Made by a program: the position numbers and the translations under genes. The notes beneath the pieces were generated by a model. That model was not told the origin of the DNA, made no database searches, and saw only the letters and a list, made by a program, of their open reading frames with translations. Below, piece by piece: positions 1 through 64,000 of a stretch of DNA of 64,000 nt (position 1 is the first letter of the stretch; each line of letters opens with the position of its first letter). Source of the DNA: Candidatus Zixiibacteriota bacterium (GTDB lineage: Bacteria > Zixibacteria > MSB-5A5 > GN15 > JAAZOE01); the NCBI GenBank assembly GCA_043819555.1, contig JBDREQ010000073.1, positions 224,001 through 288,000 of the forward strand, in the 5' to 3' direction.

Positions 1-1041
1 GAAATCGACGGCGTCTTAGGGCTTGATAATATCACCCAAATAAGAGATTTAATGGATAACAAAGATGCGAAGATTGCGATTGCTGAAAATAATTCGCGCG
101 AATACCGGGAATTTCAAATTGATCGCGAACTGGATCCAAATCAGGTTTTTGGCTATCTGAAAATATCCGATGGCTGCAATAACAGATGTGCCTATTGCAG
201 CATACCGGATATCAGAGGACGTTTTCGAAGCCGTAAAATGGAGAATATTCTCAATGAAGCCCGATATCTTATTAATCACGGCAAAAAAGAGATAATTCTC
301 GTGTCCCAGGAATGTACCGCCTATGGCTTGGATTTGTATGGCAGGCAATGCCTGTCGTCCCTGCTGGATGGTTTGTCGGGGCTGGACGGCGATTTTTGGA
401 TTAGAATTATGTATTTGCACCCCGGGCGATTGACGAGCGATCTCATCGACTATATCATTGACAATCCGAAGATATGTAACTACTTTGATTTACCTTTGCA
501 GCATTGCAGCGATGATATACTACGGGCGATGGGTAGAAAAACGACACGAAGTTCGATAGAAAAATTGATAAGTAAGATACGCCAAAAAAAAATGAGAAGT
601 GCCATTCGAACGAACTTTATAGTCGGTTTTCCGGGAGAAACAGAAAAGCAATTTGAGGAACTATGCTCTTTTATTGAAGAAATTGAATTTGATCGATTGG
701 GTGCTTTTGTGTATTCTCGTGAAGAAAACACCAAAGCCGCTGATATGCCGAACCAGGTAGAGCATAAAACCAAAGATGAACGATATCATCACCTGATGGA
801 AATTCAGCGCGAAATCGCGTTAACCCGTAATGAAAATGATATTGGCGAGCGGTTTGAGGGAATAATTGACAGAGTTAATTTTGAAGAAGGATATTCAATT
901 GCCCGAACCAGGTTTGACGCTCCGGAAATTGACCAGGAAGTTAATTTGAAAAATATTGATTTGAGACCGGGCGAATTTATACCGATAATTATAACTGGGT
1001 ACGACGGATATGATTTACTTGGAACAAGGGAGGAACAATGA
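1..1041 (+). CDS. rimO: Ribosomal protein S12 methylthiotransferase RimO (5'-truncated by window edge)
   Basis: Frame is open from base 1. Radical-SAM motif YLKISDGCNNRCAYC, WIRIMYLHP, FIVGFPGET and a C-terminal TRAM-like DAPEID segment. Confidence 0.92.
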   Translation, partial: EIDGVLGLDNITQIRDLMDNKDAKIAIAENNSREYREFQIDRELDPNQVFGYLKISDGCNNRCAYCSIPDIRGRFRSRKMENILNEARYLINHGKKEIILVSQECTAYGLDLYGRQCLSSLLDGLSGLDGDFWIRIMYLHPGRLTSDLIDYIIDNPKICNYFDLPLQHCSDDILRAMGRKTTRSSIEKLISKIRQKKMRSAIRTNFIVGFPGETEKQFEELCSFIEEIEFDRLGAFVYSREENTKAADMPNQVEHKTKDERYHHLMEIQREIALTRNENDIGERFEGIIDRVNFEEGYSIARTRFDAPEIDQEVNLKNIDLRPGEFIPIIITGYDGYDLLGTREEQ

Positions 1042-1691
1042 GTTCCGGAGTGAGCCTTGAAAAGACCGGTATATTTTTATCCAAACCAATCGCGCTTCTT
1101 CTGGTCTTAATTTATCTTTTGCAATCGACGCTTTTGATATTCCTCGTGAAAGATAAATACGAATTGCATAAAATTATCGACTTCCAGCGCAATCGTCTGA
1201 GCGAAATGGAAGAAAAGCTAAGGATTTTCCAAATTATTGAAGATTTTCAAATCGGCTTCAGTGATGACGAAAAAAAAGATCTGGCAAATGTCATATTCGA
1301 GGAAAGCCAGAAATACAATTATGACCCACTCCTGATAATGGCTGTAATCATGACCGAATCAACATTTAAAAAGGGGCAGGTTTCACAGGTTGGGGCGCGC
1401 GGAATAATGCAGCTTATGCCCGCCACCGGGTTCGATTTGGCCTCACGAAGCGGAATTGATTTGGAAAACCATGATCAATTTTTTGACCCGGCGTTGAATG
1501 TTCAACTGGGTACTTTGCATCTTTTTGAACAAATTTTGAAGTTTAAGGATGTCAAAAAGGGTATAATATCATATAATCTTGGGGAGACCCGAGTGCGAGG
1601 GAGGCTAAGAAATAATAAACCGCTTCCCGGGCGATATTTCCAAAAGATTTGGGAAAACTACAATATGCTGAAAGAAAAATACGATGTGTAA
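1038..1691 (+). CDS. Membrane-anchored lytic transglycosylase (SLT domain)
   Basis: N-terminal TM helix plus coiled coil; SLT motifs AVIMTES, GARGIMQLMP, SYNLG. ATGA overlap with the rimO stop. Confidence 0.88.
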   Translation: MSSGVSLEKTGIFLSKPIALLLVLIYLLQSTLLIFLVKDKYELHKIIDFQRNRLSEMEEKLRIFQIIEDFQIGFSDDEKKDLANVIFEESQKYNYDPLLIMAVIMTESTFKKGQVSQVGARGIMQLMPATGFDLASRSGIDLENHDQFFDPALNVQLGTLHLFEQILKFKDVKKGIISYNLGETRVRGRLRNNKPLPGRYFQKIWENYNMLKEKYDV

Positions 1692-2478
1692 GCTCAACCG
1701 CGAAATCATTATTTATTTATTCGTCACACTGCTGATATCAGTCATTCTGGCCGGGTGCGGCGGCATTACAATGAAAAATTATACCAGTTCCGAAGAGCAG
1801 TACCGGGAAGCGTACAAAGAGTTTCAAAAGAAACACTACGTAAAGGCCATAGACGGTTTTCAAAAAGTCGTTTATAATTTTAGCGGCTCACCGATGGTTG
1901 ATTCGGCACAGTATTACCTGGCCATGTCATATTATCTCGACAAAGAATATTATTTAGCCGCGGCCGAATTCGAACGGGTTGTAAATAACTATCCCGGTTC
2001 CGATTTTGTGGATGACAGCCAATATATGGCCGGATTGTGTTATTTTAAATCGTCTCCCAAAAACGCGGGGCTGGATCAGAATGAGTTAATCCGCGCTCTG
2101 GAAGTTTTGAATGATTTCGTTACAGATTATCCTGAATCCGAGTTAGTTGACGACGCCCGGGCAACTATTAAGGTCGGAATGGATCGTCTGGCCAAAAAAC
2201 GCTATCAAAACGGGCAAATGTATTTCAAACTGGCCTATTATAAATCAGCGCAAATATATTTTCAAACAGTCATTGATGAGCATACCGATAGTGACTGGGC
2301 AGCCCAGGCGTTATATTACCTTGCAGAAATAGATTTAAATAAAAAAGACTACTCCGATGCGAAGGAAAAATTCATAAACTTCCTGGTAATTTACCCGGAA
2401 CATGACCTGACCGAAAAGGCTCAGAAAAAACTGGTTGAAGCAGAAGAGAAAATTGCCAAATCGACAGAAACTAATTAA
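1684..2478 (+). CDS. bamD: Outer membrane protein assembly factor BamD (TPR lipoprotein)
   Basis: Lipobox ILAGC; TPR repeats with YP.S motifs; LDQ...A...F...YPES pattern typical of BamD/YfiO. Confidence 0.85.
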   Translation: MCKLNREIIIYLFVTLLISVILAGCGGITMKNYTSSEEQYREAYKEFQKKHYVKAIDGFQKVVYNFSGSPMVDSAQYYLAMSYYLDKEYYLAAAEFERVVNNYPGSDFVDDSQYMAGLCYFKSSPKNAGLDQNELIRALEVLNDFVTDYPESELVDDARATIKVGMDRLAKKRYQNGQMYFKLAYYKSAQIYFQTVIDEHTDSDWAAQALYYLAEIDLNKKDYSDAKEKFINFLVIYPEHDLTEKAQKKLVEAEEKIAKSTETN

Positions 2479-3067
2479 TCCATCCGAAGGCGGCCTCTGG
2501 GGGATAATGGGAGGCGCCTTCAATCCTATTCATTTAGGCCACTTGGTCATGGCCAATTCCTTAATGCAGTCTCTTGAAGCCGATGGAATGATGTTTGTTC
2601 CCTCAATAAATCATCCCTTGAAAAACGATCATAATCTTTCTTCAAGCTATGAGGACCGATTCAATATGGTTTCACTGGCCATTGAAGGTAATGAGAGTTT
2701 TATAATCGAGCATCCACCGGAAAGTTCGCCATACACGTTCGATTTGGTTGATTATTTGCAGAACAAATACCGCTTGGCCCGCTTTTTCCTTCCAATTGGA
2801 TCGGATATAATTAATGAATTTCACCAATGGTACAAAAGCAGCGAGATCGAACAGCACATCCGTGTCGTAATTGCGGTTCGCCCGGGCTTTGAGGTCAAAC
2901 CGCGATTAGACGGTCTTCTTAAAGGAGCGGAAATCATTAATATCCCTCAATTGAAAATCGCATCCCGGGAATTAAGACATATGATAAAATCTAATATTTC
3001 TATTAAGTACCTGGTTCCGCCCCAGGTAGAGGATTATATTAAGAAGCGGGGCCTTTATGCCGAATGA
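2435..3067 (+). CDS. nadD: Nicotinate-nucleotide adenylyltransferase (start uncertain)
   Basis: GGAFNPIHLGH (HIGH-type motif), IGSD..F..W, C-terminal YLVP..V..YI....LY. Confidence 0.9.
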   Translation: MKQKRKLPNRQKLINPSEGGLWGIMGGAFNPIHLGHLVMANSLMQSLEADGMMFVPSINHPLKNDHNLSSSYEDRFNMVSLAIEGNESFIIEHPPESSPYTFDLVDYLQNKYRLARFFLPIGSDIINEFHQWYKSSEIEQHIRVVIAVRPGFEVKPRLDGLLKGAEIINIPQLKIASRELRHMIKSNISIKYLVPPQVEDYIKKRGLYAE

Positions 3068-5786
3068 AAATTCCGGTTCTAAGTTAAAGAAATTATTCTT
3101 ATTTGACGGCTCGGCTTTGGCGTACAGGGCATACTATGCCTTTGTCAGAAATCCTTTAATCAATTCCAAAGGAGAGAACACTTCGGCAGCATTTGGCGTG
3201 GTCGGCTCAATTATTAAAGTTCTAAATAAGGAAAAACCGGATTTTTTGGCGGTCATATTTGATACCAAAGAACCGACTTTTAGACATAAATTATATGATG
3301 ACTATAAGGCCACTCGGTCAAAAATGCCCGATGACATGGTATCTCAACTTCCGAGAATCTATCAGGCCATTGATGCTCTGAATATAAAGCAAATTTCAAT
3401 GGAGGGGTATGAGGCCGATGATATCATGGCAACTCTTGCCCGTCAGGGGGCTCAGGAGGGCTTATCCATTCATCTCGTGACCAGTGATAAGGATATGTTC
3501 CAGTTAATCAATGAAAATATACACATGTATATTCCCCAGAAAGGCTCATTACCTCCAGTTAGAATGGATAGAGAGGCTGTGAAGAAAAAGATTGGCGTAT
3601 ATCCTGAAAATGTTACTGAATTAATGGCTTTGACCGGCGATAGCTCGGATAATATTCCCGGAATACCCGGAGTAGGTCCCAAAACGGCATTGAGTCTGTT
3701 AGAACAATTTGGAAACCTGCAAAATATTCTGGACAAAGCTGAAGAAATTAATGCTAAGGGAATTCGTAATAAAGTTCTCAACAATAAAGACATGGCGCTG
3801 CTTTCGTTAAAATTGGTGACTATTGATCAGAATGTCTCCCTTGATATTAAAATGGATGATCTAATCCGTTCAGAACCTGATATTGAAAAATGTAAGAAAC
3901 TATTTATTGACTTGGAGTTTTTTAATCTCTTGAAAGAGATAACGGGAGAATCCGTTAAGAAACCCGTCGAACAAAAACAATCCAAAGCTTCCTATAAACT
4001 CGTTAAAACTATATCTGAACTAAAAAATATCGTGGAGGAGCTTTCCACCAAGAAAGAGATTGCATTTGATACCGAGACCGATTCTGTCAATGCTCTTCAG
4101 GCTAACTTAGTTGGGATTTCGTTAGCCGGGAAAGCCGGAGACGCTTATTACATTCCGGTCTCTCATACCGAACAGCCCGAAAAAAATCTTAAGTTATCCG
4201 AAGTCGTTAAAATTCTCAAACCGCTGCTTACCGATAATAAAGTCCAGAAGATAGCGCATAACTTTAAATATGACTGGCAAGTAATGATACGACACGGCAT
4301 TACGGTATCTCCCGTATCTTTTGATTCTATGCTGGCATCATATATAATTAATTCTTCCGCACGCGGACATAATCTGGATAATCTTGCATTTGAGCATTTC
4401 AATTATAGGATGACTCCAATAACAGATTTAATTGGCAGCGGTAAAAACCAAAAATCATTCGCTACGGTTGATCCCCAAACAGCGGCACAATATTCAGGGG
4501 AAGACGCCGACTACACTTATCGATTAAGGGGGATTTTCGCTCACAAAATAGATGAATTGAACCTCCATCACTTGTATTATGATATTGAACTTCCGCTTGT
4601 CTCCGTTTTATCCCGCATGGAAATGAATGGAATAAAGATTGATTTGGACTTTCTAAAAACTCTTTCGAACGATATGCAGGCGGAAATCGACAGAATTGCC
4701 AGGGGTATTTTTGAAATGACCGGTTATGAATTTAACCTGAATTCTACGCAGCAGTTATCACGCATTTTGTTTGATGAATTAAAACTGCCCGCAAGAAGAA
4801 AAACGGCTAAGAAAACAGGTTTTTCAACCGATGTCCGGGTTCTTGAAGAACTATCGGCATTACATCCGCTCCCCAAAGCGATTCTTGAATATCGCCAGTA
4901 TAATAAACTTAAATCTACGTACGTTGATGCCATTCCGGAACTTGTTAATCCGGAAACGGGTAGAATCCATACTTCGTTCAATCAAACAATAACTTCGACT
5001 GGCCGACTATCATCATCTGATCCAAACCTGCAAAATATACCAATTCGGACCGAAAATGGCCGAGAAATTAGAAAAGCCTTTATTCCGGGCGATAAAAACT
5101 CATCATTAATGGTAGCCGATTATTCACAAGTTGAACTTCGTATTTTGGCTCATTATTCCGATGATAAGGGACTAATAAGAGCATTCAAAAACGGTGAAGA
5201 CATACATGCTCGTACAGCTGCCGAAGTTTACGGTATCCCAATCGAAAATGTAAATCGTGAGCAAAGACGCGCCGCAAAAACAGCCAATTTCGCCGTGGTT
5301 TACGGTGTCTCAGCTTATGGTCTTTCTCAACAAACCGAATTAAATTTAGCCGAATCCAAAGAGTTTATTGATACTTATTTCGACCGTTATCCCGGTATTA
5401 AAACCTATATGAAAAAAACTCTCGATTTTGCTCGGGAAAACGGATATGTGACAACATTACTGGATCGCCGCAGATATCTACCTGATATCAACAATAAGAA
5501 TTTTCAAATCCGTCAATTCGCTGAGAGAACTGCCATCAATACTCCAATCCAGGGTACCGCAGCTGATATAATCAAACTGGCGATGATTAAAATCGATAAA
5601 GCGATCAATTCAATGAAATCAAAAATGGTATTGCAGGTTCATGATGAACTGGTTTTTGACGCACCCGACGATGAACTTGAAGAATTGAAAAATATTGTTC
5701 AAAAACAAATGAGCGGAGCCATAAAATTAGAAGTCCCTCTCGATATTGATATTGGAGTCGGCCCCAATTGGCTGGAGGCAAAATAA
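3057..5786 (+). CDS. polA: DNA polymerase I (5'-3' exonuclease, 3'-5' exonuclease, polymerase)
   Basis: DGS..AYRAYYA, EADD; ExoI FDTET, ExoII HNFKYD, ExoIII YSGEDAD; polymerase motifs DYSQVELR, RRAAKTANF, QVHDEL. Confidence 0.98.
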   Translation: MPNENSGSKLKKLFLFDGSALAYRAYYAFVRNPLINSKGENTSAAFGVVGSIIKVLNKEKPDFLAVIFDTKEPTFRHKLYDDYKATRSKMPDDMVSQLPRIYQAIDALNIKQISMEGYEADDIMATLARQGAQEGLSIHLVTSDKDMFQLINENIHMYIPQKGSLPPVRMDREAVKKKIGVYPENVTELMALTGDSSDNIPGIPGVGPKTALSLLEQFGNLQNILDKAEEINAKGIRNKVLNNKDMALLSLKLVTIDQNVSLDIKMDDLIRSEPDIEKCKKLFIDLEFFNLLKEITGESVKKPVEQKQSKASYKLVKTISELKNIVEELSTKKEIAFDTETDSVNALQANLVGISLAGKAGDAYYIPVSHTEQPEKNLKLSEVVKILKPLLTDNKVQKIAHNFKYDWQVMIRHGITVSPVSFDSMLASYIINSSARGHNLDNLAFEHFNYRMTPITDLIGSGKNQKSFATVDPQTAAQYSGEDADYTYRLRGIFAHKIDELNLHHLYYDIELPLVSVLSRMEMNGIKIDLDFLKTLSNDMQAEIDRIARGIFEMTGYEFNLNSTQQLSRILFDELKLPARRKTAKKTGFSTDVRVLEELSALHPLPKAILEYRQYNKLKSTYVDAIPELVNPETGRIHTSFNQTITSTGRLSSSDPNLQNIPIRTENGREIRKAFIPGDKNSSLMVADYSQVELRILAHYSDDKGLIRAFKNGEDIHARTAAEVYGIPIENVNREQRRAAKTANFAVVYGVSAYGLSQQTELNLAESKEFIDTYFDRYPGIKTYMKKTLDFARENGYVTTLLDRRRYLPDINNKNFQIRQFAERTAINTPIQGTAADIIKLAMIKIDKAINSMKSKMVLQVHDELVFDAPDDELEELKNIVQKQMSGAIKLEVPLDIDIGVGPNWLEAK

Positions 5787-6377
5787 ATGAACATCGGGGT
5801 CACCGGATTGATTGGCTCGGGGAAATCCGAAGTCGCAAAAACCTTTGCAAGGGAAGGGGCAATACTGCTTGATGCCGATAAAATTGCCAAAGAATTTGTT
5901 GAAAACAATCGGAGCGTTATTAATCAGTTAGTGTCAAAATTCGGCGCAGGAATTTTGGATAAGAACAATAAAATAAACCGGCGAGAACTGGGACAAATCG
6001 CATTTTCGCATCCTAAAAAAACGAAAATACTAAATTCAATTGTTCATCCCCATGTCTTTGAAAAATTGGATAGTGGGCTTAGGGACGCGAATAAGAAAAA
6101 GAAGCATGCTGTCGTTGACGCCGCTTTACTTATTAGTTCCGGATATTATAAAAAAATGGATATAATTGTACTGGTGACCGCCAGAACCAGCCTGAGAAAA
6201 GAGAGATTACTACTGAGGGGTTATTCGGAATTGGAATTTAAACAACGATCAAAATCCCAACTATCGGTTTCTCTCCTAAAATCAAGGGCAGACATTGTGA
6301 TTACCAATAATAAAAACCTCGACATTCTCCATGAAAATTCTCGTGATATATTTCACAAACTTACCGAAAAGGGTTGA
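5787..6377 (+). CDS. coaE: Dephospho-CoA kinase
   Basis: IGVTGLIGSGKS P-loop, DAD, LNSIVHP; usual position directly after polA. Confidence 0.95.
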   Translation: MNIGVTGLIGSGKSEVAKTFAREGAILLDADKIAKEFVENNRSVINQLVSKFGAGILDKNNKINRRELGQIAFSHPKKTKILNSIVHPHVFEKLDSGLRDANKKKKHAVVDAALLISSGYYKKMDIIVLVTARTSLRKERLLLRGYSELEFKQRSKSQLSVSLLKSRADIVITNNKNLDILHENSRDIFHKLTEKG

Positions 6378-6438
6378 CTTCTAACGCCGATTTTATCAGA
6401 TTGGACCGAAAGAATATTGCCAATCTTCAGGAGGTAAA

Positions 6439-8451
6439 ATGAGTGCGTCCAATACAAAACAAGTCGGTAAAGATCCGGAAATGACTATAGAACAATTGAA
6501 AGAACGCGCCAATTATATGCGCGGTTTGAATTTAATATCGCTTTGTTGCGCAGGATCAGGTCACTCCGGCGGCACCCTTTCCATGATGGATCTTTTGGCC
6601 GCATTATACTTGAAAGTCCTCAAACACGACCCTCAAAATCCGTTCTGGGAAGATCGTGATCGGGTAATTTGGTCTGCCGGCCACAAAGCCCCCGCGCTAT
6701 ATGTTTCTCTCGCAATGTCGGGTTATTTTCCTGAAGAACAACTTTCAAAATTGAGAGCCCTGGGTTCGCCATTCCAGGGACATCCTCATTGGAAGGATTT
6801 ACCTGGGGTCGAAATTTCCTCAGGTAGTTTGGGACAGGGGTTCTCCGTCGCCGTTGGCGTCGCCTTAGCCGCCAAGTTAGATAAAAAAAATTATCGAGTT
6901 TTTGTCATCTCATCCGATGGCGAACAGCAGGAAGGCTCCATGTGGGAAGCGGCTATGGCGGCTTCCAATTTCAAACTGAATAATATGATTATGATTTTGG
7001 ATCGTAATCGACTTCAGATTGATGGTCCAACTGAGGAAGTAATGGCTCTTGAACCGCTGGCCGATAAATATCGCTCCTTTGGCTGGAATGTAATTGAAAT
7101 AGACGGCCACTCAATCGAAGAAATACTACCGGCCTTGGAAAAAGCATACAATAATACTGGTGACAAACCGACTGTGATTTTGGCAAACACAATCAAGGGT
7201 AAAGGTGTCAGTTTCATGGAGAACGTAGTTGGATGGCACGGTAAACCCCCAAACCGCGATGAGCTCGATAAAGCTCTCGAAGAATTGGGATTAACAGAAA
7301 CCTTTGATAAAGATAAATTTTTCAAAATCGCCAATGATTACCAAACGGAAGTCGAATCCAGATTAACAGCGCAACTTCCCAAGTTTTCCAAAGATTTTTG
7401 GTGGAACAAAAATGACAAAATGAAAGTCGATATGGACCCCACCCGTAAGGGAATGGGGCGGGCTTTATCCGAATATGGTGACGATGAGCGAATAGTTTGT
7501 ATCGGTGCCGATATTTCCGGTTCGATAACTATCTCAGAGTTTTTCGCCAAACATCCCGAACGTCTCAATCGCTGGTTCTCAGTTGGTGTTGCCGAGCAGG
7601 GTGCGACAACAATCGCTGTTGGTTTGGCCAAGGAAGGCAAAATTCCAGTTTTTGGGACATATGGAGTCTTTTCATCTGCCCGAAATCTGGACCAGATTCG
7701 AGTATCGGTCTGTTACGGTGATTTCAATGTCCTCATCGTCGGCGCCCATGGCGGCGTATCGGTCGGACCTGATGGAGCCACGCACCAGGAACTTGAAGCC
7801 CTGTTTCAAATGTGCGGTCTGCCAAATATGCATGTCGGCGTACCGTGTGATTCGGTGGAAACTAAGCGGATGACTAAGGCGATGCTTTTTGATATTGTTG
7901 GCCCCAAATATATTCGTTTTGCGCGTGAATCTACGCCAATTATTAGTACCGAGAAAACACCATTTGAATTTGGCAAAGCCAATATTTATCGCTTCAGGGG
8001 AGAGCAGGAACGCTTCATTGACGCTTTCGATGTCTGTTTTGCTGACGAATATAAAAATGAGAATGAAGATATCGCTCTGATTGCCTGTGGGCCGGAAACG
8101 GCCGAAGCCTGCCGGGCAGCATGGATTCTTAAGAATGATTTCAATATTGAGGTGCGCGTTGTCAATTTACATACTCTTAAACCTCTTGACAAGCCCGCAA
8201 TAATCAGAGCTGCGGAGGAAACGGGCGCCATATTAACCTGTGAAGAGCACCAACGGGGAGGTATGGGCAATTGGATTGCCTCTACGGTTATGTGCGATTC
8301 AAAATTGGCCGACAAAAAAGTGCTGTTTGATATGCTGGGTGTGGCCGATCGCTTTGGCGAATCAGGTAAATCCTGGCAGTTAATCAAAGAATTTGGTTTA
8401 TCGGCCGAGCACATCGCCGAGAAGGCTAAAAAATTAGTGGATAAAAAATAA
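6439..8451 (+). CDS. Transketolase, single-chain fusion of split-type N- and C-terminal subunits
   Basis: SGHSGG, RDR.IWSAGH, QGHP, GSLGQG, TPP motif DGEQQEG...N; C-terminal half GVAEQ, GPDGATHQ, TCEEH. SD AGGAGG before ATG. Confidence 0.9.
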   Translation: MSASNTKQVGKDPEMTIEQLKERANYMRGLNLISLCCAGSGHSGGTLSMMDLLAALYLKVLKHDPQNPFWEDRDRVIWSAGHKAPALYVSLAMSGYFPEEQLSKLRALGSPFQGHPHWKDLPGVEISSGSLGQGFSVAVGVALAAKLDKKNYRVFVISSDGEQQEGSMWEAAMAASNFKLNNMIMILDRNRLQIDGPTEEVMALEPLADKYRSFGWNVIEIDGHSIEEILPALEKAYNNTGDKPTVILANTIKGKGVSFMENVVGWHGKPPNRDELDKALEELGLTETFDKDKFFKIANDYQTEVESRLTAQLPKFSKDFWWNKNDKMKVDMDPTRKGMGRALSEYGDDERIVCIGADISGSITISEFFAKHPERLNRWFSVGVAEQGATTIAVGLAKEGKIPVFGTYGVFSSARNLDQIRVSVCYGDFNVLIVGAHGGVSVGPDGATHQELEALFQMCGLPNMHVGVPCDSVETKRMTKAMLFDIVGPKYIRFARESTPIISTEKTPFEFGKANIYRFRGEQERFIDAFDVCFADEYKNENEDIALIACGPETAEACRAAWILKNDFNIEVRVVNLHTLKPLDKPAIIRAAEETGAILTCEEHQRGGMGNWIASTVMCDSKLADKKVLFDMLGVADRFGESGKSWQLIKEFGLSAEHIAEKAKKLVDKK

Positions 8452-8468
8452 CCATATAGGGGTAAATT

Positions 8469-9641
8469 ATGGACCTGGCAAAAAGAATGTCTCGCCTGGG
8501 TACTGAATCAGCATTTGAAGTTCTTGCCCGAGCCCAAAGGCTGGAAAAAGAAAAAGGCATAGAATATGTTCATTTGCAAATAGGTGAACCGGATTTTGCA
8601 ACGCCATCAAATATTTCTGATGCCGCGATAAAAGCAATTGGCGATGAATTTACTCATTATACGCCATCTCCGGGAATGCTTGATGTTCGTGAAGCAATTT
8701 GCCAAAACTATAATAAATTGAATAACGTCCGGTATAATCCGGATCAGATTGTCGTAACTCCCGGCAGTAAACCGATAATGTTCGCGCTTATTATGATGCT
8801 TGGAGAGCCCGGGGTTGAAATTATTTATCCCGATCCGGGATACCCGATTTATAAATCAGTGATTGATTTTTCCGGGGCGACGTCAGTTCCGATTCCATTG
8901 CGAGAAGAAAATGAATTCCGCCTGGACGTTGACGAATTGGCCTCGCTGGTTACTTCCAAAACGAAACTTCTGATAATCAATACCCCACAGAATCCAACCG
9001 GAGGAGTTCTGACCAGGGATGATCTTGAAAAAATATACAAGCTTGCCTGCGATAAAGATTTCTATGTAATGAATGATGAAGTGTATTCGAGAATCATCTA
9101 TGGCATGAAATTCGAAACTATCGCTCAGTTTGATGAAAAAAAGGAAAGAGTTATTGTTTCCGATGGATTATCCAAAGTCTATGCCATGTGCGGATGGAGG
9201 CTTGGCTGGGGAATGATGCCTCTTGAGCTGGCTCCGTCAATAGCCCGAATTCAGACTAATATCACTTCCTGCGCGACATCATTTGTTCAGAAAGCCGCAA
9301 TTGAGGCCTTACTGGGAGATCAGTCGGGAGCCAATAAAATGGTTGCCGAATTTGAACGACGCCGCGATTTTTTTGTTGATGGCCTGAATGACATTGAAGG
9401 ATTTTCATGTCTCAAACCGAATGGCGCTTTTTATGTCTGGCCCAACATCAAAAAAACTGGCTGGAAATCAGCCGATTTGGCGGAATATCTTATCACCGAA
9501 CTGGGTATTGCCGGTCTTTCGGGAACTGCCTTTGGCGCGGAAGGGGAGGGGTACTTACGCTTTTCGTATGCAAATTCAATTGACAATATTGAGAAAGCTA
9601 TTACTCGTTTAAAAGAAGCAATTCCCAATCTAATCAAATAG
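8469..9641 (+). CDS. PLP-dependent class I aminotransferase (aspartate aminotransferase-like)
   Basis: IGEPDF, NTPQNPTG, DEVY, SKVYAMCGWRLG, GAFY, LRFSYA. Confidence 0.92.
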   Translation: MDLAKRMSRLGTESAFEVLARAQRLEKEKGIEYVHLQIGEPDFATPSNISDAAIKAIGDEFTHYTPSPGMLDVREAICQNYNKLNNVRYNPDQIVVTPGSKPIMFALIMMLGEPGVEIIYPDPGYPIYKSVIDFSGATSVPIPLREENEFRLDVDELASLVTSKTKLLIINTPQNPTGGVLTRDDLEKIYKLACDKDFYVMNDEVYSRIIYGMKFETIAQFDEKKERVIVSDGLSKVYAMCGWRLGWGMMPLELAPSIARIQTNITSCATSFVQKAAIEALLGDQSGANKMVAEFERRRDFFVDGLNDIEGFSCLKPNGAFYVWPNIKKTGWKSADLAEYLITELGIAGLSGTAFGAEGEGYLRFSYANSIDNIEKAITRLKEAIPNLIK

Positions 9642-9663
9642 AGCTTTAATAGATTTATGCAAT

Positions 9664-9696
9664 AAGCCGGGATAATTTTTATCCCGGCTTTTTTTT
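9664..9696 (+). terminator. Rho-independent terminator after the aminotransferase
   Basis: 12-bp perfect stem AAGCCGGGATAA/TTATCCCGGCTT, loop TTT, followed by a T-run. Confidence 0.85.
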
Positions 9697-9757
9697 ACGA
9701 CTGGCCAGACATAAGTTTTTGGTTGCCTTATGCGTATAATCTTAATATGGATATAAA

Positions 9758-10552
9758 ATGTTGCACGGAATAGTAACAGCCCCGGTTATTGACCTCAGGG
9801 CCGGGCCGGAATTTAAATCTGAACGTCTTAGCCAGGCTTTGTTTGGAACTCCGATTGAAATTATCGAGCCGGGGATAGAATATTCCCATATCCAATTAAT
9901 TGAAGGATATCGAGGTTGGGGAAAAAATAGCCACATCTTGCAGCTTAACTATGAGTATTGGAAAAAATATCTTGAAGCCCGCAAGTATATCGTTAAAAAT
10001 GATTGCGTAGTTCTCAAAACTAAATCCAAAAAACGAATCATCCCGCACCGGCTCTATTTCGGTACGCGGCTAATCATTTCCGAGGTCAAAGGCAAAACCT
10101 ATTTTAATATTCCGACCTGGAGAAAAATACAAATAAGTAAAAGCTCGCTTAAAGCTATCCCATTAAAAATCTCCAAAGGTATTTCCGGTGAAACCCTGGT
10201 TAAGACTGCGGAGAAATTTCTTGGCGTTCCATACCTATGGGGAGGAATCACTCCGGCCGGTTTTGACTGCAGCGGCCTTGTGCAGTCAGTATGCCGATTT
10301 CATGGAATCGAAGTGCCTCGAGATAGCAAAGACCAGAGAGGAGTTGGGTTTGCCATCGAACGCCGTGAGTTAAGGACGGGCGATCTGCTGTTCTTTGAAG
10401 GCCATGTGGCCATATCAAGAGGCGGCCTGGAAATAATTCATGCTAATCTTGGGCGAGGAATGATTTCATATGATTCGCTTGATCCCAAATCAGCAATTTA
10501 TCGGGAGGATCTCGACAAAGGATTCCTAATCGCCCGGCGGCTGTCATTATGA
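9758..10552 (+). CDS. NlpC/P60 (C40) gamma-D-glutamyl peptidase with N-terminal SH3b-like domain (YkfC-like)
   Basis: SQALFG SH3b-like start; PYLWGG, FDCSG (catalytic Cys), GHVAI, IIHA. Confidence 0.88.
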   Translation: MLHGIVTAPVIDLRAGPEFKSERLSQALFGTPIEIIEPGIEYSHIQLIEGYRGWGKNSHILQLNYEYWKKYLEARKYIVKNDCVVLKTKSKKRIIPHRLYFGTRLIISEVKGKTYFNIPTWRKIQISKSSLKAIPLKISKGISGETLVKTAEKFLGVPYLWGGITPAGFDCSGLVQSVCRFHGIEVPRDSKDQRGVGFAIERRELRTGDLLFFEGHVAISRGGLEIIHANLGRGMISYDSLDPKSAIYREDLDKGFLIARRLSL

Positions 10553-11547
10553 AATGCGAGATTTCCCCGATTAAGTTAAAACTCAAGAATGATTTCGTCG
10601 TTGCCGGAGGGAAAGCTTCGATTAAAAATAACTTTGTTGTAAGATTGGATGAAATCGGTTTGGGCGAAGCCGCCGGTTCGATTCATTATGGAGTTGATGA
10701 TGATGTTATTTATAAAGAGTTAATTGAAATTGCCGAAATAATAAATCGTACTCAGCCTGATTTGGATGATTTCCTTAAATCAGCATCATTATATTACTCC
10801 TTGCCTGCTATATGCGCCCTGTCAACAGCCTGGCATGATCTTCATTGTAAACAAAATCAGAGCTATTTTTCCGGGCATTTCCATTTTCCCGAGCCCTTTA
10901 AGTATACTACTTCGCTAACCGTTTCCGTCGGTGATATGGAACAATTAAAGCAATTCTGGGCATCAAATATCCAAATAATAAAACTTAAAATGAACAATGA
11001 ATTATCTGAGGCAAAGAAAATTATCTCTTATATAAATCAAAACTCAAATGTGAAATATCGCATTGATGCTAACAGCAGTTGGGATTATCCCTTGGCGGAA
11101 TACGTTATAAAAAATGTAAAACCTTATAGAATCGAAATGATTGAACAGCCCTTCGATTACGATAAACCGAATTTGTGGGAACAGCTTAGAGCCAATACCG
11201 ACATCCCGATTATTATGGACGAATCCATTAATACTCCAGCTGATATAATTAGAGCCGCCAATATTGTCGATGGAGTTAATATTAAAATTCAAAAAACCGG
11301 AATGCTTGAAACCGTTATAGAAATGATTAAAACAGCCAGGGGGAATAATCTAAAAGTTATGCTTGGCTGCATGATTGAATCATCTATTGGTATTGCCACT
11401 GCGTATTCACTATCAGGTATGGCTGATTTTATTGATCTTGACGGGGCGCTTTTAGTTGAAAATGACCCCTTTGTTGGCTTATCTTACATTAATCAATATC
11501 TGAAGATAAATGGAAAGTATGGGCATGGCATCACGATGGCTGAATAA
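10549..11547 (+). CDS. Dipeptide (L-Ala-D/L-Glu) epimerase, enolase superfamily
   Basis: KLK, DAN, EQP, DES, NIKIQK, GCMIES, DLDG; translationally coupled to the NlpC/P60 gene. Confidence 0.88.
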   Translation: MKCEISPIKLKLKNDFVVAGGKASIKNNFVVRLDEIGLGEAAGSIHYGVDDDVIYKELIEIAEIINRTQPDLDDFLKSASLYYSLPAICALSTAWHDLHCKQNQSYFSGHFHFPEPFKYTTSLTVSVGDMEQLKQFWASNIQIIKLKMNNELSEAKKIISYINQNSNVKYRIDANSSWDYPLAEYVIKNVKPYRIEMIEQPFDYDKPNLWEQLRANTDIPIIMDESINTPADIIRAANIVDGVNIKIQKTGMLETVIEMIKTARGNNLKVMLGCMIESSIGIATAYSLSGMADFIDLDGALLVENDPFVGLSYINQYLKINGKYGHGITMAE

Positions 11548-13462
11548 AACTCTTGTTTTTATCCTGACGCTGAATATTTTTGCCGTCATTATTTCAGCCG
11601 ATTCCCTCGATCTGAACGTAGTATACCCAAGGGATAACCAGACTCTGCCGCCGGTTGATTCATGTTTTATCTTTGGCTCGGTTTCTCCAAAAGCATCTCT
11701 ATTGATAAATGGCATTGAAGTAGAAATCAACAAAAACGGGGGGTGGCTCGCCTTTCTGCCGGTCAAACCGGGAGAATTTTCGTTCAACATTCGCGCCAAG
11801 AAAAACGGCATGGTTGAGGAAAAGACTGTTTTAATAAATATGCCAGATCTGCCCCGCTATACTTTCGATAGCATGTATATACAACCTGGGTCAATGACTC
11901 CTTCCCGAGAAACGTGGGTCAAAGCCGGCGATGTAATTGTACTGACGTTTAATTCACTTCCTTTTTGTAACGCCTTTTGCGTAGTTGAACCGTTTTGCGA
12001 TACCGTCTCGATGACGGAAGCGCCTGCGAGTAATTATTACACTGGAAAAAGCGTATTTGGCAGTGATGATAATATAAATGGATTAGTTCCGGAATCTCTT
12101 CTTGTCAGAGGAAAATATATTGGGCGATACACCGTGCCCGCATTTGCCGCAGATAGTTTAATATTTATTTATCATCTGTATCCTCCTTCCGAGGAGCAGC
12201 TGGAATGGATAAATAAATATCGACTCGATCTTAAACGTCAGGAGTTACCGACAGATAGAATTCGAAACCTAACCGAAATCATCTGTGATACTGCAATCGA
12301 ATCTGCAAAAATAATACATGACGATCTCGAACCGACAATTGAATTGGCCAATAGTATCAGCATTATTCGCACCGGCCCGGGTAAAGGTTACTTATGTATT
12401 CATCAACCAGCGGGCATAAGAGCCAAATTAATCGGCAAAGACGGCCGTTGGCTCAAAATCAGGCTTTCTGATTATCTGCATGGATGGATTATCGATACTG
12501 CTGCGGTATTGCTGCCGACGACAGAAAACGTTCCCCACTCATATATCAGGAATATTCAGACCAAAAACCAGGATGAAAAAGTATCAGTCATCGTATCGAC
12601 TTCAGGAAAGCATCCTTTCAAAATTGAAGAAAATATAAAAGAAAAATCTATCACGGTCAGTCTTTATGGCGCGGATTCCGATACCGACTGGATTCGTTAT
12701 GACAACGCCGATTCTCTTATTGATCATATTATTTGGTTTCAACCTGAACCGGGAGTTTATGCCGTAAAAATATATTTGACTGCCAATCGCATCTGGGGCT
12801 ATGATGGATATTATATCGGTAATGAATTCTGCCTCGATATCAAAAAGTTCCCGCGGGATAAAATCAGATTATCGCAATTTCGCTTTGTAATTGATCCGGG
12901 ACACTCGGAGAACAAAGGTGCTGTGGGTCCAACCGGACTAACCGAAAAAGATGCCAATCTTTATCTTGCGTTACAATTAAAAAAGCAACTTGAACGGGAA
13001 GGGGCCGAAGTTATCCTCACTCGCGACGACGATTCACATCTGCCTCTTTACGACAGACCCAAAATTGCAAAACGTGAAAACACAGATATATTCATATCGA
13101 TTCATAATAACGCCCTGCCGCCCGGAACCAATCCGTTCATCAACAATGGTACCTCAACCTTTTATTATCATCCGCATTCAGCGCCACTGGCACATGCCGT
13201 ACATCAATCATTGGCACGCAATCTGGATTTGAATGACTTCGGATGGTATTACGGAAATTTTGCTGTCATACGCCCAACTCAATATCCGGCGATATTAGTC
13301 GAATGCGCCTTTATGATGATTCCCGAGCAGGAAGCCGCTTTACGTACAGAGAAATTTCAAAAGAAAATAGTTCGAGCAATCATAGAAGGTGTCAAAGACT
13401 TCCTCCGCGGCCGCGCCCAAACGGAATGGGATATTCAACAAGAAAAATCCTACGGGCGATAG
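11510..13462 (+). CDS. Secreted N-acetylmuramoyl-L-alanine amidase (Amidase_3) with long N-terminal region including an SH3-like segment; start probably 11525
   Basis: Signal peptide; IRTGPG..Y SH3-like motif; IDPGH..E, SIHNNA, LVEC zinc/catalytic motifs. Confidence 0.9.
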   Translation: MESMGMASRWLNKTLVFILTLNIFAVIISADSLDLNVVYPRDNQTLPPVDSCFIFGSVSPKASLLINGIEVEINKNGGWLAFLPVKPGEFSFNIRAKKNGMVEEKTVLINMPDLPRYTFDSMYIQPGSMTPSRETWVKAGDVIVLTFNSLPFCNAFCVVEPFCDTVSMTEAPASNYYTGKSVFGSDDNINGLVPESLLVRGKYIGRYTVPAFAADSLIFIYHLYPPSEEQLEWINKYRLDLKRQELPTDRIRNLTEIICDTAIESAKIIHDDLEPTIELANSISIIRTGPGKGYLCIHQPAGIRAKLIGKDGRWLKIRLSDYLHGWIIDTAAVLLPTTENVPHSYIRNIQTKNQDEKVSVIVSTSGKHPFKIEENIKEKSITVSLYGADSDTDWIRYDNADSLIDHIIWFQPEPGVYAVKIYLTANRIWGYDGYYIGNEFCLDIKKFPRDKIRLSQFRFVIDPGHSENKGAVGPTGLTEKDANLYLALQLKKQLEREGAEVILTRDDDSHLPLYDRPKIAKRENTDIFISIHNNALPPGTNPFINNGTSTFYYHPHSAPLAHAVHQSLARNLDLNDFGWYYGNFAVIRPTQYPAILVECAFMMIPEQEAALRTEKFQKKIVRAIIEGVKDFLRGRAQTEWDIQQEKSYGR

Positions 13463-13470
13463 TAATTTAA

Positions 13471-13499
13471 AACCGGCGAATAATATTTATCCGCCGGTT
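13471..13499. terminator. Hairpin between convergent amidase and dockerin pseudogene
   Basis: Stem AACCGGCG/CGCCGGTT with AT-rich loop between two convergent 3' ends. Confidence 0.55.
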
Positions 13500-13521
13500 A
13501 AATCATATCTCAATTCCCATC

Positions 13522-15528
13522 TCAACGGCATTTTTCAGCCTTTTTTGAACATCCAGAGTTATTACACCACGGCGCCGGTCCACCTTTGAACACATGATTT
13601 ATAATATACACGGCATCTCCGACGTTGACATTACAATCTCCATTGGCATCACCATCGCCCTGGCTCCGTGCCCTCTGGAACCATCTTTAAATATAAGATT
13701 AATTAGAAATACGGCATCGCCAACATTACTTTGCCCGTCTCCATTTGGATCGCCGGGATAATAACAATAATCGTTATCACAGCAGAGGCAAAACCATGTA
13801 AAAATTTTATCGCTTTATCAGCTTCAGCCAGGAAATCGGTTTCGCCAGTACGCCCGGTAATCAAAGCAAAGAATATCTCAATCGGCGTACTCTCAGAAAG
13901 ATTAAACTCCCCAAAGGTCGCCAGCATTGTCAAGTCGGTGTAAATCGAATCTTCAGATCCGGTAACCGATTCCCATGGAACATAACCTTCAGTTGTCAGC
14001 ATCAACTCATAGATTGGCCCATTAGGAAGCGGTGCATCGTTTCCGTAATGTCCTGATTTAGAAACCCAGGTAGCATTATCTAATGTCATTGCGTTTTTGG
14101 GAGATGAAACATCCGCAGAAGGAAAAAACCGAACACCGGCAAAACGGTCATCCGATTGCTGCCCAATACCGCATTCGGCCAGCGCTTCGGCTTCCCCATC
14201 ATTGTCTGCCTCTTCCCCTGATAAATAAAGAAGTTCTCGGGCGTCGTCGGCGTAAGAAATATTATCATTGCCCGAGTCAGAAGGCACATTCCAATCCTAG
14301 GCATACCCAATTAAGACGTCATTCTTTGCTCCCGATGCGCTCATAACCAATAATCTTACACCAATAAATTCACAAACTGTATCACCCTGATGTATGTAGT
14401 ATTCAACCGTTAAATTGATAGTTGAATCAAAAGTAGTAAAATCTCCGGCAGCGATAATATAATCTGGATCGCTGGTTTCATCGATTCGCAAATCACTCAG
14501 AGCTCTAAATGTCCGTGGGTCAAAGTTGCTGGTGGAAAATATATCCGTACATAACCTTACTTCACCGTCATCCCATACTATCACCGGCGAACCGTCGTAA
14601 AGATACGTTCTCGCGTCCGCATTCCCGAATGTATCGCAGTCATCAATATAATCCATCGAATAATCAGGCGTCATGGCTCCTAATCGGCCGGTATTTGAAA
14701 TCCTGATCTGTTTACAGGTCGTCGCCAGATCAGCATATTGAGGTAAATAAAACTCAGAAGCACCGTCAAACAAACCGGTATCTGCCTCGGACTGTCCGGT
14801 CCTTCGTGATTAATACTTATCATCGCCTCGATTGTCGTCGGATCGCCCACATCGGTCGAGGCCGTGAATTCAAATTCTATCTCGAGTGTATCCAATCCAC
14901 CTGCCAATATCGTTCCAGAAGATGGTGTAGCGGTAATCCAGCTATCGCCTTGTTCATAATAGATCGATATATCGAAATTATTATCCTGCGAACCAGCATT
15001 GAAAGCTCTCACAGTATCGTAAGTAACTTCCCCCGGCGCGGCCACCAAAATTTCATCCGTATAGCACAACCCGATTCCATCTCCGGCATCGTCTTCATAA
15101 TCGGTCAGATGTTTAACAAATAGACAAATCGGAAATTCGCGGGGAGAGGTATCGTCTAAATGAGTTATGGTAATATCAGCCTGAAAAGTATCCCCTTCTT
15201 GAGCCTCAGATGGAATCGTTATGGCAAATTCAACCGGATATGCCTCACCGCCTGCCGGAATTGAACTGGTTGTAACCGAAGGAGTAATCCATTCAGAGCC
15301 GTTGATATAGTTGATAAAGATCGAAAAACTATTATCAAACTGTCCCGCGTTGAACATATTGACGATTATGGTAGTATCCGTATCCGGAAACAGACCGATA
15401 ATAGTCTGTGCCGAACAAAAACCATCACCGGCATCGTCGGCATATTCAATTTGAGCGAGGGCGGTGATATTAAATAGAATAAAAATGGCGGGAATTAAAA
15501 CGAATAGTTTTCTTAGCCTCCCTGTCAT
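13522..15528 (-). pseudogene. Disrupted gene for a secreted protein with two tandem Ig/BACON-like repeats and a C-terminal dockerin-type domain
   Basis: ORFs 14680-15528, 14297-14773 and 13703-14287 plus two further frame segments (GDPNGDGQSNVGDAVFLINLIF; GDANGDCNVNVGDAVYIINHVFKGGPAP) join into one gene via a -1 shift near 14760, an in-frame TAG at 14297-14299, and -1 shifts near 13800 and 13665. Confidence 0.8.
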
Positions 15529-15662
15529 AATTACTTCCCCCTGATAAATTGCCCATCTTCCCCGGCGGTAAATAGCTGTGAGGTGGGAGACATTCCCCGT
15601 TGCTCGTATTAATAATATAAGAATGTTTAATTTTTATAAAAGCACTTTTTTAAGGGAAATAA

Positions 15663-15734
15663 TACCCCCGTCAGGAATCGAACCTGAACTTACAGCTCCG
15701 GAGGCTGTCGCGCTATCCGTTACGCTACGGGGGC
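15663..15734 (-). tRNA. tRNA-Arg(CCG)
   Basis: GCCCCCG acceptor stem, anticodon arm ACAGC-CTCCGGA-GCTGT, T-arm TCAGG-TTCGATT-CCTGA; CCA not encoded. Confidence 0.95.
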
Positions 15735-15763
15735 AGAAACTTATGCCTATATTTGGAATCGAT

Positions 15764-15792
15764 AAACTAAGTCGAAAAACCCGCCGTGTCAA
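15764..15792 (-). promoter_or_regulatory. Sigma70-type promoter for tRNA-Arg
   Basis: TTGACA-17 nt-TAGTTT on the minus strand about 30 nt upstream of the tRNA. Confidence 0.6.
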
Positions 15793-15832
15793 CTCTTTTG
15801 AATATCACCGTACCCGGTTGCAAATTAAAAGA

Positions 15833-15860
15833 TTGACAAATGAAGCTCATAACTTATTTT
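15833..15860 (+). promoter_or_regulatory. Putative sigma70-type promoter for proS
   Basis: TTGACA-16 nt-TATTTT, divergent from the tRNA-Arg promoter. Confidence 0.45.
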
Positions 15861-15896
15861 CCCTTATTGCATGAATAAGGATGAGAGGCAATTGCT

Positions 15897-17615
15897 ATGC
15901 GCTGGAGTAAAACATACATACCAACCCTTCGGGAAATCCCCGCCGAGGCCGAATTAATTTCTCACCAACACCTTCTCAGAGCCGGGTATATGCGCCGACT
16001 GGCGGCGGGCGTATATACTTATCTTCCACTGATGCAAAGAGTTTTGAACAATATCTCAACCATTGTGCGAGAAGAAATGGATGCCTCCGGGGCGATTGAA
16101 ATTCTTATGCCGGTTTTGCATCCGGCCGAATTATGGCAAAAATCCGGCCGCTGGAATACCATCGGCAAAGAACTTATCCGTCTTAAGGATCGCCACGCCC
16201 ATGATATGGTTCTGGGCCCGACGCATGAAGAAGTCATTACTACGCTTGTTTCCGGAGAACTCAAAAGCTATCGCCAGATGCCTCTCAATATGTATCAGAT
16301 TCAGAACAAATTCCGCGACGAGATTCGTCCCCGATTCGGACTGATGCGCGGGCGTGAATTTATCATGAAAGACGCTTATACATTTGACGTTGATTTTGAG
16401 GCGCATAAAATCGCATACCAGAAGATGATCGATGCTTATTTCAAAATTTTTAATCGATGCGGTGTTGCCGCCAAAAAGGTTGAATCGGATACGGGCGCCA
16501 TGGGCGGAACCGGGGCACATGAATTCATGGTGCTGGTTGAAACTGAAGGTGGCGAAGAAGTGATTCTATCATGTGACTCTTGTGAATACGCCGCCAATAT
16601 CGAAAAAGCCGTTTTCAGAGAAATAAATCCGCCCAGGCAGGATGGCGAAATAAAGCCTGTCAAAGAAGTCGATACGCCCAATGCCGCCACTATTGAGGAA
16701 ATCACAATTTTTCTTAAGCTGCCAGCCAGCCGCTTTGCCAAAACCTTATTATATCTGGCTGATGGAAAACTGGTCGCGGCAATGATCCGGGGCGACCGGC
16801 AAATCAATGAACTTAAGCTAAAAAACCACATAGATTGCCTTGAGCTTGAAATGGCCGGACCGGAAATGGTTGAAAAAATCACTAATGCTCCGGTTGGATT
16901 CGCGGGTCCAGTCGGCCTCTCAATTCCCGTAATTGTTGATCCTGAAATTGAAACCATGACTAATTTTGTCACCGGGGCTAATAAGAAAGATACACATCTG
17001 CTCAATGTAAATTTGAACCGGGATTTCAAAGCCGAGGCAATCATCGATATCATCAATGCCGAACCGGGGGAAGGATGTCCGCGCTGTGCAGTAGGGCGGC
17101 TTGAAAAATATCGAGGTATTGAAGTTGGAAATACATTTTCGCTCGGGACCAAATATTCCGAGAGCCTGGGCGGTAAATATCTCGATTCCGAAGGTAACGA
17201 AAAGCCTTATATCATGGGTTCTTATGGCATAGGAATTACCCGGACAGCTCAAGCGGCGATTGAGAAATATCATGATGACAAAGGAATTATCTGGCCAAAA
17301 GCAATTGCGCCATATCAAGTTATTATATGCCCTCTGAATATGACTGCTCAGGATCAAGTTGAAACCGCGGATAAAATCTATAAAGAACTCACCGATGGCG
17401 GTTTTGATGTTATTTTAGACGACAGGGCCGAGCGAGCGGGGGTTAAATTTAACGATGCCGATTTAATTGGCATACCGTTAAGGATAGCTTTGGGCAGTAA
17501 ATCCCTTGCTGAAGGCAAAGTTGAACTGAAACTTAGAAATGAAACTGATGTGGAATTTGTAAAAATAGGCGAAATAGTCCAAAAAACAGCCGAATTTTTA
17601 GACTGCGCAATTTAA
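15897..17615 (+). CDS. proS: Proline--tRNA ligase (bacterial type with INS editing domain)
   Basis: LGPTHEE, FRDEIRPRFGLMRGREF, GIEVGN.F.LG, MGSYGIG, KF.DADLIG. Confidence 0.98.
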   Translation: MRWSKTYIPTLREIPAEAELISHQHLLRAGYMRRLAAGVYTYLPLMQRVLNNISTIVREEMDASGAIEILMPVLHPAELWQKSGRWNTIGKELIRLKDRHAHDMVLGPTHEEVITTLVSGELKSYRQMPLNMYQIQNKFRDEIRPRFGLMRGREFIMKDAYTFDVDFEAHKIAYQKMIDAYFKIFNRCGVAAKKVESDTGAMGGTGAHEFMVLVETEGGEEVILSCDSCEYAANIEKAVFREINPPRQDGEIKPVKEVDTPNAATIEEITIFLKLPASRFAKTLLYLADGKLVAAMIRGDRQINELKLKNHIDCLELEMAGPEMVEKITNAPVGFAGPVGLSIPVIVDPEIETMTNFVTGANKKDTHLLNVNLNRDFKAEAIIDIINAEPGEGCPRCAVGRLEKYRGIEVGNTFSLGTKYSESLGGKYLDSEGNEKPYIMGSYGIGITRTAQAAIEKYHDDKGIIWPKAIAPYQVIICPLNMTAQDQVETADKIYKELTDGGFDVILDDRAERAGVKFNDADLIGIPLRIALGSKSLAEGKVELKLRNETDVEFVKIGEIVQKTAEFLDCAI

Positions 17616-17625
17616 TATTTTTCTA

Positions 17626-17653
17626 TTGCTTTCCCGTTCTAATTTATTATACT
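17626..17653 (+). promoter_or_regulatory. Putative sigma70-type promoter of the rimP-nusA-infB operon
   Basis: TTGCTT-16 nt-TATACT upstream of the rimP leader. Confidence 0.5.
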
Positions 17654-17693
17654 GTTAAGCTTTAGTGCAAGCTGGGAGTTCTCCGGAGTCAAC

Positions 17694-17712
17694 TGGGGAA
17701 AGCCCGCTTTTG
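17694..17712 (+). promoter_or_regulatory. rimP leader-like attenuator hairpin
   Basis: TGGGGAAAGCCCGCTTTTG: short GGG..CCC stem plus U-tract, resembling the conserved leader upstream of rimP-nusA-infB. Confidence 0.55.
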
Positions 17713-17786
17713 TTATGCGCAAAAAGCCGACTCAATTGCCTTGGCTTATTAGGAGGAGTGTCGGCATTTGACGGTAAGGATACGGT

Positions 17787-18236
17787 TTGATAATTGACTT
17801 AAAAACGGATATCGAGAGTTTAGCGGAACCTCTGATTGCTTCGGTTGGTTGTGAATTGGTGGAAACCAAACTTTCCCGATATAAGAGCGATTTCCGTCTG
17901 CAGATATTCGTTGATTCTGATAATGGCGTGACGCTTGACAAATGCGTTGAACTATCGAAGATTATAGGAGCCGCTTTGGATGTCGAGGATATTTTGGATT
18001 CCGAGTATATTCTCGAAGTTTCTTCTCCGGGATTGGATCGGCCTCTTCGCACACAACGAGATTTTGCAAGAAAAATAGGCAGAGAAATAAAAGTAGAATA
18101 TACTGAGGGCGGCAAGAAGAAAAGAATTCGTGGCTCGCTATCCGATGTGAACGATGTGGCAATAATAATTAACGGTGAAGAAGGCGAATTTGAAATCGCC
18201 CTGTCTGACATTCAGCAGGGTAAAGCAGTAATTTAG
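17787..18236 (+). CDS. rimP: Ribosome maturation factor RimP
   Basis: GVTLDKC...S, YILEVSSPGLDRPL; first gene of the nusA-infB operon; TTG start. Confidence 0.96.
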   Translation: MIIDLKTDIESLAEPLIASVGCELVETKLSRYKSDFRLQIFVDSDNGVTLDKCVELSKIIGAALDVEDILDSEYILEVSSPGLDRPLRTQRDFARKIGREIKVEYTEGGKKKRIRGSLSDVNDVAIIINGEEGEFEIALSDIQQGKAVI

Positions 18237-18249
18237 TGGAGTTAATCTA

Positions 18250-19662
18250 ATGGGATTTGATACACTGGAAGCAATGACCCTTATCGCGCGCGATAAAAAC
18301 ATTGAAATGGATTTAGTTATTGAGACGGTCGAAGCCGGATTACTTGCGGCGGCGCGAAAGAAATACGGATTTATTGATAATCTCTCCTTTAATTTCGATC
18401 ATAAGGAGGGAGAGTTGACTATGATTTCTTTGCGGATAGTCGTGGAGAAAGTAAAAGACCCCTTTACCGAAATTTCTCTCGAGGAAGCTCTCGAATTGGA
18501 TCCGGAAGCTGAATTGGATGATTTCATGGAAATCTATATTGATCCCGTTGAGGAATTTGGAAGAAACGCCATTGCATCAGCCAAACAAATCCTGATTCAA
18601 AGAATTCGTGAAGCCGAACGCGATCGTATTTATGATGAATATATCAATCGGGTAGGACAACTTGTCTCAGGCACAGTGCAGCAAATAGATAAAGGAAATG
18701 TTATTGTTAATCTTGGGCGGGCTGAATCTATCCTTCCGGTTCGTGAACAAATATCCAGAGAAAAATACCGCCAGGGCGACCGCATCCGGGCAATAATACT
18801 TGATGTGCAAAAATCGATGAAAGGACCTCAAATAATTTTATCGCGCGTTAGCACCGATTTCATTTTACGCTTGTTTGAATTGGAAGTCCCGGAAATATTT
18901 GAAAAGATTATCGAAATTCGCGCCATCGCACGCGAACCGGGCGATCGCACTAAACTGGCCGTTTATTCGGGCGATGAACGGATTGATCCCGTTGGCGCCT
19001 GCGTCGGCATCAAGGGTGTTAGAGTGCAATCCATCGTTCGTGAACTAAATAATGAACGAATTGATATCGTTGCCCACAGTTCCAATCCGGAAGTTTTTGT
19101 CGCACGGGCATTGGCGCCGGCCAAAGTAATTACAATTGATGTCTTCGATGAAGAAGTAGGTATGACCGTAGCTGTCGAAGATGATAAATTATCTCTTGCT
19201 ATTGGGAAAAATGGCCAGAACGCTCGCCTGGCATCTCGCCTGACTGGTTGGAAAATCAATATCATGTCAGAATCCGATTATAACAGGATGAAGCATGATG
19301 AAGCGGAATTGATGGTTCCGATCGGTCGACTAAGCGGCATCGGAGATGTCCTTGAAGAACGGTTGGTAGATGCGGATATAAATACGGTTAAAGATCTGGC
19401 TGAAAGTAAACTTGAAGATATAGTAAAAATTGAAGGTATTGGAGATAAAACGGCGGAAACACTAATTGAGCGTGCAATTGAGTTTATGGCCGAGCATAAA
19501 AAATCATTAAAAGAACAAAAGGCCGAAGCTGAAGCGCTGGAAAAATCCGATTCGAATTCATCTTCTGAAGCTACCGAACTTGAGTTTATGGATGATGATG
19601 ATGAGGACGAATTAGTCGACGAAGATAAAAATGAAAATGATGCATCGGATAAGGATGAGTAA
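18250..19662 (+). CDS. nusA: Transcription termination/antitermination factor NusA
   Basis: FGR.A..AKQ, S1 domain, KH domains (AREPG.RTK, DPVGACVG.KG.RV, LAIGKNGQN.RLA), HhH domain and acidic tail. Confidence 0.98.
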   Translation: MGFDTLEAMTLIARDKNIEMDLVIETVEAGLLAAARKKYGFIDNLSFNFDHKEGELTMISLRIVVEKVKDPFTEISLEEALELDPEAELDDFMEIYIDPVEEFGRNAIASAKQILIQRIREAERDRIYDEYINRVGQLVSGTVQQIDKGNVIVNLGRAESILPVREQISREKYRQGDRIRAIILDVQKSMKGPQIILSRVSTDFILRLFELEVPEIFEKIIEIRAIAREPGDRTKLAVYSGDERIDPVGACVGIKGVRVQSIVRELNNERIDIVAHSSNPEVFVARALAPAKVITIDVFDEEVGMTVAVEDDKLSLAIGKNGQNARLASRLTGWKINIMSESDYNRMKHDEAELMVPIGRLSGIGDVLEERLVDADINTVKDLAESKLEDIVKIEGIGDKTAETLIERAIEFMAEHKKSLKEQKAEAEALEKSDSNSSSEATELEFMDDDDEDELVDEDKNENDASDKDE

Positions 19663-19722
19663 GAGATTATTCAGGGAAGAAGATAAAACCATCTGCGGGC
19701 GGTTTTAAACCGGAGGATTACC

Positions 19723-22332
19723 TTGGCAGACAATAAGTCCAGAAAACGAATTTACGATATCGCTAAGGAATATAAAATTTCAAGTGATGCTTTGCTGAAA
19801 GTATTGCGCGGCCTGGGATTTATCATAAAATCTCACATGTCGATCGCGTCAAGCGATATGCTCGACGCCATTGATGTTAAATTCAAACGCGAGATAGCAG
19901 AGGTTAAAAAAGATGATGAAGCCCGCAGGCTAAAGCTGCAAGAATTGAAGTCTATAAAACGCCGAGAAGAAGCCAAGAAACTTGCACTGCGAAAACAGGC
20001 GGCAGCCAAAGCTAAAAAGAAAAAAGTGATAGCAGAGAAAAGGGCCAAAGAGCTGGCCGCCAAGGAAATTGAAAAAGCTCAGAAGATTGCGAAAACTGAA
20101 CTGCAGAAAGTAGTTGAAACGACAACGGCGAAAGAAAACATAGATAAAATTGCAATAGTTAGGACTAAAGCTGAAAAAACCGAAAAAGAGGCTGCGAAAA
20201 TAGCCGTTCCCGAACCAAAATCAAGAAAATTAGGCAAAATGGTTCGAGAGGAAGCAAGACCTGGACATGCCATGGCCGCCGCGCCAGCTAAAACCGATAA
20301 GCCTAAAACAAAAAAGGAAAGAACTGATAAACCAGTATCTCGTCATTCAATTACTTCAACTCCCGGTACCGCAAAGAAACTGCAAAAAATGCTTGATCAA
20401 CAAACAGGAGCAGGACGACCCCCCAAGAGGCGGCGTAAACGAGACAAATCAAAGAAAAGAAATGAACATCAAGTCGATACTGCTGCCGTTAAATTGTCAT
20501 TTAAGCAGACAATTGCGACTATGGATTCTGGGAAAAAGATTAAGAAGCATAAAAAACGAAGTCAGATTATGGAAGCTGGCGAGGGATTTGACGCCATTGA
20601 AGTATCGGAATTTATGACTCTCTCGGAATTGGCCAAGGCTTTTGATAAAAAACCGGCCGAACTTGTTGCCAAATGTATGGAAATGGGCATGCTTGCTTCG
20701 ATAAATCAACGTCTTGATATGGACACCATCGAAACGCTGGCTCTTGAATTAGGAATTAATATCGTTCAGAGTGAAGAAGTCGCCACCGTTACTATTGAAG
20801 AGGAAGAGGAAACTCAACTGGAACCGCGCGCCCCCGTTGTCACGATAATGGGCCACGTCGATCACGGCAAAACCACACTTTTGGATCATATAAGAAAATC
20901 TGATATAGTTTCGGGTGAAGCAGGCAAAATCACTCAACATATCGGCGCTTATAGCGTTCAAACTCCTCGAGGCAGGATTACTTTTCTCGACACACCCGGC
21001 CATGAAGCATTCTCGGCCATGCGCGCTCGCGGCGCTCAGGTTACTGATGTTGTGATTTTGGTAGTTTCCGCTACTGAAGCAGTCATGCCGCAAACAGTTG
21101 AAGCAATTGATCATGCCAAAGCTGCTAAAGTGCCAATCATGGTCGCTATAAATAAAATGGATCTGCCAAATGCTAATCCTGATTCTGTTCGCCAGCAATT
21201 AGGGAATCATAATCTTCTTGATGAATCCTGGGGCGGGAAAACAATAATGGTAGAGGTGTCGGCAAAAAGCGGAGAAGGAATAGATAAACTTTTGGAAATG
21301 GTTCTATTGCAAGCAGAAATGATGGAATTGCGTGCCGACCCAAATATTAAGGCACAAGGGACAGTGATTGAGGCCCAATTAGAGAAGGGGAGAGGTACTG
21401 TAGCAACTGTCCTTATTCGAAAGGGTTCCTTGGAAATCGGGAAACCTTTTGTGGCCGGTAACAATTTTGGCCGAATAAGAGCCATGGTTGATGATCGGGG
21501 ACGCGATCTTAAAAAAGCGGGACCTTCAACGCCGGTTATGATTACCGGAATATCAGGCGTACCTCAGGCGGGCGATTCTTTTATTGTGACGTCTTCAGAA
21601 TCAGAAGCACGCGATGTTGCTCAAAAAAGGCAGCAAATAAAACGTGAGTATGATTTACGCCGTGTCGGTACGCCGACAACACTTGAATCTATTTATGAAA
21701 AAATCAAGGATGGTCAGATCACCGATTTGAAGATTGTTATCAAAGGCGATGTTGCCGGCTCTGTCGAAGCTTTAACGGAAACTCTAAGTGGAATTGGCAA
21801 TGAAGAAGTCAGGGTCAATATTATCCGCAGCGGTGTCGGCGCCATAACCGAATCGGATGTTTTGCTTGCTGCCGCATCTGACGCCATTGTCGTCGGTTTT
21901 CATGTGACAGCCGATCCTCGTGCCCGTGAGACGGCCAATCGGGAGAAAATTGATATCCGAACCTATTCCATCATTTATGAAGTAAAAGAGAATATTACTA
22001 AAGCGATTGAGGGACTCCTCAAGCCGGAAATGGTGGAAAAATGGAAAGGTACCGCCGAAGTGCGACAGCCTTTCAAGATTCCCAAAATTGGACTTATTTG
22101 CGGTTCCTATATTCAACAGGGCAAGATGGCCCGTGGAGATAAAATACGAATTAGTCGTGACGGAGTTTTTATTCATGAAGGAACCATCGCTTCTCTCAAG
22201 AGGTTTAAAGAAGACGTAAAAGAAGTTGCGGCGGGTTTGGAATGCGGAATTGGAATAGAGAAATTTGAGGATATCCAGGTGGGCGATCATATCGAAACTT
22301 TTGAAATGGTCGAAACATCTCGGACACTATAA
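19723..22332 (+). CDS. infB: Translation initiation factor IF-2
   Basis: GHVDHGKTT, DTPGHEAF, NKMD, SLKRFKEDVKEV; SD GGAGG before TTG. Confidence 0.98.
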   Translation: MADNKSRKRIYDIAKEYKISSDALLKVLRGLGFIIKSHMSIASSDMLDAIDVKFKREIAEVKKDDEARRLKLQELKSIKRREEAKKLALRKQAAAKAKKKKVIAEKRAKELAAKEIEKAQKIAKTELQKVVETTTAKENIDKIAIVRTKAEKTEKEAAKIAVPEPKSRKLGKMVREEARPGHAMAAAPAKTDKPKTKKERTDKPVSRHSITSTPGTAKKLQKMLDQQTGAGRPPKRRRKRDKSKKRNEHQVDTAAVKLSFKQTIATMDSGKKIKKHKKRSQIMEAGEGFDAIEVSEFMTLSELAKAFDKKPAELVAKCMEMGMLASINQRLDMDTIETLALELGINIVQSEEVATVTIEEEEETQLEPRAPVVTIMGHVDHGKTTLLDHIRKSDIVSGEAGKITQHIGAYSVQTPRGRITFLDTPGHEAFSAMRARGAQVTDVVILVVSATEAVMPQTVEAIDHAKAAKVPIMVAINKMDLPNANPDSVRQQLGNHNLLDESWGGKTIMVEVSAKSGEGIDKLLEMVLLQAEMMELRADPNIKAQGTVIEAQLEKGRGTVATVLIRKGSLEIGKPFVAGNNFGRIRAMVDDRGRDLKKAGPSTPVMITGISGVPQAGDSFIVTSSESEARDVAQKRQQIKREYDLRRVGTPTTLESIYEKIKDGQITDLKIVIKGDVAGSVEALTETLSGIGNEEVRVNIIRSGVGAITESDVLLAAASDAIVVGFHVTADPRARETANREKIDIRTYSIIYEVKENITKAIEGLLKPEMVEKWKGTAEVRQPFKIPKIGLICGSYIQQGKMARGDKIRISRDGVFIHEGTIASLKRFKEDVKEVAAGLECGIGIEKFEDIQVGDHIETFEMVETSRTL

Positions 22333-22333
22333 C

Positions 22334-22615
22334 GTGATTATTGGCTGCTTGAAAGTTATGTTAAATATTCCCGCCGCACATTCACTCAAGGATAAGCGGC
22401 GGGTAGTAAAATCCCTGATTACGAGGATACATAATCGGCATAATGTCTCCGCAGCCGAAGTAGGAGAAAATGAAAGGCATCAATCCTGCCTTTTGGGAGC
22501 GGCCGTAGTATCTAACGACAGCGGTCATGCCAGCCAACGTCTCTCGGCCATTATTAATATGATTGAGCGGGAGAGCGAATCGTATATTGTTGATTATGAA
22601 ATCGAGTTGCTGTAA
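22334..22615 (+). CDS. DUF503 (YlxP-like) protein
   Basis: SLKDKRRVVKSL...NVSAAEV signature; GTG start immediately after the infB stop. Confidence 0.88.
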   Translation: MIIGCLKVMLNIPAAHSLKDKRRVVKSLITRIHNRHNVSAAEVGENERHQSCLLGAAVVSNDSGHASQRLSAIINMIERESESYIVDYEIELL

Positions 22616-23979
22616 TGAAATCGTTTAAGCGTTCCGATCGTATCGCTGATCAAATCCAGCGTGATGTCTCGGATATCGTCAGCGCTATGCTGCGCGATAA
22701 GATTGACGTGATGGTGACTATCAGCTCCGTCGATGTTTCTGACGATTTGCGTTATGCCAAAATTTACTATACCGCTCTTGGCGGAGAGAAGAAGTTGGAT
22801 GAACTAAAAGACGCTTTTGATCGGTCAACAGGGTATATCCAGAGAGAATTGGCGCAACGTTTAAGAATCCGCCGCATGCCGGAAATAACTTTCAGGTATG
22901 ATACTTCACTGGTCGAAGGAATTCGATTGACAACAAAAATTGACCGGGTAGTAGAAGAAGATATGAAAATTGGCGGCAAACAGGAAATTCATGATCCGGA
23001 AACAATTCAGAAAATAATTGAAGCTCTGGATAATTCAGGCAGCGTTTTGATCGTTGGACATATAAACCCTGACGGCGATTCAATCGGATCACAACTTGGT
23101 CTGGCCGGATATCTAAATCAAAGAAGGATTAAATACCGGATCATTAATGAAGGTGCTATCCCATTCAACTATGACTTTTTGCCCGGAGTAGAACAACTTG
23201 AGAATATCAATGATGTCGACGGTGAGGATGAATCGTTTGACACGGTTGTATTTATTGAATGTTCTGCCATTGCCCGATGCGGTAAGACAGCATCTCTAAT
23301 AGACCCTGAAAATCAAAATATTATAAATATCGATCATCATCGCGATAATGGATCGTTTGGCAAGATCAATTTTATCGACTTTGAGGCCGCCGCCGCCGGT
23401 GAGATGATTTATGATATTTTGCTTTATGCATCTGCGGAAATCACCGGTGATATAGCGACCAATCTCTATACCGCAATTGTAACCGATACCGGTCAATTCC
23501 AATATAGCTGTACTACCTCCCGGAGTTTGAGAATTGCCGCAGCTCTAATAGACAAGGGCATAGATCACATCGAAATTGTGAATAAACTGTATCATAATTA
23601 CACTCTGGAAGCTATGCGGTTGTTGGCTACGTCAATAATGAATCAAGAGTTCTACCTGGATGGCAAAGTATGTTTTATGACTATTACTAATGAGATACTC
23701 AAACAGACCGGTTCATCCAAAAAAGACACGGAGGGATTAATAAATTATTCCATCAATCTTGCCGGAGTAGTCGCTGGAGCACTGTTTAGTGAAATTTCGC
23801 CTTCCGTTACCAAGGTATCATTTCGTTCGGATAATGGCGTCGACATAATAAAAGTTGCCGCAAGACACGGAGGTGGAGGCCATCGAATCGCCTGCGGGTG
23901 CACCATTGAGGCTCCTCTGAACGAAGCCAAAATAATAATTCTATCCGATATTGAGGAATTGCTGAATGGAACGATTTGA
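22615..23979 (+). CDS. rbfA: Fusion of ribosome-binding factor A (aa ~1-115) and DHH/DHHA1 phosphoesterase (NrnA-like nanoRNase/pAp phosphatase)
   Basis: RbfA: R.DRIADQI, VS.DLRYAKIYY, R.MPEITF.YD.S. NrnA-like part: HINPDGDSIGS, IDHH, TDTG, SFRS, GGGGH. No stop codon between them. Confidence 0.9.
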   Translation: MKSFKRSDRIADQIQRDVSDIVSAMLRDKIDVMVTISSVDVSDDLRYAKIYYTALGGEKKLDELKDAFDRSTGYIQRELAQRLRIRRMPEITFRYDTSLVEGIRLTTKIDRVVEEDMKIGGKQEIHDPETIQKIIEALDNSGSVLIVGHINPDGDSIGSQLGLAGYLNQRRIKYRIINEGAIPFNYDFLPGVEQLENINDVDGEDESFDTVVFIECSAIARCGKTASLIDPENQNIINIDHHRDNGSFGKINFIDFEAAAAGEMIYDILLYASAEITGDIATNLYTAIVTDTGQFQYSCTTSRSLRIAAALIDKGIDHIEIVNKLYHNYTLEAMRLLATSIMNQEFYLDGKVCFMTITNEILKQTGSSKKDTEGLINYSINLAGVVAGALFSEISPSVTKVSFRSDNGVDIIKVAARHGGGGHRIACGCTIEAPLNEAKIIILSDIEELLNGTI

Positions 23980-24898
23980 CGGCTTGTTGCCTGTATATAA
24001 AATCTCAGGGCCGACAAGTCATGATGTTATCTATAGTCTTCGGCGCATTCTAAATCGTCAGAAGATAGGTCACACCGGTACACTTGATCCATTAGCATCG
24101 GGATTATTGCCGATTACTTTGGGAAGAGCTACAAAACTAACGCAATTCTTTACCGATTGGGATAAATCTTATCAGGCCAAAATAACCTTGGGGATAAAAT
24201 CCGATACACTCGATTCTGATGGTCATGTCACCGATAGACGAAATGTGCCGGATTTGGAAGAAGAATATCTCAAGAATATCTTAAACGGTTTTGTCGGAAA
24301 AATCGTACAAAAAATCCCTTCGTTTTCGGCGGTTAAAGTTAATGGCAAAGAACTATACAAATATGCTCGCCAGGGTATCAAAGTAGATTCACCGAATCGG
24401 GAAGTTGAAATATATTCTATAAAAATATTATCATATGTTCGACCCATCTTAAATATTCAAATTGATTGCGGCAAGGGTACTTACATCCGCGTTTTGGCCA
24501 ATGACATTGGTGACAAAATTGGTTGTGGCGCTTGTTTATCGGGGTTAAAAAGATTGCGTGCCGGTTCATTAAGAATTGAAACCGCCCTGACTCTGAAATC
24601 AGTAACTGAGCTTTTTGAAAAAGGGGAACTTGCCGATCATATCATTCCGATGAACGATGTTATTGATTTTCCGATTTTGAGCGTCTCATCCCAGGCTGAA
24701 AATACAATTAGACATGGTGGCATTCCAGATAAAAAAGAAATACTGAATTGGAATCGCGAGTTTTTACCCGGAAATTTAATCGCAATAGCCGGCCAAAGCG
24801 GCGATATTCTTGCAATCGGTAAATCAAAATGTAGTGCTGCATCACTTAATAATGGGTTTAATGACGATTATTTTTCTTATGTTAGGGTTTTGATTTGA
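23966..24898 (+). CDS. truB: tRNA pseudouridine(55) synthase
   Basis: TSHDV, KIGHTGTLDPLASG, FSAVKVNG, KGTYIR. Confidence 0.97.
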   Translation: MERFDGLLPVYKISGPTSHDVIYSLRRILNRQKIGHTGTLDPLASGLLPITLGRATKLTQFFTDWDKSYQAKITLGIKSDTLDSDGHVTDRRNVPDLEEEYLKNILNGFVGKIVQKIPSFSAVKVNGKELYKYARQGIKVDSPNREVEIYSIKILSYVRPILNIQIDCGKGTYIRVLANDIGDKIGCGACLSGLKRLRAGSLRIETALTLKSVTELFEKGELADHIIPMNDVIDFPILSVSSQAENTIRHGGIPDKKEILNWNREFLPGNLIAIAGQSGDILAIGKSKCSAASLNNGFNDDYFSYVRVLI

Positions 24899-25827
24899 GT
24901 TTTGAAGTGTATACATCGGCCGATGATTATGCCATGAAAAAGGCAGGCCCCTGCGTCGCTACCTTGGGAACTTTTGATGGATTTCACAAAGGGCATGCGT
25001 CTATATTCAGTCGTATGGTTAAAGTTAGTCAGGATATGAATCTTCCGGCAGTTCTTATTACATTTCATCCCCATCCGCGAGTTTTAATTACTCCGGATGA
25101 TCCGCCCCAGCTTTTATCTGTCCCTGATGAGAAAATTGAAATATTAAAAAACCGTTTTGATGGATCTCTGGTCTTTTTGACTTTTAACGATCGATTGAGG
25201 CGCATGTCGGCGGAAGAATTTGCAAAAAACGTTTTAATCAATAGATTCGGCGTAAAATCACTTGTTGTAGGCTATAACCATAGTTTCGGCCGAGATCGCT
25301 CCGGGAATATTGACAATCTTAAAGAAATAGGCCAGAGAGAGAATTTCGATATTCATGTTGTCGGGCCGGTAACTTATAAGGAGTTGCCAATATCCTCAAG
25401 CCGTATCAGGCGAGCAATGAAAAATGGCGAGTGGCCTGACGCAATGGCTATGCTGGGACACCAGTACCCCATTTATGGCACCGTAGTTAAGGGGCTGGGA
25501 AAAGGGAAACAATTGGGTTGGCCAACAATGAATATTGATTGGTCCGAAAGAAAGTTGCTCCCTCCCCAAGGGGTCTATTCATGTCTGGCAACAATGGATG
25601 ATATGACCTATAAAGGGATGATGTTTGTCGGAATTAATATGCTGAATCCCATGAAGAATATTTCGGTCGAGGCTCATCTGTTTGATTTCGATGAGGACGT
25701 TTATGGGAAACAGGTTACTTTATACCCTTCGCATTATCTGAGAACCAATAAGCGTTTTGAATCAACCGAAGCGTTATCGCATCAGATTGCAGATGATAAA
25801 GAAAAAATTGTAAGATTGTTATATTAA
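24895..25827 (+). CDS. ribF: Bifunctional riboflavin kinase/FAD synthetase
   Basis: [38 protein letters not shown]. Confidence 0.96.
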
Positions 25828-25841
25828 AGAGGAGAGTAGTT

Positions 25842-26111
25842 GTGCCAACAAGCAATGAAAAAAAGAAAAAAATTATTAGTCAACACAAACTGCACGATAA
25901 AGACACCGGTTCACCGGAAGTGCAGATTGCCTTAATGACGGAACGAATTAATCATTTGACCGGACATCTGAAAGAGCATAAAAAGGATTTTCATTCACAG
26001 CGCGGTTTGTTAAAAATGGTTGGGAAGCGCCGCCGCCTTCTCGATTATCTTAAAAAGACAGATATTGAGAGCTACCGAGCATTAATTGCGGAACTTGGCC
26101 TAAGACGTTAA
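25842..26111 (+). CDS. rpsO: 30S ribosomal protein S15
   Basis: [31 protein letters not shown]. Confidence 0.98.
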
Positions 26112-26126
26112 AGGAGAAATTTATTA

Positions 26127-28301
26127 ATGGTACACACAGTTGAGTTGGAAATTGGTGAACGAACATTGACAATTGAAACCGGTCGGATTGCTAAGCAGGC
26201 AAACGGGGCGGTAGTGGTTAGATACGGTGATACAGTAATTTTGACAACAGCAGTGGCTTCGAAGGAACCGATTGATCGCGATTTTTTACCGTTATCCGTT
26301 GAGTACAGGGAGCGGTCTTACGCCGCCGGAAAAATACCCGGTGGGTTTTTCAAAAGAGAGGGAAGACCTTCGGAAAAGGAAATATTGTCGTGTCGAATAA
26401 TAGACCGACCTATTCGCCCGCTATTCCCCGAAGGATACCTTAATGAAATTCAAATAATAAATTTGATTTTATCGCATGATCGTGAAAACGATCCCGATGT
26501 CCTCGGACTGATCGGCGCCGCGGCATCATTGGCTATATCCGATATCCCATTTGATGCGATTTTGGCAGGTGTCAGAGTCGCCCGGATTGATGGCGAATTT
26601 AAAGTATTTCCTACTGTTGCTGAAACTGAAGAAGCCGACATCAATATTACTATTGCCGGTACTGAAGATTCAATTTCTATGGTTGAAGGCGGAGCCTTTG
26701 AAGCATCTGAAGATGAAATGCTGGAAGCCTTAAAATTCGGCCATGAACATATCAAAACGATAGTCGGGAAAATAAAGGAATTTCGAACCGCGTGTGGGAA
26801 GGAAAAGAAAACCTTTACTCCTCCTGAAAAAAACGAGAAACTTATCGCAAAAGTCGATGATGTGGTTGGCGATCGCATAAAGGAAGTCAACCAGATTAAT
26901 GACAAGGCCGAACGAAGCGATGCCAAGCATGAATTGAAAAAAGAAATTGTTGGCCAGCTTGAAGAAGAATATCCCGATGAGATTGATACAATAAAGAATC
27001 GCATCCGCGATTTGGATAATGCCGAAATGCGTCGGATGATTGTCGAGGATAGCAAAAGACTTGATAATCGCGGCTTTGATGATGTTCGCGACATTAGTTG
27101 TGAGGTTTCTGTCCTTCCGCGAACTCACGGCTCCGCATTATTTACACGTGGACAAACTCAAGCATTGGTCGCGATCACGCTGGGCACAAAAATCGATGAA
27201 CAGCGCCTTGATGAACTGGAAGGCGAATCAACCAAGTCATATATGCTCCATTACAATTTCCCACCTTTCTCGGTTGGCGAAGTCAGGCCGATTCGCGGCG
27301 TCGGACGGCGTGAAGTCGGACATGGAAACTTGGCCGAGCGAGCAATCAATCCGATTATTCCGGTCGGCGACAGATTCCCATATACAATCCGAATCGTTTC
27401 CGATATTATGGAATCAAATGGATCGTCATCAATGGCTTCGGTTTGCGGAGGTTCATTGGCTTTGATGGATGCCGGCGTTCCTATTAAAGCTCCGGTCGCC
27501 GGAATCGCTATGGGGCTTATCAAAGAAGGCGATACAGTTATTGTCTTGACTGATATCCTTGGTGATGAGGATCACTTTGGAGATATGGATTTCAAAGTTA
27601 CCGGTACTGCCGAAGGAGTGACCGCCATACAAATGGATATTAAGATTAAAGGACTCGATCTTGAAACCATGCGCATGGCTCTCGAAAAAGCCAAGGCGGC
27701 GCGCTTGCATATTCTCGGTGAGATGGCCAAGGCTCTTGATAAACCTCGCGCTGATTTATCTCAATATGCGCCGCGCATTATTACAATCAAGATCAATCCT
27801 GAAAAGATCGGTGATGTTATTGGACCAGGCGGAAAAATTATCCGGGCGCTCGTTGAAGAAACAGGCGCGAAAATTGATATCGAAGATGATGGGACGGTAT
27901 TAATCGCATCAGTTGATGGTGCGGCCGGTGAAGCGGCTCGCGAGAAAATACTGATGATTGTTGAAGATGCCGAAATTGGCAAAGAATACATGGGTACGGT
28001 CAGGCGAATAGCGGATTTTGGAGCCTTCGTCGAAATTTTACCCGGCACCGACGGACTTGTTCATATATCTGAAATAGCCTATGAACGAATTGAAAGAGTT
28101 GAAGATGTTTTAAAAGTTGGTGATCAGGTAAAAGTCAAGTGTATTAATGTCGATAGCGACGGAAAGGTTCGGCTTTCTATGAAGGCGCTTTTGCCGACAC
28201 CCGAAGGTTATGTACCACCACCACCGCGACCCTCCGGACCGCGAGGAGGCAGCCGCGGAGGAAGGGATCGACAAAGTAACGGTAGAAGACAAAGGCGATA
28301 G
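26127..28301 (+). CDS. pnp: Polyribonucleotide nucleotidyltransferase (PNPase)
   Basis: AGKIPGGFFKREG, HGSALFTRGQTQ, RREVGHG, SNGSSSMAS, GDMDFKV, KH and S1 domains. Confidence 0.98.
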   Translation: MVHTVELEIGERTLTIETGRIAKQANGAVVVRYGDTVILTTAVASKEPIDRDFLPLSVEYRERSYAAGKIPGGFFKREGRPSEKEILSCRIIDRPIRPLFPEGYLNEIQIINLILSHDRENDPDVLGLIGAAASLAISDIPFDAILAGVRVARIDGEFKVFPTVAETEEADINITIAGTEDSISMVEGGAFEASEDEMLEALKFGHEHIKTIVGKIKEFRTACGKEKKTFTPPEKNEKLIAKVDDVVGDRIKEVNQINDKAERSDAKHELKKEIVGQLEEEYPDEIDTIKNRIRDLDNAEMRRMIVEDSKRLDNRGFDDVRDISCEVSVLPRTHGSALFTRGQTQALVAITLGTKIDEQRLDELEGESTKSYMLHYNFPPFSVGEVRPIRGVGRREVGHGNLAERAINPIIPVGDRFPYTIRIVSDIMESNGSSSMASVCGGSLALMDAGVPIKAPVAGIAMGLIKEGDTVIVLTDILGDEDHFGDMDFKVTGTAEGVTAIQMDIKIKGLDLETMRMALEKAKAARLHILGEMAKALDKPRADLSQYAPRIITIKINPEKIGDVIGPGGKIIRALVEETGAKIDIEDDGTVLIASVDGAAGEAAREKILMIVEDAEIGKEYMGTVRRIADFGAFVEILPGTDGLVHISEIAYERIERVEDVLKVGDQVKVKCINVDSDGKVRLSMKALLPTPEGYVPPPPRPSGPRGGSRGGRDRQSNGRRQRR

Positions 28302-28304
28302 AAC

Positions 28305-29573
28305 TTGAAAAACGGTTTTTCCAAAACAACGCTTATAAACGGTATGAGGGTGATCTCAGAGAAGATCCCCTCGGTCCGCTCGGTATCGATCGGCGTCTGG
28401 ATTCATGTCGGTTCCCGAAATGAATCCGAAAATATCAATGGAATATCGCATTTCATTGAACATATGCACTTTAAGGGTACAAAAAAAAGAAGCGCCCTTC
28501 AAATAGCTCATGAGCTTGAATCTCGCGGAGGTGCTATCAACGCCTTTACGTCGCGAGAACATACATGTTATTATGCTCGCATTATGAGCGACCATTTTCC
28601 AAAGGCGATGGAAATCCTTGGCGATATATTGAATAATTCCACGTTTACTCAGGGGAATATCAAAAAGGAAAAGGCCGTTATTCTCGAGGAAATCAAAGAC
28701 GTCGCCGATTCCCCCAGCGATTATATCCATGATTTATTTACTAATCAGATGTGGATGTCACATCCTCTGGGTAAACCGATAATGGGAGACGCTAAAACGG
28801 TGGGTTGCATAAGCCGCAAACTGATTAGTGATTTCTTGAAGGAAAATTACTGCGCCTCAAATTTAGTGGTGGCCGCGGCCGGCGATATATCTCATCGAAA
28901 ATTAGTGGACTATGTTAAAAAGTATTTTAAATGGAACAAGAGTCACGCAAAAGCCAAATTATCCATCCCGAAAAAATCAGAATTCACTCTTCATGCCCAT
29001 CACAATGGAACCAAGCAGACTCATGTCAGCCTCGGCTTTCCCAGCATTAGTTTTGCGAATTCTTCCAGATATGCGATTTTGGCAGCCAACACGTTGCTAT
29101 CAGGAGGAATGTCTTCGAGGTTATTCCAAAATGTCCGTGAAAAGAAAGGGTATTGCTATTCGATCTACAGTTTCCAGGAGTTTTTTCAGGACATCGGCAT
29201 TTTTAGTATTTACTTTGGAACCGACGAAAAATATATGGTTGATGCGGCCAATTTAGTATTGAAAGAGTTAAAGCGCCTGAAAAAAAAGAAACTGGGCCGA
29301 ACTGAACTCTCCCAAATAAAGGATCAACTCAAGGGCAACCTGATGCTATCGCTGGAATCTACAACCAATCGCATGAATCGAATAGCCCGACAGGAATTAA
29401 TGCTCGGTCAGTATGTTGACCTGGATGAAACATCACGAAATATTGATCGAATAACAGCGAATCACATTTTTGATGTAGCCAATGAGATATTTGACTGTAA
29501 TAAATTAACAATGGTTGCATTGGGACCGGTTAAAAAGGATTTGTTGGAAAAAATTAACTGGTCGCTTTTATAG
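28305..29573 (+). CDS. M16 family (pitrilysin-like) zinc peptidase
   Basis: HFIEH inverted zinc motif, NAFTS, MSSRLFQ.VRE; common position after pnp. Confidence 0.93.
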   Translation: MKNGFSKTTLINGMRVISEKIPSVRSVSIGVWIHVGSRNESENINGISHFIEHMHFKGTKKRSALQIAHELESRGGAINAFTSREHTCYYARIMSDHFPKAMEILGDILNNSTFTQGNIKKEKAVILEEIKDVADSPSDYIHDLFTNQMWMSHPLGKPIMGDAKTVGCISRKLISDFLKENYCASNLVVAAAGDISHRKLVDYVKKYFKWNKSHAKAKLSIPKKSEFTLHAHHNGTKQTHVSLGFPSISFANSSRYAILAANTLLSGGMSSRLFQNVREKKGYCYSIYSFQEFFQDIGIFSIYFGTDEKYMVDAANLVLKELKRLKKKKLGRTELSQIKDQLKGNLMLSLESTTNRMNRIARQELMLGQYVDLDETSRNIDRITANHIFDVANEIFDCNKLTMVALGPVKKDLLEKINWSLL

Positions 29574-29575
29574 AG

Positions 29576-30334
29576 ATGGCGGGTCGGGCGAAGATACTTG
29601 CGTTTCATCAAACTTCGCAAAAATTCTATCCCGGGATTAACAATATCAGACCGGGATATTTTTTTTTCATTCTTGAATTATTGAAGAATTTTGGCTTTAA
29701 TTTTATAGGCGTCAGGCAGTATTTAAACGGCGAAGAAGATAATGAAAAAACTCTCGCAATATCATTTGACGACGGCTATGCCGATAATTATGATGTTATT
29801 TCCAGGTTATGTTGCGAAAATATTGCCCCTTTTGTTTTTATCCCAACCGACTATATCGGTCAATCAAATTCATGGGATTACTCCTCGAGCCTCTTCAAAA
29901 CCCGCCATTGTACGGCAAAGCAGCTAAAAGTACTGGCTCAAAAAGGAGCGGTGATTGGCTCTCATGGAAAATCGCATCGCGCTTTTACGCGGATGACAGA
30001 AAGTGAATTGGATAGCGAGTTAAAAATGTCAAAAATAGTACTCCAGAATATTACCGGCGAAGAGACCAATCTCTTAAGCTATCCATTTGGCCGAACAAAT
30101 CAAAGGGTAAACAAACTAGCCAAAGAATGTGGATACAGGTATGGATTCTGCCTCGATTCCCCAAAATCATACAATATATTACCTGAAGATTTTATTATCT
30201 ATCGCACGCCGATATATAGCTGTGATGATTATTTCTCACTCTACTCAAAAATAGCCGAAGATTCGCCATTTGAGTCCTTCAAGAATATAATTGTTAATAA
30301 CCTGTCCGGCGGGACAATTATTACGAGCAAATGA
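29576..30334 (+). CDS. Polysaccharide deacetylase (CE4/NodB) family protein
   Basis: SFDDGY, IGSHGKSH, SYPFG motifs. Confidence 0.85.
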   Translation: MAGRAKILAFHQTSQKFYPGINNIRPGYFFFILELLKNFGFNFIGVRQYLNGEEDNEKTLAISFDDGYADNYDVISRLCCENIAPFVFIPTDYIGQSNSWDYSSSLFKTRHCTAKQLKVLAQKGAVIGSHGKSHRAFTRMTESELDSELKMSKIVLQNITGEETNLLSYPFGRTNQRVNKLAKECGYRYGFCLDSPKSYNILPEDFIIYRTPIYSCDDYFSLYSKIAEDSPFESFKNIIVNNLSGGTIITSK

Positions 30335-30365
30335 CTCAAATATCAGCCGTCACATCCGAATATTC

Positions 30366-30394
30366 TTGATATAGACTCAAAATTTCTCTATTAT
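30366..30394 (+). promoter_or_regulatory. Sigma70-type promoter for asnS-leuS
   Basis: TTGATA-17 nt-TATTAT; SD AGGAG precedes ATG 30429. Confidence 0.55.
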
Positions 30395-30428
30395 TCAGAC
30401 TTTGGTAAGTCGAATCAGGAGTCATATT

Positions 30429-31724
30429 ATGATAGATGCGACAATTGATAAATTAGGTGAATTTGTCGGCCAGGAAGTCACCGTCTCCGGTTGGCTTTAC
30501 AACAAACGTTCCAGCGGAAAAATAAAGTTCCTGCTCGTGCGAGACGGCACGGGCGTTGTCCAATCGGTACTGGTCAAATCGGAACTGCCGGAAGAAATCT
30601 TTGGCCTTTATGGCGAACTTACGCAGGAAAGTTCGCTCAAAGTTACCGGATCAATTCGAGAAGAACCTCGCTCACCCGGAGGCTATGAGCTCAATGTAAC
30701 GAATATTGAAATTGTTCAGAAGGCTGATGAATATCCGATTACTAAAAAGGAACATGGCGTTGAGTTTTTGCATAATTATCGGCATTTATGGCTTCGTTCA
30801 TCGAGGCAAATCGCCATCATGCGAATTCGTAATCAAATTATCTGGGCTATTCGAGAATTCTTCAAAAAGAACGATTTTATTCTGATGGATTCTCCGATCC
30901 TGACCGGTTCAATCGGGGAAGAGGCCGGAACTCTTTTCTCGACTGATTATTTCAAACTTGGAAAAGCCTACCTGGCCCAAACTGGACAATTGTATCTTGA
31001 AGCCGGTTGTATGGCCCACCGCAATGTTTATTGCTTCGGACCAACATTTCGCGCGGAAAAATCTCTAACCCGCAGACACCTGACCGAATTCTGGATGATT
31101 GAAGCAGAAATGGCTTACTGCGATTCCGAAGGAAATATGAAAAACCAGGAAGAGATGGTAACCTATGTTGTTAAATCAGTTCTGCAAAATTGTCAAAAGG
31201 ACCTTGAAAAACTGGAACGGGATATTTCTAAACTGGAAGTAATTGATTCGCCATTTCCTCGAGTTGATTATGGTGAAGTTGTCAAGATTTTACAGGTACA
31301 TGGTTCTGCTATTAAATGGGGTGACGACCTTGGAGCTGAAGATGAAACGATCATCTCAAACATGCATGACCGCCCTGTTTTCGTAACTAATTATCCAAAA
31401 GTTGCCAAAGCATTTTATATGAAGGAAAACCCCGATAATCCGGATACAATTCTGTGCTCTGACCTTTTGGCGCCCGAAGGATACGGTGAAATTATCGGTG
31501 GTTCGCAAAGAGAAGATGATCTTGAAAAACTCCTGGCTCGAATCAGGGAGGAAAAACTGCCGGAGGAAACCTACGAATGGTATCTCGATCTGAGAAAATA
31601 CGGTTCCGTGCCTCATTCCGGTTATGGTCTTGGAGTTGAGCGCGTGATTACATGGATTTGCGGGATTCATCACATTCGTGAGACAATACCTTTCCCGCGC
31701 TTAATAACAAGGCTTTATCCTTGA
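30429..31724 (+). CDS. asnS: Asparagine--tRNA ligase
   Basis: OB-fold N-terminus, RHLWLRS, FRAEKS.TRRHLTEFW, EIIGGSQRE, YGSVPHSG.GLG.ER; start moved to the SD-preceded ATG. Confidence 0.95.
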   Translation: MIDATIDKLGEFVGQEVTVSGWLYNKRSSGKIKFLLVRDGTGVVQSVLVKSELPEEIFGLYGELTQESSLKVTGSIREEPRSPGGYELNVTNIEIVQKADEYPITKKEHGVEFLHNYRHLWLRSSRQIAIMRIRNQIIWAIREFFKKNDFILMDSPILTGSIGEEAGTLFSTDYFKLGKAYLAQTGQLYLEAGCMAHRNVYCFGPTFRAEKSLTRRHLTEFWMIEAEMAYCDSEGNMKNQEEMVTYVVKSVLQNCQKDLEKLERDISKLEVIDSPFPRVDYGEVVKILQVHGSAIKWGDDLGAEDETIISNMHDRPVFVTNYPKVAKAFYMKENPDNPDTILCSDLLAPEGYGEIIGGSQREDDLEKLLARIREEKLPEETYEWYLDLRKYGSVPHSGYGLGVERVITWICGIHHIRETIPFPRLITRLYP

Positions 31725-31740
31725 GTGGAGACTATCATAG

Positions 31741-34224
31741 ATGGACAATACGGAAAATAAATATAAATATGACTTCAAAGCCATAGAGGAAAAATGGCGC
31801 AAGAAATGGGATGAAACGGAATTATTTAAAGCTTCCGATGATCCCAAAAGGAAGTTCTATCTTCTGGTCATGTTCGCCTACCCATCCGGCGATATTCATA
31901 TGGGCCATTTTCGAAATTATACCCTCGGTGATGCCGTCGCCCGCTACAAGATGATGAACGGTTATGAAATTCTTCATCCCTTCGGTTGGGATGCCTTTGG
32001 ATTACCGGCTGAAAACGCAGCAATTAGGCGTGGCCTGCATCCTCAGGACTGGACCTTGAATAATATTGAAGTCTCGCGAGCAACTCTTAAAAAAGTAGGC
32101 ATCTCCTTTGACTGGAGTCGCGAAATAGCCTCATGCCTTCCGGATTATTACCGCTGGTCACAATGGATTTTCCTTCAACTTTTTGATCGAGGTTTAGCTT
32201 ATAGAAAGAAAGCTAAAGTCAATTGGTGCCCTGCCTGCAACACCGTCCTGGCCAATGAGCAGGTTATAAACGGCCATTGCGAACGCGATGATTCTCTAGT
32301 CGAACTGCGGGAGCTTGAACAGTGGTTTCTCAAAATCACCGATTATGCCGAGCGGCTCAATAATTCTCTGGATGATTTGTCCGGCTGGCCCGATTCGATG
32401 AAAGCAATTCAGCGAGAATGGATCGGCCGTAGCGAAGGCTGTGAAATAGATTTTATCATAGAAGGAACCGGCGAAAAATTGCCCGTATTTACTACCCGCC
32501 CGGATACTGTTTATGGCGTTACTTTTATGTCGATTGCCCCTGAGGCCGAACTGCTAAAAAGACTAAATATCCCGGAAGATCGAAAAAGTGCGGTTTCTGA
32601 CTATATTGAACAAGCCAAAAAGAAAACAGAAGTTGAACGGGCCGCCGCCGATGAAAAAGACGGTGTCTTTACCGGATGCCATGTTATAAATCCGTACAAT
32701 GGTGAAAAAGTACAGCTCTGGGTGGCCGATTATGTCCTGGCAGGATATGGCACGGGTGCTGTCATGGCGGTTTCGGCTCATGATCAGCGGGATTTTGAGT
32801 TTGCCAAAAAATATGATATCCCCATCAAAGTTGTCATTAAAACAATAGAAGGCATAGTGCTAAATCCCGAAAAGATGTCTGAAGCCTACACTGAACCTGG
32901 CGAAATGGTTAATTCTGATTTATTTGATGGGACAAGCGCTGAAAACGCCATAAAGAATACAATAAAATACGCGGAAGATATTAATATTGGCCGGGCTCAG
33001 ATTAATTTTCGCATTAGAGACTGGTTAATTTCAAGGCAAAGGTATTGGGGAACGCCCATTCCGATCATTCATTGCCAAACATGCGGACCGGTTAGAGTTC
33101 CTGACAATGTTTTGCCCGTAATTCTCCCGAAGGTCGAAAACTATTTGCCAAAAGGCCGTTCGCCGCTGGCTGATGTCGAAGAATATATAAACGTTTCCTG
33201 CCCAAAATGCGGGGGAGAGGCTCATCGTGATCCAGATACTATGGATACTTTTATCTGCTCCTCGTGGTATATGCTTCGTTATCTGGACCCCCAAAACAGT
33301 GATAGAGTTTTTGATCCGGAAAAAGCCGATAAGTGGATGCCGATAGACCAGTATATTGGCGGCGCCGAGCATGCCGTCGGCCATTTGATTTATTTCCGGT
33401 TTTTTACGAAATTCCTGAAAGATATCGGCCTTCTAAATGTCGACGAACCTGTCCTGAAATTATATAATCATGGCATGGTCAATGATGAATTTGGCGACAA
33501 AATGTCAAAAACCAAAGGAAATGTAGTCTCCCCAATCGAATTAATTGAAAACTCAGGCGGTGATATCACTCGTTTAGCGATGTTCTTTAAGGCGCCATCT
33601 AATGTACCCGTAAATTGGACCGACGATCTTATTGTAAGTATGGGAAAATTCGTTTCGGGAAGATTATTCAACATAATTAACTATTATGACTGTGACACGG
33701 AAATTGATTTAAAGTATTACTTTAAAGACAGCGATCTGTCTGTCGAAGAATTTCGCACCTATGTCCGGTTGAATCAGACTATTAAGCTGATCACTCATGA
33801 TATTGAACGGCTTCAAATTAACACCGTGGTTGCGGCCTTAATGAAATTTCTCAATGAATTCAATCCCGATAGCATAAATAATAAACTCAAAAACTACTGT
33901 ATTCTCAAACTAACACAATTAATCGCGCCGATTGCGCCGCATTTGGCCGAGGAAATGTGGGATTTAGCTGGTCGGCCATATTCAGTTTTCCAATCCGAAT
34001 GGCCTCGATACGACGAAAACGCGATAGTAGCCGATACTATTACGATTGCTGTTCAGGTTAATGGTAAACTGCGAGGTAAGATTGAAGTCGCTGCCGATGC
34101 CGATCCAGGGGCTATACTCATAGAAGCGAAACAGGCTGAGCGGGTAAAGATCCATCTAGAAAACAAGAAAATCTTAAAAGAAATATATGTCAAAGGTCGA
34201 CTGGTCAACTTTGTGGTAAAATAG
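31741..34224 (+). CDS. leuS: Leucine--tRNA ligase
   Basis: YPSG.IHMGH, GWDAFGLPAENAA, FTTRPDT editing domain, ISRQRYWG, KMSKT, QVNGKLR. Confidence 0.98.
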   Translation: MDNTENKYKYDFKAIEEKWRKKWDETELFKASDDPKRKFYLLVMFAYPSGDIHMGHFRNYTLGDAVARYKMMNGYEILHPFGWDAFGLPAENAAIRRGLHPQDWTLNNIEVSRATLKKVGISFDWSREIASCLPDYYRWSQWIFLQLFDRGLAYRKKAKVNWCPACNTVLANEQVINGHCERDDSLVELRELEQWFLKITDYAERLNNSLDDLSGWPDSMKAIQREWIGRSEGCEIDFIIEGTGEKLPVFTTRPDTVYGVTFMSIAPEAELLKRLNIPEDRKSAVSDYIEQAKKKTEVERAAADEKDGVFTGCHVINPYNGEKVQLWVADYVLAGYGTGAVMAVSAHDQRDFEFAKKYDIPIKVVIKTIEGIVLNPEKMSEAYTEPGEMVNSDLFDGTSAENAIKNTIKYAEDINIGRAQINFRIRDWLISRQRYWGTPIPIIHCQTCGPVRVPDNVLPVILPKVENYLPKGRSPLADVEEYINVSCPKCGGEAHRDPDTMDTFICSSWYMLRYLDPQNSDRVFDPEKADKWMPIDQYIGGAEHAVGHLIYFRFFTKFLKDIGLLNVDEPVLKLYNHGMVNDEFGDKMSKTKGNVVSPIELIENSGGDITRLAMFFKAPSNVPVNWTDDLIVSMGKFVSGRLFNIINYYDCDTEIDLKYYFKDSDLSVEEFRTYVRLNQTIKLITHDIERLQINTVVAALMKFLNEFNPDSINNKLKNYCILKLTQLIAPIAPHLAEEMWDLAGRPYSVFQSEWPRYDENAIVADTITIAVQVNGKLRGKIEVAADADPGAILIEAKQAERVKIHLENKKILKEIYVKGRLVNFVVK

Positions 34225-34305
34225 TACTCTAATTTGGTCAAATAGGGCTCGAATAGATTAATTAAATACCTGAGTCTTTTTAAAAAGTAGAATTAGATTA
34301 TATTA

Positions 34306-34333
34306 AGTAGACATAATGTATCTTATGGGACGT
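34306..34333 (-). other. dif-like XerC/XerD chromosome dimer resolution site
   Basis: Minus strand reads ACGTCCCATAA-GATACA-TTATGTCTACT, the 11-6-11 dif layout with CATAA/TTATG cores (E. coli dif is GGTGCGCATAA-TGTATA-TTATGTTAAAT). It lies in an AT-rich gap between convergent leuS and pabB. Confidence 0.8.
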
Positions 34334-34381
34334 TATGAGAATAATCTATATTAGTGTTTTTTCGTCCGTAAGCTCTTTTCA

Positions 34382-35650
34382 CTATTTACCGAATATCTTG
34401 AAGAATTTGTCTGCCTTGGCGACAGTTTCCAAATACTCACTTTCCGGATTGGAATCGACAACGATACCACTTCCGGCATAGAAATTAAACACGGATTTGG
34501 GTTTATCATAATACCCTATTCTGATGCCAACCGATGATTCTATGTTCTTTTCATCATAAATGACAAACATACTGCCGCAGTAAATGTCTCTGGAATGAGG
34601 TTCCAATTCATCTATCAATTCCATTGCCATTTTCTTAGGACATCCGGTAATCGAACCTCCCGGAAAAGCATCGCAAAGCAAATCAATGACGGAAGCCTCT
34701 TCCCCTAATTTCCCCCTGACATCTGAATACATTTGAATCAATTTATCTACTACGAAAGTCGATTTATGGTTCTCAACAGCGACCGATCCATAATCGCAAT
34801 TCAAAGAGATATCATTTCGTACCATATCGACGATCATAGAAAGCTCTGCGCTTTCTTTCGGCGATTCAATTAATTGTCGAATCATGGTTTTATCAAACTT
34901 ATCAAACGCCAGAGTGCCTTTTATTGGCTGCGACAAAACTTGTCCGTCTCGGACTCGCAAAAACCTCTCTGGCGAGGTCGAAAGAATATGATAATCGCCG
35001 CTCTCAAATAATGAATAAAAAGATGCAGGATAATCAGTCCATGCTTTTCGGAATAAATCCGGAATAATAAGCCTTCCACAGGCGATTGAATACTTAATAG
35101 TCAAGTTTAACTGGTAGACATAACCGTCTCTAATATAGTCAATTACACGCTTGACGCCATCTTCATACTCATCTTTTGACAAACTTGATGTAATCTGAGG
35201 TTGCTCTAATCCCGAATTGATACGTTTTCCTTCATTGGAATCATAGGTTCCAATAGAAGCCAGATATGTTTTTAATTCTGACTCATCAATTCCTCGACAA
35301 GTCATCTTCTCCCCATAAAAACTAATAACCGCATCATATTTCTTCAAATGACCCAGAGGAAAACTGGATTTCTTTGTAATATGAACATCCCTGAATATCT
35401 GCCCCAGCTGATAACTAAAAAAACCAAACGTGATATTTTTATCTGAAAAACAGAAAGTCTCGATATCGGTTTTACAGGTATTTTTATCAATAATCAGTTC
35501 CCGACAGGGATTAAGACAGATATAACCTGGCCCATATCCCGGATAGCCTGAGCTGGAATAGAATAAATCCGCCCCCTTCTCCCGGGACAGGAAAATTCCC
35601 AAATTACTAAACTGTCGCGGTGTGATGTTTATTGAAGAATTTGAACGCAT
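34382..35650 (-). CDS. pabB: Aminodeoxychorismate synthase component I (chorismate-binding)
   Basis: SPERFL, PIKGT (Lys form typical of PabB, versus PIAGT in TrpE), KE.AEL.MIVD..RND, FPGGSITG.PK. Confidence 0.8.
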   Translation of the reverse strand: MRSNSSINITPRQFSNLGIFLSREKGADLFYSSSGYPGYGPGYICLNPCRELIIDKNTCKTDIETFCFSDKNITFGFFSYQLGQIFRDVHITKKSSFPLGHLKKYDAVISFYGEKMTCRGIDESELKTYLASIGTYDSNEGKRINSGLEQPQITSSLSKDEYEDGVKRVIDYIRDGYVYQLNLTIKYSIACGRLIIPDLFRKAWTDYPASFYSLFESGDYHILSTSPERFLRVRDGQVLSQPIKGTLAFDKFDKTMIRQLIESPKESAELSMIVDMVRNDISLNCDYGSVAVENHKSTFVVDKLIQMYSDVRGKLGEEASVIDLLCDAFPGGSITGCPKKMAMELIDELEPHSRDIYCGSMFVIYDEKNIESSVGIRIGYYDKPKSVFNFYAGSGIVVDSNPESEYLETVAKADKFFKIFGK

Positions 35651-36161
35651 AATCTATAAAATAGACGCCATTAGTGGTTAAAAACGACTCGGGATGAAAC
35701 TGATAACCGATTATTGGCAGATCTTTATGTCTGATCCCCAAAGGAACGCCGTTGGAGTTTTCGCATATTACCTCAAAACATTTCGTGAGTCTTTTTATAT
35801 AAAGTGAATGATACCTGGCAACTTCAAACTCCTGACTATCAAACATGATTTTTTCGGCCCGCCCATGGATGCATCCTGCCAGCCGCCCCACTTCGCCGCC
35901 GAAATATTCAGCCATAATCTGCATTCCCAGACATATTCCCAGAACTGGAACACCGGATTGCATTAGTATCCTATAATAAGGATAATCAGACGGTCTCCCC
36001 GGTCCCGGCGAAATAACGACTAAATCATAAATATTAAAATCACAATTAGTAATCCGGGAATAAGGTAAAATATCGGGCTTTATCCCGGTAAATCCGGCGA
36101 TCAGATGTTCCAAATTTGCCGTAAAACTATCGTTATTGTCAATAATTAAGATCTTTTTCAC
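35607..36161 (-). CDS. pabA: Class I glutamine amidotransferase, PabA/TrpG type
   Basis: IDN.DSFT.NL, SPGPG, GICLG, RYHSL, QFHPES; adjacent to the PabB-type gene. Confidence 0.82.
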   Translation of the reverse strand: MKKILIIDNNDSFTANLEHLIAGFTGIKPDILPYSRITNCDFNIYDLVVISPGPGRPSDYPYYRILMQSGVPVLGICLGMQIMAEYFGGEVGRLAGCIHGRAEKIMFDSQEFEVARYHSLYIKRLTKCFEVICENSNGVPLGIRHKDLPIIGYQFHPESFLTTNGVYFIDYAFKFFNKHHTATV

Positions 36162-36262
36162 GGGCCGAATATAACAGGAGAACCAGCAGCTGAAAAGGAC
36201 TTTTAAAATATTTTAGCGCAAGAATGAATAAATAAATATCGGATTACTGAGATAAAAGAGCT

Positions 36263-36694
36263 CTAAAACCGATTCTTAAAATCATCCTGGCCGAATCGTT
36301 TGCCCTCGATTTTATTCAATCTATCCTCAAGAGTTTTAACAGCGTCGGCCAGCCCGCTGTCGGAACCTAATGGGATTTCATGGTCCATCAATACAGTCAA
36401 ATCCAGAATCGATTTCTGCAATTGATCCATCCGGCGCGTAACGGAATTGATCGTTCCCATGATCTCTTCGAGTTTGATATCGAGATTCGTTACCGATTTT
36501 TTCAAATCACTTTGGATTTCTTCGGCTTCCTTCAACACCCTTTTAATCTCAGTAATCGATTGCGAGCTGTCGATATGCCTTTCCGTTAAATTATCGAGCC
36601 GGGATTTAATATTTGGCAAACTTTCATCAAGAATTGACCCAATGGCATCAATGCCGTCAACCAGCTCATCGACCGGCGATTTGCTGCGCCCCAT
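36263..36694 (-). CDS. Hypothetical coiled-coil protein
   Basis: Heptad-patterned helical sequence; GGAGG 7 nt before ATG 36694; start overlaps the end of the upstream peptidase gene. Confidence 0.65.
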   Translation of the reverse strand: MGRSKSPVDELVDGIDAIGSILDESLPNIKSRLDNLTERHIDSSQSITEIKRVLKEAEEIQSDLKKSVTNLDIKLEEIMGTINSVTRRMDQLQKSILDLTVLMDHEIPLGSDSGLADAVKTLEDRLNKIEGKRFGQDDFKNRF

Positions 36695-37607
36695 TTTCAT
36701 ACCTCCCGGCCCGCTTGAAGCCAAAAAACGCCAGCTTTCGAGCCACGTCAAATCTTATATTATTGGTGGGTGAACCCAAAACAACAACCGTTATCTCTCT
36801 CCCCTGTTTATCCTTCATAACTGTCGCAAGACAATAATCGGATTCAATAATAAATCCGGTTTTACCCGCCTCTACTTTCCAGCGGGATCGAACCAGCCGA
36901 TTGGTGTTTATAAAATTCTTATATCGATTTTTATTCTTTGGCTTACAGCGATAAGTATACCTCGAAGTTGCCGCTTTTATTTCCGGATATTCCATGGATT
37001 TCTGAATCAATAGCGCCATATCTGCACTGGTCGAAACATTCCGTTCATCAAGTCCGGTAACTTCATATAATTTCGTATCCCGCATTCCAATTTCAAGCGC
37101 TTTTTCATTCATTTTCTCAATAAATTTCAGGCGCGGTATTCCCGAGGCGGTCGCGATGGCCCGAGCCGCGCGGTTATCAGATGCCATCAAAGCGGCATAG
37201 AGCAAATCCCGGGCGGCATAAGCTTCCCCTTTGTATATATGCGACTTGGCTGATTTATAACAGTCTCTGCCGGAAATATAAACGACCGAATCCAAATCAG
37301 ATTTTATATCAAGATAAACCAAAGCAGTAAGAAGCTTAGTCAATGAAGCAATCGGGCGCACCTCCATCGGATTTTTCGAATAAATCCAGGCTCCGGATTT
37401 ATTATCGACGATAAGAGCAGAACGGGCGTTCAACGATAAGCCGCGTGTGTTGCACATGGGAATATTACTATCATCTGCTTGAACGAGAGGAAAATTAAAA
37501 GCGATCTCTTCCGGCTCAATTTTGTCTTTGTCTCCGTACACCGTTATATAAACGAGCGACAAAAACAGGGTCATAGCGCCGTAAAGTATGAGCCGCCTTT
37601 TTATCAT
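36666..37607 (-). CDS. D-alanyl-D-alanine endo/carboxypeptidase, S11 family (PBP7/PbpG-like)
   Basis: Signal peptide; RPIASLTKL (SxxK), SDN (SxN), KTG. Confidence 0.9.
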   Translation of the reverse strand: MIKRRLILYGAMTLFLSLVYITVYGDKDKIEPEEIAFNFPLVQADDSNIPMCNTRGLSLNARSALIVDNKSGAWIYSKNPMEVRPIASLTKLLTALVYLDIKSDLDSVVYISGRDCYKSAKSHIYKGEAYAARDLLYAALMASDNRAARAIATASGIPRLKFIEKMNEKALEIGMRDTKLYEVTGLDERNVSTSADMALLIQKSMEYPEIKAATSRYTYRCKPKNKNRYKNFINTNRLVRSRWKVEAGKTGFIIESDYCLATVMKDKQGREITVVVLGSPTNNIRFDVARKLAFFGFKRAGRYENGAQQIAGR

Positions 37608-38920
37608 CTGTATTTAATCCATTTCAATATTTCAGGAAGCGTTGCTCTTTTACCGTATATCAAAATCCCAACGCGAAATATCCGGGCCGCAACCCATATC
37701 AATCCAATTGTAAATAATACCGATGTCAGCACTCCCAGACAGGCTTCGATTACAATCGGATCGGCAAACGAGAAACTCTCCGGAGCCATGATGTTGATGC
37801 GCGCCACCATCATTGTTGGCGTCAGAAGAGGAATAAACGACAGGACAACACTCAGAGTTGAATCTGGCTGTTGAACCATATACATCAACAAAAGAATTGG
37901 CAGCATCAGTGATATCGTGATGGGAAAAATGAAATTCTGCGCTTCTTTATCGGTGTTACAGATAGAACCAATAAGCGCGAAAATCGTCGAATACATTACA
38001 TAGGCTATTACCATATACAGCACAAAAAACACGATGATAACCGGATTAAAAATGATATCCTCAATATGAGCCGGAATATCAAAAGCTCCCCTGAAAACAA
38101 AGATACCAGCGCCAATACAAACCCAAACTGCCACCTGAGTCAAATTAGCCGCTCCCAGCCCAAGGACTTTACCCATCATAAGCTGAAAAGGTGATACTGA
38201 TGATACCAAAACCTCAACAATTCGGGAATTTTTCTCATCAATAATCGAGCGCATGAGTATTTGACCAAACCCCATAACCGAAGTAAATACAATCAATATA
38301 AAAATCAAGGCTCCAAAATAAACAGATAGAAAATCGCGGGTTTTTCCGCCCGGCGCCTTTTGAATCATATCAATTCGCCGCGTCAGCGACAGGATATTTT
38401 CCACATCGGCCTCAATATTACTTTCCTCAAGACGTTTTTCGGTCAAGATATTGGATATAATGCGATCAAATCGTCGTGCAATCAGAAATCCCATCGATTT
38501 GGAAACCATCAGAACAGAATCAGTTTTTTCAGCATCAGGCATTATTACGACATAGCGGTCCAACTCTTTATCAAGAACGAGACTATCCAAATAAGCTCTC
38601 AGTGAATCAACAACGTTCATATTGTTCGAATTGATACTATACAGTTGGTAGAGCGAATACGCAGATTGCGTCGAATCATTATCCAGTTTGAATTCCGTAA
38701 TACTATCAGCAAACCTTCGACCGATTTGACTCTCGCTCATATCAATAATTGCGAATTTATCCTGCTCTTGAGATACACTACTTGTAGCAAAAACAGCAGG
38801 TAAGACCGTAAACGCTACCATGATAATGGGAGTCAAAAATATGCCGATAATGAAAGATTTTTTCTTGACGACCTGAGAATATTCCACGTTGAAGACTGTA
38901 CGAAATTTATTCATGCCCAA
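37604..38920 (-). CDS. ABC-2 type exporter permease (NatB/YhaP-like)
   Basis: One TM, large periplasmic loop, then five TMs; EKNSRIVEVLVSS...LMMGKVLG motif. Confidence 0.88.
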   Translation of the reverse strand: MGMNKFRTVFNVEYSQVVKKKSFIIGIFLTPIIMVAFTVLPAVFATSSVSQEQDKFAIIDMSESQIGRRFADSITEFKLDNDSTQSAYSLYQLYSINSNNMNVVDSLRAYLDSLVLDKELDRYVVIMPDAEKTDSVLMVSKSMGFLIARRFDRIISNILTEKRLEESNIEADVENILSLTRRIDMIQKAPGGKTRDFLSVYFGALIFILIVFTSVMGFGQILMRSIIDEKNSRIVEVLVSSVSPFQLMMGKVLGLGAANLTQVAVWVCIGAGIFVFRGAFDIPAHIEDIIFNPVIIVFFVLYMVIAYVMYSTIFALIGSICNTDKEAQNFIFPITISLMLPILLLMYMVQQPDSTLSVVLSFIPLLTPTMMVARINIMAPESFSFADPIVIEACLGVLTSVLFTIGLIWVAARIFRVGILIYGKRATLPEILKWIKYR

Positions 38921-39854
38921 TACTTCCCGGAGATGATGATTTAGCTTCAGGCAATTTAATATTACCGGCTTTAGCTATGAAAATATTGTAAAGTGAAGGT
39001 TCAACTTTTTCAAATCGATTTACGATTGCTCGGTCGGAAATATTTTTTAATAGCCTATTGCTGTCAGTTTCGGGCTTAAGGTCAAGCTCATAATATTTAT
39101 TGAACTTCGTTATCTTTTCTATATCCTCCAGCTGTTCAAGAAATCCGCCATCGCCTTCAATATCAAGATAAATGCTATTTTTGCCAAAGCTCCTTTTTAT
39201 CTCGCTCATCGAACCATCCATAACTTTTTTGCCGGAATTAATCATGCATATATAGTCGCATAACTTTTCGGCTTGCTCCATAACATGAGTAGAAAACAGA
39301 ATTGTCCTTCCGTCCTTTTTCAATTCCAGCAATACATTCTTAATTAGTTCGATATTGAGAGGGTCTAAGCCTGAAAACAATTCATCAAGGATAATCAATT
39401 CCGGTTCGTGAATCAATGTCGTGATAAACTGCAATTTCTGCTGCATCCCCTTGGATAATTCCTCAACCTTCTTATTCTTATAATCCAAAAGATTCATCCG
39501 TTTAAACCAGGTATCCATGTTATTTAAAATATCTTTTCGATGAACATTTTTCAATTGTCCCAGATATAGGACTATTTCGCGCAGAGTCATTTTCCTGTAA
39601 AGGCCGCGCTCTTCGGGTAAATACCCAATTCTATCCTGGCTTTTTTCATTTGAAGCTTGGTCGTCAATTATGATTTCCCCGGAATCCGGAATGATGATAT
39701 TCATTATCATGCGAATGGTTGTTGTTTTTCCGGCGCCATTGGGGCCGATAATACCGTAAATACATCCCCGGGGGACAGAGAGCTCAAGCTTGTCTACAGC
39801 TATTTTATCGCCATAGCGCTTAGAAATACCTTTTATTTGCAAATAATCGTTCAT
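38907..39854 (-). CDS. ABC transporter ATP-binding protein (NatA/YhaQ-like)
   Basis: GPNGAGKTT, GYLPEERGLY, LSKGMQQK, ILDE, STH. Confidence 0.93.
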   Translation of the reverse strand: MNDYLQIKGISKRYGDKIAVDKLELSVPRGCIYGIIGPNGAGKTTTIRMIMNIIIPDSGEIIIDDQASNEKSQDRIGYLPEERGLYRKMTLREIVLYLGQLKNVHRKDILNNMDTWFKRMNLLDYKNKKVEELSKGMQQKLQFITTLIHEPELIILDELFSGLDPLNIELIKNVLLELKKDGRTILFSTHVMEQAEKLCDYICMINSGKKVMDGSMSEIKRSFGKNSIYLDIEGDGGFLEQLEDIEKITKFNKYYELDLKPETDSNRLLKNISDRAIVNRFEKVEPSLYNIFIAKAGNIKLPEAKSSSPGSIGHE

Positions 39855-39898
39855 GGGTCGTTAATTTATTTCTATATCTGTATATCTGTCAACAAAAA

Positions 39899-40666
39899 CT
39901 ACAAATCCAGATACTGCATCATCTGTCGGGCGTTTTTGACCGCCTGCCCCAGATGACAATTATTGAAAAAAATAAACGCCTTTTGTACGTTCGATTTTAC
40001 ATTCTCCAGTTTCTCTTTCCACTCGCGCAGTTCATTTTTGTTATAAAGATAGTCATACCGGAGCGGTCCGCCATCCCACCACTCCTTCGCATTACGACCA
40101 TGCAGACGAATATAGGCCGAATCGGTTGTCGTTATCAATCGCGGCGGCAACAATCCCTGCAGTCGCGGCCCATCTACCGAGACAAAATGAGTTTCATCTT
40201 TACTCAATAGCTCCACCATTTCTTTCCGTAACCAGCTATCATGTCTGAATTCTATATAAAGTGGATATGGCCGCATCAAATCCCGGCAGGTATGAAGATA
40301 GCCGAGATTATTTTGAGTGTACTTAAAAGACCATGGGAATTGTGCCAGGATGCCTTTAAGCTGGCCTCGGTCGGCAATTGGCCTAACAGATTCTAAAAAC
40401 TGTATGGCCGGTTTTTCGAAATCCTGTCTTTCATGGGTTAGATTTTTATTGGCTTTGACAATAAACTCAAAATCCGGTTTAGTTTTCTTGACAATATTGT
40501 ACATAACCACCGGATGCGGTATGCGATAATAAGTCGAATTAATCTCAACCGTGTTAAAATACGCTTGATAATGATCAAGCATCTTTCCCTTTTGAATTTG
40601 TCCCGGATAAAAATTCCCGCGCCAATCCTCAAAACTATAACCTGATGTGCCAATCCTGATATTCAT
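39899..40666 (-). CDS. DUF72 (YecE-like) protein
   Basis: IGTSGYSF.DW...FYP, VEINSTYY, EFRH.SW, YIRLHGRN, YDYLY, FFNN. Confidence 0.92.
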   Translation of the reverse strand: MNIRIGTSGYSFEDWRGNFYPGQIQKGKMLDHYQAYFNTVEINSTYYRIPHPVVMYNIVKKTKPDFEFIVKANKNLTHERQDFEKPAIQFLESVRPIADRGQLKGILAQFPWSFKYTQNNLGYLHTCRDLMRPYPLYIEFRHDSWLRKEMVELLSKDETHFVSVDGPRLQGLLPPRLITTTDSAYIRLHGRNAKEWWDGGPLRYDYLYNKNELREWKEKLENVKSNVQKAFIFFNNCHLGQAVKNARQMMQYLDL

Positions 40667-40791
40667 TTATCATCCCTGTTTTTGACAAATTCCATCCTTA
40701 CCAATCCGCACCGTGGACATATCCATTTGCGCTTTTTGTGAAAAGAGCGCTTTTGTTCTTTCATCTTAATTTTGCATTTTCTGCAATACAT
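40663..40791 (-). CDS. Small basic zinc-ribbon protein, 42 aa (below the ORF-track cutoff)
   Basis: MYCRKCKIKMKEQKRSFHKKRKWICPRCGLVRMEFVKNRDDK*: CxxC-X18-CPxCG; its stop overlaps the DUF72 start (ATGA). Confidence 0.75.
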   Translation of the reverse strand: MYCRKCKIKMKEQKRSFHKKRKWICPRCGLVRMEFVKNRDDK

Positions 40792-40840
40792 ATCAATAAT
40801 TACTGCAATTTAATGAAATAATTCAATCACAAGTTTGAAG

Positions 40841-40869
40841 TTGACTTTGGAATTCCGCCTGACTATCGT
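40841..40869 (+). promoter_or_regulatory. Sigma70-type promoter, probably giving a leaderless mRNA for the sugar ABC operon
   Basis: TTGACT-17 nt-TATCGT, 6 nt before ATG 40876; no SD. Confidence 0.55.
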
Positions 40870-40875
40870 TTTTAC

Positions 40876-42102
40876 ATGAAAAAAACACTTATCTTATTAT
40901 CAACAATTGCCTTTTTTATAATTTCCTGTAGCGAGCGCTCTTCAGAAAAGACAACTCTTACCTGGTGGCATTTCTGGACTGATACAAACATACGACCCGT
41001 AATCGAACAAATTGCCGCCGATTTTGAATCGACTCACTCGGATGTGAAAGTTGAATTGGTTGATTTAACCTGGGCTGACGGGCACGATAAAATCGCCATT
41101 GCCTTCTCTTCAGGTACCGGCCCGGATATTGTCGAACTTGGTTCGGATTGGATACCGGAATTCTCTTCGACAGGCCATCTGTACAATATTACTCAATTGA
41201 CTGACAGTATAAGAAACAAATATTTAATGTGGGAACCGGGGAAATACGACCAAAAGTATTATGCCTTCCCCTGGATATTGGGTACACGGGTGTTATTTGC
41301 CAATCTTGATTTATTAGAAAAAACCGGATACACTCGCGATTATTTCCCTTCAAATTGGAATGAATTACTTGCCGCCTCTGAAAAAATAAACGGCATCTCT
41401 GAAGATATATATGGATTTGGTTCTAATTCCGCCGAGCGGCACCGTCTTTATAAAAAATTCCTGCCCTTCATGTGGTCAAACGGCGGCCGTATACTTTCAA
41501 AAAATCTTGATAGTTGTCTATTTGATTCGGATGAGACTTTAGATGCCTTGAATTTTTATAAAAGACTCTGTCAAACAGGCTTGACCGATACGCAAAGACG
41601 CCTTGAAGATGCCTTTTTGGAAGGCAAAATCGGATTTATCTTATCCGGTGATTGGCTTCTCAAAAGAATCTCCAGAGAAAAACTAAACTTCGCTTTTTCA
41701 ACTAATCTAATTCCGGGACCGGACGGAATGGACAAATCGATTTCATTTGTTGGGGGCGAATACTTGTGTATTAATTCAAAATCATCTCAACCGGAATTGG
41801 CTTTTGAGTTTATTAAATTTGTTTGTTCACCGGAAAATCAAATTAAGTTCTGCATGCAAAATAATACTCCGACTCCTTCTTCCATAGATGCCGCTCAGGA
41901 TTCCGTGCTACTCTCACAGCCGCATTTTGAAACATTTATAACCCAGATTAAAAACAGCCGTCTGCCTCCCCCTCATCCCCAGTGGGTTTATATTGAAGCT
42001 GAAATTGAAAAGGCGATCGAAGCTGTTTTGTATGACTCCAAAACAACAGAAGATGCAGTGAATGATGCTGCATGCAAAATTAGGGAACTAATAGCCGAGT
42101 GA
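40876..42102 (+). CDS. Carbohydrate ABC transporter substrate-binding lipoprotein (CUT1)
   Basis: Lipobox IISC; GTGPDI, YAFPW, FVGGE; followed by two MalF/MalG-type permeases. Confidence 0.9.
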   Translation: MKKTLILLSTIAFFIISCSERSSEKTTLTWWHFWTDTNIRPVIEQIAADFESTHSDVKVELVDLTWADGHDKIAIAFSSGTGPDIVELGSDWIPEFSSTGHLYNITQLTDSIRNKYLMWEPGKYDQKYYAFPWILGTRVLFANLDLLEKTGYTRDYFPSNWNELLAASEKINGISEDIYGFGSNSAERHRLYKKFLPFMWSNGGRILSKNLDSCLFDSDETLDALNFYKRLCQTGLTDTQRRLEDAFLEGKIGFILSGDWLLKRISREKLNFAFSTNLIPGPDGMDKSISFVGGEYLCINSKSSQPELAFEFIKFVCSPENQIKFCMQNNTPTPSSIDAAQDSVLLSQPHFETFITQIKNSRLPPPHPQWVYIEAEIEKAIEAVLYDSKTTEDAVNDAACKIRELIAE

Positions 42103-42971
42103 AATCAAATCGTAATATAAACGGTTGGTTATTGTTCTCACCCTGGATTTTGACCTTTTTTATTTTCTGGCTGTTTCCTTTAATCTATTCACTTGTTTTA
42201 AGCCTGACCGATTATCGCCTGCTCGATCCATCGATTAACTGGATTGGGTTTTCTAATTATCAAAAACTCTTCAACGATCCGGATTTCATTCTATCGCTAA
42301 AAAATAGCTTTGTCTTTGTAATAGGAACCATCCCCTTCACGACAATAATTTCTCTGGGACTGGCACTCCTTTTGAATACCCAATTTCGCGGACGTACTTT
42401 TTTCAGAGCCTCCTATTTTATGCCATCGATTACATCGATGGTTGTAATAGCTCTTATTTTTTCGAATCTCTATGCCCGTGGAGGATATATCCATCTTCTT
42501 GCTCAACTTATAGGTTTTGATCCGCCTGTTAACGGATTTCTGCTATCACAAAATACCGCGCTGGCATCAATTATGGCTATGGACATATGGATGGCTTCCG
42601 GTTATTATATGCTTCTGTTCCTGGGAGGATTGCAGACCATCCCCAACGAATTATATGAAGCAGCCCGCATGTCAGGGGCGTCGCGCTGGCAGCAATTCCG
42701 GTATATTACTCTTCCTATGCTAAAACCGGTCACACTCTTTATAATCGTCATCAACAGTATCAAATCATTTCAAGTCTTTGTCGAAATTTTTGTTATGACC
42801 AAAGGCGGCCCGCTCAATTCAACTTTTACCGGCGTCTATTTCGTTTATGAAACCGGACTGCGCCAATTCAATTTTGGTTATGCCTCAGCCGCCGCTTATG
42901 TTCTTTTCGCGATTATTGGGATAGTTTCAATTATTCAATTCAAAACTCTGCAAACGAAATGGCAGGCTTGA
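42099..42971 (+). CDS. Carbohydrate ABC transporter permease (MalF-like)
   Basis: Six TMs; EAA loop ELYEAARMSGAS; MTKGGP. Confidence 0.93.
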   Translation: MKSNRNINGWLLFSPWILTFFIFWLFPLIYSLVLSLTDYRLLDPSINWIGFSNYQKLFNDPDFILSLKNSFVFVIGTIPFTTIISLGLALLLNTQFRGRTFFRASYFMPSITSMVVIALIFSNLYARGGYIHLLAQLIGFDPPVNGFLLSQNTALASIMAMDIWMASGYYMLLFLGGLQTIPNELYEAARMSGASRWQQFRYITLPMLKPVTLFIIVINSIKSFQVFVEIFVMTKGGPLNSTFTGVYFVYETGLRQFNFGYASAAAYVLFAIIGIVSIIQFKTLQTKWQA

Positions 42972-42972
42972 T

Positions 42973-43752
42973 ATGTTGGGGAAATTTATAAAATACGCAT
43001 TTCTCCTGCTGATATTTTCTATCATGATCTTTCCCCTGATTCGCATGGTCGCGATGAGCTTTTCAACTCCGTCCGGCAATCTGAGTTTTGCAAATTTCCA
43101 ATATATCTTTGCCTCGAATAATTTTGGACTTTATTTGTTCAATTCTCTTTTCGTGGCCATAGTCGTTACAGCGGGCAATATCGTATTTTGTTTCATGTGC
43201 GGTTATGTTCTCGCTCGCAAGAAAATCCTCGGTTCCAAATTCTGGCTCTATACAGTCATTATAGTCCTTATGATCCCGGTCCATATTGTGATTATCCCCG
43301 TTTATATGTTGATGAATAAACTTGGATTATACGACAGCTATTGGGCCTTGATTCTGCCCTGGCTTGTAAATCCGATTGGAATATTCTTGGTCAAACAATA
43401 TATATCGACTCTTCCAGTATCATTAGAAGAAGCAGCTCGAATTGATGGAGCAGGCGAATTCCGGATAATTTTCAAAATTGTAATGCCACTTTGCCGTCCT
43501 GCGCTGGCCATTCTCGCCATTCAGGTATTTATGACCAACTGGAATAGTTTTCTTTTCCCTTTCATCCTCATTTCATCAGAACAATATCGCACTCTCCCCG
43601 TTGCCTTAGCCCTTCTTCTTGGTTATCAATCGATTGACTGGTATCAATTAATGGCCGGGTCGGTCATTGCGGTCGTTCCCATAATGGCCGTATTTTTTGT
43701 CTTTCAAAGACAGATTATCTCCGGCATTACCGAAGGCGCTTTCAAACAATAA
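42973..43752 (+). CDS. Carbohydrate ABC transporter permease (MalG-like)
   Basis: EEAARIDGA, WNSFLFP, FQRQII.G. Confidence 0.93.
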   Translation: MLGKFIKYAFLLLIFSIMIFPLIRMVAMSFSTPSGNLSFANFQYIFASNNFGLYLFNSLFVAIVVTAGNIVFCFMCGYVLARKKILGSKFWLYTVIIVLMIPVHIVIIPVYMLMNKLGLYDSYWALILPWLVNPIGIFLVKQYISTLPVSLEEAARIDGAGEFRIIFKIVMPLCRPALAILAIQVFMTNWNSFLFPFILISSEQYRTLPVALALLLGYQSIDWYQLMAGSVIAVVPIMAVFFVFQRQIISGITEGAFKQ

Positions 43753-43841
43753 TATTTCTTGAAAAATTGGTTGACATTGAATCGCCAATAATATTTTTTT
43801 CAACCCGAAGGAACAAATGTATCTTTACCAGGAGGGACCTA

Positions 43842-44447
43842 ATGAAGTCGAAAGGTTTACTTTTAATTATTCCTGCTATGGGAATAGTTGCGTTAATGCT
43901 TTTATCCGGATGCGGCGCTTCAAAAACCTATGTTGACGAGGCGGTAGCAATGGAAAAAGACAGGAGCGAGGCCTCCGTTAAGAGTGCGGAAGCCAAAATT
44001 ACCGAGAATAAAGCCACTCTGGAACAATTGCAATCTCTTACCAGACAATTGGAATCAAAAACCGATATGGCGATAAACGAAGCCAAAGGGTTTGAAAGTT
44101 ACAAAGTTGTTTGGGAAGGCGAAATATTCTTCGATTTTAATTCTGCGGAATTAACTGTTGCCGCTCAGGAGATAATCGATCAGGCGGGCGATAAAATGAC
44201 TGGAGATAGAAAATCAGTTATGGAAATCGCCGGCTATACTGATCCCACCGGAAGCGCCGCGTATAACACCGAATTGGGCTCCAAGAGATCCGCTGCGGCC
44301 AAGTACTATCTGGTTGACAATTATGGCGTAAATCTCTATCGTATATTCACCGTCAGCCACGGCGAAAACAAAGCGGTTCAAAGCGGTGACGGGGGCGTCT
44401 CGTATGCCAAACAGCGCAAAGTGAAATTGACTCTCTGGGCTAAATAA
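43842..44447 (+). CDS. OmpA/Pal-family peptidoglycan-binding lipoprotein with coiled-coil linker
   Basis: SD GGAGGG before ATG 43842; lipobox LSGC; FFDFNS, GYTD..G...YN..LG.KR, RKV. Confidence 0.88.
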   Translation: MKSKGLLLIIPAMGIVALMLLSGCGASKTYVDEAVAMEKDRSEASVKSAEAKITENKATLEQLQSLTRQLESKTDMAINEAKGFESYKVVWEGEIFFDFNSAELTVAAQEIIDQAGDKMTGDRKSVMEIAGYTDPTGSAAYNTELGSKRSAAAKYYLVDNYGVNLYRIFTVSHGENKAVQSGDGGVSYAKQRKVKLTLWAK

Positions 44448-44458
44448 ATTCGCACGCA

Positions 44459-44485
44459 AAAAAGGCCGGTTACCCCGGCCTTTTT
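44459..44485. terminator. Bidirectional rho-independent terminator
   Basis: AAAAAGGCCGG-TTACC-CCGGCCTTTTT between convergent OmpA-family and MscS genes. Confidence 0.88.
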
Positions 44486-44486
44486 C

Positions 44487-45590
44487 TTATTCAATTCCAG
44501 GATTAGGCTTATATTTTTTACCTCTATTCGGATCGACCAAATAAACGACCCGCTGAGGAAATGGTATCTCGATGTTTTCCTTTGCGAATATTTTATATAC
44601 TAATTCTCGCACCGCATGACCGGTTCGCCTCTGAATTGAATAATCATCGACATAAACATTTAGCCTGAAATCAAGCGAGGATTCACCAAAATTAATGAAT
44701 TGCACAAATGGCGGCGGATCTTTTATAACGTCCGGATGGCTGTGGGCCGCCTCGAAAAGCAATTCCCGAACCCGATCAATATCCGATCCATATGCTACTC
44801 CCACGTCAATTCGAACCCGAATTTGAGGCGCCGGATATGATAGATTATCAATTGTCATCTTTGATATTTCCGCATTGGGAATTATAACCAAAGTATTATC
44901 ACGAGTTAAAAATTTCGTTGAACGCAGTCCGATTTCATAGACATCAAGAATGCGATTTTCAGTTAACGTTACCCGGTCCCCTACTCGAAACGGCCGGTCA
45001 AGCATCAAAACAAACCCCGCGATCATATTGGCCAGTGTATCCTGAGCGGCCAATGCAAATGCCAGAGATGACACTCCCAGAACTGCCACCAGACCTTTAA
45101 CATCAATATTGAAGTGGGATAATACCGCCATAAGGACCAATACAAATATAATGACTTTCAGGCTTCGTGAAAATATCGGAATGAATTCATCATCAAATTT
45201 GGTTTCGGTTTTGGCTGCTATATTCCTGGCATACCAGGTCGTGAGCGATTCGGCGATTCTGATTATTAACCAACCGCCCAGAACCATCGCGAAGGTGAAT
45301 GCAACGCCAAGCAATAATTCATAAGTCCCCTCGGATATGAAGGAAAAAGACTTATGCAGATATTTAATCTCATAATAAAGCCCGCCAACTATTATTAGAC
45401 TAAAAACCGGTTTGGATACTGCCTCAATAATCAAATCATCAAGATTACTGGCGGTTTTGCGAGCCATTCTATGGGCAACAAAACTTAGAATCATACGGAC
45501 AAAATATGCAACAATAATCGTCCCGACCAAAATGCCAACAGACATTATTAGTTTTTCCGCCCAAAATGGAATTCCATATTGTTCGAGCAT
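44487..45590 (-). CDS. Small-conductance mechanosensitive channel (MscS family)
   Basis: AAQDTLANMIAG, DRPFRVGD, IGLRST, IPN, VGVAYGSD, IEIPFPQR. Confidence 0.93.
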   Translation of the reverse strand: MLEQYGIPFWAEKLIMSVGILVGTIIVAYFVRMILSFVAHRMARKTASNLDDLIIEAVSKPVFSLIIVGGLYYEIKYLHKSFSFISEGTYELLLGVAFTFAMVLGGWLIIRIAESLTTWYARNIAAKTETKFDDEFIPIFSRSLKVIIFVLVLMAVLSHFNIDVKGLVAVLGVSSLAFALAAQDTLANMIAGFVLMLDRPFRVGDRVTLTENRILDVYEIGLRSTKFLTRDNTLVIIPNAEISKMTIDNLSYPAPQIRVRIDVGVAYGSDIDRVRELLFEAAHSHPDVIKDPPPFVQFINFGESSLDFRLNVYVDDYSIQRRTGHAVRELVYKIFAKENIEIPFPQRVVYLVDPNRGKKYKPNPGIE

Positions 45591-45598
45591 AATTCCTC

Positions 45599-47287
45599 CT
45601 AAAATTCTATTACGACCCCGGAAGAATTAAATCTTGAACGCACTCTAATTGTATCGGGGTGAATTGTAAACGGCTCTGAAAGAATATAAGGGAGTATCGA
45701 GCCCATCTCGAATGAATTATTCGAATTCAGATCAACGAATCCGGAAATCGTGTAATATCCCGGTAATAACTCCTTTGAGTAATCCACTTGCCCTCGCCTA
45801 AAAGATAAACTATCCACAATCCCGGTCTTTGTATTATTTAAAGTCAAGATTCCGGGATATCCGGCCAAAACGCTGTCAGAATATTGAATTACTCCGGAGA
45901 TTTGTCCCAGAGTATCTTTTCCGATAGTCTGAAATCGTAAATCAATCACCGTATCAGATAATAAATTCCCGCTCCAATCTCTTATATTTTCGCCAACCAA
46001 TCGAATTGTATAATCTTTTAGAAAATCCAAATTGAGATTGGATGAATTTTGATACACAAATGAAGTCACAGGGGCTAAATCAACTACTTGAGAATCGGTT
46101 TCGGATGCAATCAGCCATAAGGCGGGTTTTGCAGTATCTATTGTTATTGGTTCGGAAAACATAAAAATGAAATTATCCCCCGGAAAGACATTTTGCGCTC
46201 CGTCAAAAGGCGCTGATCTCAATATTGTTGGAGAGGCGATATCTTCCCTTTCAACAGACTCAAAATCAAAATTGACATATCTTAATGTATCATGAACCTC
46301 AGCGTCCAATAGCCTTCTGTCAAGTCTCATAATATACTCTTCTCCATCCTCCATCGCCTCAGGAAGCAATATAAAATCGGGGCAGGGAAAGGGCACAAGA
46401 TTGATATACGCTTTAACTTCGACAGTATCAGCCCCTGACGATATATTAAGATTGGAAAGCAACGCCTCACTTTCCTTCTCCATTAAAGGCCGTGAAAATC
46501 GAAGCTTTAATAAATTATCCTGATTCAAAGTTGCTGAGCGGAGTGCAAAGTACTTATCTCGAGCCACATGAATTTGAATATCAATCCCGTTCAAATCGTT
46601 ATTGCTCTCATCGAGAACAATCCGCTTATATGGTATCCCATAACATTCCTGGTCAGGATTTATACGTCGATTTTTATTTCGGTCATCAAAAGCAACTATT
46701 TGATAATTTTGCGGAGGAATAAAATTAAACGAATATTCACCGTTCTTGCCGCTTTGTGTAATATAATCCGGGATCAGCGAATCAACCGAGTAAGATTTAT
46801 CTTCAGGGATTTTTCGAAACATGCCAACATTTATTCCCGAAAGTGGTTTTCCATCTTTGTAAACGATACCCGAAATGGATCCCGTATCAATTGCAACGCC
46901 GGTGGAAAACGCCAGCCCAATCGATTGTGCCAAATTTACGTTGTGGGCGTCTTTAATATCCGTTCCCAGAGTAATCAAATAGGTAGTATTCAATTTCAAA
47001 GAATCTTTAGGAATAATTGTAATCTTCTGGCCGCTTATTTGAATTTCTGGCTCAGGCGTCATTTGAGGCGTTATAAAAACCGATTTCAAAACCGTCCGGG
47101 AATTTATTTTTTCAGAAAATTCAATTATTATGCGTGAATCAAGAGGGACGTTTATATCGCGCGATTTTGGCGCAGAAGATACGACTTCAGGCGGAGTGCG
47201 ATCGATGGGTCCACCCGGAGGACCGACTGATTTGGCGCACCCCATAAAAAACAGTAAGGAGATCAGTATTGTAAATATATTTTTCAA
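45599..47287 (-). CDS. Lipoprotein with bacterial Ig-like (Big_5-type) domains
   Basis: Lipobox FMGC then A....PPGGP.D.TPP; two I.FSE.I Ig-like units; FD.N.N motifs; SD AGGAGG before TTG. Confidence 0.8.
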   Translation of the reverse strand: MKNIFTILISLLFFMGCAKSVGPPGGPIDRTPPEVVSSAPKSRDINVPLDSRIIIEFSEKINSRTVLKSVFITPQMTPEPEIQISGQKITIIPKDSLKLNTTYLITLGTDIKDAHNVNLAQSIGLAFSTGVAIDTGSISGIVYKDGKPLSGINVGMFRKIPEDKSYSVDSLIPDYITQSGKNGEYSFNFIPPQNYQIVAFDDRNKNRRINPDQECYGIPYKRIVLDESNNDLNGIDIQIHVARDKYFALRSATLNQDNLLKLRFSRPLMEKESEALLSNLNISSGADTVEVKAYINLVPFPCPDFILLPEAMEDGEEYIMRLDRRLLDAEVHDTLRYVNFDFESVEREDIASPTILRSAPFDGAQNVFPGDNFIFMFSEPITIDTAKPALWLIASETDSQVVDLAPVTSFVYQNSSNLNLDFLKDYTIRLVGENIRDWSGNLLSDTVIDLRFQTIGKDTLGQISGVIQYSDSVLAGYPGILTLNNTKTGIVDSLSFRRGQVDYSKELLPGYYTISGFVDLNSNNSFEMGSILPYILSEPFTIHPDTIRVRSRFNSSGVVIEF

Positions 47288-47306
47288 TGGCCTCCTGCCA
47301 TCTTGA

Positions 47307-48920
47307 CTACTTCATTTTCTCCTCAATATCAATTCTGCCTGAGTCTAATTCAAGAGCCTTTTTATAAAACCTTTCGGCTTCACCCATATTCCCCAACGCC
47401 TTATAAATATCTCCCATATGCTCGAATATAATGGGATCTTTAATATTCTGGTTTATGGCCTTTTCCAACTCTGACAAAGCCAATTGAAAATTACCCAACC
47501 GATACTGAACCCAGGCATAACTATCTATATAAGCCCCATTATCTGGCGAAATCGCCAGAGCTTTTTCAATTAACTCAAGTGCATACTCCAGCCTAATCCC
47601 GGCATCAGCCAGCATATATCCAAGATAATTCAGAGTTGGAGCATGGTCAGGAGCAGTTACAAGTATTTTTTCAAAAACATCCACCGCTTCATGAAGTTGA
47701 TCCGTTTGCTCATAGGCCGAACCCAATGCGAAATATATCCGGTTACTATCGATTGAGTTCGACATATAATTAATCGATTGCTTATAAATGCTGATACTTT
47801 TATCAAGACTATCTCTTTGCCGGTAAGAATATGCAAGATTCAGCCAGCTATCCACATACGAGCTGTCAAGCATTATAGATTGATGAAAATACGCTTCAGC
47901 CTTATTGTAATGTTCCCGCTCCATTGCTATAAGTCCAAGATAAAAATAATTGACCAGATTTTCATCACCAAAATCAATTCGTTCTTGGAATAATGAATCT
48001 GCGCTTTCCAACTGTCCCAGGGTGTATAATAATCGTCCATGCCGACGGACAGCATCCCAATCTGACGGTACCAGGGCAATTAGATTTTTTGAATCTTCCA
48101 AAGCCTTTTCATAATCATTTTGATTAATATGCATCGCCATTATTTGGCGAAAAATACGAACATTGCTGGGGTCAATCGCAATGGCTTGATTCAATATCTC
48201 TTCTGCCTGTGCAGTCGAATCCAAAACCTCATAGGTCGTTGCCAATCCCAAATATGCATTTACATTGCCAACCTCGCCATTTAATTCAACCGATTTTTTG
48301 AAGGCTGCCAGGGCTTCTTCGTACTGCCTTTCCTGCCCCAGCAAAATCCCCAGCTCGTGCCAGATTCTATAAGTATCTGACAACCGCGCCAATTCATAAT
48401 ATGATGCAATTGCCGAATCGAAAATATTATTGTGGCGATAATACCCCGCCAGATACCAGTGAGCATTTATGTTATCATTGTCGAGTTCAGTCGCCTTTCG
48501 GTAATAAGAAACGCCTTGCTTATACCGATCCGTCATTCGATAACAATCGCCTATTAGTAAATATATTTCTGAATCCTTTGGCTCAATCAGCTTCGCTTCG
48601 TTTAAGGCTTCATTTAATCGATGCATTCTGAATAATAGACGAGCGTAATCTGTCCGAATGGTTTGCGATTCAGGCAAATATACCAGGGCTCGCTCATATT
48701 CAAGCAAAGCCTCCTGCTGGGCGCCAAGCATTTCCATTAAATTGGCGTTTGTAAAATGATTATATCCGGCAAGCTGATCTCGCTCAGACACTTCCTGTCG
48801 CTGTTCTTCAATAATCGGAAGAACCTTTGTCTTGCCACCGGCGCAGCCCGATACCCACACTGAGAACATAGACAAGCCCAGAATAATAATTAATCGATAT
48901 AGCCCGGATTTATTTTTCAT
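47307..48920 (-). CDS. Tetratricopeptide-repeat lipoprotein
   Basis: Lipobox VSGC; many TPRs; LNYLGYMLAD...YIDSYAW...EHMGD C-terminus. Confidence 0.88.
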   Translation of the reverse strand: MKNKSGLYRLIIILGLSMFSVWVSGCAGGKTKVLPIIEEQRQEVSERDQLAGYNHFTNANLMEMLGAQQEALLEYERALVYLPESQTIRTDYARLLFRMHRLNEALNEAKLIEPKDSEIYLLIGDCYRMTDRYKQGVSYYRKATELDNDNINAHWYLAGYYRHNNIFDSAIASYYELARLSDTYRIWHELGILLGQERQYEEALAAFKKSVELNGEVGNVNAYLGLATTYEVLDSTAQAEEILNQAIAIDPSNVRIFRQIMAMHINQNDYEKALEDSKNLIALVPSDWDAVRRHGRLLYTLGQLESADSLFQERIDFGDENLVNYFYLGLIAMEREHYNKAEAYFHQSIMLDSSYVDSWLNLAYSYRQRDSLDKSISIYKQSINYMSNSIDSNRIYFALGSAYEQTDQLHEAVDVFEKILVTAPDHAPTLNYLGYMLADAGIRLEYALELIEKALAISPDNGAYIDSYAWVQYRLGNFQLALSELEKAINQNIKDPIIFEHMGDIYKALGNMGEAERFYKKALELDSGRIDIEEKMK

Positions 48921-48957
48921 ATATTATATAACGCTAAAAGGCTTGATTATTTCCAAA

Positions 48958-50175
48958 TTATTTTACAATTTTGAAAAATCTTCTTTTCCCAACCTTAAAA
49001 AGCATCCCTTCTGTTAGGTCCAGCTCAAGACTTTCATCACTAATTCTCTCATTATTTAAATAGAGGCCGCCGCCATTTATTAAACGCCTCGCCTCCCCCC
49101 TGGAATTTACCATTTTTGTCTCAGTCAATAGCTTTACAACCCAGATTTTTTCCCCAAAATTGGAAATTTTGAATTCGGGCATATCGTCGGGAAGGCCTTT
49201 GTCAGAAAAAATTCTTTCAAATTCCTCGCAGGCTTCTAATCCTTTTTCTCGACTATGGTACATTGATACGACTTCGATCCCCAGTTCCTTTTTTATCTCC
49301 ATCGGATTCTGGTCATCCATTGAGAGTTTTTTCTTCAGATCAGCAAGAAATAGTTCATCAACGTCGGTAATCAGCTCATAATAACTGTAAATTAAACTAT
49401 CGGGAATTGACATAATTTTGCCAAATATTTCTTTCGTAGATTCATCGACGCCGATATAATTGCCCAGTGATTTACTCATCCGATTCGTCCCGTCAATTCC
49501 GACCAGAATTGGCAGCGTCAGGATACATTGCGGTACCTGGCCATAAGCCTCCTGGATATGGCGTCCGGCAACCAGATTAAATTTCTGCTCGGTCGCCCCG
49601 ATTTCAATATCGGCCTTTATCATGACCGAATCATAAGCCTGCATCAGAGGATAGAAAAATTCATGAACCGCGATAGGCAACCCGTCCTTATAACGCTTAT
49701 CGAAATCATCGCGCTCCATCATCCGGGCAATAGTGAACTTGGACGATAAATGCATAACCTGCCTTAAATCCATCTTTTCAAACCACTCACCATTAAAATG
49801 AACTTCGGTTTTGGAACGATCGACAATCTTAAAAAACTGCTTCTGATAAGTCTCGGCGTTTTTCATTAGGTCATCATAGGAAAGTTGCGGCCGGGTAGCT
49901 GAGCGCCCAGAAGGATCCCCCACTAATCCGGTAAAATCGCCTATTATCAGAACTACTTGATGACCCAAATCCTGAAACTGCCTGAGTTTTCTCAATCCGA
50001 CAGTATGACCCAGATGAATATCAGGAGCGGTTGGATCAAAACCCTGTTTGACCCTGAGCGGCTTATTTTCTTTAATCGATTTTTTTAACTTCTCAATAAA
50101 TTCATCTTCGGGCAATAGCTCAACTATGCCCTTTTTGATAATGCCCAATTGTCGCTGTATTTCATTGTCACTCAT
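48958..50175 (-). CDS. tyrS: Tyrosine--tRNA ligase
   Basis: GFDPTAPDIHLGH, GDPSGRS.TR, YPLMQAYD, RMSKSLGN, S4-like C-terminus VGKRRF. Confidence 0.98.
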   Translation of the reverse strand: MSDNEIQRQLGIIKKGIVELLPEDEFIEKLKKSIKENKPLRVKQGFDPTAPDIHLGHTVGLRKLRQFQDLGHQVVLIIGDFTGLVGDPSGRSATRPQLSYDDLMKNAETYQKQFFKIVDRSKTEVHFNGEWFEKMDLRQVMHLSSKFTIARMMERDDFDKRYKDGLPIAVHEFFYPLMQAYDSVMIKADIEIGATEQKFNLVAGRHIQEAYGQVPQCILTLPILVGIDGTNRMSKSLGNYIGVDESTKEIFGKIMSIPDSLIYSYYELITDVDELFLADLKKKLSMDDQNPMEIKKELGIEVVSMYHSREKGLEACEEFERIFSDKGLPDDMPEFKISNFGEKIWVVKLLTETKMVNSRGEARRLINGGGLYLNNERISDESLELDLTEGMLFKVGKRRFFKIVK

Positions 50176-50357
50176 AATATTATAGTCGGCAAATCCCTTC
50201 TGTTTTTCAACGATTTATCGCTCATCCTATAATAACAGATGAATAATATAGTCGTTTGCAATCCAATTTGGAACATATTTCTCACACTAAGAATTAAAAA
50301 TATGGAGATGCCTTTATTTGAGCCAAATTGCGAAAGGACCCTAATTAGAAATATCAT
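50172..50357 (-). CDS. Possible 61-aa small protein/leader ORF upstream of tyrS
   Basis: AGGAGG-CCA-ATG start; stop overlaps the tyrS ATG (ATGA); no recognisable family. Confidence 0.3.
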   Translation of the reverse strand: MIFLIRVLSQFGSNKGISIFLILSVRNMFQIGLQTTILFICYYRMSDKSLKNRRDLPTIIL

Positions 50358-50451
50358 TGGCCTCCTTCTCAGATTCCGATACTGAATGCAAAATAATGTT
50401 AAATAATCTTTATTCTCAGAAAATTGTATAATGCACAAATGACGTTTTTTA

Positions 50452-50480
50452 TTGATAATTAGTCTCAACAGAATTAGCTT
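50452..50480 (+). promoter_or_regulatory. Sigma70-type promoter for PBP1A (possibly leaderless)
   Basis: TTGATA-17 nt-TAGCTT, 5 nt before ATG 50486; no SD. Confidence 0.5.
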
Positions 50481-50485
50481 TTCAC

Positions 50486-52618
50486 ATGATTAAAAATGAA
50501 ATGAAATATTCCGGAGTCAATAAACCATTTTTTGCGCGTCCCGTTTTTTGGATTACAATTTTTATACTGCTGTTATGCCTTTGGGGGGGTCGAAGAACAT
50601 ACAGCATATACGAGAATGAACTGCCCTCTATTGAAGAAGTGTATAATATCGAACCGCCGCTTAAGACAAAAATCTATGCCGCCGACGGCATGGTCCTTCA
50701 GGAATTCTATAACCAAAACAGAGTTTTGACGCCGTATGCTGAAATGCCTCCCCATTTAATTCAAATGCTTATCTCGGTTGAGGATCAACAGTTTTACGAT
50801 CATTGGGGGATAAATCTGCGCAGGATTTTTGTGGTCGCCGCCAACAATCTTTTAAAAATGAGAATCGAAGCCGGTGCATCGACTATTACCCAGCAACTGG
50901 CTCGAATGTTATTTTTAAATAGAAAACAAACCTTCGAAAGAAAATTCAAGGAAGCCTTAACCGCCATTAAGATTGAAAGAACTTATTCCAAAAATGAAAT
51001 CCTGGAGATGTATCTTAACCTTTATTATTTTCATCGGGCCTATGGAATTTCATCAGCCGCGCATGCTTTCTTTCATAAAAACGCCTCAGAGCTTTCTATA
51101 AGCGACTGCGCCATTCTATTAGGTATGCTTAAAGGACCGACCATAAACTCGCCGTTTAATAATCCCGATAAATCTCTTCAGGCCCGAAACCGCGTCCTAT
51201 ATGCATTTTATGCGAACGGCGGAATTACCGAGGAAATTTTCGATTCCCTCAGGGCTTTGCCGCTGGAATTATCTCCTCCCGAGGTTGAACCGGGCAAAGC
51301 CCCTTATTTTACCGAATATGTCCGGCAGTATATCGAGCAAACCTATGGCATCGATAAACTATACAATGGCGGTCTTCAGGTTTACACTACGCTTGATTGG
51401 GACCTCCAGCAAGTTGCCGAATCAGCAATTGTAGCACATTTGGATTCGTTGCAAAAAAAGATCGAATCCCGGCACTTAATTACCGATCCGATTTATACCG
51501 AAATCTTACCCGATTCCCTTGATCAAAACGGAGACAGTATCCGAGTTTACAAGAAAGTTCAGGGAGCCGCCATCTCAATCGATAATAAAACCGGAAATAT
51601 TTTAACCATGGTTGGCGGTAAAGATTTTTCAGAAAGCAAATTCAATCGCGCCGTTCAAGCGCCCCGGCAACCCGGTTCGGCCTTTAAGCCCTTTATTTAT
51701 ACTGCGGCTATGGACAATGGCTGGACCCCTGACTCAATCGTTTATGATAATTCAATCGTTCTTGATATACCGGGAACGGAAAATTGGCGGCCTCATAATT
51801 TTGACGATAAATATCTTGGCCGTATGACCCTTCGCACCGGTTTTAAAAAATCGAGAAATATGGTTGCCACTAAACTTCTACTGAAAATCAGACCCGAATT
51901 GGCTGTCTATTATGCCCAGCAGATGGGTATCAAAAGCAATCTCCGAGCCGTTCCTTCTCTGGCGATGGGTTCAAGCGAAGTGTTTCTCGATGAATTGACT
52001 TCGGCATATTCCGTTTTCCCCAATGGCGGGATAAAAAATGCACCCAGATTTATCTTAAAAATTATTGATCGTTACGATAATATTTTGGAAGATAATTCAT
52101 CAATAAGAAAAGAAGAGGTCCTCTCGGCAGAAACAGCCTATATTATGGTCAATATGATGCAATCGGTTATGGAACCGGGCGGGACCGGATATAATGCGCG
52201 CTGGCTGGGATTTACCCGTCCGGCCGGAGGTAAAACCGGAACCTCCAACGATTTTCGTGATAATTGGTATATTGGCTATACCCCCCAAATCACATCTGGC
52301 GTATGGGTTGGTTTTGATGAATTTATTTCCCTCGGCTATAATATGACCGGGTCGGCCAATGCTCTCCCAATCTGGACAAAAATCATGCTCGCCGCCCATC
52401 GGGATTTGCCCGTTGAGGACTTTGAAATCCCACCCGATATAATCTTCCAGAATATTTGTGAAGAAAGCGGCAAAATCGCAACCGATTTTTGCGCCCATGT
52501 TATCGAAGAAACCTATACAATTATGACTGTGCCCACCGATAGCTGCAATCTCTGTACCAGTCGTACTAAACGGCAAAACGATAACCAGTCGGATTCAACA
52601 CAATCAATCCGGTTTTAA
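50486..52618 (+). CDS. Class A penicillin-binding protein (PBP1A family)
   Basis: TM anchor; transglycosylase motifs EDQQFYDHWG, GASTITQQL, RKFKE; transpeptidase motifs SAFK, SRN, KTG. Confidence 0.95.
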   Translation: MIKNEMKYSGVNKPFFARPVFWITIFILLLCLWGGRRTYSIYENELPSIEEVYNIEPPLKTKIYAADGMVLQEFYNQNRVLTPYAEMPPHLIQMLISVEDQQFYDHWGINLRRIFVVAANNLLKMRIEAGASTITQQLARMLFLNRKQTFERKFKEALTAIKIERTYSKNEILEMYLNLYYFHRAYGISSAAHAFFHKNASELSISDCAILLGMLKGPTINSPFNNPDKSLQARNRVLYAFYANGGITEEIFDSLRALPLELSPPEVEPGKAPYFTEYVRQYIEQTYGIDKLYNGGLQVYTTLDWDLQQVAESAIVAHLDSLQKKIESRHLITDPIYTEILPDSLDQNGDSIRVYKKVQGAAISIDNKTGNILTMVGGKDFSESKFNRAVQAPRQPGSAFKPFIYTAAMDNGWTPDSIVYDNSIVLDIPGTENWRPHNFDDKYLGRMTLRTGFKKSRNMVATKLLLKIRPELAVYYAQQMGIKSNLRAVPSLAMGSSEVFLDELTSAYSVFPNGGIKNAPRFILKIIDRYDNILEDNSSIRKEEVLSAETAYIMVNMMQSVMEPGGTGYNARWLGFTRPAGGKTGTSNDFRDNWYIGYTPQITSGVWVGFDEFISLGYNMTGSANALPIWTKIMLAAHRDLPVEDFEIPPDIIFQNICEESGKIATDFCAHVIEETYTIMTVPTDSCNLCTSRTKRQNDNQSDSTQSIRF

Positions 52619-52787
52619 TCTTGCCTGATTATTTTTCTGAACTTTGGATACCCTTCTTTACATGGTTTTGGGCGGCAGACGTTCTACCTTGCTCCGAACC
52701 AACGCACTCTCTATTCAATAGTCACGCTTCATACAATATTTTTATCATCTGTTCGAATTCTTCTGATAAAGCATGGGAAATTATTCC

Positions 52788-52817
52788 TTGACAATATATG
52801 TCTTGCGTGATTAATTT
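52788..52817 (+). promoter_or_regulatory. Putative promoter for tRNA-Leu
   Basis: TTGACA-18 nt-TAATTT just upstream of the tRNA. Confidence 0.5.
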
Positions 52818-52832
52818 GGCGCTTACGAAAGT

Positions 52833-52916
52833 GCCGGAGTGGTGAAACTGGTAGACGCAGAGGACTCAAAATCCTCCGGTGGCAACACTGTGTCGGTTCG
52901 AGTCCGACCTCCGGCA
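52833..52916 (+). tRNA. tRNA-Leu(CAA)
   Basis: GCCGGAG acceptor stem, anticodon arm GAGGA-CTCAAAA-TCCTC, long variable arm, GTCGG-TTCGAGT-CCGAC; CCA not encoded. Confidence 0.96.
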
Positions 52917-52945
52917 TTTATTAAATTCCCCAGGAAAATAAACCG

Positions 52946-54295
52946 CTATTTACATTCACACGGACCACTTCCGCCGCGAAATATATGATTTATCATCCAG
53001 ACGGCATCGGAAATGTTAACACTCTCATCGCAATTGACATTACCCGCCTGAATCGGTTCCGGTGCCGGGCCGCCTCTGAAAATATGATTTATTAGAAAAA
53101 CCGCATCAGATATATTTACACGCCCATCGTTATTAGCGTCCCCGCATATATATTCTATGATTTTCGTTAAGTAAAAACTTGAACCGTTCACAAACGACGA
53201 ACTCGTGCCAACCATAGCATAGCCGCCGTCGGCCGTCGCGACGACGGATCTCCCATGATCATCCTGGGAGCCTCCAACTGTGTAAACCCAAATTATATCG
53301 CCGTCAGAATCTAATTTAATAAAACTGTGATCCCGCCGATGTGAAGTCACCCAAACCCACCCCCCAACCATTAATCCGGCGTCAAGAGTCGGTGTAATCG
53401 AATAGTTCTTTTCATTTGTAAAATACTGTGATATTGATTTCGACCAGACCGTATTTCCACTAAAATCAACCTTTAACACATGTCCGGCCGCATGGACCTG
53501 CCCCGTCAAAACTAAACCATCTTCAACCAAACACGCCCCGTTCATTTCATCGTAAAAATCGGATAGGACATAAGTCGAATCCCACAATACGGCTCCCCCT
53601 GCATTCGTTCTAAAAACTCTATAATCATAACCTGAAGTATAAACCTGATCATTGTGACCGGCTACGATAAATCCATTATCCGGCATTTGGGCAATAAATC
53701 TTCCGTCCTCATATCCATAATCACCGTAAATCTGAGCCCAGACATAACCTCCATTTTTATCCAATTTTAAAATAAACGCCTCATTATTGTATGAGATGTT
53801 TATTACGCCCGTTATCGCAAAACCAGTATCGCTGGTTTGAACCGCACAGTAAGGAAATCCATTGCCGTCCAATTGAGTCAGTGGAAAAGTCCAATCTACA
53901 ATTCCCGCCGCGTCAGTTTTAACAATCCAGACTCTGCCATCGAACGGTTCCGAAAAGTTATCGCTCTGTGCGCTGACCAAATAACCGCCATCGAAAGTCT
54001 GTATGACATGAAAACCGGCCGCATTATCGCCCTCGCCTATTAGAATCGACCATGCGACTTCGCCATCGCGATCGGTTTTTATAAGATTTATATCATGTTG
54101 CACTTCGCCTTCGGCTTTTGAAGTCCCCACCATAACAAAGCCGCTGTCAAATGTCTCCTGAATGCAGTTTACCGAATCAAAATATCCATTCCAGTAAATC
54201 CTTGTCCAGGAAGTATCGACATTCTGGGCGTACGAAATCTGAAGTGACAGAAACATTACTACAATTATCATGAATAATTTGAATGTGACTCTCAT
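52946..54295 (-). CDS. Secreted beta-propeller-like repeat protein with C-terminal dockerin-type domain
   Basis: Signal peptide; repeated T.DGG.(V/I)..G ... K.D..G...W units; CGDANNDGRVNISDAVFLINHIF...GNVNCDESVNISDAVWMINHIF. Start set at the SD-preceded ATG (54316 also possible). Confidence 0.85.
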   Translation of the reverse strand: MRVTFKLFMIIVVMFLSLQISYAQNVDTSWTRIYWNGYFDSVNCIQETFDSGFVMVGTSKAEGEVQHDINLIKTDRDGEVAWSILIGEGDNAAGFHVIQTFDGGYLVSAQSDNFSEPFDGRVWIVKTDAAGIVDWTFPLTQLDGNGFPYCAVQTSDTGFAITGVINISYNNEAFILKLDKNGGYVWAQIYGDYGYEDGRFIAQMPDNGFIVAGHNDQVYTSGYDYRVFRTNAGGAVLWDSTYVLSDFYDEMNGACLVEDGLVLTGQVHAAGHVLKVDFSGNTVWSKSISQYFTNEKNYSITPTLDAGLMVGGWVWVTSHRRDHSFIKLDSDGDIIWVYTVGGSQDDHGRSVVATADGGYAMVGTSSSFVNGSSFYLTKIIEYICGDANNDGRVNISDAVFLINHIFRGGPAPEPIQAGNVNCDESVNISDAVWMINHIFRGGSGPCECK

Positions 54296-54389
54296 AAACA
54301 AACTCCTAACCCCCATATTGCCCTCCAAGTATATGTTAGTGTTTTAAATATATGGCAAAGTAAAAATATGTCAATAAGTCAATTTTTAG

Positions 54390-56027
54390 TCAATAACCGG
54401 AACAACAGCCATCTTTCCGAGGGTCTGAACCTCCAAAATATCGAAGGGGATTATCTTCTCGCCAAATGCCTTGGTACCCGCCATAAACACCCTTTTCCGG
54501 CAAAATTCGGTGCCCTAAATCTTCAAGTCTTTGCTTAATGCGTTCGGGAATATCCCGCTCCAATCCAATCATTCCGCCGTTGCTTGATTTTATCCCCGTC
54601 GGTGTCGAACTTCCAAAATGACAGATCCGGGGTTGCTCCCCGGCCTGCTGGGGTGACATGCCAAAATCAATTATATTCATCAATATTTGTGCATGCCCCT
54701 GAGGTTGAAAATCGCCGCCCATAACTCCGAAAGAAAATACCGGCTTTCCATTTTGCGTGACAAATCCCGGCATAATTGTATTGAATGGTCTCTTATGAGG
54801 TTCATATTTATTAATATCATCGGGATCAAGCGAAAATAGCTGCCCCCTGTTTTGAAGAGCAAATCCCAGTTTATCCGGCACCATATGCGACCCAAAACCA
54901 TAATAAATACTCTGAATGAGCGAGATCATATTTCCCTCATTATCAGCGGCAGTCAGATACACAGTATCCGACATACGATCTGGGATTCCCGATAATAATT
55001 GTTCTGATGCTCTTTGCGGATTAATTAACCTGGCTCTTTCTTTTGCATATTCTATGGAAAGTAATTTCTCCAGAGGGATTTTAGCAAAATCCATATCGGC
55101 ATAATATCTGGCCCGGTCTTCATAAACCAATTTCGTGGCCTCGATCAATAGATGTAAATGTTCAGCCGAATTTGGTTTCAGAGATTCAATTTCAAAATAT
55201 TCCAGTATATTCAAAATCTGCAGCGCCGCTATCCCCTGGCAATTGGGAGGCAACTCCCAAATATCATATTCTCCATATTTCGTTGTAACCGGATCAATCC
55301 ATTCTATCTTGTGTTCATTAAAATCTTTCAATGAAAGATATCCGCCATTGGCCTCCGAAAAGCCAACTATCATCTCAGCAATTTCTCCCTGATAGAACGA
55401 CTCCAGCCCATCTCTCAATAATAATTTATAAAAATCAGCAAGTCCTTTATTCCTGAACAAATCACCAAAACCTGGCCTTTTCCCCTCGGGAGCAAATGTC
55501 TCAGTCACCGATTCATACTCGGTTGAATCGATCGCTTTCCAGTTTTGAGATATGACCTCCGAAACCGGAAATCCATCATCGGCATAGGTAATTGCCGCTT
55601 CAAATAATTTATCATAATCAAGCTTCGCGAATTTTGTTCGTAATGCCTCCCACCCGCTGACGCATCCGGGAACGCTCCATGATAATGGTCCATACAGAGG
55701 AATTTCTTTTATTCCCAATTTCTGAAAATCGGATATATTCAGATTAAAGGGTGATCGCCCGCTGGCGTTGAGTCCATAGAGTTTCTTCTCTTTTTCAATC
55801 CAGGTAATTGCGAATAAATCACCCCCCGGCCCGCAACTCATCGGTTCCACAACGCCCAATACGGCATTGGCACAAATCACGGCATCAATGGCATTTCCGC
55901 CCGATTTAAGAATATCAATCCCAGCCATGCTGGCCAAAGGCTGACTGGTACAGACAATACCATTTCGGCATACGATCGCCGACCTGTTCTGATTCCTATT
56001 TTTCAATATGTTCTTATCAATCATCAT
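54390..56027 (-). CDS. Gamma-glutamyltransferase-family Ntn hydrolase (YwrD/HpxW-like, no signal peptide)
   Basis: GGNAIDA, GGDLF, LNASGR, ELPPN.QG, nucleophile DTVYL, QNRG, GVMGG.FQPQGH, SDPRKDG. Confidence 0.9.
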   Translation of the reverse strand: MMIDKNILKNRNQNRSAIVCRNGIVCTSQPLASMAGIDILKSGGNAIDAVICANAVLGVVEPMSCGPGGDLFAITWIEKEKKLYGLNASGRSPFNLNISDFQKLGIKEIPLYGPLSWSVPGCVSGWEALRTKFAKLDYDKLFEAAITYADDGFPVSEVISQNWKAIDSTEYESVTETFAPEGKRPGFGDLFRNKGLADFYKLLLRDGLESFYQGEIAEMIVGFSEANGGYLSLKDFNEHKIEWIDPVTTKYGEYDIWELPPNCQGIAALQILNILEYFEIESLKPNSAEHLHLLIEATKLVYEDRARYYADMDFAKIPLEKLLSIEYAKERARLINPQRASEQLLSGIPDRMSDTVYLTAADNEGNMISLIQSIYYGFGSHMVPDKLGFALQNRGQLFSLDPDDINKYEPHKRPFNTIMPGFVTQNGKPVFSFGVMGGDFQPQGHAQILMNIIDFGMSPQQAGEQPRICHFGSSTPTGIKSSNGGMIGLERDIPERIKQRLEDLGHRILPEKGVYGGYQGIWREDNPLRYFGGSDPRKDGCCSGY

Positions 56028-56096
56028 TTGATTATCTTTATTTCTCCATATAAAAACATTACTATGGTAAGGCCGGCGCAGAATGAACTAATTAAA

Positions 56097-58892
56097 TCAG
56101 GACGATGGCTTCTTATCCTTTTTCTTCAATTCCCGAAGTACTTTTTCGGCGGTAATGGGTAGGTCCTTTATTTGAATACCGATGGCATCATAAATGGCAT
56201 TGGCAATGGCGCCGATAACCGGCAGCGTTGATCCTTCACCAACTTCCTTTGCCCCAAACGGCCCTTGCGGCTCGTACGATTCAACAATATTACTGTCAAT
56301 AGGCGGAACATCTTTGGCGGTTGGAATCAGATAATCATGCAGGTTGGGGTTTAATATCCGTCCCATACCATCAAATTGCATATCTTCCAGAAGAGTTTCC
56401 CCCAGCATCATAGCGATGGCTCCCTCCGCTTGTCCCTCAACTGCCATTGGATTAATTGGCGTCCCGACATCATGAGCATCGGTAAACTTGACAACTTTCA
56501 CCTGTCCTGTCTCAACATCGACCTCGACCTCACAGACGCAGGCAGTAAATGAATAGGCTGGCGATGTGCCCACAGTTGCGCCCTTAAAATTTCCGCCCAA
56601 GCCTTCCGGAGGAGAATAATGTCCCTTCCCCAATAATGGCCCGTTTGTCCCAAAGTATTTTGCCGCTACATCGTGCCATGCAATCCAATTATTCTCATTG
56701 TTTTTTTCGAAAACTTGGTTTTTCCTGATTTCGATTTTGTCAATCGGCAATTCCATCATTTCCGAAGCAGTCGTTATCATTTGCCTTTTAACATCTTCAC
56801 CGGCCATTTTGGCGGCATTGCCGCCCATAAGCGTAACTCGTGACGAATATGACCCGAATCCCAGAGGTGTTAAATCTGTATCGGCATATACAATCTTAAT
56901 CTTATCAAATGTTATTCCAAGAGCTTCGGCCGCTATCTGCGGCAAAACCGTCGATGAGCCCTGCCCAATTTCTGTCTCTCCTGTGTACAAAGTTACGGTA
57001 TATCCATCCTCGCTGACCTTGATAACGGCGTTTGAATGAGGAAACTTCGAGCGATAAATCGGATAACCGGCGCCGCTGACAAAACCGCCACAACCAATAC
57101 CGATGCCCCTGCCAAAAGGCATCTTCCCCCACTTTTCATCCCAACCACTTCGTTCACGAACGGTCTCAAGGCACGCCTTCAATTCACATGATCCGATATC
57201 AAGATCATTGATAGTCCTGGTATCGGGATCCATGGCGTTTTTCATTCTAACATCAATAGGGTCCAGATCCAGTTCAACCGCCATTCTGGTCATTAAACTT
57301 TCAAAAGCGAACCGGGGGTGCGGACAACCATGCCCTCGCATAGCCCCGCAAGCCGGTAAATTTGTATTTATTCTATAACCATCAAATTTGAAGTTGGGCA
57401 ATTTATACAGAGTCGGTACCATTGCTCCAGCATAATAAACCGCTACAACACCATAAGACGTATACGCACCGCCTTCTAAAATAGCTTTCTCTTTGACAGC
57501 TGTAATTGTACCATCCTTTTTCATACCGATTTTCAAATCGATAATCTGCTTGTGACGGCCGCGGCAATGATGAAACATTTCCGAGCGAGTATAACGCATT
57601 TTTACTGGCTGGCCACATTTTTTTGATAACAACGCCGCGCAAATTTCCAATGGATTCGTTTCAGCTTTTCCGCCAAAACCACCGCCGCAATAGGTTCCGA
57701 TAATCCTGATATCGCCATCGGGAATGTCCAAAAGCCGCGATAATTGATAACGCACATAATGGACCACCTGTGATGTTGTATAAACCGTAACCCGTCCGTC
57801 TCCATCCCATTCGGCGACGGCGCAATGCGGTTCCATCGGGCTCTGATAGGTGCGATTACCGGTATATAAATCGGACATCACCAGGTCGGCTTCTTCAAAT
57901 CCCTTCTCCACATCACCAAAATCCCAATCAACTCGAGTATTGATATTATTGGGATATTTCTCATGGACAATCGGAGCGCCCTCTTTCATGGCTTCAATCG
58001 GATCAAAAACCGGCGTTAATTCCTCATATTCAACTTCAATCAACTCCATTGCTTTCTGGCATGTCTCTTCATCGATCGCTGCGATGGCAGCTAATTCATC
58101 ACCCACATGGCGTACTTTTTCTTTAGCCAGAATATACTCATCGTAACGTGCCGGACTGACACCATACATCGTGTCGGTTACGTCGGCTCCAGTTAGAATA
58201 GCTTTGACACCATCCAGTTTGAGGGCCTTACTAACATCAATACTTTTTATTCTTGCATGAGCATATGGACTCGTCAGAATTTTACCCCAAAGCATATTAG
58301 GTAATTTGATATCGTCAGGATATTTGGCTCGTCCGGTAACTTTTTCAAATGCGTCTTTTCTGGAGAATCTTCCGCCGACTACTTCTCTGCCTTCCGGTAA
58401 TGTTACCGTCCGATTGACATTCTCTTTATATTTTTTCCAATGTTGAATAGCCTCCACGATTTTCGTGTATCCGGTACATCGGCACAGTGTTCCGCTCAAT
58501 GCCTCCCTGATTTCATCTTCAGTAGGATCAGGATTTTTATCAAGTAATGCCTTAGTTGTCAAAACCATTGCAGGAGTACAAAAACCGCATTGAATGGCTC
58601 CCTCTTCAATAAAAGCGCGTTGAACCGGATGAAGCTTATTGCCGTCCGCCAGCCCTTCAATTGTAACGATATTTTTGCCCTCTGCTTCCAGTGCAAGCAT
58701 CAAACAAGTATTAGTCGGCTTATTATCCACCAGTACCGTACATGCTCCGCAATCACCGGCGCCGCACCCTTGTTTGACTCCGGTTAATCCGATACGTTCG
58801 CGTAAAACTTCAAGAAGCGTAGTCTTGCCTGTTACCGGAACGGTGTAATTATTTCCGTTTATTTTAAGCTCGATTAAATATTTTTTGGCCAT
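56097..58892 (-). CDS. Xanthine dehydrogenase-family molybdoenzyme: 2x[2Fe-2S] subunit fused to the molybdopterin-binding subunit (4-hydroxybenzoyl-CoA reductase alpha-like motifs)
   Basis: GCGAGDCGAC..C and QCGFC...CRC; GGGFGGK, GAMRGHG, GQGS, GSYSSRVT, VEGQ.EG, GAKEVGE. Confidence 0.9.
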   Translation of the reverse strand: MAKKYLIELKINGNNYTVPVTGKTTLLEVLRERIGLTGVKQGCGAGDCGACTVLVDNKPTNTCLMLALEAEGKNIVTIEGLADGNKLHPVQRAFIEEGAIQCGFCTPAMVLTTKALLDKNPDPTEDEIREALSGTLCRCTGYTKIVEAIQHWKKYKENVNRTVTLPEGREVVGGRFSRKDAFEKVTGRAKYPDDIKLPNMLWGKILTSPYAHARIKSIDVSKALKLDGVKAILTGADVTDTMYGVSPARYDEYILAKEKVRHVGDELAAIAAIDEETCQKAMELIEVEYEELTPVFDPIEAMKEGAPIVHEKYPNNINTRVDWDFGDVEKGFEEADLVMSDLYTGNRTYQSPMEPHCAVAEWDGDGRVTVYTTSQVVHYVRYQLSRLLDIPDGDIRIIGTYCGGGFGGKAETNPLEICAALLSKKCGQPVKMRYTRSEMFHHCRGRHKQIIDLKIGMKKDGTITAVKEKAILEGGAYTSYGVVAVYYAGAMVPTLYKLPNFKFDGYRINTNLPACGAMRGHGCPHPRFAFESLMTRMAVELDLDPIDVRMKNAMDPDTRTINDLDIGSCELKACLETVRERSGWDEKWGKMPFGRGIGIGCGGFVSGAGYPIYRSKFPHSNAVIKVSEDGYTVTLYTGETEIGQGSSTVLPQIAAEALGITFDKIKIVYADTDLTPLGFGSYSSRVTLMGGNAAKMAGEDVKRQMITTASEMMELPIDKIEIRKNQVFEKNNENNWIAWHDVAAKYFGTNGPLLGKGHYSPPEGLGGNFKGATVGTSPAYSFTACVCEVEVDVETGQVKVVKFTDAHDVGTPINPMAVEGQAEGAIAMMLGETLLEDMQFDGMGRILNPNLHDYLIPTAKDVPPIDSNIVESYEPQGPFGAKEVGEGSTLPVIGAIANAIYDAIGIQIKDLPITAEKVLRELKKKDKKPSS

Positions 58893-58911
58893 TTTCTCGT
58901 CAAATCCATTT

Positions 58912-59775
58912 CTATTTTAATTCAATCAATTCGCGTGCCCGGCTTAATGCCCGGACTGTCAAAACCTTGATCAGATCCCGTCGATATTCATCACTCCCAC
59001 GCAAATCAGTAATCGGCATGGCTTCATCGCTTGCAATCTGAGCCGCAGAAGAAATAGCATTATCATTTATCCGTTTACCCGCCAATGATTCTCCCGCTTT
59101 TCTTGCGACAAGCGGTATCGGAGCCACAGACCCCATGACAATTCGTGATTCCCGGCAAACGTTACCGTCAGTTTCGATATACGCCGCGACGCTTGCCACC
59201 GCCAAAGAATTGGCCGCCCGGCGTCGAAACTTTTGATAATTCCCTGCCGCGTTCGGTGGTTTCATTGGAATAATAATCCGGGTTAATATTTCATTTTCTT
59301 TTCGGATCGTCTGCCTATTGCCAACAAAATATTTTTCAAGAGGCACCTTGCGCCGCCCATTAACCGAAGCCAATTCCACTTCAGCTCCAAGAGAAATCAA
59401 CACTGGCGGAAAATCTCCGCATGGTACGGCGCTGCAAATATTACCCGCTATCGTGGCGCGGTTGCGAATTTGAGGCGATGCAAACTTCACTACCATTCTT
59501 GATAGTTCAGGCATATGTTCATTTACCTGTGGCGATTTTTCTATCTCCGCGGCGGTGCATCCCGCTCCAATAATAATTGAATTATCTTGCCTGTAGATTT
59601 TTCGTAATTCCTCTAAATCTGAAATGGAAATGATATTTTCCGCCAGACGCAACCCCGAATCAATATCAACAACCAGATCCGTACCGCCGGCCAGGATACA
59701 GGAATTAGGCAATTCTTCAAGTAGCCTGCAGGCGTCTTCTACACTTCCCGCTCTGTAATAATCATAATTATTCAT
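58912..59775 (-). CDS. Xanthine/CO dehydrogenase-family FAD-binding (medium) subunit
   Basis: LAGGTDL, IGAG, ASPQIRNRATIAGN, DLRGS.EYR. Confidence 0.92.
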   Translation of the reverse strand: MNNYDYYRAGSVEDACRLLEELPNSCILAGGTDLVVDIDSGLRLAENIISISDLEELRKIYRQDNSIIIGAGCTAAEIEKSPQVNEHMPELSRMVVKFASPQIRNRATIAGNICSAVPCGDFPPVLISLGAEVELASVNGRRKVPLEKYFVGNRQTIRKENEILTRIIIPMKPPNAAGNYQKFRRRAANSLAVASVAAYIETDGNVCRESRIVMGSVAPIPLVARKAGESLAGKRINDNAISSAAQIASDEAMPITDLRGSDEYRRDLIKVLTVRALSRARELIELK

Positions 59776-59929
59776 AAATAGAAATCCATCGCAAGAACTT
59801 TTTATTTAAGATTTTCGTTTTCAATTTCTAAATCCTTGATGCAATATAAATGGTCCGGTATTGGATGGCAAATGATATATGTTAACCTATAAATTCGGCT
59901 ATGCGAAGAAAAAAATACGCAGGCTAAAT

Positions 59930-61654
59930 TTATTTTTTATACAATATCTTTCCGCCCACTATCGTATAAATAACATCGCATTCAAGGATATCTTCCTCCG
60001 GTACAGTCATTATATCTTTGGACAAAACAACTATATCCGCCAACTTTCCGGGCATGATTGATCCTTTAATATCCTCCTCGAACGAAGCGTAAGCCCCGTT
60101 AATTGTATATGATCTTAACGCTTCTTCCCGCGTCATTTTTTGATCCGGATAAAATAGCGAACCGTCCGCCAATTTCCTTGTCACCGACGCGTAAAAGCAC
60201 TTCAGCGGATTTTCACTTTCAACTGGAGTATCAGTGCCATTAACAATTACTGCTCCTGTATCCATTAACTTACGCCAAACATATGCACCTTCCTCAATCC
60301 GTTTGTCATCAAGGCGCGTATTTACCCATGGACCATCAGAAGTGCAATGAATGCCCTGCATAGAAGCAATTACCCCCATTTGGCCAAATCTTGGGATATC
60401 ATCCGTATGTAAATGCTGAGCATGCTCTATTCGCCATCGCAAATTATCACGACCCGCGATCGCCTCTTCATAAATATTCAATGTTTCGCGATTGCCTCTA
60501 TCACCAATCGCATGCGTACACAGCTGAAATCCACTCTCGATTGCCAGTCGGGCCGTCTCCCGCATGGCCTCGATTGAATCGGTATTGAGTCCGGTGCTGG
60601 TCGGTATGTCAATATACGGTTCCAAAAGCCAGGCCCCATGCGAGCCCAGCGCTCCATCAATTACCCTTTTTATCGAACGCACCGTCAAATAATTATTTCC
60701 ATATCCGATAATTTTATAATTCTCAAGTCGATCGATTAGGCTATCATTTACTTCTCCGATCATTGCGTTTATGCGAACATTTAATATTCCCCGATCAATT
60801 AATTCCTTATAAAAATCAATAATGCTGAATTTCACTCCGGCATCATTAAAACTTGTAACTCCGTTGGCCAAACATTCCTCAATAGCCAATTGCGCGGCCT
60901 CTAACCGCTCGGCTTCTATTTCCTCTTCAGAACGATTATTATAATACTCCTGGTAGGCATCATAGACCAGATCCTCCGCCATTTCTCGAAAAATACCAAT
61001 TGGTTTCCCATTTGAATCCTTGACAATTTCACCCCCTTCAGGATCAGGAGTATTTTCAACTATCCCGGCCAATTCAAGAGCTTTGGCATTGGCAATCACT
61101 GAATGACCGCTGGCATGTTCAAGAAGCACCGGATTATCGGGAGACACGTTACTCAATTTTGTATGATATGGCAGTCCATTGACATTCGGATTGGGAATTT
61201 TGTCCCATTTATCCTGATGCCATCCCCTGCCCAATATCCACTCGCCGGGCTGAGCCTCTTCCACCGCAGCGCGAACCATCTCAACAATTTCATCCCAATT
61301 TTTAGTTTCCGCCAGCCTCAATTTCATTAGGCTTAGCCCCAAACCCATGAAGTGACCATGTCCCTCAATAAATCCCGGAATTACCAGCTTACCTTCAAGA
61401 TCAATTGTTTGAGTATTAGTTCCCGCATAAATTTGAATGTCACTGCTACTGCCAATCGCGGTTATTTTATCCCCCTTGATCGCTATCGCCTCGACTTGGG
61501 CATTATTCTCATTCACGGTCACAACTTTTCCATTTAGCAATACCAAATCTGCCATTTCTATAGATGGGCCACATGAATTAATGATCAAAAGAAGCGCAAC
61601 AAGGCAGCCCCTGCAAATCCAATTCAATCCAAATATACAGTTCTTTCCAATCAT
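59930..61654 (-). CDS. Amidohydrolase_3 family (YtcJ-like) metallo-hydrolase, probable lipoprotein
   Basis: Possible lipobox INSC; PGFIEGHGH, DGALGS, HAIGD, RIEHAQ, GTD.P, GKLADIVVL. Confidence 0.9.
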   Translation of the reverse strand: MIGKNCIFGLNWICRGCLVALLLIINSCGPSIEMADLVLLNGKVVTVNENNAQVEAIAIKGDKITAIGSSSDIQIYAGTNTQTIDLEGKLVIPGFIEGHGHFMGLGLSLMKLRLAETKNWDEIVEMVRAAVEEAQPGEWILGRGWHQDKWDKIPNPNVNGLPYHTKLSNVSPDNPVLLEHASGHSVIANAKALELAGIVENTPDPEGGEIVKDSNGKPIGIFREMAEDLVYDAYQEYYNNRSEEEIEAERLEAAQLAIEECLANGVTSFNDAGVKFSIIDFYKELIDRGILNVRINAMIGEVNDSLIDRLENYKIIGYGNNYLTVRSIKRVIDGALGSHGAWLLEPYIDIPTSTGLNTDSIEAMRETARLAIESGFQLCTHAIGDRGNRETLNIYEEAIAGRDNLRWRIEHAQHLHTDDIPRFGQMGVIASMQGIHCTSDGPWVNTRLDDKRIEEGAYVWRKLMDTGAVIVNGTDTPVESENPLKCFYASVTRKLADGSLFYPDQKMTREEALRSYTINGAYASFEEDIKGSIMPGKLADIVVLSKDIMTVPEEDILECDVIYTIVGGKILYKK

Positions 61655-61681
61655 TTAACTCTCCCTATTCTCAATTTGCGC

Positions 61682-63073
61682 CTAATTGCTATAAAACGGT
61701 TTCCATTTTTCAACCGATGGTTTTTCCGTAATAAAACTCCCGAAAATCAGACAAAATAGTGACATGCCCAGCGCCGGATAAATTGTTGGAATATCGAACG
61801 GTTGATTCCCAAATTCCCATATTAAAGTTACCAGCATACCAGATGCAATAGAACTCACTCCCCCGGCGGCTGTTGCCCGCTTCCAGAAAAACGCCCCCAA
61901 TAGCGCCGGTGTGATACCAACCCCATACATTGTATAAGCATAAAGCGCCATCTCCAATATTTTTGTAAAAAACCTGACCTGCACAAAGGCGATAATTCCC
62001 AACAATACTACAACTATTCGCAGATATAAAACCATTTGCTTTTGAGACACTTCAGGATTAATAAACCGTTGATATATATCCCGCATTACGTTCGTGGCCG
62101 GAACCAGCAGGAATGAATCGGCCGTTGAAACAATTACGGCGACTATTGCAGCCAAACATAAACATCCGATTATCAGCGGCAAACCAAATCGCACCGAGTG
62201 CAAAATCACCATTTCTGATTCGATATCGGTAAACACCGAACTGCCTATTACAGCCAGGACAACTATTAAAGTTTCAACAATTATTGTCCCGATAATCCAG
62301 CCAATAACTGCTCTTTTAGCCGTTTTTTCATTGCGAGCCGAAAAAAATCTTTGATACATCCCCGATTCACCGAGGAGCAATAACATTGTCGGAAGCGAAT
62401 ATCCCAGCGCCTCAATCAAGGTCAACTTTCCAAGAGGCTGGAAATGAGTTTCCGGCAGCCGGGCCATTACGCCGCTCCACCCTCCTGCATTGTCAAGAAA
62501 AAACGGTAGAGCCACGAAAAATCCAACAACCATTATGATGCCATTGACAACATCGGTGTACGCGACCGATATCATTCCCGCCAGAACCGTATATCCGATA
62601 ACAAACAAAGCTGTTATGATTATCCCCTGGTCTATCGATATACCCGTAACCAGATTCAGCACCATGCCACCGGCCCGAAACTGATAGCTGACAATCGCGG
62701 TATAGGCGATTATTGTCACAATCGTTCCCAGCACCCGCGCCCATTTATTATAACGCGCTTCCAGAATATCCGGAACCGTGTATTGAGCGAAAGCTCGCAC
62801 CCTGCCGGCGATAAAATAAAGGACTATCAGCGCAACCCATACTCCGGCATTAAACCACAGGGCTGGCATACCGGTATCATACGCCAGACCCGCCCCGGCT
62901 ATAATCGAACCCGAACCAATCCAGGTTGCCAGCAGTGTCCCTATCAATACTTTCGAAGACAGCTTGCGCCCCGCTACCATAAAATCATCCTGTGATTTTA
63001 CATATTTACTGCGGTACGCACCGACTGCGACCAAAATTATCAAATAACCAATGATAACCCAAAAATAAGTCAT
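61682..63073 (-). CDS. Sodium:solute symporter (SSS) family protein
   Basis: DFMVAGR, TVPDILE.RY, SVAYTD, YQRFFSA, STADS; about 13 TMs. Confidence 0.93.
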   Translation of the reverse strand: MTYFWVIIGYLIILVAVGAYRSKYVKSQDDFMVAGRKLSSKVLIGTLLATWIGSGSIIAGAGLAYDTGMPALWFNAGVWVALIVLYFIAGRVRAFAQYTVPDILEARYNKWARVLGTIVTIIAYTAIVSYQFRAGGMVLNLVTGISIDQGIIITALFVIGYTVLAGMISVAYTDVVNGIIMVVGFFVALPFFLDNAGGWSGVMARLPETHFQPLGKLTLIEALGYSLPTMLLLLGESGMYQRFFSARNEKTAKRAVIGWIIGTIIVETLIVVLAVIGSSVFTDIESEMVILHSVRFGLPLIIGCLCLAAIVAVIVSTADSFLLVPATNVMRDIYQRFINPEVSQKQMVLYLRIVVVLLGIIAFVQVRFFTKILEMALYAYTMYGVGITPALLGAFFWKRATAAGGVSSIASGMLVTLIWEFGNQPFDIPTIYPALGMSLFCLIFGSFITEKPSVEKWKPFYSN

Positions 63074-63578
63074 GATAATTTTCCCATTCTCTAAAGGCAG
63101 CTATTCGTGATAAAACAGCCTGAATTAAATCATAAAGTCTGAAGATACTCATTTCCAAAGGCATAAATCAAGCCTAAGCATATACGATTAATAGTCTGCT
63201 CATTAACGCCCCTCCTCAAATGCGAACCAGCCCGGCGATGGAAGGACTCATATTAAACTATTACTTCAAGTTGCGACCCGCATCTCTTATACTCATAATA
63301 TATTATGGGCAACGGTCAAATGGCATAAAAAATCTGTTAAATCCTTATGCTCAAAAAATGCTAAAATTGCTCGCTTCTCGCATAAGATTTTTGTCTCCAG
63401 TATTTTGATTTTTCATTGTAAAATCACTTGATTCCTCAAAGCAAAATTATTATGATTTGTGATTCTTTAAGTAAGCTATATTCTTGCGCCATGGCATTGA
63501 ATTATGAGACATAAATGTTATCAATAGATGATTTTGCTGATTAAAAATTTGAGTATTATTATTCCCAAGGAGAAAAAA

Positions 63579-64000
63579 ATGTTCATCGCTAAATGGAAAA
63601 ATCTATTGGCCACAATTACTCTGCTCACATCGCTATTTTTACTAACCGGCGGCGCGGCGTTAGCCGGAACAATTACGGGTCAGATCACTGATAAGGCGGA
63701 CGGAATCGCATTATACCGTGCATCTGTCTCCGTTACTCCGGTCACCGGTGGAAAATCTACCGGAGCCATGACCGATGAAAATGGCAACTTTGAAATTAAA
63801 AATCTCTCTGCGGGTACTTATAACATCTCTATTTCATCTATGGGATATTCGCCTCAAACGATTTCAAGTGTGGCTATTACCGAATCCGATACAAAAACTA
63901 TCACAGCCAATCTGGCTTCAACCTATATTAATATGGATGCCGTTTCAGTCAGTGCGTCCCGCCGCCCTGAAAAGATCGTTGATGCTCCCGCCTCAGTCAA
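63579..64000 (+). CDS. TonB-dependent receptor, N-terminal part (3'-truncated; not in the ORF track)
   Basis: SD AAGGAG; MFIAKWKNLL...ALA signal peptide; GTITGQITD...TDENGNFEIKNLSAGTY...SMGY (CarboxypepD_reg-like); AVSVSASRRPEKIVDAPASV (TonB box/plug start). Confidence 0.88.
   Translation, partial: MFIAKWKNLLATITLLTSLFLLTGGAALAGTITGQITDKADGIALYRASVSVTPVTGGKSTGAMTDENGNFEIKNLSAGTYNISISSMGYSPQTISSVAITESDTKTITANLASTYINMDAVSVSASRRPEKIVDAPASV

Follow-up and report, generated by a model that had tools for sequence, protein, structure and literature searches.

Why does a bacterium carry the 30S-binding protein RbfA and an NrnA-type phosphoesterase in one reading frame, and what, if anything, would the union do? 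The case arises in a 64,000-nucleotide stretch of DNA from a Candidatus Zixiibacteriota bacterium (the window), where positions 22615 to 23979 of the forward strand translate into 454 codons that are open throughout, with zero internal stops. A sequence-only reading had described this rbfA-nrnA' gene as a complete RbfA, a short linker and an NrnA-like domain, and the description stands: the frame encodes 454 aa, the Pfam domains RBFA, DHH and DHHA1 each score above their cut-offs in the fused protein, and full-length homologs exist.

Modules and active site of the fused protein

Residues 1-118 (22615..22968, + strand) form RbfA, assigned through Pfam RBFA, phmmer and the structural model with VIA; the type II KH fold is followed in the model by a C-terminal helix at residues 98-118. 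Then come a short coil linker, residues 119-127 (22969..22995, +; from the secondary structure of the model and junction alignments), and the fold of an NrnA-type DHH/DHHA1 phosphoesterase, residues 128-454 (22996..23979, +; Pfam, Foldseek and VIA). Pfam RBFA covers residues 6-106 (E 6.5e-27, 94.3 bits against a cut-off of 34.7), DHH residues 144-288 (23044-23478, +) and DHHA1 residues 357-440 (23683-23934, +). Among the NCBIfam models, TIGR00082 for rbfA was passed (87.9, cut-off 51.15) and the NrnA equivalog NF053633 stayed below its cut-off (141.2 versus 350); as to RecJ family membership of the DHH half, no RecJ model was among the 16 NCBIfam matches. The fusion shows that RbfA tolerates a C-terminal load of 36 kDa.

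With 13 sequences the AlphaFold2 prediction reached a pLDDT of 82.8 and a pTM of 0.65; a 65-sequence alignment raised these to 93.3 and 0.81, the latter pTM being a single uncontrolled value. By our own arithmetic, the pTM ceiling for an RbfA part that floated freely would be 0.67-0.71, so the higher value hints at a preferred orientation between the two modelled halves. A coevolution analysis of 119 paired sequences in a reduced alphabet gave E101-T372 as the best interdomain pair (z 8.5, against 5.6-6.7 in three shuffled pairings), and the remaining real pairs lay at background. No structure chain covering both the RbfA and the NrnA parts was among the matches listed.

The RbfA half aligned with 30S-bound S. 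aureus RbfA 8byv over residues 4-118 (VIA Z 13.9, rmsd 2.9, 113 aligned) and with 2dyj (VIA Z 14.2), and phmmer matched it to 1jos and 7afl_V. With RbfA as known from PF02033, TIGR00082, E. coli 7afl and S. aureus 8byv it shares the KH fold, the C-terminal helix and the kink Gly with its aromatic neighbour: S71-T72-G73-Y74 aligns with E. coli A75-S76-G77-F78, the Ala of AxG being replaced by Ser and the aromatic Phe78 by Tyr. It differs in bearing a 327-residue enzyme where a short acidic tail stands, and in a D-P-R loop reduced to Asp, as in all 14 members of the family. The kink Gly is lost in several split family members (L005, L006, L008, L013, L019), unlike the four fused ones, which retain G-Y.

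In the case of the NrnA half, the closest match was TM1595 (Foldseek E 1e-32; VIA Z 41.9, rmsd 1.9, 318 aligned), and 4ls9, 5jju and 5cet were also matched. The half has in common with TM1595 and B. subtilis NrnA the fold, motifs I, III and IV, R404 and GGGH; compared with these standalone proteins it is 26% identical, adds the N-terminal RbfA and has Glu at motif II. Motifs I, III and IV and GGGH had been called intact, and all were located in the translation: motif I as H149-x-x-P-D153-G-D155 (23059..23079, +), motif III as D240-H241-H242 (23332..23340, +), motif IV as Asp291 (23485..23487, +) and GGGH of DHHA1 at residues 420-423 (23872..23883, +), with R404 at 23824-23826 (+). Equally, the Glu reported in place of the usual Asp of motif II was recovered as Glu215 (23257..23259, +), where most homologs have Asp; it aligns with the TM1595 Asp that the inactive D80N (Asp to Asn) construct changes. 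Has the active site decayed since the fusion? Glu occupies motif II in 14/14 family loci and in 38/45 other loci of the phylum, in fused and split genes alike, so it is unrelated to the fusion and post-fusion decay was rejected. Glu215 is a phylum-level trait, and because Glu prevails across the phylum (52/59 loci) and both halves are under purifying selection (see below), it is probably a working swap.

The motif II context is mostly E-C-S/P in these loci (L001-L059). Every one of the 53 fused protein clusters described below retains motifs I, III and IV, R404 and H423 if Asp/Glu swaps are allowed; Glu replaces Asp at D153 in six of them and at motif II in five. Among 97 standalone homologs, 31 show the motif I swap from Asp to Glu. 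In RecJ of the same genome (L060:1243-2997) motif I reads G-D-Y-N-V-D, Asp being usual where this protein differs.

Genomic setting and inheritance of the frame

The window ORFs give the order rimP-nusA-infB-DUF503-[fusion]-truB-ribF-rpsO-pnp. Upstream lie rimP (17787-18236, by Pfam), nusA (18250-19662) and infB, encoding IF2 (19723..22332, +), the latter two named from their translations, and the DUF503 gene (22265..22615, +), whose stop overlaps the fusion start by 1 base and whose real start is probably further downstream than 22265. The gene truB (23966..24898, +) overlaps the fusion end by 14 bases and is a gene of its own in 14/14 family genomes; ribF (24895..25827, +) follows, with rpsO and pnp, named from translations, at its 3′ side. 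Thus rbfA sits in its expected setting, infB upstream and truB downstream, and the enzyme has infB, rbfA and nusA as neighbours, the setting given for the NrnA' clade in PMC4081065. The likeness to the infB-rbfA-nrnA' operon of that source (MSMEG_2629/2630, Rv2837c/CnpB) lies in the DHH/DHHA1 enzyme adjoining rbfA in an equal gene order; the difference is that the genes described there are separate and co-transcribed, whereas here there is one polypeptide, with Glu at motif II.

In the 97%-complete genome RbfA was matched once and DHH twice, the second time in RecJ, a separate gene of 584 aa; the fusion is the sole RbfA gene and the sole NrnA-type DHH gene. Queries with the RNase_T family and PF01612 yielded one match each, a DnaQ-like protein and a 918-aa frame, and no Orn- or NrnC-sized gene. 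Since no such gene was found and the fusion is alone of its kind, it seems to supply both RbfA and NrnA-type function, as judged from gene content. YbeY, an inositol-phosphatase/CysQ-family gene and a DAC protein are also encoded.

Could the single frame be an assembly or sequencing error? One base would separate the genes, and the reads do not reach the junction: two runs, which had small word shares (0.08 and 0.06), yielded four short fragments, 99%+ identical and all outside 22940-22990. Relatives speak for a genuine gene. Uniformly split genes in relatives had been named as the case against the fusion; instead, two relatives, 79% and 74% identical, carry the fusion. Because these two were assembled independently and are fused at exactly 454 aa, with a linker that has diverged and yet stayed open, an error at the junction is very improbable, and sequence comparison confirms a real, inherited single polypeptide. 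The frame was inherited across three genus-level relatives (74-100% identity); among the matches listed, the nearest that bears a name is a protein from candidate division Zixibacteria (79%), and RBFA, DHH and DHHA1 occur together in 13 of the best 120 of 1286 protein matches. Between the genomes of the window (G000) and of a fused relative (G001), dN/dS was 0.074/0.78 for the RbfA half (split control pair, 0.087/0.75) and 0.134/1.29 for the NrnA half (control, 0.201/0.84). Such ratios, near 0.1, indicate purifying selection on both halves, like that on the split control pair.

A probable path from overlapping genes to one frame

How do two genes become one? We read 59 loci of the phylum at the DNA level, 4 fused, 54 split and 1 without rbfA on its contig. 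Of the 54 split loci, 49 have nrnA running over the rbfA tail in the +1 frame; in each of these a start codon lies within that tail, 8-41 bases ahead of where the rbfA stop ends, and is formed mostly by Asp-Glu, Asn-Glu or Asn-Asp codon pairs. The compositional model of phase-1 overlaps outlined in PMC2542354 matches this +1 phase. Programmed +1 frameshifting in the split relatives was considered and rejected, the phase following from the ATG-making codon pairs; a simple pattern search for a conserved slippery site found an A6/T6 run in only 7 of the 49 overlaps.

Measured between the rbfA start and motif I, the fused genes span 444, 444, 426 and 420 bases, their split kin 445, 427 and 421. 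One fused gene (G012) aligns to the split genes of G003 and G009 with one single-base gap, and another (G010) to those of four split relatives, again with one single-base gap. In the window's lineage the one-base loss is only inferred, because G000 and G001 show the same one-base length difference from split G011 but their letters have diverged. These alignments place the origin of the fusion in a frame-changing indel within an overlapping gene pair rather than in simple stop loss. In the mechanism that we propose, nrnA would begin inside the acidic rbfA tail in the +1 frame, as is usual in this phylum, and a net loss of one base in the overlap would bring both genes into a shared frame and bypass the rbfA stop. 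Tolerance of the fusion would stem from the presumably variable nature of the two ends that meet, the RbfA tail and the NrnA N-terminus; the outcome would be a fixed 1:1 ratio of two proteins already co-expressed, both modules staying intact, each with its ordinary job. Judged by the junction alignments, the linker at residues 119-127 is a leftover of the former overlap between rbfA tail and nrnA start. Short gene overlaps have been tied to translational coupling, PMC10666635 treating a range of -8 to +10 as predictive; coupling may also hold here, although most rbfA-nrnA overlaps are longer than that range. Part of the value of the case lies in this traceable origin, a one-base loss in an overlapping pair repeated several times within one family.

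A simple stop-codon loss with internal re-initiation, which had been offered as an alternative, thus gives way to an indel in an overlapping pair, and the methionine on which it relied is not conserved. The in-frame ATG at 22963..22965 (+; Met117) had been noted as preceded by a weak Shine-Dalgarno sequence, and it is weak: pairing with the genome's own 16S tail amounts to -4.1 kcal/mol; in a sample of 3428 internal ATGs, 20% reach this value, and 54% of first ATGs do. The ATG is missing from both closest relatives, the position is Ile in P0002 and P0003, the G001 linker contains no ATG, GTG or TTG, and Met117 is probably not the ancestral nrnA start; alignment to standalone N-termini suggests a former start at about residue 120. 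Might the frame nevertheless give two products, free NrnA being also made by initiation at Met117 or by cleavage of the linker? The ATG sits at a plausible start site, in split nrnA genes the starts are no stronger, their Shine-Dalgarno pairing ranging from about 0 to -4, and G010 retains Met at the old start. Against this, a start codon is missing from the G001 linker and Met from P0003 and many other fusions, internal ATGs commonly pair as well as Met117, and the weak starts of split genes could use an upstream stop that is gone here. We regard two products as quite unlikely.

Recurrence and possible function

Fusion in the window's family did not happen once. The five-gene tree (14 family genomes and 4 outgroups) separates three fused lines, G000 together with G001, then G012, then G010, and makes G012 sister to split G003 with support of 99/98. 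A single ancestral fusion, with all fused members in one clade of the family, was rejected by the AU test (p=8e-5), so that on these trees the fusion arose at least three times among the 14 genomes; one gain followed by many fissions in the family is not formally excluded. On the NrnA-domain tree, with protein-only records included, the family's fused members fall into five groups. None of the trees contains mycobacterial sequence.

Among 200 genomes of the phylum 3 are fused, all within the 11 of the window's family, and fusion was found in 0/187 matched genomes of other families (2/187 being cut at the junction). Some candidates fell away: G014, G020, G026 and G096 appeared fused or long in search tables but have in-frame stops, G067 and G159 are split, and G121 and G073 are split by frame length. 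A region search with RbfA alone returned only 5 proteins, all already in the comparison set. As an observation in its own right, independent fusions are concentrated in one family (L001-L004; P0004, P0006, P0008).

The sequence-only reading had also proposed a search across genomes for the RBFA+DHH+DHHA1 architecture. It recurs: both parts were present in 53 of the best 150 clusters at 50% identity (of 53,962 matches), in several phyla. Looking up 27 of 65 fused proteins gave members from Clostridiales, Lachnospiraceae, Oscillospiraceae, Campylobacterota, Actinomycetota and Myxococcota, most fused proteins having no taxon attached, and ESM Atlas clusters with the architecture have 91, 106 and 130 members. 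In the surroundings of the Myxococcota protein, 21 loci comprised 3 fused, 14 split and 4 without an rbfA match. These proteins share the architecture with ours, with independent origins and unalike linkers, which measure 39-94 residues between fixed anchors and have no visible shared sequence between clusters. The 269-protein tree has 31 label changes, a sampling-dependent figure and not a number of origins. In a Myxococcota/Deltaproteobacteria fusion clade (L065-L067:2501-3829) the linker is conserved and contains Trp, which suggests an older, structured join. Databases label this widespread architecture as only one of its halves (RbfA in the NCBI records). We found no description of an RbfA-NrnA fusion in the open literature, where supplements could still list one; the architecture is already visible in databases.

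We consider it probable that the protein is a tolerated fusion of overlapping neighbours, two modules each with its ordinary job. The linkers are unalike, nearly all relatives keep rbfA and nrnA separate, and TruB-RibF fusions are frequent without shared function: among 68 TruB-like proteins of at least 544 residues, 49 carry RibF and 4 carry DHH/DHHA1. Functionally unrelated operon neighbours also fuse, and therefore recurrence alone is weak evidence. NrnA-TruB fusions were seen in P0301, P0311, P0314 and P0323.

Several observations fit a tolerated fusion less well. In the family, the rbfA-nrnA junction is fused in 4/14 genomes and the junctions infB-DUF503, DUF503-rbfA, nrnA-truB and truB-ribF in 0/14 each, although nrnA-truB has a +1 overlap too and is yet unfused in all 14. 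Were the five junctions equally likely, two further events would fall on the same one with a chance of about 0.04, an arithmetic on small numbers; a dispensable RbfA tail may account for the preference. The clustering of origins in one family is left unexplained by neutral fusion, and the raised pTM of the model and the Trp-bearing linker of the Myxococcota/Deltaproteobacteria clade also sit uneasily with it.

The main alternative is functional. To our knowledge, E. coli employs RbfA without any NrnA, which counts against a required partnership. PMC8177701 describes RbfA as bound in the exit channel to 16S residues 1530-1536, of which it fixes 1531-1536, and its authors raise, as speculation, "another still unknown protein", Pno1-like, in 3′ trimming; PMC9917171 has RbfA C-terminal helix 4 contacting uS7 and likewise posits a further protein, and PMC7145577 has RbfA gating the immature 30S until displaced by IF3. 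RbfA could carry the DHH/DHHA1 enzyme onto pre-30S particles, to the 3′ end of 16S, and there the enzyme would protect, position or trim the last nucleotides or clear released oligonucleotides, and the fusion would expose a partnership also holding where the genes are separate. Of this proposal, already raised in outline in the sequence-only reading, the single polypeptide stood, and the tether itself is unlikely. It draws on the extra protein posited by both groups of authors, on the rbfA-linked NrnA', described in PMC4081065 as a clade of its own co-transcribed with rbfA and linked to infB, whose member MSMEG_2630 degraded a 35-mer RNA 3′-5′ in vitro, and on the many fusions of independent origin, the preference for this junction in the family and the pTM of 0.81. 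It is weakened by PMC9757072, where B. subtilis NrnA cut only 2-4-mers, and M. tuberculosis CnpB was essentially inactive on longer RNA, as well as by the genome's own YbeY, by split relatives, by unalike linkers and by unrelated neighbours that fuse as readily. PMC9757072 also describes weak activity on pAp. Since none of the 187 genomes from other families is fused, tethering is not required.

Nob1 is the nuclease paired with Pno1 at the 18S 3′ end. A bolder version of the tether, to which we give slightly less credit still, would make the rbfA-linked DHH/DHHA1 enzyme the further protein that RbfA needs at the 3′ end of 16S: RbfA would dock it at the mRNA exit channel, and it would position or trim the last nucleotides of pre-16S rRNA. 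With the same low credence, such a partner might be, by analogy, a bacterial counterpart of Pno1-Nob1 in NrnA'-bearing lineages, and the many fusions, the junction preference and the raised pTM could, just as doubtfully, be traces of that contact. Pno1 (Dim2) is a KH protein that holds the 18S 3′ end (PMC8177701), beside a nuclease; the comparison is an analogy only, as the nuclease fold is unrelated and rRNA contact by the DHH enzyme hypothetical. If tethering were true, it would name a missing 16S 3′-end maturation factor and account for the lasting neighbourhood of nrnA' and rbfA.

A signalling link, with the DHH half acting as a c-di-AMP or pApA phosphodiesterase that ties messenger turnover to 30S maturation, seems to us improbable and well behind the tether. 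TM1595, whose structure was determined with pApA, and Rv2837c are the nearest structural matches, CnpB-type enzymes hydrolyse c-di-AMP (so CnpB in PMC9757072), and the genome encodes one DAC-domain protein; but an identity of 26% is too low to read a substrate from, and a diffusible messenger has no need of a tether.

Two side observations concern other genes: in this genome two RsgA-type GTPase genes lie above the family cut-off (G000:C20:68228-68770 and G000:C76:65383-65904), and a DnaQ-like exonuclease (L064:1177-2001, - strand) bears a C-terminal extension that looks WYL-like.
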